DNA from: Enterococcus camelliae
GTDB taxonomy: Bacteria; Bacillota; Bacilli; Lactobacillales; Enterococcaceae
Length of the DNA stretch: 24,000 bases
Direction: 5' to 3'
NCBI RefSeq assembly: GCF_042685105.1
Contig: NZ_JBHUMO010000056.1
Coordinates: 65,383 to 89,382 of the forward strand
In this document: one piece after another, positions 1 to 24,000 of the stretch
How positions within the stretch are numbered: position 1 is the first letter of the stretch
Layout of the letters: the number at the start of each line of letters is the position of its first letter
Position numbers and translations under genes: made by a program
Notes under the pieces: generated by a model
The model's input: only the letters and a program-made list of their open reading frames with translations
Database searches by the model: none
Told to the model about the DNA's origin: nothing

Positions 1-1
1 A

Positions 2-403
2 ATGAAACGTAAGGTTGCTGAAATTGCACCGAAACTAGGAATTGAGCAACTTTTGCATAAGCGAATCTCTGAAATCTCTGGTGGGCAAGCGCAACGGGTG
101 GCAGTAGCACGAGCGATGATCCATCATCCTCAATTGGTATTAGCGGATGAGCCAACAGGAAATCTTGATACGAAGGCATCTAAGGATGTGATGCGTCTAT
201 TTAAGCAACTGAATGAAGAAGAACAAGCGACATTGTTAATGGTTACTCATGATCCTTTGTCAGCTAGCTATTGTCGGCGAATCCTATTTATTAAAGATGG
301 CAAATTGATCAGTGATATTCATCAAGCTTCGACACAAGAAGTATTTTATCAAGAAATCATGCAACAGCTCGCTCATTTGGAGGGCATAAATGATGAATTT
401 TAA
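2..403 (+). CDS. ABC transporter ATP-binding protein, C-terminal part (5' end outside window); BceA/MacB-like partner of the downstream FtsX-type permease
   Basis: Translation carries the ABC signature ISGGQAQR and Walker B LVLADEPTGNLD. The stop overlaps the ATGATG start of the permease at 390. Confidence 0.9.
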   Translation: MKRKVAEIAPKLGIEQLLHKRISEISGGQAQRVAVARAMIHHPQLVLADEPTGNLDTKASKDVMRLFKQLNEEEQATLLMVTHDPLSASYCRRILFIKDGKLISDIHQASTQEVFYQEIMQQLAHLEGINDEF

Positions 404-2205
404 ACAATTTGTTTATCGTAATACGATGCGCAATAAGTCATTATACTTGGCCTATTTTTTAAGTACTTTGATTTCTGTCATGGTTTTTTTTACGTTCAGT
501 ACGATGGCTTTTCATCCAATTCTTCAATCAGGAGTAAGCGGAAATTTAAAAGTTGGGATGTTGGGATCAGCTATTCTGATTTTCGGTTTTTCTTTTTTCT
601 TTGTAGTTTATTCATTGAGTATTTTTTTGCAATCACGTAAAAAAGAATTTGGCCTATTATTGATTCAAGGAATGAGTATGAAACAGCTCCGGCGAATGAT
701 TAGTCTAGAAACATTGGTCATAGGCTTTTGGTCAATTCTTTTCGGTAGCTTGTTTGGATTGGGATTTTCACAACTTATTTTATTAGTAGCTAAGCAACTC
801 ATTGGCTTAAATTTTGTTGCGTATTTTCCAAGTAAAGCCATCCTATTAACAGTTGTATCGTTTAGTCTTTTATTTCTTTTAAGTTCCGGCATTTCGCAAT
901 TTCAATTACCGAAACAAACAATTCAGCAATTGTTAAAAGCCGATGAACGTGGCAAAGGAAAACTCGTTTTTTCAAAAGTAAAAAGCATGTTTGCATTTAT
1001 ATTGCTCGCAGGTGGTTACACGATTGCGTTAGTGTCACAGGGAGCAACTGTTGTTATGGTCTTTATTCCGGTGCTCATTATGGTGGTCATTGGAACCCTT
1101 CTCTTTTTTTCACAGCTTAGCGTTCAAATGATTGAAGGAATGAAAAAACGGTTAAATTTTTTCTGGAGGAAACACAATTTGGTTGTTTTTTCGGATTTAG
1201 CTTTTCGAATGAAAGACAATGCACGTTCCTTTTTTTTTGATTACAATTGTTTCAACGGTGGCTTTCGTAGCAGTAGGGACGTTGTATGGAGTCCAAGCTA
1301 TTTTTTTAGGCGTTTTGAATTATATGCCTTATGATTTTTCAGCACCATCTGAACAAAACTCTGTTGAGCAAGTAGAAAAAACATTGACGAACTTACATAT
1401 AGCTGCGGAAAAGAGCGACTATACCTATTATACAGATGAAAAGCAAACCACGATTCATGCGTCCGAATACAATAAAATTGCTCAATTATTTGGTGAAAAA
1501 TCGCTTTCGCCCAAAGAGAACACAGCGATTCAGTTACAAGAGACCGGTACAAATCATCAGATCACATCGGTCAAACAAGTGACAATTGGTCACCAAAAAC
1601 TAGCGATAACGGCAGAACAGTCAACGGGAATCCTGCCTGTTTATCAAGGAACATTTGTCGTACCGGATGCAATTCCTTTAAAAGGTACAGCAACCAATAA
1701 CACTGTTTGGGTAACTAGACATGCTTCAGAAAAACAAAAAATCAAAGCTGGCGAAACATTAGCAGATAACCCAATGATTACTTCTGTCGCCTACACCAAA
1801 GATACAACGCTTAAAGGCTATGCACCAATGCTGTTCATTGGCATTTTTATTAGCTTGGTGTTTCTTGTATCGGCTGGAAGTTTTCTGTACTTTCGACTGT
1901 ATAGCGACTTGGCAAATGATACTCAAAAATACCGTATGATTTTTCGTTTGGGATTATCTCGCAAAGAGTTAAAGAAAATGATTTACCGTCAAGTCGGTAT
2001 CCTATTTTTTATTCCATTGCTTGTTGCACTCGCTCACAGTGTTGTTGCGTTGATTGCCATGTATCACATTTTTTCTTTATCCATGCAAGGGGCAGCTATT
2101 CAGGTACTGATTCTGTTTGTTTGTGTGTATACGTTGTATTATTTTGTTGCTAGCCGTTTGTACTTTCAATCAATTGCAACCAGTATTGGCATGGCCCAAA
2201 AATAA
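390..2205 (+). pseudogene. BceB/FtsX-type ABC permease (bacitracin/peptide-antibiotic-resistance type), split into two overlapping ORFs (390-1334 and 1219-2205) by a frameshift in a T9 run at 1230-1238
   Basis: The N-terminal ORF has multiple TM helices and the C-terminal ORF has a large soluble loop followed by 3 TM helices, which is BceB-like architecture. Frame 1 reads ..NARSFFFDYN and frame 2 reads MHVPFFLITIVSTVAFVAVG. Removing one T gives a continuous ..NARSFFLITIVSTVAF.. protein of about 604 aa. Confidence 0.8.
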
Positions 2206-2223
2206 AAAATTGCCATGTAGAAC

Positions 2224-2252
2224 TTGCACTTAAAAATATTTTCACGTATAGT
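2224..2252 (+). promoter_or_regulatory. candidate sigma-A promoter for rlmN: TTGCAC (2224-2229), 17-nt spacer, TATAGT (2247-2252)
   Basis: Hexamers and spacing read directly from the sequence. It lies in the 55-nt gap after the permease stop. Confidence 0.4.
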
Positions 2253-2260
2253 AGTCAACG

Positions 2261-3349
2261 ATGAAAATGAAAAGAGGAAAACAAGTGAAGTGTTCTATAT
2301 ATGGTTTAACAATGAATGAATTAACGGAATGGTTTTTAGAGCAAGGCGAAAAAAAATTCCGTGCTACCCAAGTTTGGGAATGGCTCTATCAAAAAAGAGT
2401 TCAGTCTTTTGCTGAGATGACGAATTTATCAAAAACGGTCATTGCAAAATTAACGGATGCATTTGTTATCAATCCTTTAAACCAAGTGATTGTGCAAGAA
2501 GCCCAGGATGGCACGGTAAAGTACTTATTTCAATTGCCCGATAAGCATATGATTGAAACCGTGATGATGCCCCAAGAATACGGGGTGTCCGTGTGTGTGA
2601 CGACTCAGGTTGGCTGTAATATCGGGTGTACATTTTGTGCCAGTGGTATTTTAAAGAAACAACGCGATTTGACTGCTGGTGAAATTGTGGCGCAAATAAT
2701 GTTGGTTCAACATTACCTTGATGAAAAAGGTCAAGGTAATCGAGTGTCGCACATTGTCGTTATGGGGATTGGGGAGCCATTTGACAATTACAACAATGTT
2801 ATGAATTTCTTGCATGTAGTCAATGATGCCAAAGGACTTGCCATTGGTGCCAGACATATCACCGTTTCGACAAGCGGTTTAGTACCAAAAATTAAGGAGT
2901 TCGCAGACAATGGCCTCCAAGTTAATTTAGCCATTTCATTGCATGCCCCGAACAATGATGTCCGCACCTCAATCATGCGCATCAATCGGACATTTCCAAT
3001 TGAAAAACTAATGGATGCAGTCGATTATTATTTAGAAAAAACCAATCGTCGTATTACCTTTGAATACATTATGTTGAGTCATGTCAATGATCGCGTGGAG
3101 CATGCGCAACAGTTGGCTGATTTATTAAAGGACAAGAAGAAATTAACTTATGTAAATCTGATTCCTTATAACCCAGTCAGTGAACATGACCAATATGCGC
3201 GTAGTTCACGAAATGATGTGATGAAATTTTACGATGTTTTGAAGAAAAATGGGGTCAATTGTGTGATACGTAAAGAGTATGGAACAGATATTGACGCTGC
3301 TTGTGGACAATTGCGTAGCAAACAAATGAAACAGAGCACAACAAACTAA
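2261..3349 (+). CDS. rlmN: 23S rRNA/tRNA (adenine-C2)-methyltransferase RlmN, radical SAM
   Basis: Radical-SAM cluster motif [12 protein letters not shown]-terminal YGLT..EL..W......[13 protein letters not shown] block typical of RlmN, and C-terminal ..DIDAACGQL. The true start is probably GTG 2285, preceded by AAGAGGAAA at 2271-2279, rather than ATG 2261. Confidence 0.93.
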
Positions 3350-3355
3350 TTTTTA

Positions 3356-3384
3356 GAGCAGTCAGAAGACTGTTCTTTTTTTTT
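3356..3384 (+). terminator. rho-independent terminator of rlmN
   Basis: Stem GAGCAGTC/GACTGTTC (8 bp, one G-U), loop AGAA, then T9 (3376-3384). Confidence 0.75.
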
Positions 3385-3515
3385 GGAAAAATGGAGGGAA
3401 GCAAGTGCTGTTTATAAAAATTTAGAAGCCGTAGATGAAGAAATTCGTTTGTGTAGTTGTTTACAAAATAAAGAATAAAATGTTTTTGGCCTAAAAAAAC
3501 GATGAATAAAAAATA

Positions 3516-3545
3516 AGGACACAAATTTTACACATTTTTTACAAT
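3516..3545 (+). promoter_or_regulatory. candidate distal oppA promoter P1: AGGACA (3516-3521), 18-nt spacer, TACAAT (3540-3545)
   Basis: Hexamers read from the sequence, with an A-rich UP-like tract upstream. The -35 match is weak. Confidence 0.25.
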
Positions 3546-3580
3546 TATGAAGAAAAAATGAAATTTTTATAAAATACTGC

Positions 3581-3609
3581 TTGCTTTTTTAATAATTACT
3601 AATTAAAAT
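3581..3609 (+). promoter_or_regulatory. candidate proximal oppA promoter P2: TTGCTT (3581-3586), 17-nt spacer, TAAAAT (3604-3609)
   Basis: Hexamers and spacing read from the sequence, about 60 nt upstream of the oppA start. Confidence 0.35.
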
Positions 3610-3631
3610 TTAATTTAATTCAGACAATACT

Positions 3632-3646
3632 CATTTTCTGAAAAAA
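3632..3646. promoter_or_regulatory. candidate CodY box CATTTTCTGAAAAAA (12/15 match to AATTTTCWGAAAATT)
   Basis: Read directly from the sequence. It sits between candidate promoter P2 and the oppA SD. opp operons are classic CodY targets in low-GC Gram-positives. Confidence 0.3.
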
Positions 3647-3668
3647 AAAGATAAAGGAGAGTTTATGC

Positions 3669-5336
3669 ATGAAAAAGAGATGGGCCTATAGCTTGGTTAC
3701 GATTTTTGGACTTGCACTAGCAGGTTGTTCTACTACAGGTGGATCTTCCTCATCGACAGCGACATCCAATAGTTCAGGAGGAGAAGCAAAAGATCAGACC
3801 TTTAAAGTCGTTGTGCAACAAGAAATGCCAAGTGCTGATCTATCATTGGCAACCGATACGATTAGTTTCAGTGCATTAAATAATGTGTACGAAGGAATTT
3901 ATCGCTTAAATAAAGACAACAGTCCAGAACCTGCGGGCGCTTCTGAGAAAGCCAAAGTGAGTGATGATGGTCTAACCTATACAATTAAATTACGTAAAGA
4001 TGCCAAATGGTCAAATGGGGACCCCGTAACGGCCGCAGATTATGTTTACGGATGGCAACGAACCGTTAATCCGAAAACAGCATCAGAATATGCCTATCTT
4101 TTTTCACCAGTCAAAAATGCGGATGATATCACAGCTGGTAAGACAGCGGTCGATCAATTAGGAATTAAGGCCGTTAATGATCATGAATTAGAAATTACTT
4201 TATCCAAAGCTACACCGTACTTTGACTATTTATTAGCATTCCCTTCATTTTTCCCACAAAATCAAAAAGTCGTTGAAGAGAATGGTTCAAAATATGCTCA
4301 ATCTAGTGCTACAGCAGTTTACAATGGACCATTTACCTTAACAGACTTTGATGGACCTGGTACTGATACTGAGTGGAGTTACACGAAAAATGATCAATAT
4401 TGGGACAAAGAAAATGTGAAATTAGCTAAAGTCGAAGTGAGTGTTGTGAAAGAATCATCAACTTCTTTGAACTTATTCCAAGATGGAGAAGCGGATGATG
4501 TCATCCTTTCTGGTGAATTGGCACAACAAATGGCCAATGACAAATCATTTGTCTCTCAACCAGAAGCTTCTACGACCTATCTAGAAATGAATCAACGGAA
4601 GGCAGACTCACCATTTAAAAATGAAAACTTAAGAAAAGCAATTTCTTACGCTATTGATCGTGACTCGTTGGTAAATTCTATTTTAGGTGATGGTTCAATT
4701 GCTTCTACTGGTTTAGTACCATCTGGGATGACATTTAGTCCTAAAAACAAAGAAGATTTTACAAAATCGGCTGGGACTGAACTTTCTTACAGCAAGAAGG
4801 AAGCGAAAGAATATTGGGAAAAAGCGAAAAAAGAATTGGGTATTACTTCTTTGAAGTTTGATATTTTATCTTCTGATACCGATTCATCTAAAAAAATTAC
4901 CGAATATCTTCAAAGTGCCATTCAAGAATCTTTGGAAGGTGTGACTGTTACGCTAAGTCCAGTACCATTCTCTGTTCGTTTGGACCGTTCAAATGCCGGT
5001 GATTTCGATGTTGTCATGGGTGGCTGGGGAGCTGACTATGCTGATGCAAGTAGTTTCTTAGATTTATTTGTGACAGGCAATTCTTATAACCGTGGGCAAT
5101 GGAGCAATTCAGAGTATGATGCAACAATCAAAGCAGCTAGTACAACCGATGTTAGTGATCCAGAAAAACGCTGGGATGATTTGGTTAAAGCTGAAAAAGT
5201 TTTAATGGATACACACGGCGTTGTTCCATTGTATCAAAAAGCCGAAGCACACTTACGTAATACGAAAGCGAAGGGCGTGGTTGCCCATGGTGCGGGGGCA
5301 CAATACGACTATAAATGGACGTACATCGCTAAATAA
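3669..5336 (+). CDS. oppA: oligopeptide ABC transporter substrate-binding lipoprotein (SBP family 5), paralogue 1
   Basis: Lipobox LALAGC at the N-terminus and family-5 SBP blocks (WSNGDPVTAADYVYGWQR, VMGGWGADYADASSF). SD AAAGGAGAG lies upstream of ATG 3669. Confidence 0.9.
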   Translation: MKKRWAYSLVTIFGLALAGCSTTGGSSSSTATSNSSGGEAKDQTFKVVVQQEMPSADLSLATDTISFSALNNVYEGIYRLNKDNSPEPAGASEKAKVSDDGLTYTIKLRKDAKWSNGDPVTAADYVYGWQRTVNPKTASEYAYLFSPVKNADDITAGKTAVDQLGIKAVNDHELEITLSKATPYFDYLLAFPSFFPQNQKVVEENGSKYAQSSATAVYNGPFTLTDFDGPGTDTEWSYTKNDQYWDKENVKLAKVEVSVVKESSTSLNLFQDGEADDVILSGELAQQMANDKSFVSQPEASTTYLEMNQRKADSPFKNENLRKAISYAIDRDSLVNSILGDGSIASTGLVPSGMTFSPKNKEDFTKSAGTELSYSKKEAKEYWEKAKKELGITSLKFDILSSDTDSSKKITEYLQSAIQESLEGVTVTLSPVPFSVRLDRSNAGDFDVVMGGWGADYADASSFLDLFVTGNSYNRGQWSNSEYDATIKAASTTDVSDPEKRWDDLVKAEKVLMDTHGVVPLYQKAEAHLRNTKAKGVVAHGAGAQYDYKWTYIAK

Positions 5337-5353
5337 TTAAGGTAGTTTGATAC

Positions 5354-5386
5354 CAATCTCATTCAGTTGGTTACTGAATGAGATTG
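5354..5386 (+). terminator. perfect 14-bp stem-loop between the two oppA paralogues (partial terminator/attenuator or mRNA-stabilising hairpin)
   Basis: CAATCTCATTCAGT (5354-5367), loop TGGTT, ACTGAATGAGATTG (5373-5386). The 3' tail AGTTTAATT is only weakly U-rich. Confidence 0.5.
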
Positions 5387-5427
5387 AGTTTAATTAGGAT
5401 ACTATGCCAAAAATAAGGGGGAACACG

Positions 5428-7077
5428 ATGAAAAAGAAACAGATTATTGGTTGGTTAGCTTTATGTGGAATTGTTTTAGCGGGTTGTACAACTGGAGGAT
5501 CTACCAAAGAAAGTGGAACTTCAAGTTCAACCACAAAACAAGAATTTAATGTTGTTGTTCAACAAGAAATGCCAACAGCAGATTTATCAGTGGCGACAGA
5601 TACGATTAGTTTTACGGCATTAAATAATGTGTATGAAGGATTATATCGTTTAGACAGTGAAAATAAACCACAGGCAGCTGGTGCTGCAGAATTGGCCACT
5701 GTTAGTGATGATGGACTAACCTACACACTAAAATTACGAGAAGATGCCAAATGGTCAAATGGCGACCCTGTAACGGCGGCAGATTATGTTTATGGTTGGC
5801 AACGTACAGTCAATCCAAAAACAGCTTCAGAATATGCTTATTTATATGAATCTGTTGAAAATGCAACAGAAATCACTAACGGAGAAAAAACAGTTGATCA
5901 ATTGGGAATCAAAGAAAAAGGTGATTATGAGTTAGAAATTAAACTAACAAAACCAACACCGTATTTCCAATACCTATTGGCTTTCCCTTCATTTTTCCCA
6001 CAAAATCAAAAAGAAGTGGAAAAAGAGGGCGATAATTATGCCAAGACAAGTGCGAATGCTATCTACAATGGGCCATTTACACTTGAAGGATTTGATGGCC
6101 CAGGTACGGATACTGAATGGAGTTACAAGAAAAACAAAGAATATTGGGATAAAAAGAATGTAAAACTGGAAACAATCAATGTCAGTGTTGTAAAAGAATC
6201 CTCAACTTCTCTCAATCTTTTCAAAGATGGTCAAGCGGATGATGTGATTCTTTCAGGTGAACTAGCACAACAAATGGCTAATGATAAGGCTTTTGTCTCA
6301 CAAGAAGATGGTCGTACTTCTTATTTAGAATACAACCAACGAAAAGCAGATTCTCCATTTAGAAATACCAAATTACGTCAAGCCATTTCCTATTCCATTG
6401 ACCGTAATGTGTTAGTGAAAAATGTCTTAGGTGATGGTTCAATTGCTTCAACAGGTTTGATTCCAAAGAACTTGACATTTGGACCTGATGGTACTGAATT
6501 TACCAAAGCATCTGGAAAACAGGTAAGTTATGATGCTGACAAGGCGAAAAAACTTTGGGCAGAGGCTAAAAGTGAACTAGGCATCAGCTCATTGACGTTT
6601 GATATCATCGCTTCAGATGATGATTCAACGAAAAAAGTAGTTGAGTACATTCAAAATGCCATTCAAGAAAACTTAGAGGGGACTAAGGTAACCGTGACGC
6701 CTGTACCATTTTCAGTTCGTCTAGATCGTTCAACATCAGGTGATTTTGAAGTTGTCATGGGTGGTTGGGGAGCTGACTATGCTGATGCAAGTAGCTTTAC
6801 AGATCTCTTTGTCACTGGCAATTCTTACAACCGCGGACAATGGAGCAATGCCGAATATGATAAGGTAAATAAAGCGGCAGGAACAACCAATGTAGCAAAT
6901 CCTGAAAAACGTTGGGCCGACTTACTTGATGCAGAAAAAATAATTATGGCGGATCAAGGTGTAACGCCGGTCTTCCAAAAAGCTGAAGCACATTTACGAG
7001 CAACCAAAGTAAAAGATGTTGTTGTACACAGTGCAGGAGCTCAATACGATTACAAATGGGCTTATATTAAAGAATAA
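5428..7077 (+). CDS. oppA: oligopeptide ABC transporter substrate-binding lipoprotein, paralogue 2
   Basis: The ORF opens at 5404, but SD AAGGGGG (5415-5421) lies 6 nt before ATG 5428 (MKKKQIIGW..). Lipobox VLAGC. Long blocks are identical to paralogue 1. Confidence 0.9.
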   Translation: MKKKQIIGWLALCGIVLAGCTTGGSTKESGTSSSTTKQEFNVVVQQEMPTADLSVATDTISFTALNNVYEGLYRLDSENKPQAAGAAELATVSDDGLTYTLKLREDAKWSNGDPVTAADYVYGWQRTVNPKTASEYAYLYESVENATEITNGEKTVDQLGIKEKGDYELEIKLTKPTPYFQYLLAFPSFFPQNQKEVEKEGDNYAKTSANAIYNGPFTLEGFDGPGTDTEWSYKKNKEYWDKKNVKLETINVSVVKESSTSLNLFKDGQADDVILSGELAQQMANDKAFVSQEDGRTSYLEYNQRKADSPFRNTKLRQAISYSIDRNVLVKNVLGDGSIASTGLIPKNLTFGPDGTEFTKASGKQVSYDADKAKKLWAEAKSELGISSLTFDIIASDDDSTKKVVEYIQNAIQENLEGTKVTVTPVPFSVRLDRSTSGDFEVVMGGWGADYADASSFTDLFVTGNSYNRGQWSNAEYDKVNKAAGTTNVANPEKRWADLLDAEKIIMADQGVTPVFQKAEAHLRATKVKDVVVHSAGAQYDYKWAYIKE

Positions 7078-7089
7078 CATGCAATAAAA

Positions 7090-7148
7090 AACTGCGAACG
7101 TGCTTAGTGGTCATGCCAAAAGCTTGACCATTAAGCGACGTTGCAGTT
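7090..7148. terminator. long imperfect hairpin between convergent oppA-2 and the antisense membrane gene (bidirectional terminator candidate)
   Basis: AACTGCGAACGTGCTTAGTGGTCA pairs with TGACCATTAAGCGACGTTGCAGTT (about 22 bp, two single-nt bulges), loop TGCCAAAAGCT. An A-run lies upstream and a T-containing tract downstream. Confidence 0.55.
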
Positions 7149-7162
7149 GCTGTTGCTGTTGA

Positions 7163-7498
7163 TTACAGAAAAGCCAAGCCTAAAAATACCAAACTCAAAA
7201 GGAATAGTATCAAGGCAGGTTCCAACCAAAAGCGATAACTTGTTCGACCGATTTCTGAAAGCGTGAGATAGTCTTCTTTTGTTTTCCTAAAAGCTTTTTT
7301 CCATGAATATTGAAAGAAGTCAAGTGATCCAGAGGCGCAAACCCATAAAAAGCTTCCAATGATTAAAAAGAATAGAGTGAAGGAAAATAATAGGTCAGAC
7401 ACACGGGACCAAGCAAAATCTGAGAAGATCATTGGCCATAACAAGCTAATAATCAACCCCGCAATACTGATGATGAGGGTACTTTTACGAAGGTGCAT
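7163..7498 (-). CDS. small integral membrane protein (111 aa, about 3-4 TM helices), function unknown; possibly DUF3899-like
   Basis: Hydrophobic segments in the translation, SD AAGGAG (reverse complement of 7506-7511) upstream of the ATG, and its own promoter candidate. The family assignment is from memory only. Confidence 0.6.
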   Translation of the reverse strand: MHLRKSTLIISIAGLIISLLWPMIFSDFAWSRVSDLLFSFTLFFLIIGSFLWVCASGSLDFFQYSWKKAFRKTKEDYLTLSEIGRTSYRFWLEPALILFLLSLVFLGLAFL

Positions 7499-7538
7499 AC
7501 CAAACTCCTTTCTAAACTAATACATAAATAATAAAATA

Positions 7539-7567
7539 ACTTTACAAAATTATTGTTTATAAGTCAA
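7539..7567 (-). promoter_or_regulatory. candidate promoter of the antisense membrane gene: TTGACT, 17-nt spacer, TAAAGT (minus strand)
   Basis: Reverse complement of 7562-7567 is TTGACT and of 7539-7544 is TAAAGT, with a 17-nt spacer. Confidence 0.4.
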
Positions 7568-7587
7568 AACACTTAGGAGGAAAATAA

Positions 7588-8529
7588 GTGAATAGTTTTG
7601 TTAAATATATCTTAAAAAGAATTTTTTTTATGGTGGTTACGTTGTGGATTATTGCGACGATTACCTTTTTCTTAATGAAATTGCTACCTGGTACACCCTA
7701 TACGAATGCAGAAAAATTGAGTGCACAACAAATTGCCCTGTTAAATAAACAAATGGGCTTGGATAAGCCAATGATTGTGCAATATGGTCTATATTTGAAT
7801 AATTTATTGCACTTTGATTTGGGGATTTCCTTCCAATTTAAAAACCAACCAGTAGCCAATCTGCTGAGTGCTCGTATTGGACCATCCTTACAATTAGGGA
7901 TTCAAGCAATCATTGTTGGGACACTAGGAGGCATTATTCTAGGAGCTATTTCAGCGATGAAACAAAATACTTGGATCGATACAACGGCAACCTTAGTGGC
8001 GATTCTTGGACGCTCCATTCCAAACTTTGTGTTTGCTGTCTTATTACAATATGTGTTTGCCATGAAATTGCACATTTTACCAATTGCAAAATGGGAAACC
8101 TTTGCTTATACAATCTTACCAACGATTGCCTTGGCAATGTCCCCATTAGCAGATTCTGCTCGGTTTATTCGGACGGAAATGGTGGAAGTGTTGCATAGTG
8201 ATTATGTGGAACTGGCACGTGCAAAAGGCTTAAGCCGTTGGGGAATTGTTTTTCATCATGGCTTACGTAACAGTTTGATTCCATTATTAACACTGTTAGG
8301 ACCATTAGCAGTTGGACTGATGACTGGTTCGCTGGTTGTTGAAAATATTTTTGCTATTCCGGGTATCGGAGAGCAATTTGTCAAATCAATCATGACAAAT
8401 GATTACCCAACGATTATGGCTGTGACGATGCTTTATTCAGCAATGTTGGTTGTGGTTATTCTAATTGTCGACATTTTATATGGAATTGTTGATCCAAGAA
8501 TTCGTGTATCAGAAGGGAGTCGTAGCTAA
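7588..8529 (+). CDS. oppB: oligopeptide ABC transporter permease OppB
   Basis: GTG start 7 nt after AGGAGG (7575-7580). Typical OppB/DppB N-terminus (FVKYILKRI..) and six TM segments. Confidence 0.9.
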   Translation: MNSFVKYILKRIFFMVVTLWIIATITFFLMKLLPGTPYTNAEKLSAQQIALLNKQMGLDKPMIVQYGLYLNNLLHFDLGISFQFKNQPVANLLSARIGPSLQLGIQAIIVGTLGGIILGAISAMKQNTWIDTTATLVAILGRSIPNFVFAVLLQYVFAMKLHILPIAKWETFAYTILPTIALAMSPLADSARFIRTEMVEVLHSDYVELARAKGLSRWGIVFHHGLRNSLIPLLTLLGPLAVGLMTGSLVVENIFAIPGIGEQFVKSIMTNDYPTIMAVTMLYSAMLVVVILIVDILYGIVDPRIRVSEGSRS

Positions 8530-9575
8530 TGGCTAATTCAGCACAAATAAATGAAAAAGAACTAGCGGCGATTCCGTTAACATCGTTTGAACCTTTAGAA
8601 AAGAGTACGGTTGAAAAGCGTGAAGAAATTGCTATGCCTTCCTTAACGTTTATGCAAGATTCTTGGCGTCGTCTAAAGAAAAACAAAGCAGCCGTTTTTT
8701 CAATTGTCTTGTTGGCAATCATTATTGCAATCTCGTTAATTACCATTTTTGTGTCTCCACATAATCCTACAACACAAAATGTGAAATATACCAATCTGCC
8801 ACCCAAAATTCCAGGTATCAATATTACTGGCCTGAATGGACATGCCGAAGTGGGAGGGAAAGTGGTTGACAAATATGCGCAAGCCAATGTCCCTGCTGGC
8901 ACCTATTTTTATCTTGGAACGGATAGTCTGGGCCGTGATTTATTAAGTCGCTTATTTATGGGGACACGAGTATCATTATTAATTGCCTTTATCGCCGCGT
9001 TGCTCGACATTGTTTTCGGAGTGACTTATGGCTTGATTTCTGGCTTACTAGGTGGGCGTGTGGACAATATCATGCAACGGTTTTTAGAAGTGATTTCTGG
9101 TATTCCTAATCTAGTTGTGATGATTTTAATGTTGGTTGTTTTTGAACCAGGTATTCCATCAATTGTTGCAGCTATGGCAATTACGAACTGGATACCAATG
9201 GCTCGGATTGTCAGGGCGCAGACGATGAAGCTCAAAGACCAAGAGTTTGTATTGGCTGCGACGACACTAGGGGAAACACGTTCGAAAATAGCATTTAAGC
9301 ATATCTTACCGAATATTTCGAGTGTCATTATTATCCAAATGATGTTTAGTATTCCGTCGGCGATTTTCTTTGAAGCTTTCTTGAGTTTCATTGGTTTAGG
9401 GCTTCGTCCACCGGTTGCTTCCTTGGGTACATTGTTAAGTGATGGTTACAAGACCTTTCTATTTTTGCCCTACCAATTATGGGTCCCAGCAATAACGCTC
9501 TCGGTCATTATGATTGGCTTTAACTTACTAGCTGATGGGCTACGTGATGCGTTTGATCCGAAGATGAAAGAGTGA
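8529..9575 (+). CDS. oppC: oligopeptide ABC transporter permease OppC
   Basis: TAATG stop/start overlap with oppB. OppC N-terminal block (QDSWRRLKKNKAAVFS) and BPD-transport permease core. Confidence 0.9.
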   Translation: MANSAQINEKELAAIPLTSFEPLEKSTVEKREEIAMPSLTFMQDSWRRLKKNKAAVFSIVLLAIIIAISLITIFVSPHNPTTQNVKYTNLPPKIPGINITGLNGHAEVGGKVVDKYAQANVPAGTYFYLGTDSLGRDLLSRLFMGTRVSLLIAFIAALLDIVFGVTYGLISGLLGGRVDNIMQRFLEVISGIPNLVVMILMLVVFEPGIPSIVAAMAITNWIPMARIVRAQTMKLKDQEFVLAATTLGETRSKIAFKHILPNISSVIIIQMMFSIPSAIFFEAFLSFIGLGLRPPVASLGTLLSDGYKTFLFLPYQLWVPAITLSVIMIGFNLLADGLRDAFDPKMKE

Positions 9576-9579
9576 TTGA

Positions 9580-10620
9580 ATGAATAAGATAATTGAAGTG
9601 AAAAATTTAGAGATTTCTTTCGATACATTTGCCGGAAAAGTTCAAGCCATTCGAAATGTCAGCTTTGATTTGTATCAAGGCGAAACGTTAGCCATTGTTG
9701 GTGAATCGGGAAGTGGGAAATCAGTAACCACACGAAGCATTATGGGGTTGCTAGCTAGCAATGCCAATGTTGAGAATGGGGAGATTTTATTTAACGGTTC
9801 GGATATCGTAAAGAAAAGTGAAAAGGAATTACAAAAAATTCGAGGAAAAGATATTGCGATGATTTTCCAAGATCCAATGACTTCACTGGATCCAACGATG
9901 CCAATTGGCAGACAGGTAGCAGAATCTTTGATCAAGCATACCAAAATTTCCAAAAAAGAAGCACTAAAGCAAGCATTAGAATTGTTAAATTTGGTTGGCA
10001 TTCCTAACGCCGAAAAGCGGCTAAAAAATTATCCGCACCAATTTTCTGGTGGACAACGACAACGGATTGTGATTGCGATTGCGTTGATTTGTTACCCACA
10101 AGTGCTCATTGCTGACGAACCTACGACGGCCTTAGATGTGACCATCCAAGCCCAAATTATCGAATTACTGAAAGATATTCAACAAAAAATGAATTCATCC
10201 ATCATTTTCATTACCCATGATTTAGGAGTTGTTGCCAATGTCGCCGATCGTGTTGCAGTGATGTATGGTGGGAAAATTATTGAGATTGGAACGGCTAGAG
10301 AAATTTTCTATAATCCACAACATCCGTATACTTGGGGGTTGCTTGGTTCAATGCCTACGTTGGAAAGCACAGGAAAACGGTTATATGCGATACCAGGTTC
10401 CCCTCCTGATTTATTAAAGCCACCAACTGGGGATGCGTTTTATCCACGGAATGAATACGCAATGAAAATTGATGCTGAACAAGAACCACCATTTTTTGAT
10501 GTTTCACCTACCCATAAGGCAGCAACTTGGTTATTAGCACCTCAAGCGCCAAAAGTGACACCACCAGAAGAAATCCAAATTCGCTGGAAAAAATTTCAAG
10601 AGAATGCTTTTGGAGAGTAA
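9580..10620 (+). CDS. oppD: oligopeptide ABC transporter ATP-binding protein OppD
   Basis: Walker A GESGSGKS, signature FSGGQRQR, Walker B LIADEPTTALD, and the oligopeptide-type C-terminal extension. Confidence 0.9.
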   Translation: MNKIIEVKNLEISFDTFAGKVQAIRNVSFDLYQGETLAIVGESGSGKSVTTRSIMGLLASNANVENGEILFNGSDIVKKSEKELQKIRGKDIAMIFQDPMTSLDPTMPIGRQVAESLIKHTKISKKEALKQALELLNLVGIPNAEKRLKNYPHQFSGGQRQRIVIAIALICYPQVLIADEPTTALDVTIQAQIIELLKDIQQKMNSSIIFITHDLGVVANVADRVAVMYGGKIIEIGTAREIFYNPQHPYTWGLLGSMPTLESTGKRLYAIPGSPPDLLKPPTGDAFYPRNEYAMKIDAEQEPPFFDVSPTHKAATWLLAPQAPKVTPPEEIQIRWKKFQENAFGE

Positions 10621-10634
10621 GGAGGGAAAGATAA

Positions 10635-11573
10635 GTGAGTAAAGTCCTATTAGATGTAAAGAATTTAAAACAATATTTTAATGTGGGTCGTAAAGATGAA
10701 GTTAAAGCTGTTGATGATATGACCTTTCACATTTTTGAAGGCGAAACATTTGGTTTAGTAGGGGAATCCGGAAGTGGCAAATCGACGACTGGTCGTTCTA
10801 TCATCCGACTGAATACACCAACTGATGGCACGATTACCTTCGATGGTCAAGATGTGATGAAATTGAAAAGTAAACAAGAATTGAAGGATTTCCGTCGGGA
10901 GGTTCAAATGATTTTCCAGGATCCGTATGCATCGCTTAATCCACGAATGAAAGTGCGTGATATCATCGCAGAAGGAATTGACATTAATCATTTGGCCAAA
11001 AACGAGAAGGAGCGAAATGCACGGGTCGATGAGCTACTGAAAACAGTTGGCTTAAATCCATCACATGGGACACGTTATCCGCATGAATTTTCAGGTGGAC
11101 AACGGCAACGGATTGGGATTGCTCGAGCTTTGGCAGTGGATCCCAAATTCATCATTTGTGATGAACCGATTTCCGCTTTGGACGTATCCATTCAAGCACA
11201 GGTTGTGAATTTATTGCAAGATCTACAAGAAAAACATAATTTAACCTATTTTTTCATTGCACATGATTTGTCGATGGTAAAACACATCAGCGATCGAATT
11301 GGGGTAATGCATCTGGGAAAATTACTTGAAGTAGGGACAAGCGATGAAATTTACCATTATGGTGTGCATCCGTATACCGAAAGTTTGTTGTCTGCGATTC
11401 CTTTGCCCGATCCTGAAAGTGAACGAACAAGAAAACGGATTAAATATGTCGAAGTTCCACAAGCGAATACCGCAAGAAAAATGCAAGAAATTGCACCAGG
11501 TCATTTTATTTATGCGACAGAAGAAGAAGTGCCAATGTATCAAGAAAAATTACGAAAAAAGAAGGAAGTTTAA
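10635..11573 (+). CDS. oppF: oligopeptide ABC transporter ATP-binding protein OppF
   Basis: GTG start after AAGGAGGG. Walker A GESGSGKST, signature FSGGQRQR, Walker B IICDEPISALD. Confidence 0.9.
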   Translation: MSKVLLDVKNLKQYFNVGRKDEVKAVDDMTFHIFEGETFGLVGESGSGKSTTGRSIIRLNTPTDGTITFDGQDVMKLKSKQELKDFRREVQMIFQDPYASLNPRMKVRDIIAEGIDINHLAKNEKERNARVDELLKTVGLNPSHGTRYPHEFSGGQRQRIGIARALAVDPKFIICDEPISALDVSIQAQVVNLLQDLQEKHNLTYFFIAHDLSMVKHISDRIGVMHLGKLLEVGTSDEIYHYGVHPYTESLLSAIPLPDPESERTRKRIKYVEVPQANTARKMQEIAPGHFIYATEEEVPMYQEKLRKKKEV

Positions 11574-11597
11574 GTAATAGGGTAAGGGGGTTGATTC

Positions 11598-12605
11598 ATG
11601 AAAGTGTTAAAAGGTTATCGTTTTCGGATTTACCCGGACGAAGAACAATTGACATTTTTTAAGCAAACCTTTGGCTGCGTAAGATTTACGTACAATCAAT
11701 TGTTGATGGCAAGAAAAGGAACAGCAAACTCAGAAGAAAGCATGAAATTAACCCCCGCTGCATTAAAAAAAGACTATCCCTTTTTGAAAAAAACGGATAG
11801 TCTGGCTTTGGCCAATGCACAACGTAATTTGGAGAGAGCCTACGCGAATTTTTTTCAAGGAAGAGCAGGCTACCCAAAACTAAAAAGCAAGAAAAATAGT
11901 TGGCAATCTTACACAACGAATAATCAAAAACATACCATTTATTTTATCGATGGGAAATTGAAACTGCCAAAATTGAAAAGTCTCGTCCAAGTTCACCAAC
12001 ACCGAGAGATAAAAGGGATGATTCGTTCCGCTACGATTTCGGCAAAAAATAATGAAGAATTTTATGTTTCATTGTTGTGTTTAGAAGAGGTTTCATTCTT
12101 GCCAAAAACAAAGAAAGTAATCGGCATTTCTTATTGTCCGCAACGATTGATTCAATTATCGCAATCTTTCGATAATTTACCAAATATTGAAGAACAATTG
12201 CTAGGAGACAAACTGGAAAAAGCCCAAAAGAAATTGCAACTGCGAGCCAAAATCGCTAAAAAACATAAAGTAAGATTAAGAGATGCCAAGAATTATCAAA
12301 AGCAAAAGCAACGAGTGCAAAAGTTAATTCAGGAAAAAGCCTGTAAAAAAAATGATTTTATTGATCAGTTGACGTTTCTCTTAGTCAAAGAGTTTGACTA
12401 TATATTTGTTGAAAAACAACCACGGATAACCGATAGTGAAGAAGACAATCCATTTACTTCAACGGATTGGTATAGTTTTACTCAAAAATTGACGTATAAA
12501 ACGCAATGGTATGGCAAAGAGTATCTCGCGGTTGAGAGTCCGGATGACAGCATTCGTTCTAGTCGAATCATTGAGGAATTAGGAAAACAACAACTTGATT
12601 TGTAA
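11598..12605 (+). CDS. tldR: TnpB-like (IS605 OrfB-derived) protein lacking nuclease motifs: candidate TnpB-like nuclease-dead repressor (TldR), oppF-associated
   Basis: Canonical TnpB N-terminus MKVLKGYRFRIYPDEEQLTFFKQTFGCVRFTYNQLL. The RuvC-I position reads VIGISYCPQ instead of GIDLG. The ORF ends after ..WYGKEYLAVESPDD.., so the CxxC zinc finger and RuvC-III are missing. SD AAGGGGG lies 7 nt upstream of the start, and the start is 24 nt after the oppF stop on the same strand. No tnpA is nearby. Confidence 0.8.
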   Translation: MKVLKGYRFRIYPDEEQLTFFKQTFGCVRFTYNQLLMARKGTANSEESMKLTPAALKKDYPFLKKTDSLALANAQRNLERAYANFFQGRAGYPKLKSKKNSWQSYTTNNQKHTIYFIDGKLKLPKLKSLVQVHQHREIKGMIRSATISAKNNEEFYVSLLCLEEVSFLPKTKKVIGISYCPQRLIQLSQSFDNLPNIEEQLLGDKLEKAQKKLQLRAKIAKKHKVRLRDAKNYQKQKQRVQKLIQEKACKKNDFIDQLTFLLVKEFDYIFVEKQPRITDSEEDNPFTSTDWYSFTQKLTYKTQWYGKEYLAVESPDDSIRSSRIIEELGKQQLDL

Positions 12606-12710
12606 AAAAATCGATCAGAACTGGAAGGGGCTCCAGGGATCGCCTAGGGTATAGAAAAAAGGAAACTTTTTGTTTCTAGGAAAAATGCTCACTAATTATG
12701 AAAAACCAAA
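12500..12710 (+). ncRNA. candidate TldR guide RNA (omega-RNA-like scaffold overlapping the 3' end of the ORF plus a downstream guide); boundaries approximate
   Basis: By analogy with TnpB omega-RNAs, which span the 3' end of tnpB and the downstream flank. The non-coding tail folds into hairpin A (CGATC-agaa-CTGGA-aggggc-TCCAG-g-GATCG, 12612-12642) and stem B (CCTAG 12643-12647 with CTAGG 12676-12680, enclosing GAAAC-ttttt-GTTTC). An unstructured A/T-rich stretch at 12681-12710 follows, just before the convergent terminator. Confidence 0.35.
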
Positions 12711-12740
12711 GAAGAGAGAGGACAGCTGTCCTCTCTCTTC
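12701..12740 (-). terminator. rho-independent terminator of the convergent Nudix/NrtR-like operon; may also stop plus-strand opp/tldR transcripts
   Basis: Perfect 30-nt palindrome GAAGAGAGAGGACAG/CTGTCCTCTCTCTTC (12711-12740). On the minus strand it is followed by TTTGGTTTTT. There is no T-run on the plus strand. Confidence 0.75.
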
Positions 12741-12749
12741 GCTTATCTT

Positions 12750-13580
12750 CTATAATTCCTCATGAAAAACATTTTGTTTTAGTCGGTAAACTTTTGAAGG
12801 TCGACCAATACCGGTCGGACGTTCGCCAATTTCATCGAAAAAGTGCAACAATGACTTCTTAAAATTGGAATGATCAATTAAGCGGTAGTCAATGCCCAAA
12901 AATTTCGAAAAGACCTTTCTGGCTTCCGTGATTGTAAATGACTGCCCTAAGACTTGCAACACTTGAGGTTCGTGCTCCATTTTATTGGCAATTCGATTAA
13001 AGGCTTTTAAAATAATCGCGCTGTGGTCAAAGGCTAATCGATCTTTTCCAAACGATTGACCAGTCACCAAGTCGAGCACAATGGCTGTGTGCTCACTTTC
13101 TAAATGAATCTGATTGGCCTTTCTTTCCAGCGAGAACCAACGGACATCTTCGGCATCATCACCAGCTAAGAGCGGTTCTTCTCCAATGAAAGCAAGGTAA
13201 CTGACTGTTACGACCCAACCACGAGGATCACGATTTGGGGTGCTGAAGGTGTGGAGCTGTTCAATATTTTGTTTGGATATTTTGACGCCAGTTTCTTCTT
13301 CGGTTTCACGAATCACGCTTTCACCTGTCGATTCATCGGGTTGCACGAACCCACCAGGAAGGGCCCAAGAATTTTTGAATGGGTGACCTTTGCGTTTGAT
13401 GAGTAAAATTTTTAATTTATCTTCGGATTTGCTGTAGCACATCAAGACCATATCGACCGTTAGCGAAGGTTTTTCGTAGTTGGGTTTTTCTTGTTTGCGA
13501 TACCAAGCGAGAAATTCCTGTTCACTTGCTTGGTGCTCGTAGTAGTCCTTTTCATCCTCTCGACTGGAAAAAGTTGCCAT
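12750..13580 (-). CDS. Nudix hydrolase with C-terminal winged-helix domain (NrtR-like ADP-ribose pyrophosphatase / NAD-metabolism regulator family)
   Basis: Intact Nudix box GFVQPDESTGESVIRETEEETGV. The C-terminal LAFDHSAIILKAFNRI..FTITEARKVFSKFLG..IDHSNFKKS.. resembles the NrtR wHTH domain. Confidence 0.75.
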   Translation of the reverse strand: MATFSSREDEKDYYEHQASEQEFLAWYRKQEKPNYEKPSLTVDMVLMCYSKSEDKLKILLIKRKGHPFKNSWALPGGFVQPDESTGESVIRETEEETGVKISKQNIEQLHTFSTPNRDPRGWVVTVSYLAFIGEEPLLAGDDAEDVRWFSLERKANQIHLESEHTAIVLDLVTGQSFGKDRLAFDHSAIILKAFNRIANKMEHEPQVLQVLGQSFTITEARKVFSKFLGIDYRLIDHSNFKKSLLHFFDEIGERPTGIGRPSKVYRLKQNVFHEEL

Positions 13581-13622
13581 AATGATCCCTACCTTTTCAA
13601 TTTGATGAGCCGCTTTCTTTTG

Positions 13623-13892
13623 TTAAAGAAAAAAGAAAAGCAAAAAATTAATAAGAAACAATCCCAAATAAATGGGAAGGTATTTTTTAAAATAGCGAAT
13701 ACAAGTAAAGCCTGCTAGTACAATAATAATGAGCAGGGTTCCTCGGATGAGAATCGATGAGACCAAGAAAGTATTTAACTGATTGATGGTATTCATATAG
13801 GCGTAAATGCGTTGATAAACGTTGGCAAAGAGGAGATGGATTGCAGTCAATACAATCAATGTCCAAATATAAATGATTTGTCTTCGTTGCAT
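13623..13892 (-). CDS. small membrane protein (89 aa, 3 TM), first gene of the Nudix operon
   Basis: Strong SD GAGGAGG 7 nt upstream of the ATG (reverse complement of 13900-13906) and a hydrophobic translation. Confidence 0.6.
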   Translation of the reverse strand: MQRRQIIYIWTLIVLTAIHLLFANVYQRIYAYMNTINQLNTFLVSSILIRGTLLIIIVLAGFTCIRYFKKYLPIYLGLFLINFLLFFFL

Positions 13893-13925
13893 GGTCTATC
13901 CTCCTCGTATGTTTTTATTAAAATA

Positions 13926-13939
13926 AGTTGGTACCAACT
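13926..13939. promoter_or_regulatory. perfect 14-bp palindrome AGTTGGTACCAACT in the 5' leader of the membrane-protein/Nudix operon (operator candidate)
   Basis: Read directly from the sequence. It lies between the extended -10 promoter and the SD. Confidence 0.3.
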
Positions 13940-14005
13940 GTCCACAATCTAACACAATGGTTAGTAAGGAATGCTTTGTATCAGAGATGTTCAACTTTGC
14001 TAACC

Positions 14006-14014
14006 ATTATAGCA
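14006..14014 (-). promoter_or_regulatory. extended -10 promoter TGCTATAAT (minus strand) for the membrane-protein/Nudix operon
   Basis: Reverse complement of 14006-14014 is TGCTATAAT (TGnTATAAT). The -35 match is weak. Confidence 0.45.
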
Positions 14015-14128
14015 ACAAACCACAAAATACAAAATACTCTCAATTCTAGTATAGAGGTTTGGCTATTTGATGTACAGCTACTATTCTATTAGGTGCTTGC
14101 TTACAATCTATTTACACTAATAAATAAC

Positions 14129-14154
14129 AAAAAAGAGAGTCCCAATTACTCTCT
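14129..14154 (-). terminator. rho-independent terminator about 140 nt downstream of the SMR gene
   Basis: On the minus strand: AGAGAGT-aattggg-ACTCTCT followed by TTTTTT. Confidence 0.6.
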
Positions 14155-14296
14155 CTTCCAAGATTTATTCAAAAACAACGCTATTGAAACAAAACTAGAT
14201 TCCATTGTTGTTGGGTTAAAAACAAAGGCGGTCATGATGAATGGTAAGTTCGAGATATTAAAGGCGGTCAAACAATTTGGAAATAATGGGTACAGA

Positions 14297-14617
14297 CTAG
14301 TGACCACTAGTCAATTTAATACCAATAATACCAATAATGAGTAAGATAATGAAAAACCAAGTAAGCAAGTTTAGTTTGTCGCCAAAAAATACGACACCAA
14401 TAATGATTGAACCGACTGCTCCAACGCCAGTCCAAATTGGGTAAGCAAGACTAAGAGGCAAATTTTTAAGCGATAATGAAAGTAAGGCAAAGCTAATAGC
14501 CATTCCAATAAAAGTTAGTATAGTCCACCCCAAATGTGAAAATCCATTACTAAGTTTCATGGTACTAGACCAAACCACTTCAAAAATTCCAGCTAGAAAT
14601 AAATAAATCCAAGTCAT
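14297..14617 (-). CDS. sugE: SMR-family exporter, SugE/Gdx (guanidinium exporter) subtype
   Basis: 106 aa with 4 TM helices and the conserved membrane Glu in AGIFEVVW. Colinear similarity to E. coli SugE (..KLSNGF.., ..LPLSLAYPIWTGVGAVG.., ..GIIGIKL). Confidence 0.88.
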   Translation of the reverse strand: MTWIYLFLAGIFEVVWSSTMKLSNGFSHLGWTILTFIGMAISFALLSLSLKNLPLSLAYPIWTGVGAVGSIIIGVVFFGDKLNLLTWFFIILLIIGIIGIKLTSGH

Positions 14618-14631
14618 TTTTTATTCTCCTT

Positions 14632-14715
14632 AAAAAATTAAAAAAACAGTTTATCCCACATCTTCATTGACCTAACGATGTAGAGATACTGTTTTAAAAT
14701 TGTTCCCGGTGGAAC
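14632..14715 (-). promoter_or_regulatory. leader with small hairpin (GTTCC-ACCG-GGAAC) plus a long terminator hairpin and U-run ending about 10 nt before the sugE SD; either the GNAT terminator or an attenuator/riboswitch-like element
   Basis: On the minus strand: CAGTATCTCTACATC-(14 nt)-GATGTGGGATAAACTG followed by TTTTTTTAATTTTTT, then AAGGAG. No promoter hexamers lie between the terminator and the SD. Confidence 0.5.
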
Positions 14716-14748
14716 ATAGTATTTTATTCAATTTAAATAGTTACAGGT

Positions 14749-15261
14749 TTAAATATCTTTAACCATTATTAAATCAGTTTGTGGATCATCACCCATGTTA
14801 AATGTATGACTACCAACAAATTTAAAACCTAGATGCTGATAAAAGGCTTTAGCATTTTGATTAAATTCCCAAACACCTAACCAAATACGCTGTTTTCCTA
14901 ATTGTGTAGCTTTTGCTATTGCAATATCATATAGAATCTTACCCAGTCCTTGTTTTTGAAATGCTTTACAAATGTAGATTCGTTCAATTTCCAGAGCATT
15001 TTCAAAGCCATCTTCTGATTGTACATCATTCACATTTAACTTTAGATAGCCCATAATTTCATCATTATCATTGAGTACAAAATAAAAAAAAGAATTTTCA
15101 TTTTCCAGTTCTTCAGTTAGTTTTTCTAATTTGTAACTAGATTCTAAATAGTCTTCCATATTTTGTTTTGTATTTTGAGCTGCAAAAGTATCATAAAAAG
15201 TTTCAACACTGACTTTTTGTAATGCATCGAGGTCAGTCAAATCTAGTTCTTTAATATGCAT
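14749..15261 (-). CDS. GNAT-family N-acetyltransferase
   Basis: 170 aa with the acetyl-CoA binding motif QKQGLGKILYD and a typical GNAT fold pattern (..WLGVWEFNQNAKAFYQHLGF). Confidence 0.85.
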   Translation of the reverse strand: MHIKELDLTDLDALQKVSVETFYDTFAAQNTKQNMEDYLESSYKLEKLTEELENENSFFYFVLNDNDEIMGYLKLNVNDVQSEDGFENALEIERIYICKAFQKQGLGKILYDIAIAKATQLGKQRIWLGVWEFNQNAKAFYQHLGFKFVGSHTFNMGDDPQTDLIMVKDI

Positions 15262-15677
15262 AGTAGCGTTCTCCGTTTTTAAGTTTAAAAAAGCAAAAGT
15301 AGGTAACTCATTATTTTTTTAAAAACTAATGAGATGAAACCAACTATTATTGTAAACAATGTTTCTGGTAAAATAATTATTTTTATATTAGCATAATTCA
15401 AAAAAAAGTCAAATCAAATATAAAAGACTTGAATTTACTTATTTCTCGTTCGATAGTGAGCCTATCTTACGTGTATCGAAGCAGAAACTATCTCAAAAAT
15501 GATAGTCTAAACTCAAGACAAGGATTGAAATCATTATCCAAAATATAGATTCCTGAAAAAAACCATCCACATTCATAGTCTCATCCTTGGGAGCGGATAT
15601 CTTTCAAGCAATATCGTGGCGTATCGGAAAAAAAGGTAGAAGAATAGGAAACTAAGAAAACTAAGAAAACCGTGTAA

Positions 15678-17858
<2,181 letters not shown>

Positions 17859-17900
17859 GTTAGTATGACACACGTTTGATTGTTGAGATGGACAAATAGA

Positions 17901-17960
17901 AAAGAACCAATGACGCCACCAGATGCCTCTTACCCGAGCATGCGTGATTGGTTCTTTTTT
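17901..17960 (+). terminator. metG terminator (long stem, large loop)
   Basis: AGAACCAATGACGC pairs with GCGTGATTGGTTCT (one mismatch), about 25-nt loop, followed by TTTTTT. Confidence 0.6.
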
Positions 17961-18018
17961 AGAATCCAAGGAATTGTGGATAGAATGTGTTCTTTACTTG
18001 AAATTTGATAGAAAGGAA

Positions 18019-18047
18019 TTGTTTTCTGATTGTTTTTCTTGTATACT
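18019..18047 (+). promoter_or_regulatory. candidate promoter of the riboswitch/ATPase unit: TTGTTT, 17-nt spacer, TATACT
   Basis: Hexamers at 18019-18024 and 18042-18047. Confidence 0.35.
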
Positions 18048-18068
18048 TTTCTTTGTAATAGTTTTGTT

Positions 18069-18194
18069 CATAGGGGAGTAATCGGCAGCAAATGCTGTGG
18101 CAACATCACCAACAAGAAAGAAATTTCTGGTGTTGCCTTAATTGGTGAGACTTATGTATGTTGTACTGCACGCATACACAGGTCTATTTTTTTT
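18069..18194 (+). ncRNA. yybP-ykoY-like (Mn2+) riboswitch aptamer (about 18069-18156) with overlapping intrinsic terminator (18147-18194)
   Basis: Conserved 5' GGGGAGTA (18073-18080) and 3' GGTGAGAC (18144-18151). P1-like CATA/TATG closing pairs. Internal helices CAGC-aaat-GCTG and GGCAACA..CCA/TGGTGTTGCC. Terminator GAGACTTATGTATG-(12 nt)-CATACACAGGTCT followed by T8, whose 5' arm overlaps the aptamer 3' strand. The downstream gene is a P-type Ca/Mn ATPase, a known context for this riboswitch class. Confidence 0.65.
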
Positions 18195-18236
18195 AACTTT
18201 GAGCGACTTGTGTAAAAGATACTAAGGGGGAAAATC

Positions 18237-20951
18237 ATGTCAGAATTAAGTGAAAAGAAACAGCAACAAACTGAGCCTTTTTACGCAAAAAGCGCAGAGG
18301 AGACACTTACTGCGTTGCACTCTCAAGCGGAAGGCCTATCAGATCAAGAGGCAGCTGCTCGTCTGGAACAATATGGACCAAATGAATTGGAAGCTGGGAA
18401 AAAGACCACCATCTTGCAAAAATTTTTAGAGCAGTTTAAAGACTTGATGATCATCGTGTTGTTAGTCGCTGCCATTATTTCCGCGGTTGTTTCTCATGAG
18501 GCAGTCGATGCCGCGATTATTCTAGCAGTTGTCATTATTAATGCCATTATGGGAGTTGTGCAAGAGTCTAAAGCGGAACAAGCGATTGAAGCGTTACGCG
18601 AGATGTCTACCCCTAATGCGAATATTCTTCGTTCAGGCCACTCAAAAAGTGTTAGCAGTCATGAGTTGGTTCCTGGGGATATTGTGCTATTAGAAGCCGG
18701 CGATGTTGTGCCCGCTGATATGCGTTTGTTAGAAATTAGTTCATTAAAAATTGAAGAGGCGGCATTGACCGGTGAATCCGTTCCTGTGGAAAAAGATTTA
18801 ACTGTTTTAGAGGGAACCGATATTGGCATTGGAGACCGCGTAAACATGGCCTATTCCAACAGCAATGTAACCTATGGCCGAGGAAAAGGGGTCGTTGTTA
18901 ACACCGGAATGAATACTGAAGTGGGCAAGATTGCCGGCATGCTAGCCAATGCCGATGAAACGGAAACACCGTTGAAGCGCAACTTGAATCAACTAGGAAA
19001 GTTTTTGACCATTGCAATCATTATTATTGCGGTCGTAATGTTCTTTGTCGGTACCTTGATTAACAATCAATCATGGGTAGATATGTTATTAACTTCTATC
19101 TCATTAGCTGTTGCGGCTATTCCAGAAGGATTACCAGCCATTGTAACCATTATTTTAGCCTTAGGTACACAAGTCATGGCCAAACGCAATGCGATGATTC
19201 GAAAGTTGCCAGCAGTTGAAACATTAGGCGCAACCGACATCATTTGTTCTGATAAAACAGGGACATTGACATTAAATCAAATGACAGTTGAAAAACTCTA
19301 CTTTGATGGTACGCAGTTTGCTGCCGATGAGGAAATTGCTAAAGATAATTTAGCCATTAAGTTGATGAATTATGCCAATGACACGAAGTTTAGTAAAGAA
19401 GGCGATCTGATTGGGGACCCTACTGAAACGGCATTGGTTCAATTTGGTTTAGATAAAGGCTTTGATGTTCGCCAAGAAGGCAAAGCCGAACCACGTGTAG
19501 CAGATTTGCCATTTGACTCTGATCGAAAATTGATGAGTACCATTCATCAATTGGCAGATGGCACGTTCTTGGTGGCCGTAAAAGGAGCCCCAGATGTTCT
19601 AATTAACCGATCGACAAAAATATATCAAGGAGGAAAAGAAATTTCCCTTGATGAAACACAAAAAACGGCCATTCTAGAAAATAATAAAAATATGGCACAA
19701 CAAGCTCTACGGGTACTAGGTGTTGCTTACAAAATTATGCCAACGTTGCCAGACGAACGCACCTCAGAAGTCATTGAAAATCAATTGGTCTTTACGGGCT
19801 TAATTGGGATGATTGACCCAGAACGTTCCGAAGCAGCGGAAGCAGTTCGTGTGGCGAAAGAGGCGGGTATTCGTCCAATTATGATTACTGGGGACCATCG
19901 TGATACGGCGGAAGCCATTGCTGGACGATTGGGAATCATTAAACCTGGTGATGATGATGCCGTGTTAACTGGAGCGGAATTAAATAATCTATCAGAAGCA
20001 GAATTTGCCAATAAGGTAACGCAATATTCGGTTTATGCGCGTGTTTCACCTGAACACAAAGTACGTATTGTAAAAGCATGGCAAAATGCTGGTAAAGTCG
20101 TAGCGATGACCGGTGATGGAGTCAATGATGCACCAGCATTGAAACAAGCTGATATTGGTGTTGGTATGGGAATTACGGGTACTGAAGTGTCAAAAGGTGC
20201 CTCAGATATGGTCCTTGCTGATGACAATTTTGCGACAATCGTCGTGGCCGTTGAAGAAGGACGCAAGGTATTCTCCAATATCCAAAAAGCCATTCAATAT
20301 TTAATGGCCGCAAACTTAGGGGAAGTATTAACACTCTTTATTGCCACGATTCTTGCTTGGGATACCTTGCTGCCTATTCATTTATTGTGGATTAACCTTG
20401 TAACAGATACCTTCCCAGCCATTGCATTAGGAATGGAACCTGCTGAAAAGAACCTAATGGCACACAAACCTCGTGGAAAAAAATCAAACTTCTTTTCCGG
20501 TGGGGTATTGAGTAGTATTATTTATCAAGGGATTTTGGAGGCCGCAACCGTGTTATTTGTTTACTGGTCAGCCATCCAATGGCCAGCACACACTGCGGAC
20601 AATATGATTGGTTTGTCGGCGGCACAATTATACGACCTACAACATGGCGATGCATTAACAATGGCTTTCGCTACTTTAGGGTTAATGCAATTGTTCCACG
20701 CGTTCAATGTGAAATCTGTTCACCAGTCCTTGTTTAAAGTAGGTTTCTTTAAAAATAAAGCATTCAACTATGCGATTCTTTTATCCTTTGTCATGATGAT
20801 GATTATTATCGTTGTACCAGGATTGAATGATATTTTCCGAGTGACTCATTTAGATACGTATCAATGGGGAATCGTATTAGGATCTTCATTCGCGATTATT
20901 CCTGTAGTTGAAATTGTCAAAGCCATTCAAAGGGCTATGGGCAAAGAGTAA
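18237..20951 (+). CDS. P-type (type IIA, PMR1/SERCA-like) Ca2+/Mn2+-transporting ATPase
   Basis: 904 aa with phosphorylation motif DKTGTLT, hinge [15 protein letters not shown] actuator motif and PEGLP in M4. Confidence 0.93.
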
Positions 20952-20968
20952 AAATGAATTGCCATTTT

Positions 20969-21014
20969 AGTGATGGGTAAGCCAACTTGTTCGTTGCTTC
21001 CCATCACTTTTTTG
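20969..21014 (+). terminator. rho-independent terminator of the ATPase gene
   Basis: AGTGATGGG...CCCATCACT stem followed by TTTTTT. Confidence 0.8.
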
Positions 21015-21067
21015 TTGGAACGCGATTTTTCAGTTCAACCAGTAGTGCTATCTTTGGGAGAGTCAAC

Positions 21068-21096
21068 TTGGCGAAATGATGAAAACAAGGTAAAAT
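21068..21096 (+). promoter_or_regulatory. candidate promoter: TTGGCG, 17-nt spacer, TAAAAT
   Basis: Hexamers at 21068-21073 and 21091-21096, about 28 nt upstream of the next ATG. Confidence 0.4.
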
Positions 21097-21123
21097 AGAG
21101 AAAAACGGAAGAGGAGAACAGAG

Positions 21124-21552
21124 ATGAAACGACCAGATTTAGGCTATTATTTATCGATGATTAATTCGATTGTGACCGATACGGAACAAACCGGAACCCA
21201 ATTGAACGATGCTTTTGAAGAGGTGAAAGGTGCAATTGAACGAAAAGAGATTGCTTCGTTTGATGATGCCCGTCGCATGGAAATAGTAGAATTGTTTCAA
21301 ACGGGGACAGATAAGTATCGCCTAATGTTAGAACAAATCAGTAAATTACAGCCACCAGCCCGTATTTTAGGAAACCATAAAAAATTTGAGCACGCCTATA
21401 AAAGTTATGTGGCAGGTTGTGAAGAAATGATTCTTAGTTTAGAGGATGGTATCGATGTAGCAGCATTTTACGCAGCAGAAGAAAAACAAGATCAAGCCAC
21501 TGATGCAATCGCCGCAGCAATCCAAAAGATGACCCAAGTAATGGTAAAATAA
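21124..21552 (+). CDS. hypothetical cytoplasmic protein (142 aa, predicted all-helical)
   Basis: SD GGAAGAGGAG upstream and a clean ORF. No motif recognised. Confidence 0.6.
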   Translation: MKRPDLGYYLSMINSIVTDTEQTGTQLNDAFEEVKGAIERKEIASFDDARRMEIVELFQTGTDKYRLMLEQISKLQPPARILGNHKKFEHAYKSYVAGCEEMILSLEDGIDVAAFYAAEEKQDQATDAIAAAIQKMTQVMVK

Positions 21553-21661
21553 TCAGAAGAAACCAAGAAAAATTTAATCTAACTATTAGAAGATTTTCAA
21601 GATTGAATACGAGAGTTACGGTAAAATAATTACATAACCAACAATAACCTTTTTATTTTTC

Positions 21662-21729
21662 AGTAACTCCCTAACCAAGAGTTACTACTCCTTTTTCCGC
21701 TAGGCCTAACCAACCTAGTGGTTTTTTTT
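21662..21729 (+). terminator. two tandem hairpins with identical 9-nt loops (CCTAACCAA); the second is followed by T8
   Basis: AGTAACTC-CCTAACCAA-GAGTTACT (21662-21686) and CCGCTAGG-CCTAACCAA-CCTAGTGG (21697-21721), then TTTTTTTT (21722-21729). Confidence 0.55.
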
Positions 21730-21763
21730 GTGCCTTGATACATAAGGGGTTCTAGCCACTTTA

Positions 21764-21979
21764 TCAAATAATTGATGTTGGCCAAAAAGAGTAGCAAAAA
21801 TAAAAAGGTCTGTGCATTTGTCCGTGCATTGGGTTAAAACCCAACAAAATTGGCAAACTTTGAAGCTGTTTTTTTTTCTCTTCAGGCATGACATGAGAGT
21901 AAATTTCTAATGTGATGGTTATATTTTTATGGCCTAACCGTTCACTCACTTCTTTCTTGTCTATTTTTTTGATTTTTTT
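21764..21979 (-). pseudogene. C-terminal remnant of a tyrosine recombinase/phage integrase
   Basis: The translation ..KKIDKKEVSERLGHKNITITLEIYSHVMPEEKKK.. matches the integrase box II (LGH....T...Y.H with catalytic Tyr). An in-frame TAG closes the reading frame at 21980-21982, so the N-terminal ~300 aa of a normal integrase are absent. Confidence 0.6.
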
Positions 21980-22123
21980 CTAGGCAATGCAATCAACATG
22001 GTCGTTTTGAGATTGGCTTTGCCAATTAGCTTTTGGTTGAACTTTTTCTTTTTAATTCGTTTGTTCAATCAATCTCCTCTCCTCTCTTCTTGTTTATTGA
22101 GTAGTGCTGAAAAATTCGTCATG

Positions 22124-22153
22124 AAAAAAGCTACCTGTGCGGGTAGCTTTTTT
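22124..22153. terminator. bidirectional rho-independent terminator (ends the minus-strand pgl operon)
   Basis: AAAAAAGCTACC-tgtgcg-GGTAGCTTTTTT. Confidence 0.75.
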
Positions 22154-22163
22154 CGTTGATAAA

Positions 22164-22325
22164 CTAATTTTCAACATTTTGAACATAATCTTCAAAATAT
22201 TGTAAAAGGTCGTGTTTGAAAGCTTGGTACTCTTCTTCTGTATAGGTTTTGTTTTCCACTTTGACATTGAAAAATGGCAAAGATAATTCTTCTCTAAGTC
22301 TTTCTAATACTTCATCTGAATTCAT
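22164..22325 (-). CDS. small acidic hypothetical protein (53 aa), not in the supplied ORF track
   Basis: My translation: MNSDEVLERLREELSLPFFNVKVENKTYTEEEYQAFKHDLLQYFEDYVQNVEN. AGGAGG lies 7 nt upstream of the ATG and overlaps the stop of the upstream gene. A terminator follows directly. Confidence 0.5.
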   Translation of the reverse strand: MNSDEVLERLREELSLPFFNVKVENKTYTEEEYQAFKHDLLQYFEDYVQNVEN

Positions 22326-22336
22326 AGCAATTCCTC

Positions 22337-22696
22337 CTAAATCATGTTGAAAGAAGTGGATAACGTTTCGAAAGCTGTCTGCATTTCGGCCATTCGTTTG
22401 GATAATGAAAGAAAGTCATCTTGGTCATGAAACAAAATTTGTTTCAATTCAAAGTAAAATTGATCAAAAGCGTTCACGAAATCTTCAACCTCGGTGGTTT
22501 GCAATTCAGGGAATGTATCGCAACGAACGTAGGATTTTTCCGCAATTGCATAGATTTCCGCAGTTGTCAAAATAGCTAGATCGCTATCAAAACGCCGATT
22601 AGCAATTAATTCACTAACGGCATGGGACTTATTTAAGATATTGGAAAAGTCTTTTAAAATGAGCTCTTTTGGGGTCTTGCTAAACATGGTGAACAC
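22337..22696 (-). CDS. hypothetical protein (119 aa)
   Basis: SD GAGAGGAAG upstream. Starts 13 nt after the pgl stop. No motif recognised. Confidence 0.6.
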   Translation of the reverse strand: MFTMFSKTPKELILKDFSNILNKSHAVSELIANRRFDSDLAILTTAEIYAIAEKSYVRCDTFPELQTTEVEDFVNAFDQFYFELKQILFHDQDDFLSLSKRMAEMQTAFETLSTSFNMI

Positions 22697-22709
22697 TTCC
22701 TCTCTTCAC

Positions 22710-23732
22710 TTAGGCTTTTTTCTGAGTAACACAGACACATTCTGGCGCAACGACATCATTTTGAACAACGGTGAGTTTTCCACTTTTGGCATCACGTGAA
22801 AATAAAACGAGATTATCTGAATCTTGGTGAGCACAAAGTAAAAAATCTTCTGATTGATTGAAATTGAAGTCGCGAGGAATTTCACCGTTGGAAGGAACAA
22901 TTTCAACTAAGGATAATTGACCGTCCACATGGATTTGATAAACTGCTAATGAATTGTGGCCACGGTTTGAAGCATAGACAAATTGTCCATCTTTTGTAAC
23001 CCGTACAGCCGCTCCTCCATTAAAAGCTTGGTAATCTGCGGGCAAAGTTGAAATCTTTTGTTGTTTGGTGAATGTCCCCGTTTCTTGATGATATGCTAGG
23101 GTTGTTAAGGTACTGTCTAGTTCTCCAAAAAGATACGCAATGCGACCATTCGGATGAAAAGCAAGATGGCGAGGACCAGTTCCTGGTTCTGCTTGATAGC
23201 GAGCGACGAGGGTTAAGGTACCTTGTTCACTCACGTCATAAGTATAAACAGAGTCTGTTCCTAAATCGCAAACGGCCAGTCGATAATCAGGAGTTAAGTC
23301 GGCATAGTGAACGTGGGCATGATTTTGATTTTCATGTGGTCCCAATGGTTCTTCGTGAACAATACGATCGGCGAGCGTCAAGGTGCCATCGTGTTCAATT
23401 TTATAAACAGTAACTTCTCCCTTGTGGTAATTTGCACCATAGACAAGCTGACGTGTTTCATCAACAGCGACGTAACAAGGAGCTGCCCCTTCTTCTGCGA
23501 CGATATTTAAACGAGACCCATCTGGCGAATAGGCTGCTACACCACCATTGCCATTGTTTGCGGACACGGTGTAAACAACGCCGTTTAAGCTTTGGGCTAA
23601 ATAAGTTGGCCCACTTTCAGCAATCATTACTTGTACCTCTGAGAGTGTACTGGTTTCGGTATCGAGTTGCACTGTATAGATGCCTTTGCTACTTTTTTTT
23701 GTGTAAGTTCCTAATAAAAATGTTTCTTGCAT
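22710..23732 (-). CDS. pgl: 6-phosphogluconolactonase (YbhE/Pgl-type 7-bladed beta-propeller lactonase)
   Basis: 340 aa with an N-terminal LGTYTKKSSKGIY.. block, repeated beta-propeller motifs, and ..GPRHLAFHPNG..YASNRGHNSLAVY.. typical of the family. AGGAGG lies 7 nt upstream of the ATG. Confidence 0.85.
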   Translation of the reverse strand: MQETFLLGTYTKKSSKGIYTVQLDTETSTLSEVQVMIAESGPTYLAQSLNGVVYTVSANNGNGGVAAYSPDGSRLNIVAEEGAAPCYVAVDETRQLVYGANYHKGEVTVYKIEHDGTLTLADRIVHEEPLGPHENQNHAHVHYADLTPDYRLAVCDLGTDSVYTYDVSEQGTLTLVARYQAEPGTGPRHLAFHPNGRIAYLFGELDSTLTTLAYHQETGTFTKQQKISTLPADYQAFNGGAAVRVTKDGQFVYASNRGHNSLAVYQIHVDGQLSLVEIVPSNGEIPRDFNFNQSEDFLLCAHQDSDNLVLFSRDAKSGKLTVVQNDVVAPECVCVTQKKA

Positions 23733-23830
23733 TGAAACGCCTCCTACATCGCTAAGTTGCTTTTATTGTATCATATAACCAACCACAAACAATCTGAAAA
23801 AGAGATATGGTATACTCAAATAAGAGACAC

Positions 23831-24000
23831 ATGGAAAGTTTGGAGGGGTTTCATTGGAAGAAAAAAAACAACCACAAGTGAAGCGCGTTGCTTCTTGGTT
23901 TTGGAAATGGTTTTTAAATAATCAAGTGGTCACAGGCTTATTGATTGTTCTACTATTATTATTGATTGTCTTTTTATTTACCAAGGTTTCCTACTTGTTG
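23831..24000 (+). CDS. membrane protein, N-terminal part (runs off the window); weakly AI-2E/PerM-permease-like N-terminus
   Basis: Frame open from ATG 23831 to the window end: MESLEGFHWKKKKQPQVKRVASWFWKWFLNNQVVTGLLIVLLLLLIVFLF... An extended -10 TGGTATACT lies at 23808-23816. The start codon and SD are uncertain. Confidence 0.4.

Follow-up and report, generated by a model that had tools for sequence, protein, structure and literature searches.

The window, by which we mean the whole 24-kb stretch of Enterococcus camelliae DNA analysed here, comes from a genome of 2.38 Mb (G+C 38.6%) and contains an oppA-oppBCDF operon with tldR, a gene for a nuclease-dead TnpB homologue, directly 3' of oppF. 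After rlmN (2261-3349, identified by Pfam) come two oppA genes in tandem, both encoding family-5 solute-binding proteins: oppA1 (3669..5336, + strand; Pfam SBP_bac_5), the presumed regulated gene, and oppA2 (5404-7077, also identified by Pfam), which begins 67 nt after oppA1 and in whose upstream region our site scan found no TAM+seed site of its own. These are followed by an antisense DUF3899 gene (7163-7498), by oppB, oppC, oppD and oppF (7588-11573, the stop codon of oppF included) and, 24 nt past that stop codon and without a neighbouring tnpA, by tldR (11598..12605, + strand). The 3' neighbour of the tldR locus is an NrtR-like Nudix regulator gene, convergent with the guide RNA (gRNA), and synteny around tldR is kept in E. 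italicus, E. cecorum, E. casseliflavus and others. The gene order in the window, antisense DUF3899 gene included, matches that published for oppF-associated TldR loci (bioRxiv 10.64898/2026.09.22.753285). An Rfam scan of the window returned no family for this gRNA and gave a single hit, the Enterococcus sRNA Ref84 (RF02846) at 21636-21729 with 62.7 bits, above the gathering score. The oppA1 leader carries a CodY-box-like sequence, CATTTTCTGAAAAAA, at 3632-3646; counterparts, e.g. AATTATTCTGAAAAT, are conserved in the orthologous leaders of TldR-bearing and TldR-less genomes alike, and this conservation supports the view that oppA1 may be under CodY control.

The tldR reading frame is intact and encodes a protein of 335 aa with a Pfam HTH_OrfB_IS605 domain and a weak, sub-threshold match to OrfB_IS605. 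A PDB sequence search, which found TnpB structures and no deposited TldR structure, aligned it with ISDra2 TnpB (PDB 8bf8 / 8exa) over residues 5-319 (E 9e-27), and across these residues the two proteins share the WED/REC/RuvC-I/II N-terminal architecture. The catalytic residue D191 of ISDra2 TnpB is replaced by S178, E278 is kept as E272, and the truncated C-terminus stops short of both the third RuvC motif (D361) and the zinc finger. Judged by its sequence, the window protein is a nuclease-dead TnpB relative in which the catalytic site has been lost, as both the Pfam result and the ISDra2 alignment indicate for a member of the oppF-associated TldRs. ISDra2 TnpB, the ancestral RNA-guided nuclease, likewise has its guide RNA encoded at the 3' end of its gene; the window TldR differs in the D191 to S178 exchange, in the missing zinc finger and RuvC-III and in the lack of an adjacent tnpA, and whereas the function of ISDra2 TnpB is cleavage, that of the window TldR would, by analogy with its published relatives, be repression. 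The window TldR is 81% identical to the orthologue of E. italicus DSM 15952. Further TnpB/TldR-like fragments are present in the genome outside the window (C44:1-576(-), C44:945-1205(-), C44:6801-6908(-) and C56:145072-146605(+)), among them an N-terminal half that a contig end interrupts and that shares 56-58% identity with the window TldR. There is also a second TldR-like group (L005, L008 and L020, from E. lemanii, E. eurekensis and, as a second copy, E. alcedinis) with 55-58% identity and a length of about 300-310 aa, encoded away from oppF; a terminator follows the gene in this group, which has no recognisable scaffold and no TAATTAT guide.

In order to place the junction between scaffold and guide, the tails of about 30 related tldR loci were aligned, from E. 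italicus, Tetragenococcus pullicola, the E. casseliflavus-group, E. florum, E. alcedinis, E. cecorum and other family members. The gRNA scaffold is almost the same across species whose TldRs are 50-81% identical, and in the aligned tails it reads AACTGGAAGG..CCAGGGATCGCCTAGGGTATAGAAAAAA..TTTTTGTTTCTAGGAA..CAC, followed in every case by TAATTAT[G/A]A..A[A/G]CC. Its conserved core, delimited by alignment and folding, occupies 12619..12692 (+ strand) in the window, with GCTCAC at 12687-12692 as the end of the linker, and both RNAalifold and single-sequence folding predict a stem 1 (CTGGA at 12621-12625 with TCCAG at 12632-12636) and a stem 2 (12643-12656 with 12668-12680). When applied to 10 gRNAs, RNAalifold gave two conserved stems with compensatory changes in one pair only, the scaffold being too conserved to offer more. 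Since the scaffold ends with GCTCAC at 12692 across related loci, the guide starts at 12693; the junction, CAC followed by TAATTAT, was found in 26 loci, and the resulting register agrees with the published E. faecalis target, TAATTATTT, and its TAM, TTTAA. The guide in this cross-species register is TAATTATGAAAAACC (12693..12707, + strand), which begins TAATTATGA. By analogy with the published TldR gRNA scaffold of 100 nt (bioRxiv 10.1101/2023.11.30.569447), the 5' end of the RNA would probably lie near 12593, within the 3' end of tldR, and the mature RNA is expected to contain the first 9-11 nt of the guide, the length published for mature guides (bioRxiv 10.1101/2023.11.30.569447). A GC-rich inverted repeat at 12710..12740, to which no strand is assigned, is probably a bidirectional terminator common to the gRNA and the convergent NrtR-like gene. 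Guide positions 1-7, 9, 12, 14 and 15 are invariant in the 26 loci. Positions 12 and 14-15 (A and CC; window 12702-12707) lie beyond the published mature guides of 9-11 nt and are unmatched in the oppA targets; possible reasons for their invariance are a processing or structural signal, a guide stem-loop of the binary complex, or selection by another target.

Upstream of oppA1, the likely TldR binding site is 3588-3601, about 45 bases downstream of the match that had been proposed earlier for this DNA. It consists of the TAM 5'-TTTAA-3' (3588..3592, + strand, the oppA sense strand), which is invariant in our alignment and the same as the published TAM of Efa1TldR, and of the predicted target TAATTACTA (3593..3601, + strand). 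Both the Efa1TldR TAM and the E. faecalis target cited above are given in bioRxiv 10.64898/2026.09.22.753285, and the published TAM-reading residues of Efa1TldR are Q116, L75 and S74. The site is embedded in the spacer of a predicted promoter, with a -35 element TTGCTT (3581..3586, + strand), of which TTG is invariant across species, and a -10 element TAAAAT (3604..3609, + strand), which begins 2 nt after the target, follows the -35 element by 17 nt and shows TA..AT in the same columns of the alignment in every species. Guide and target match at positions 1-6, that is, over the invariant seed TAATTA (3593-3598), and again at position 9 (A), with mismatches at positions 7 (C) and 8 (T). A perfect TAM with a 6-nt seed within about 150 bp upstream of oppA is what a 2026 preprint uses to recognize such targets (bioRxiv 10.64898/2026.09.22.753285); positions 3588-3598 present exactly this combination, 76 nt before the oppA1 ATG (3669). 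Within the 24-kb window, 3588-3592 is the only TTTAN with a 5-nt seed. Across the genome, a scan for TTTAN with the 6-nt seed gave 16 sites, of which five have TTTAA, one of these being window 3588-3598; TAM plus seed alone is not unique, there being four further TTTAA+TAATTA sites, three of them near unrelated genes (a NADH-oxidase-like gene with a DUF1093 gene, a LysM protein gene and polyphosphate kinase).

When the oppA upstream regions of six species were aligned, a single invariant island, TTG..TTTTTAATAATTA.T..TTA..AT, stood out from surroundings that are poorly alignable (56% mean column identity), and the 11-mer of TAM plus seed is invariant within this otherwise unalignable intergenic region. 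The site is identical in 4/4 genomes of the genus, and TldR-less orthologues keep the TTGC of the -35 element. A simple promoter scanner made no call for TTGCTT-17-TAAAAT, because its -35 element matches the consensus at only 3/6 positions; we infer from its conservation and its 17-nt spacing that this is the oppA1 promoter. No variation occurs at guide positions 1-7 or target positions 1-6, and beyond the seed the differences in guide and oppA target are uncorrelated; with guide and seed invariant, no compensatory covariation is demonstrable.

The distribution of this site across genomes follows that of tldR. TAM plus seed adjoins oppA in 20/20 TldR-linked loci and occurs in 0/13 oppA upstream regions from eight TldR-less genomes (no TldR hit at E <= 1e-40), counts that, being drawn from related genomes, do not represent independent samples. 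For two of the latter, G080 and G024, which have the orthologous oppA-oppBCDF operon, tblastn (E <= 1e-5) likewise found no tldR in the operon region to about 2 kb past oppF. The site lies 57-88 nt before oppA in 19 of the TldR-linked loci. Of the 16 main-clade loci, 15 carry it on the sense strand at a distance of 67-83 nt from the downstream ATG; the exception is E. alcedinis, with a minus-strand site about 160 nt ahead of a distant SBP gene. The other four loci (L133, L134, L136 and L137, from genera g3 and g8) form a divergent clade whose TldRs are oppF-linked and show 41-42% identity; there TTTAA is followed by the string TAATTATTT, with the antisense strand carrying the site and the local oppA promoter lying upstream of it, which matches both the target string and the layout published for E. 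faecalis. Several TldR-less genomes retain the promoter frame with the TAM or the seed scrambled: TldR-less G080 reads TTGCTTTTTTTAGAAATATTTATTAAAC where its TldR-bearing congener G032 reads TTGCAATTTTAATAATTATTCATTAAAC, and in G024, G013 and G028 the TTTAA is kept and TCAAAA, TGAAAA or TCGAAA replaces TAATTA. The guide of G032, TAATTATGACAAACC, differs from the published TAATTATTT guide, and its target layout is the same. Selection exerted by TldR, beyond that on the promoter alone, would produce such decay of TAM and seed with the promoter frame kept, and the contrast of 20/20 with 0/13 lends indirect support to RNA-guided DNA binding and oppA repression as the likely functions of the system.

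An earlier note on this DNA, in which the tail downstream of tldR was compared by eye with the opp intergenic regions, had placed the target at 3538-3565, with TTTAC as the TAM and overlapping a -10-like TACAAT. The two motifs are indeed there (3538-3542 and 3540-3545), as are all four identities claimed in the oppA upstream region: AATTATGAA at 3543-3551 (= 12694-12702), AGAAAAAA at 3551-3558 (= 12653-12660), ACTAATTA at 3598-3605 (= 12691-12698) and GGAAAAATG at 3385-3393 (= 12679-12687). The accompanying caution that matches of 8-9 nt are near chance was borne out by dinucleotide-preserving shuffles of the 68-nt tail against the three opp intergenic regions, in which at least two shared 9-mers appeared in 75% of trials and at least six shared 8-mers in 87%; a 9-mer of the true 15-nt guide matches shuffled intergenic regions in 21% of trials, and AATTATGAA has 61 occurrences in the 2.38-Mb genome. 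The second and fourth identities fall within the conserved scaffold (in stem 2 and in the linker from stem 2 to the guide), which does not pair with DNA, and therefore cannot be guide-target pairs. The first covers guide positions 2-10, with the register shifted by one base. The third runs from the final two bases of the scaffold into guide positions 1-6 and places them on the second TAATTA (3600-3605), a copy without a TAM; in the repeat TAATTA-C-TAATTA the TAM-flanked copy is the first (3593-3598), and the association of this identity with a 'promoter P2', whose -35 element is that at 3581..3586, had come within 7 nt of the correct site on the wrong copy of TAATTA.

For 3538-3551 to be the functional site, the guide would have to run from 12694, TTTAC would have to serve as the TAM and the 9-nt pairing at 3543-3551 would have to block the -10 element TACAAT. 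In favour of such a site, its 9 contiguous identical nt exceed the 6-nt seed at 3593, the combination TTTAC+AATTATGAA occurs once in the genome, G002 and G003, two further genomes of the genus, have the same 9-mer at the corresponding alignment position, and 3538-3565 overlaps a weak promoter-like match with 9/12 matches in the promoter scanner, AGGACA-18-TACAAT (3516-3545). However, a 9-nt identity is at chance level here, and both the 26 loci and the published target put the scaffold/guide junction one base earlier. Read in that conserved register, the sequence has TTTTA (3537-3541) in the place of the TAM and sets guide base 1 (T) against C3542, whereas TTTAC, which would need the guide to shift by one base, is not among the reported TAMs, TTTAA and TTTAT (bioRxiv 10.1101/2023.11.30.569447). 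Nor are TAM and seed conserved at this position in relatives with the same guide: in E. italicus, whose guide is identical, the aligned site is lost and reads GTATATGAA (context ..TTTTTTAAGTATATGAAG..), and in G002 and G003 the bases ahead of the 9-mer are TAGGG or TGGTG, with no T-rich TAM. We consider it highly improbable that TldR acts at this site, which is a chance-level identity. Better TAM-flanked matches, which the earlier note had named as evidence against its site, were found in two places, 3588-3601 and C44:114331-114350; its general idea, that an oppF-associated TldR with a gRNA in its tail targets a promoter upstream of oppA1, holds, and the exact site does not.

Our preferred reading, to which we assign a probability of about 0.85, is that the locus encodes a standard oppF-associated TldR-gRNA which uses the TAM TTTAA at 3588-3592 and the target at 3593-3601, in the spacer of the oppA1 promoter, to repress oppA1. 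The guide RNA would be encoded just 3' of tldR, with the guide beginning at 12693, and the ribonucleoprotein would most likely recognize TTTAA at 3588-3592, allowing the 6-nt seed and guide position 9 to pair with 3593-3601. As the oppA sense strand carries both the TAM and the sequence identical to the guide, the guide's pairing partner would be the template strand, with the TAM-proximal end pointing upstream. Lying between the -35 and -10 elements, the complex would exclude RNA polymerase, so that oppA1 and probably also the co-transcribed oppA2 would be repressed. For E. faecalis, repression of oppA by blocking of RNA polymerase has been published, and the same has been proposed for E. faecium and E. 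cecorum. TldR might instead bind the same target, 3588-3601, but act there as an elongation roadblock within a 5' UTR, transcription starting further upstream, for example from AGGACA-18-TACAAT (3516-3545). RNA-seq of E. faecalis V583 places the start site upstream of the target (bioRxiv 10.64898/2026.09.22.753285), the scanner calls the 3516-3545 match and not the 3581-3609 promoter, and a TAM-proximal end that points upstream is the orientation published as effective for 5'-UTR roadblocks. Yet the hexamers of 3516-3545 are not conserved, even in E. italicus, whereas every species, TldR-less ones included, keeps the TTG-N20-TA..AT frame that surrounds the target; moreover, the loci that carry TAATTATTT belong to the divergent TldR clade and have their site on the opposite strand downstream of the promoter, a layout that need not apply here. 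We therefore regard a roadblock as unlikely.

A more sceptical view would hold that 3581-3609 is a promoter with a protein operator only, that TldR-gRNA is inactive or irrelevant and that the seed match is incidental. The match at 3593-3598 is indeed just 6 nt long, a similar motif, TTAATAATTAT, is present family-wide in the promoter of the paralogous oppD2 operon, TldR-less genomes included, and deletion of tldR-gRNA in E. faecalis had no effect or phenotype in standard culture, repression being seen only on overexpression (bioRxiv 10.64898/2026.09.22.753285). On the other hand, that overexpression repressed oppA about 40-fold (bioRxiv 10.64898/2026.09.22.753285), and the intact tldR frame and the highly conserved scaffold and guide are not what an inactive system would lead one to expect. 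Promoter spacers, moreover, are usually free to vary, but here TAM and seed are invariant where tldR is present and degenerate in TldR-less orthologous promoters that keep their -35 and -10 elements. An explanation without TldR is, in our judgement, quite improbable, and we retain promoter occlusion by TldR-gRNA at 3588-3601 as the preferred interpretation.

No other TAM-flanked site in the genome matches the guide as well as TTTAA followed by TAATTATAAACAACC at C44:114331-114350 of the E. camelliae genome (G000; = L001 3991-4010), which has a 7-nt seed and agrees at 13/15 positions. It is on the + strand, antisense to oppD2-F2-B2-C2, in the intergenic region upstream of this paralogous oppD-oppF-oppB-oppC operon, and it covers the -10 element TATAAT of a TTGCAA-17-TATAAT promoter. 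The site is identical in E. italicus, and the other two members of the genus keep the TAM and the 7-nt seed. We had taken this conservation within the genus as support for a second target and have since downgraded it, since the seed is a family-wide promoter element that is also present without TldR: in a survey of 29 orthologous promoters, TATATAATTATTAA was conserved throughout the family, TldR-less genomes included. The position of TTTAA reads CTTAA or ATTAA in most genomes, a full TTTAA being confined to the genus (4/4 genomes), to two g14 genomes, G057 and G088 (in G088 at a different position close by), and to TldR-less G080, and matches to the TAM-distal part of the guide occur only in the E. 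camelliae genome and E. italicus. On this comparison, the C44 seed match is a pre-existing promoter element, to which TAM and distal matches are lineage-specific additions, and the TAM pattern would fit growth of a regulon by TAM gain. That the oppD2-F2-B2-C2 promoter is a second, physiologically used target of TldR-gRNA in the E. italicus lineage is a tentative suggestion, which we think rather doubtful. If it were true, one RNA-guided repressor would control, in one Opp system, the SBPs and, in a second, the membrane/ATPase core, and a second opp target, if real, would extend the regulon idea put forward for E. cecorum (bioRxiv 10.1101/2023.11.30.569447). The element upstream of oppD2 takes the form CTTGCA(A/T)-N17-TATAATTATTAA(G/T/A)AA (L086-L112), family-wide and with or without TldR, and recurs in G024 before another binding-protein gene just 3' of oppF (L119, about 11040-11090). 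It has TTAATAATTAT in common with the oppA target block, and the occurrence of this string in both promoters may reflect a protein operator or common promoter ancestry.

The E. camelliae locus closely resembles the oppF-linked TldR systems known from Enterococcus, namely Efa1TldR of E. faecalis V583, EceTldR and that of E. faecium AUS0004 (bioRxiv 10.1101/2023.11.30.569447; bioRxiv 10.64898/2026.09.22.753285), which have the same order, oppA...oppBCDF-tldR-gRNA, with the antisense DUF3899 gene. Common to all are a nuclease-dead, truncated TnpB homologue, a two-stem scaffold, a guide beginning TAATTAT, the TAM TTTAA, the logic of a 6-nt seed and a target just upstream of oppA. As in E. cecorum and E. 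faecium, the E. camelliae site overlaps promoter elements and has the sense-strand orientation, and its position in the -35/-10 spacer is the E. faecium-type layout (bioRxiv 10.64898/2026.09.22.753285). The E. camelliae TldR is nevertheless only about 41-50% identical to those of the E. cecorum clade and of the divergent clade with TTTAA and TAATTATTT on the antisense strand; pairing of guide and target is weaker, with 6 contiguous nt in the E. camelliae genus against 9 in E. faecalis; and the locus has two tandem oppA genes. Another counterpart is the fliC_P-associated EhoTldR of Enterobacteriaceae prophages, likewise derived from TnpB, nuclease-dead and guided by RNA, which uses steric occlusion to repress a promoter and whose specificity is dominated by the TAM and a seed of roughly 6 nt, but which differs in its 16-nt guide, its TAM, its phage context and its target, host fliC (bioRxiv 10.1101/2023.11.30.569447). 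The E. camelliae locus is an ordinary new copy of the published oppF-linked TldR system and involves no new mechanism. Nevertheless, for this TldR comparative genomics alone has sufficed to establish the register of the guide, the TAM and the target, and to correct a wrong target assignment. The presence of TAM and seed in the promoter spacer together with tldR, and their decay where tldR is absent, is independent sequence support for the published view that oppF-linked TldRs regulate oppA.

Follow-up and report, generated by a model that had tools for sequence, protein, structure and literature searches.

Results

An opp operon followed by a truncated TnpB homologue

The window (the whole 24-kb stretch of Enterococcus camelliae DNA analysed here) carries an opp operon for peptide uptake, and directly after its last transporter gene lies a gene for a TnpB homologue, tldR. 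The genes and signals of this region are, in order of position:

3355-3376: terminator 3' of rlmN
3669-5336, plus strand: oppA-1, SBP_bac_5 lipoprotein, predicted regulated gene
5354-5386: hairpin between oppA-1 and oppA-2
5404-7077, plus strand: oppA-2, tandem SBP paralogue of oppA-1
7163-7498, minus strand: DUF3899 gene, antisense to the opp operon, as in E. faecalis V583
7588-8529, plus strand: oppB
8529-9575, plus strand: oppC
9580-10620, plus strand: oppD
10635-11573, plus strand: oppF (ABC_tran E 2e-35; oligo_HPY just under the Pfam cut-off)
11584-11590, plus strand: Shine-Dalgarno sequence AAGGGGG of tldR, 7 nt before the ATG
11598-12605, plus strand: tldR, 335 aa, nuclease-dead TnpB homologue, beginning MKVLKGYRFRIYPDEEQLTFFKQTFGCVRFTYNQLL

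A previous sequence-only reading of this DNA had described a 335-aa open reading frame 24 nt after oppF, on the same strand and with its own Shine-Dalgarno sequence, and both the coordinates and the AAGGGGG motif were confirmed. The same reading called the gene “fused” to the opp operon, which holds in the sense that tldR adjoins the operon across a 24-nt gap; it is not a protein fusion. As there is no terminator in the gap between oppF and tldR, the layout indicates that tldR is likely co-transcribed with oppBCDF.

Across the genus, the gene order is rlmN-oppA (one or two copies)-antisense DUF3899-oppB-oppC-oppD-oppF-tldR, followed by a convergent nrtR-like Nudix regulator. A survey of oppF-tldR pairs, proposed with the earlier reading, found the two genes less than 150 nt apart in 40 of 59 related loci, and several species retain tldR and its guide RNA (gRNA) with no opp operon nearby. 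The position of tldR directly 3' of oppF in an ABC transporter locus is the arrangement of a published clade (five- to six-gene locus), the oppF-associated TldRs of Wiegand et al. (10.1101/2023.11.30.569447) and of a 2026 preprint by Xiao et al. (10.64898/2026.09.22.753285), referred to below as the TldR papers. The oppF-associated Enterococcus clade that had been named when the sequence was first read does exist (10.1101/2023.11.30.569447), and E. faecalis V583 has the same opp-tldR layout (10.64898/2026.09.22.753285).

Fold and lost catalytic parts of TldR

TldR matches the Pfam family HTH_OrfB_IS605 (E 8.7e-15) and the broad NCBIfam subfamily guided_TnpB (138 bits against a cut-off of 100), in agreement with the TnpB/IS605 OrfB N-terminus recognized earlier. 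The HMM searches suggested at that time left both the OrfB_IS605 core and the Cas12f1-like TNB/zinc-ribbon models under the Pfam cut-off, with the TNB model aligning through its first 24 positions only, and the NCBIfam IS200_TnpB model scored 228 bits, far under its cut-off of 425.

An alignment to ISDra2 TnpB (8EXA/8H1J; phmmer, E 9e-27), also suggested with the first reading, places Ser178 of TldR opposite D191 (RuvC-I; GISYC opposite GVDVG) and Glu272 opposite E278 (FVEK opposite GTEH), which bears out the lost RuvC-I Asp and the remaining RuvC-II Glu described from the sequence. TldR ends near TnpB residue 320-340, and the RuvC-III region of D361 is absent by truncation. The tail after WYGK is 32 aa long and lacks CxxC, and the four cysteines of the protein (27, 161, 180, 249) form no CxxC pair, consistent with the zinc finger and RuvC-III motif having been read as missing. 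The RuvC D-E-D triad is not intact, consisting of Ser178, Glu272 and an absent third Asp. With only one RuvC carboxylate left of three, and no zinc finger, TldR would be unable to cut DNA. On this comparison with TnpB, the open reading frame at 11598-12605 encodes a TnpB-family fold without an intact nuclease centre.

An AlphaFold2 model of TldR built on an alignment (pLDDT 89.4) had its best PDB matches in the ISDra2 TnpB ternary complexes 8H1J/8EXA (E 4.6e-21, TM 0.70-0.72), and no deposited structure of a TldR came up when the PDB was searched by sequence and by fold. All opp-linked homologues were then aligned with 11 more distant full-length TnpBs that came from the same scan. The 11 full-length relatives have GxDxG, xxExL and DRDxNAA motifs, tails of 65-90 aa and one to three CxxC. 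The motif-I Asp is missing at the aligned position in every opp-linked homologue, where Ser, Ala, Val, Ile, Thr and others stand instead; tails in this set are 7-53 aa long, and CxxC is absent bar one incidental exception. The RuvC-II Glu is gone from many opp-linked homologues and kept in the subclade of Glu272.

Conservation of tldR and absence of transposon features

Compared with E. italicus, tldR has a dN/dS of 0.068 at a dS of about 1.6, with synonymous sites near saturation, and dozens of species of Enterococcus and Tetragenococcus carry an unbroken frame at this point of the chromosome. By these measures of substitution and conservation the tldR open reading frame is not decaying, and the earlier description of a frame intact rather than eroded stands. 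Hundreds of proteins of ~301-367 aa from Enterococcus and Tetragenococcus matched in a protein search, and 80 genomic loci of TldR homologues were retrieved for context comparison. The nearest named orthologue is that of E. italicus DSM 15952 (81% aa identity), and contigs 99% identical to the present one, from four metagenome samples, keep the open reading frame, the guide and the gene order. Domain searches of the 24-kb window detected no Y1 transposase domain (tnpA), blastn and tblastn detected no second tldR copy in it, and it contains no IS ends (LE/RE), all of which had been noted before and was thereby confirmed for the window.

A structured guide RNA downstream of tldR

The sequence-only reading named neither a guide RNA nor a target; both were located in the present analysis. 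The RNA features 3' of tldR are:

~12615-12692, plus strand: guide-RNA scaffold core (the published 100-nt length would place the start near 12593; 5' boundary uncertain)
12621-24/12633-36, plus strand: helix P1
12643-47/12676-80, plus strand: helix P2
12656-61/12666-71, plus strand: helix P3
12628-31/12687-90, plus strand: pseudoknot between a hairpin loop and 4 bases ending 2 nt before the guide
12693-12708, plus strand: guide TAATTATGAAAAACCA
12711-12740, bidirectional: terminator hairpin, 13 bp, GC-rich, common to the gRNA (plus) and nrtR (minus)

Scaffold RNA is found 3' of tldR in 55 of 60 related loci. The conserved downstream block opens with GAACTGGAAGG and closes with CAC followed by TAATTAT, and the scaffold aligns with that of Efa1. 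The junction between scaffold and guide was placed at 12692/12693, in agreement with two published features, the E. faecalis guide TAATTATTT with its TAM TTTAA and the Efa1 expression construct, in which the scaffold ends with GTCCAC and the engineered guide follows directly (TldR papers). About 16 nt of the guide are conserved, and beyond them each species has its own terminator; by analogy with Efa1TldR, the mature guide of TldR is probably the first 9-11 nt.

The scaffold model was written by hand, and its pairs were then counted over an alignment of 40 species. Among the 40 distinct sequences, 95.2% of cells pair, against 36-59% with slid partners, compensating changes on both sides occur in 10 of the 19 scaffold pairs, and none of 500 shuffles reached any observed measure. 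On its own, RNAalifold recovered just the 4-bp long-range helix (12628-31/12687-90), with strong covariation, and the fold of the single scaffold sequence gave z = -0.7. A gRNA scaffold with three helices and a pseudoknot is supported by this covariation.

The Rfam family Ref70 (“Enterococcus sRNA 70”) gives a full-length match at 12615-12704 (40.6 bits, E 9e-6), below its gathering score. The Ref70 consensus tracks the Efa1 scaffold and ends with CUAAUUAUU, and on this sequence agreement Ref70 probably represents the TldR guide RNA of E. faecalis; “Ref70” is not mentioned in the TldR papers searched. Conservation of AACC at positions 12-15 of the guide is 90% or more, and these bases have no match at the oppA site. 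The minus-strand T-tract TTTGGTTTTT of the nrtR terminator is the complement of the 3' part of the guide, and this role in the convergent terminator may account for part of the conservation of the guide 3' end.

A conserved predicted target site in the inferred oppA-1 promoter

The criterion for a target was taken from the TldR papers and consists of TTTAA plus a perfect 6-nt seed (TAATTA). The features at the resulting site are:

3581-3609, plus strand: inferred oppA-1 promoter (-35 TTGCTT at 3581-86, 17-nt spacer, -10 TAAAAT at 3604-09)
3588-3592, plus strand: TAM TTTAA
3593-3601, plus strand: predicted target TAATTACTA, a 7/9 match (positions 1-6 paired, 7-8 mismatched, 9 paired)

The TAM+seed sequence TTTAATAATTA occurs once in the 24-kb window, on the plus strand at 3588-3598, where 0.03 occurrences are expected, and it lies 71-81 nt upstream of the oppA-1 ATG. 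When the AT-rich 292-bp spacer between rlmN and oppA is dinucleotide-shuffled, such a site turns up in only 1% of cases. Related loci totalling 1.14 Mb hold 56 TAM+seed sites, about 50 of which sit 51-92 nt upstream of OppA-type SBP genes, each directly 3' of a TTGCTT, TTGATT or TTGCAA box. Here, oppA-2 has no TAM+seed site of its own.

The terminator after rlmN means that oppA-1 needs its own promoter. This promoter was annotated by hand from conservation; a consensus scanner made no call there because the -35 box matches at only three of six positions. In a promoter alignment of 10 species, the TTG, the TAM, the seed and the TAAAAT hexamer are invariant, and the TAM and target sit within the 17-nt spacer of the inferred promoter. 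The residues that would read the TAM are likewise conserved. In the Efa1TldR cryo-EM structure the TAM is read by S74, L75, N79, Q81, N114 and Q116 (TldR papers), and the corresponding residues of the present protein, S68, L69, N73, Q75, N108 and Q110, are identical, with a difference at V82, which is R76 here. Five of the six (S68, L69, N73, N108 and Q110) do not vary in a 24-sequence alignment, in which conservation of Q75 is 90% or more.

Pairing beyond the seed is partial. The mismatches at positions 7 and 8 between the guide TAATTATGA and its target are also found in E. italicus, E. sulfureus and a related MAG, and in most other species 7-8 of 9 positions match. With 7/9 pairing, repression of oppA-1 may be weak.

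Other candidate sites were considered and set aside. AATTATGAA at 3543-3551, after TTTAC, was rejected as the primary target, as it is shifted by one from the true guide register, has no TTTAA TAM, does not pair with position 1 of the guide and lacks conservation in E. italicus. A minus-strand match, TAATTATTAAAAAAGC, is not a new site; TAATTA is a palindrome, and the match is the plus-strand TTTAA-TAATTA read in reverse. Searches that allowed one mismatch in the TAM+seed, or TTTAT, were uninformative (5 matches against 4.7 expected), and the CodY consensus gave 4 matches against 6.6 expected in the window, leaving only the cross-species motif to be claimed.

Discussion

This is a real TldR locus that was correctly read from the sequence, and the system to which it belongs is already known. 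A selected, nuclease-dead TnpB fold, a structured gRNA and a unique, conserved TAM+seed site at the oppA-1 promoter were computed here. The gRNA, the site at oppA and the synteny support, at the level of sequence, the earlier suggestion of an RNA-guided regulator wired to peptide uptake. TldR is an orthologue of the oppF-associated TldRs and, with its guide RNA, most likely represses the oppA-1 promoter of its own operon.

Under this model, tldR would be transcribed together with oppBCDF, and a gRNA of ~95-110 nt would be made from directly past the tldR stop codon, ending in the guide TAATTATGA... Recognition of the TAM TTTAA by the TldR-gRNA complex would fall to the six residues named above (Ser68 to Gln110), and the guide would base-pair at 3593-3601 with the template strand of the oppA-1 promoter spacer, flanked by the -35 and -10 boxes. 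The bound complex may then, as its homologues suggest, block RNA polymerase without cutting the DNA. Expression of oppA-1 would be repressed with OppBCDF still expressed, and other OppA paralogues would perhaps gain access to the freed permease, a consequence put forward for E. faecalis by the TldR authors. Co-transcription of tldR with oppBCDF would couple the two levels, so that more permease would come with more repressor of its cognate binding protein.

The binding of gRNA and DNA, the lack of cleavage and the repression predicted for TldR are drawn from its homologues, for which RIP-seq, ChIP-seq, an absence of plasmid interference and reporter repression have been reported (10.1101/2023.11.30.569447). 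For one tested homologue, EsaTldR, its own gRNA was not enriched (TldR papers). In E. faecalis V583, overexpression of TldR-gRNA led to ~40-fold repression of oppA, the most repressed gene; deletion of tldR-gRNA gave no oppA de-repression or phenotype in standard lab culture, and RNA-seq shifted the TSS to upstream of the target (10.64898/2026.09.22.753285). With the V583 TSS upstream of the target, a block of elongation rather than initiation is possible at oppA-1.

A functional RNA-guided binder could have its main role away from occlusion of the oppA-1 promoter, acting at a fully matching site elsewhere in the genome, on a broader regulon or by weak tuning of oppA. The 7/9 match with its mismatches fixed in four species, the conservation of the 16-nt guide beyond what the oppA site explains and the retention of tldR and gRNA in several species lacking a nearby opp operon all point that way, as do the further putative targets in E. 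cecorum given by the TldR authors and a 12/16 guide match at 3542-3557, the latter lacking a canonical TAM. Against this, the TAM+seed at the oppA promoter does not vary between species and has no second occurrence in the window, a TAM and a ~6-nt seed are enough for binding in ChIP-seq of homologues, oppA is the gene repressed most strongly in V583 (10.64898/2026.09.22.753285), and the T-tract of the nrtR terminator can explain part of the conservation of the guide 3' end. Taken together, we consider this alternative unlikely. A narrower version concerns the E. italicus group, in which the guide pairs only via the 6-nt seed and position 9, with mismatches at 7-8 in at least four species, and in which the 16-nt guide is conserved across the genus and equals that of E. 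cecorum. It is a tentative and rather improbable suggestion that TldR in this group is tuned for weak, graded repression, or that its main, fully matched target lies elsewhere in the genome, making it the hub of a small regulon.

It is highly improbable that TldR is an active RNA-guided nuclease in which Glu272 and other acidic residues replace the lost Asp residues. Glu272 does align with the catalytic E278 and is retained in its subclade, and acidic residues such as D267 are near; however, the motif-I Asp is substituted across the clade, the entire RuvC-III/zinc-finger segment is missing, many opp-linked homologues with a gRNA have lost the Glu as well, tested clade members showed no plasmid interference (10.1101/2023.11.30.569447), and cutting its own chromosome would kill the cell. 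That the gene is a functionless truncated tnpB pseudogene, a decaying IS200/IS605 copy that landed after oppF, would fit its sub-threshold OrfB_IS605 and TNB domains, its C-terminal truncation and its “transposase” annotation in databases, but is effectively refuted by the low dN/dS at near-saturated synonymous sites, the frame kept at one position by dozens of species of Enterococcus and Tetragenococcus, the compensatory changes in the conserved downstream RNA and the lack of tnpA, a second copy or IS ends in the window.

Repression of oppA-1 by TldR, the reading preferred here, adds one more Enterococcus lineage in which a transposon nuclease has been domesticated into an RNA-guided transcription factor tied to peptide uptake. 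The main value of the result is one of annotation, as databases label TldR homologues “transposase”, “TnpB family” or “RNA-guided endonuclease TnpB”, so that the gene is mislabelled, and its guide RNA and target are unannotated there. Beyond the TldR papers, the analysis adds the link to Ref70, covariation for the pseudoknotted scaffold (40 species) and the seed-limited pairing in this subclade.

Comparison with known systems

A frame of reference outside the TldRs is ISDra2 TnpB (8EXA, 8H1J), a transposon-encoded nuclease guided by omega-RNA, with which TldR shares its fold (TM 0.72), a guide RNA encoded at the 3' end whose scaffold is pseudoknotted, and a TAM on the 5' side that the WED/REC domains read. 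ISDra2 TnpB cuts DNA, uses a 16-nt guide and retains both a zinc finger and an intact triad (D191/E278/D361); none of this applies here. Its gene lies in an IS with tnpA and LE/RE ends, unlike tldR. The DED triad, zinc finger and IS setting that mark an active IS200/IS605 TnpB are thus not found for TldR. The preprint of Wiegand et al. on the TldRs reportedly appeared later in Nature, in 2024. The fliC_P-associated TldRs of Enterobacteriaceae prophages represent an independent domestication of TnpB into an RNA-guided promoter repressor (10.1101/2023.11.30.569447); they differ in belonging to another clade, in being prophage-borne, in their 16-nt guide and in targeting the host fliC promoter.

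Within the oppF-associated clade, the E. faecalis system (Efa1TldR and V583 TldR) shares the layout of oppA, antisense DUF3899, oppBCDF, tldR and gRNA, and Efa1TldR shares the TAM TTTAA, the seed TAATTA, a scaffold ending in CAC directly before the guide and the TAM-reading residues. Efa1TldR differs in sequence, with ~50% identity over the N-terminal 125 aligned residues, and in its guide, TAATTATTT there compared with TAATTATGA here (7/9 to the local target). In V583 the target lies downstream of the TSS, whereas here it is predicted inside the promoter spacer, and the present locus has two tandem oppA genes.

EceTldR of E. cecorum has been assayed by RIP-seq, ChIP-seq and reporters (TldR papers). 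Its predicted guide is identical over 16 nt (TAATTATGAAAAACCA), and it has TAM+seed sites upstream of OppA genes; it differs in protein sequence (50% identity), in length (313 aa), in the loss of the Glu (DED state S/V/- per the supplement), in having a site at both tandem oppA genes and in an oppF-tldR spacing of 141-680 nt. Closest of all is the TldR of E. italicus DSM 15952 (EFU74685.1), which matches in length (335 aa), guide, target site and synteny and differs in lineage and species, with 80.6% nucleotide identity over tldR and gRNA. It is catalogued, not assayed, in the supplementary dataset of Wiegand et al., which also contains members from E. sulfureus and Tetragenococcus as well as TAATTATGA...-type guides (10.1101/2023.11.30.569447). 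In total, every feature of the oppF-associated TldR clade that can be examined computationally was found at this locus, and its membership of that clade is supported by sequence comparison.

Identity of the guide RNA and conservation of its 3′ part

The consensus of Ref70 ("Enterococcus sRNA 70", Rfam family RF02841), which has a sub-threshold match in the window at 12615-12704, follows the guide RNA (gRNA) scaffold of Efa1TldR, the E. faecalis TldR, as listed in the plasmid table of Wiegand et al. The 3′ end of this consensus is CUAAUUAUU, which is the published guide. As the consensus both tracks the scaffold and ends in the guide, Ref70 is very probably the TldR guide RNA, catalogued as an sRNA years ahead of the description of TldR. 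The word Ref70 had no match in the TldR papers searched.

Guide positions 9-16 are conserved despite having no match to the oppA target. Within 12700-12740, the convergent nrtR-like gene has an intrinsic terminator whose T-tract, TTTGGTTTTT, is the opposite-strand complement of the guide's 3′ part, GAAAAACCAAA. A single hairpin (12711-12740) serves both the gRNA and the nrtR-like transcript. The role of the T-tract in the convergent terminator may be the reason that these positions are conserved.

Additional motifs upstream of oppA-1

A second guide-like match, AATTATGAA at 3543-3551, corresponds to guide positions 2-10 (12/16 for the whole guide, at 3542-3557). The canonical target site is 45 nt further downstream. 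This second match is preceded by TTTAC rather than the TTTAA TAM, and it overlaps an alternative promoter-like site (3516-3545) at its -10, TACAAT. At the corresponding place, E. sulfureus and a MAG carry the AATTATGAA motif as an inverted repeat; E. italicus has no such repeat.

Between the -10 and the start codon of oppA-1, at 3619-3650, most species of the promoter alignment keep two copies of a CodY-box-like motif, TTCWGAAAAT (AATTTTCWGAAAATT). Their conservation suggests that oppA is under additional control by a protein repressor. A match to the CodY consensus at 3632-3646, with three mismatches, is at chance level within the window.

tldR in other enterococci and remaining window features

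Several Enterococcus species (six loci) retain tldR and its gRNA beside rlmN/nrtR with no adjoining opp operon. At five loci from E. lemanii, E. aquimarinus, E. alcedinis and E. eurekensis, a tldR accompanied by the same guide lies downstream of a paralogous ABC operon (OppD 57% and OppF 50% identical to those of the window), and the opposite strand at these loci carries the TAM+seed site. For four other tldR-like genes (301-309 aa), whose products end in ...WYQKEL or ...WYDKEL, no gRNA is recognisable downstream.

Further features of the window
5354-5386, 14-bp hairpin in the 67-nt gap separating tandem oppA-1 and oppA-2
7525-7535 (-), near-miss site, TTTAT followed by TATTTA, in the divergent DUF3899/oppB intergenic region
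14297-14617 (-), SMR small multidrug transporter
14749-15261 (-), GNAT acetyltransferase
21636-21729 (+), Enterococcus sRNA 84 (Ref84), Rfam match above the gathering score (62.7 bits)

The transporter and acetyltransferase genes lie within a 1.7-kb segment (14028-15755) missing from two metagenome contigs (L081 and L082) that are elsewhere 96-99% identical to the window; the difference is a strain-level insertion or deletion. The Ref84 match is downstream of a 142-aa ORF (21124-21552).

One-mismatch TAM+seed sites, the class to which the near miss at 7525-7535 belongs, occur in the window at chance frequency (5 versus 4.7 expected). In E. cecorum and E. columbae a TAM+seed site precedes each of the two SBP genes, whereas oppA-2 of the window lacks one.

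Follow-up and report, generated by a model that had tools for sequence, protein, structure and literature searches.

The window, by which we mean the whole 24,000-nucleotide stretch of Enterococcus camelliae DNA that was analysed, carries an opp operon with the gene order oppA-oppA-(antisense DUF3899)-oppBCDF-tldR. The last of these genes encodes a TnpB-like protein of 335 amino acids, and a non-coding tail separates it from a palindrome and a convergent NUDIX/NrtR gene (Table 1). All larger open reading frames of the window were annotated, and no tnpA or Y1 transposase was found among them. The position of tldR after oppF is fixed across genera, with synteny to the opp genes kept across Enterococcus and Tetragenococcus and no scattered copies. 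A match to the Rfam family Ref84 lies elsewhere in the window and is a pointer to Enterococcus. The tail had been singled out in an initial annotation made from the letters of the window, and each sequence element that it listed was found in place, namely the stop codon, the short repeats CGATC/GATCG, CTGGA/TCCAG and CCTAG/CTAGG, the pair GAAAC/GTTTC around TTTTT, the stretch 12681-12710 and the palindrome at 12711-12740.

Table 1. Features of the opp-tldR locus in window coordinates
Feature	Position	Strand	Basis or remark
Promoter-like block TTGCTT (3581-3586) - 17 nt - TAAAAT (3604-3609)	3581-3609	+	TAM and target lie within the spacer
TAM 5'-TTTAA	3588-3592	+	
Predicted target, non-target-strand sequence TAATTACTA	3593-3601	+	81 nt upstream of the oppA1 ATG
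oppA1 (SBP_bac_5), predicted regulated gene	3669-5336	+	Pfam
Second oppA, in tandem with oppA1	5404-7077		
DUF3899 ORF inside the opp operon	7163-7498	antisense	
oppB, oppC, oppD, oppF	7588-11573 (oppF 10635-11573)		
tldR, 335-aa TnpB-like protein, predicted nuclease-dead repressor, right after oppF	11598-12605	+	Pfam, alignment to 8bf8, homology
tldR stop codon	12603-12605		
Non-conserved spacer between stop codon and gRNA, contains CGATC	12606-12617	+	Variable in the 55-locus alignment
gRNA scaffold, about 75 nt	12618-12692	+	R1 and Ref70 matches
Hairpin 1, CUGGA (12621-12625) / UCCAG (12632-12636), loop AGGGGC	12621-12636	+	Covariation
Pseudoknot 5' strand GGGC, in the hairpin 1 loop	12628-12631	+	Pairs with 12687-12690
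Hairpin 2, two parts	12643-12680	+	Covariation, MFE fold
Hairpin 2 outer stem, CCUAG / CUAGG	12643-12647 / 12676-12680	+	94.9% paired, one CG-to-UA compensatory change
Hairpin 2 conserved internal loop, GGUAUAGA / GUUU		+	
Hairpin 2 inner stem, AAAAAG / CUUUUU, with GAAA tetraloop (12662-12665)	12656-12661 / 12666-12671	+	
Pseudoknot 3' strand GCUC (12687-12690), then invariant AC, the scaffold end	12687-12692	+	
Guide UAAUUAUGA, 9 nt	12693-12701	+	Homology with Efa1; may reach about 12703-12704
A(A/G)CC(A/G) motif 3' of the guide	12704-12708	+	Conserved in nearly all main-clade loci, across genera
13-bp palindrome / hairpin	12711-12740	both	T-tract good on - (TTTGGTTTTT), poor on + (GCTTATCTTC)
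NUDIX/NrtR gene, convergent with tldR	12750-13580	-	

Calling the tldR product TnpB-like proved apt for its fold and not for a nuclease. Pfam returned HTH_OrfB_IS605 (8.7e-15), with weak or truncated matches to the OrfB_IS605 and TNB domains, and residues 5-310 align to ISDra2 TnpB (8bf8) with an E-value of 9e-27. In this alignment the first RuvC aspartate of ISDra2 TnpB (D191) is replaced by Ser178, the glutamate E278 is kept as Glu272, and nothing corresponds to the part with D361 and the CxxC zinc finger, leaving the window protein with neither the third RuvC motif nor the zinc finger. The protein ends 25 residues past the aligned core, and its only cysteines are at positions 27, 161, 180 and 249. 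Judged by these sequence features, it is an oppF-associated TldR, nuclease-dead, and not a nuclease TnpB. Its nearest named homolog is from E. italicus (81% identity); proteins of E. italicus and E. sulfureus appear in the published oppF-TldR dataset (bioRxiv 10.1101/2023.11.30.569447), and the exact window protein was found neither in the contig index nor in the accessible part of that dataset's supplement. The residues with which Efa1TldR of E. faecalis reads the TAM and stacks on the heteroduplex have been reported as S74, L75, N79, Q81, N114, Q116, Y307 and W311 (10.64898/2026.09.22.753285). At a constant offset these would correspond to S68, L69, N73, Q75, N108, Q110, Y300 and W304 here, all of which are invariant or nearly so in a 20-protein alignment.

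Relatives of the gene occur in several other settings. A 99%-identical protein is encoded in conspecific metagenome contigs, in which the tail is identical and tldR differs at 10 nt. Some enterococci carry tldR paralogs without a recognisable gRNA (four paralog loci), and other enterococci have gRNA-bearing tldR genes without an adjacent opp operon. In a Tetragenococcus metagenome-assembled genome, the gRNA model matches weakly behind an intact-looking TnpB (locus L057).

From 80 related genomic loci that were retrieved, the DNA that follows a conserved protein motif was compared. In 55 non-identical loci the homologous gene is followed by a conserved block, AACTGG...CTAGGAA...CTCAC-TAATTAT. 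The order shared by these loci is AACTGGAAGGGGCTCCAGGGATCGCCTAGGGTATAGAAAAAA, a variable hairpin, TTTTTGTTTCTAGGAA, a variable linker, CTCAC, TAATTATGAAAAACCA and a terminator, and in the E. faecium group an inserted hairpin takes the place of the variable linker before CTCAC. Conservation starts at about 12618, 13 nt past the stop codon, and upstream of this point there is none beyond coding constraint. The initial annotation had taken the tail to hold only the end of a scaffold; by these boundaries the tail contains the whole conserved scaffold, which here is predicted to have no overlap with the open reading frame. The tail stands above chance because it is conserved and not because of its folding energy, for which the z-scores are unremarkable (-0.69 for 12606-12710 and -0.38 for 12618-12704).

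A covariance model of orthologous tails, the check that had been proposed along with the initial annotation, was built from 54 homologous Enterococcus and Tetragenococcus loci with the window excluded (model R1). It matches 12618-12704 over its full length at 102 bits (E 6.3e-23), a score as high as that of any family member, with the stems and the pseudoknot covarying and an invariant guide after the scaffold. At the gathering level, Rfam gave no match in the tail. A scan by E-value returned a full-length match of RF02841, Ref70 ("Enterococcus sRNA 70"), to 12615-12704 at 40.6 bits (E 3e-6), which is below the curated gathering score of 115 and marks the window RNA as a homolog and not a member by the Rfam cut-off. 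Ref70 also matches, at 71 bits, the gRNA of L062, an opp-linked tldR locus that is more divergent. The Ref70 consensus 3' end, CUAAUUAUUAgUu, contains the E. faecalis guide-target string up to its last base (UAAUUAUU), and Ref70 thus looks like the E. faecalis representative of the oppF-TldR gRNA, a link that is mentioned in neither of the bioRxiv TldR papers (10.1101/2023.11.30.569447; 10.64898/2026.09.22.753285). In all 56 loci with a recognised guide, the RNA lies directly downstream of a tldR homolog.

For the structure of the scaffold, base pairs were counted on the 55-sequence alignment, with slid partners and shuffles as controls. Across the whole model, 93.9% of cells are paired compared to 38-56% for slid partners, both-side changes occur in 11 pairs, and no shuffle reached any of the measures. 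Hairpin 1 has 92.4% of its cells paired and both-side changes in three of its five pairs; it is also present in the minimum free energy (MFE) fold, and it was the sole helix returned by RNAalifold from the long flanked alignment, so the other helices were tested explicitly. The inner stem of hairpin 2 is 91.6% paired, with both-side changes in five of six pairs and the same register in the MFE fold; this inner part of the hairpin varies in length between loci and is absent in E. cecorum. The pseudoknot that joins the loop of hairpin 1 to the end of the scaffold is paired in 97.7% of cells, compared to 30-47% for slid partners, and it shows 33 compensatory cells; its pair types are AU26/GU15/GC14 and GC36/AU19. 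In 500 shuffles, neither its pairing nor its covariation score was ever equalled. The top mutual-information pairs of the alignment fall in the inner stem and the pseudoknot, with one pseudoknot pair ranking second-highest, and the MFE fold of the window sequence itself gives the nested part of the model.

These counts retain about half of each of the two hairpin modules originally drawn for the tail. In the first, CTGGA/TCCAG holds (92% paired, three compensatory pairs), whereas CGATC (12612-12616) with GATCG (12638-12642) is 43% paired, approximately the level of the slid controls. In the second, CCTAG/CTAGG holds (94-95% paired), whereas GAAAC/GUUUC is 10-45% paired, the true register being AAAAAG/CUUUUU. 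The stretch 12681-12710, which had been described as unstructured, contains both the covarying 3' strand of the pseudoknot, GCUC at 12687-12690, and the guide. A search for an upstream partner of GGGATCGCC found none enriched relative to shuffled sequence (mean best helix 4.45 vs 4.35 nt), and for GGGAUCGCC no upstream partner was enriched at any distance. The published gRNA has a triplex, a pseudoknot and two stems, of which one is divided in two by a bulged loop (10.64898/2026.09.22.753285). The covariation model agrees with this architecture, with the correspondence of the published "Stem 1" and "Stem 2" to hairpins 1 and 2 left unassigned.

The boundary of the guide was placed by homology. 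The segment directly after the invariant CAC is homologous to the E. faecalis guide/target string TAATTATTT (10.64898/2026.09.22.753285) and to the Ref70 consensus 3' end, which sets the guide start at 12693. This falls within the range of 12653-12694 that had been offered beforehand, at its extreme edge, with most of that range being scaffold. The heptamer TAATTAT is invariant in 56 of 56 guide-bearing loci (55 related loci and the window), while the linker before it varies; among these loci guide position 8 is G or A, and positions 10-11 vary.

Inspection of the scaffold and the oppA promoter revealed no obvious complement to the A(A/G)CC(A/G) motif that follows the guide. It is unlikely, though worth keeping in mind, that the segment 12704-12708 has a function of its own, as a 3'-end processing point, as part of a stem-loop or dimer of the guide region, or as part of a longer guide with a second target; a guide-region stem-loop or dimer has been reported for the binary complex (bioRxiv 10.1101/2023.11.30.569447; 10.64898/2026.09.22.753285). 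A small open reading frame from an ATG inside the guide (12698) was considered and discarded, being absent in Tetragenococcus and only four codons long in some species. The palindrome downstream is an element separate from the gRNA. It would serve well as the terminator of the convergent NUDIX/NrtR gene and poorly on the plus strand, where the poor T-tract GCTTATCTTC agrees with the earlier remark that this strand has no U-tract after the palindrome. In homologous loci the equivalent position mostly holds bidirectional terminators.

Comparison of the guide to TAATTACTA upstream of oppA1 shows a complete seed match (6/6); beyond the seed, position 7 forms an rU:dG wobble, position 8 is mismatched and position 9 matches, for 7/9 overall. 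The combination TTTAW+TAATTA occurs at one site in the window (3588-3598, plus strand), with a chance expectation of 0.16 and at least one site in 15 of 100 shuffles, so that on the window alone the site is weak evidence and not significant. For 41 related loci the retrieved DNA includes a close oppA homolog, and all 41 have a corresponding site 40-150 nt upstream of that gene. Of the 57 occurrences of the 11-mer, 47 fall within this interval, approximately 1,800 times the density elsewhere, in loci that share ancestry and are not independent. Position 8 is mismatched to the target in every locus examined, and the change at position 7 is limited to the clade of the window, E. italicus and E. 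sulfureus. No TAM-plus-seed site precedes the second oppA (5404).

In an alignment of the DNA upstream of oppA, 12 species share the block 3581-3609 with little or no change, and the DNA upstream of the block is unalignable. From this we infer that the block is the oppA1 promoter; it was missed by a simple promoter scan, its -35 element matching at only 3 of 6 positions. A blind scan of every 9-mer start from 12630 to 12725 against TTTAW-flanked sites, allowing at most one mismatch, yielded nothing upstream of oppA; it missed the site because the true site has two mismatches, and the guide boundary was needed from homology first. An alternative site at 3537-3551 (TTTAC|AATTATGAA), which would match over 9 nt with a guide start at 12694 and overlaps a scanned promoter, AGGACA-18-TACAAT, was rejected because it is unconserved even in E. 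italicus, where 3581-3609 is invariant, and because its TAM is neither TTTAA nor TTTAT. Published targets overlap the promoter in E. faecium and lie downstream of the transcription start site in E. faecalis (10.64898/2026.09.22.753285), and here RNA polymerase could possibly be blocked in either mode, at initiation or during elongation.

Family conservation, covariation, the Ref70 match and a TAM-flanked target in the operon support the core of the initial proposal, in which the tail holds a guide-RNA scaffold of the TnpB type and then a guide, and we are highly confident that this RNA is the gRNA of TldR. The fuller reading, that the plus-strand segment from 12618 to about 12701-12704 serves as the gRNA of an oppF-associated TldR and steers it to the promoter-like site of oppA1, where it represses without cutting, is in our judgement a strongly probable one. 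The published systems have a gRNA just downstream of tldR, a 5'-TTTAA TAM, a mature guide of about 9 nt and a target in the promoter or leader of their own oppA (10.1101/2023.11.30.569447; 10.64898/2026.09.22.753285), with evidence in E. faecalis from RIP-seq, ChIP-seq, reporter assays, native RNA-seq and cryo-EM (same papers). By analogy to E. faecalis and its relatives, binding of the RNA by the protein, a 9-nt mature guide, use of the TAM and repression would also be expected in E. camelliae.

On this model the RNA would probably be co-transcribed with the opp-tldR message and then trimmed to the part protected by TldR, trimming being the published view of how the gRNA 3' end arises (10.1101/2023.11.30.569447; 10.64898/2026.09.22.753285). 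It would fold into a small hairpin and a two-part hairpin, with the pseudoknot tying the hairpin 1 loop to the four bases GCUC, and the folded scaffold would present the 9-nt guide UAAUUAUGA. TldR would read 5'-TTTAA while the guide pairs with the TAATTA seed at 3588-3601. As the bound complex would sit within the spacer between the -35 and -10 elements, it would be expected to block RNA polymerase and lower oppA1 expression, and as TldR is predicted to be nuclease-dead, the RNA would direct repression and not cleavage, leaving the DNA uncut. Effective repression of oppA1 in E. camelliae is probable, and it is less certain than the identity of the gRNA because the complementarity is short and because deletion of tldR-gRNA in E. 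faecalis caused almost no de-repression of oppA under standard conditions (10.64898/2026.09.22.753285).

The only rival with real weight accepts the gRNA and TldR as real and holds that oppA1 is no longer an effective target here, or that the system acts mainly elsewhere, at a site outside the window. The oppA1 target has indeed drifted to TAATTACTA, where the changes at positions 7 and 8 leave a 6-nt seed within a 7/9 match, and additional putative targets have been published for E. cecorum (bioRxiv TldR papers); there are also tldR loci that have a gRNA and lack an adjacent opp operon. Published specificity is mismatch-tolerant, resting on the TAM and a seed of about 6 nt. The published ChIP motifs, however, show that the TAM and about 6 nt are what TldRs read, and exactly these are strictly kept upstream of oppA in 41 of 41 loci. 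In addition, the rU:dG wobble at position 7 is tolerated, and tldR and its gRNA are intact, the gRNA scoring as high as any in the family. A system that has lost oppA1 as an effective target, or that acts mainly elsewhere, is on this evidence distinctly improbable.

The remaining alternatives deny that the RNA is a TldR guide. As the Rfam family that it matches has no annotation beyond Enterococcus sRNA, the tail could be a stand-alone trans-acting sRNA of the Ref70 type that pairs with mRNAs, with its TnpB-like neighbour incidental. This is very improbable given that the RNA directly follows a tldR homolog in 56 guide-bearing loci, set beside four paralog loci without the RNA, and that a weak homolog lies behind the intact TnpB of L057. 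Two stems and a pseudoknot followed by an invariant segment with a TAM-matched DNA site are the architecture of a TnpB-type guide RNA, and the E. faecalis homolog was found bound to TldR by RIP-seq and cryo-EM (10.64898/2026.09.22.753285; 10.1101/2023.11.30.569447). A TnpB-family protein with an RNA at the usual omega-RNA place would also fit an active, mobile IS200/IS605 element whose nuclease cuts DNA for transposon retention. We give this next to no weight, as the first RuvC aspartate is replaced, the third motif and the zinc finger are missing, the window is without tnpA and the locus is syntenic with opp across Enterococcus and Tetragenococcus. The guide is invariant across genera, while a transposon guide mirrors each insertion site, and published assays found no nuclease activity in the clade (bioRxiv TldR papers). 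Finally, folding z-scores that are not significant are what an ordinary 3' untranslated region with chance hairpins before a shared terminator would give, but that reading is already refuted by covariation, with compensatory changes in 11 pairs, and by the 102-bit family-model match, alongside the invariant segments that stand between freely varying ones; its probability is close to nil.

The oppF-TldR gRNA is already known as a kind of RNA, its clade and nearest relatives having been published between 2023 and 2026, and the E. camelliae locus is an ordinary member that adds little for the field beyond that work. It does confirm that a TldR guide RNA can be recognised by a sequence-only reading, and it provides a precise map for E. 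camelliae, in which a scaffold of about 75 nt leads into the guide at 12693-12701 and the TAM and target occupy 3588-3601. Minor additions are the compact scaffold variant, the pseudoknot covariation from 55 loci and the link between Ref70 and the TldR gRNA. Two further small additions are the mismatch at guide position 8 in most species, joined by position 7 in the clade of the window, and the conserved ACC after the guide.

Among known systems, the E. faecalis Efa1TldR system is like that of the window in having a truncated, nuclease-dead TnpB homolog after oppF with a gRNA directly downstream, a gRNA of two stems and a pseudoknot, a guide starting with UAAUUAU, a TTTAA TAM and a target upstream of its own oppA. 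The E. faecalis V583 operon has the same gene order, including the antisense DUF3899 gene within it (10.64898/2026.09.22.753285). The scaffold is about 75 nt in the window, compared to 97-100 nt published for Efa1TldR; relative to Ref70, the window RNA has about 15 nt fewer in the inner loop of hairpin 2 and no counterpart of a 15-nt hairpin that precedes the guide, which explains the difference. The guide reads UAAUUAUGA in the window and UAAUUAUUU in Efa1TldR, and the 7/9 target match here compares to a full 9-nt match in E. faecalis, as deduced from the published search string and the 9-bp heteroduplex. The site in the window falls in what resembles a -35/-10 spacer, as in E. faecium, whereas the E. 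faecalis target is downstream of the transcription start site; the window also has two tandem oppA genes, with a site at the first only. The window protein is about 39% identical to that of L062, the divergent opp-linked branch whose gRNA is the best against Ref70 and which is taken to be the closest to E. faecalis. Ref70 itself shares both hairpins and has CUAAUUAU at its end, and it is annotated only as an sRNA without a link to TldR.

ISDra2 TnpB (8bf8, 8exa, 8h1j) is homologous to the window protein over about 305 residues (E 9e-27), and it shares an RNA 3' of the gene, a pseudoknotted scaffold followed by the guide and a TAM 5' of the target. Its nuclease is intact and its guide is 16 nt, whereas the window TldR is predicted to be dead with a guide of about 9 nt; its omega-RNA overlaps the 3' end of the gene and is tied to transposon ends, whereas the window RNA occupies an intergenic tail in a fixed host operon. 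The fliC- and csrA-associated TldRs, as well as dCas12 and dCas9 in CRISPRi, likewise use an RNA-guided, nuclease-dead protein to block RNA polymerase at a promoter or early transcribed region. The fliC- and csrA-associated TldRs belong to other clades, with other partner genes, a 16-nt guide and different TAMs, and CRISPRi is an engineered system whose RNAs are unrelated to the window gRNA.

Downstream of the guide, a short segment reading A(A/G)CC(A/G) (window 12704-12708), located 12-16 nt past the guide start, is kept in nearly all main-clade loci, unlike guide positions 10-11, which are variable. The mature guide in the oppF-TldR literature is only 9-11 nt long. By inspection, no obvious pairing partner for this segment was seen in the scaffold or in the oppA promoter. 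Within the guide itself, position 8 (window 12700) is a G or an A and is mismatched to the oppA-upstream site in every locus examined; on its non-target strand, that site always has a T at the corresponding position. In E. faecalis, by contrast, guide and target appear to match in full, judged by the published search string (bioRxiv 10.64898/2026.09.22.753285).

Two oppA paralogs lie in tandem (window 3669-7077), and the TAM-plus-seed site is found upstream of the first of them only. The CodY box has the consensus AATTTTCWGAAAATT, and the oppA1 leader contains a CodY-box-like segment, CATTTTCTGAAAAAA (window 3632-3646), that is conserved in the oppA leaders of other species, where it reads ATTATTCTGAAAATT. 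Two layers of control may thus act on oppA1. The DUF3899 interruption of the operon is the same as that described for the opp-tldR operon of E. faecalis V583 (bioRxiv 10.64898/2026.09.22.753285). Elsewhere in the window, Rfam places the sRNA Ref84, which is also present in the related loci L001 and L043.

Additional features of the window
Feature	Position	Strand	Remarks
Hairpin CAATCTCATTCAG...CTGAATGAGATTG	5351-5383		between the two oppA genes
DUF3899 ORF, 111 aa	7163-7498	-	antisense, between oppA2 and oppB
Ref84 (Enterococcus antisense sRNA)	21636-21729	+	Rfam, 62.7 bits, above gathering score

Good gRNAs were also detected at six tldR loci (L024, L029, L031, L035, L042 and L051) with no opp operon within 10 kb upstream of tldR, their guides reading TAATTATAAC/T... 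and TAATTATGATA. The TTTAA+TAATTA site is absent from the fetched DNA of the first five; that of L051 has one such site, at +19822, and no oppA homolog. Four further loci (L015, L017, L023 and L061), from E. lemanii, E. eurekensis, E. alcedinis and a MAG, encode tldR-like paralogs of 301-309 aa (match at ~10001-10930 in each), none of which is followed by a recognisable gRNA or lies next to an opp operon. Each of the three named species has a second, gRNA-bearing tldR copy.

In a Tetragenococcus MAG (L057), the TldR gRNA model weakly matches positions 11159-11271 (24.9 bits, E 0.011), after an intact-looking TnpB with CxxC present, a sequence match compatible with descent of the TldR gRNA from a TnpB omega-RNA. 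Within the gRNA, columns 85 and 111 of alignment A3 (window 12625 and 12650), the final base of the hairpin 1 5' arm and a hairpin 2 internal-loop base, covary as A-U in 29 sequences and U-A in 14, a pattern that could stem from a tertiary contact or be an artefact of phylogeny. A full-text search for the Rfam family Ref70 in Enterococcus did not bring up either of the TldR papers. The RF02841 Ref70 model ("Enterococcus sRNA 70") scores 40.6 bits on window 12615-12704 and 71.1 bits on 11108-11216 of L062, a divergent opp-linked tldR locus, both under its gathering score of 115; this family and the TldR gRNA are homologous.
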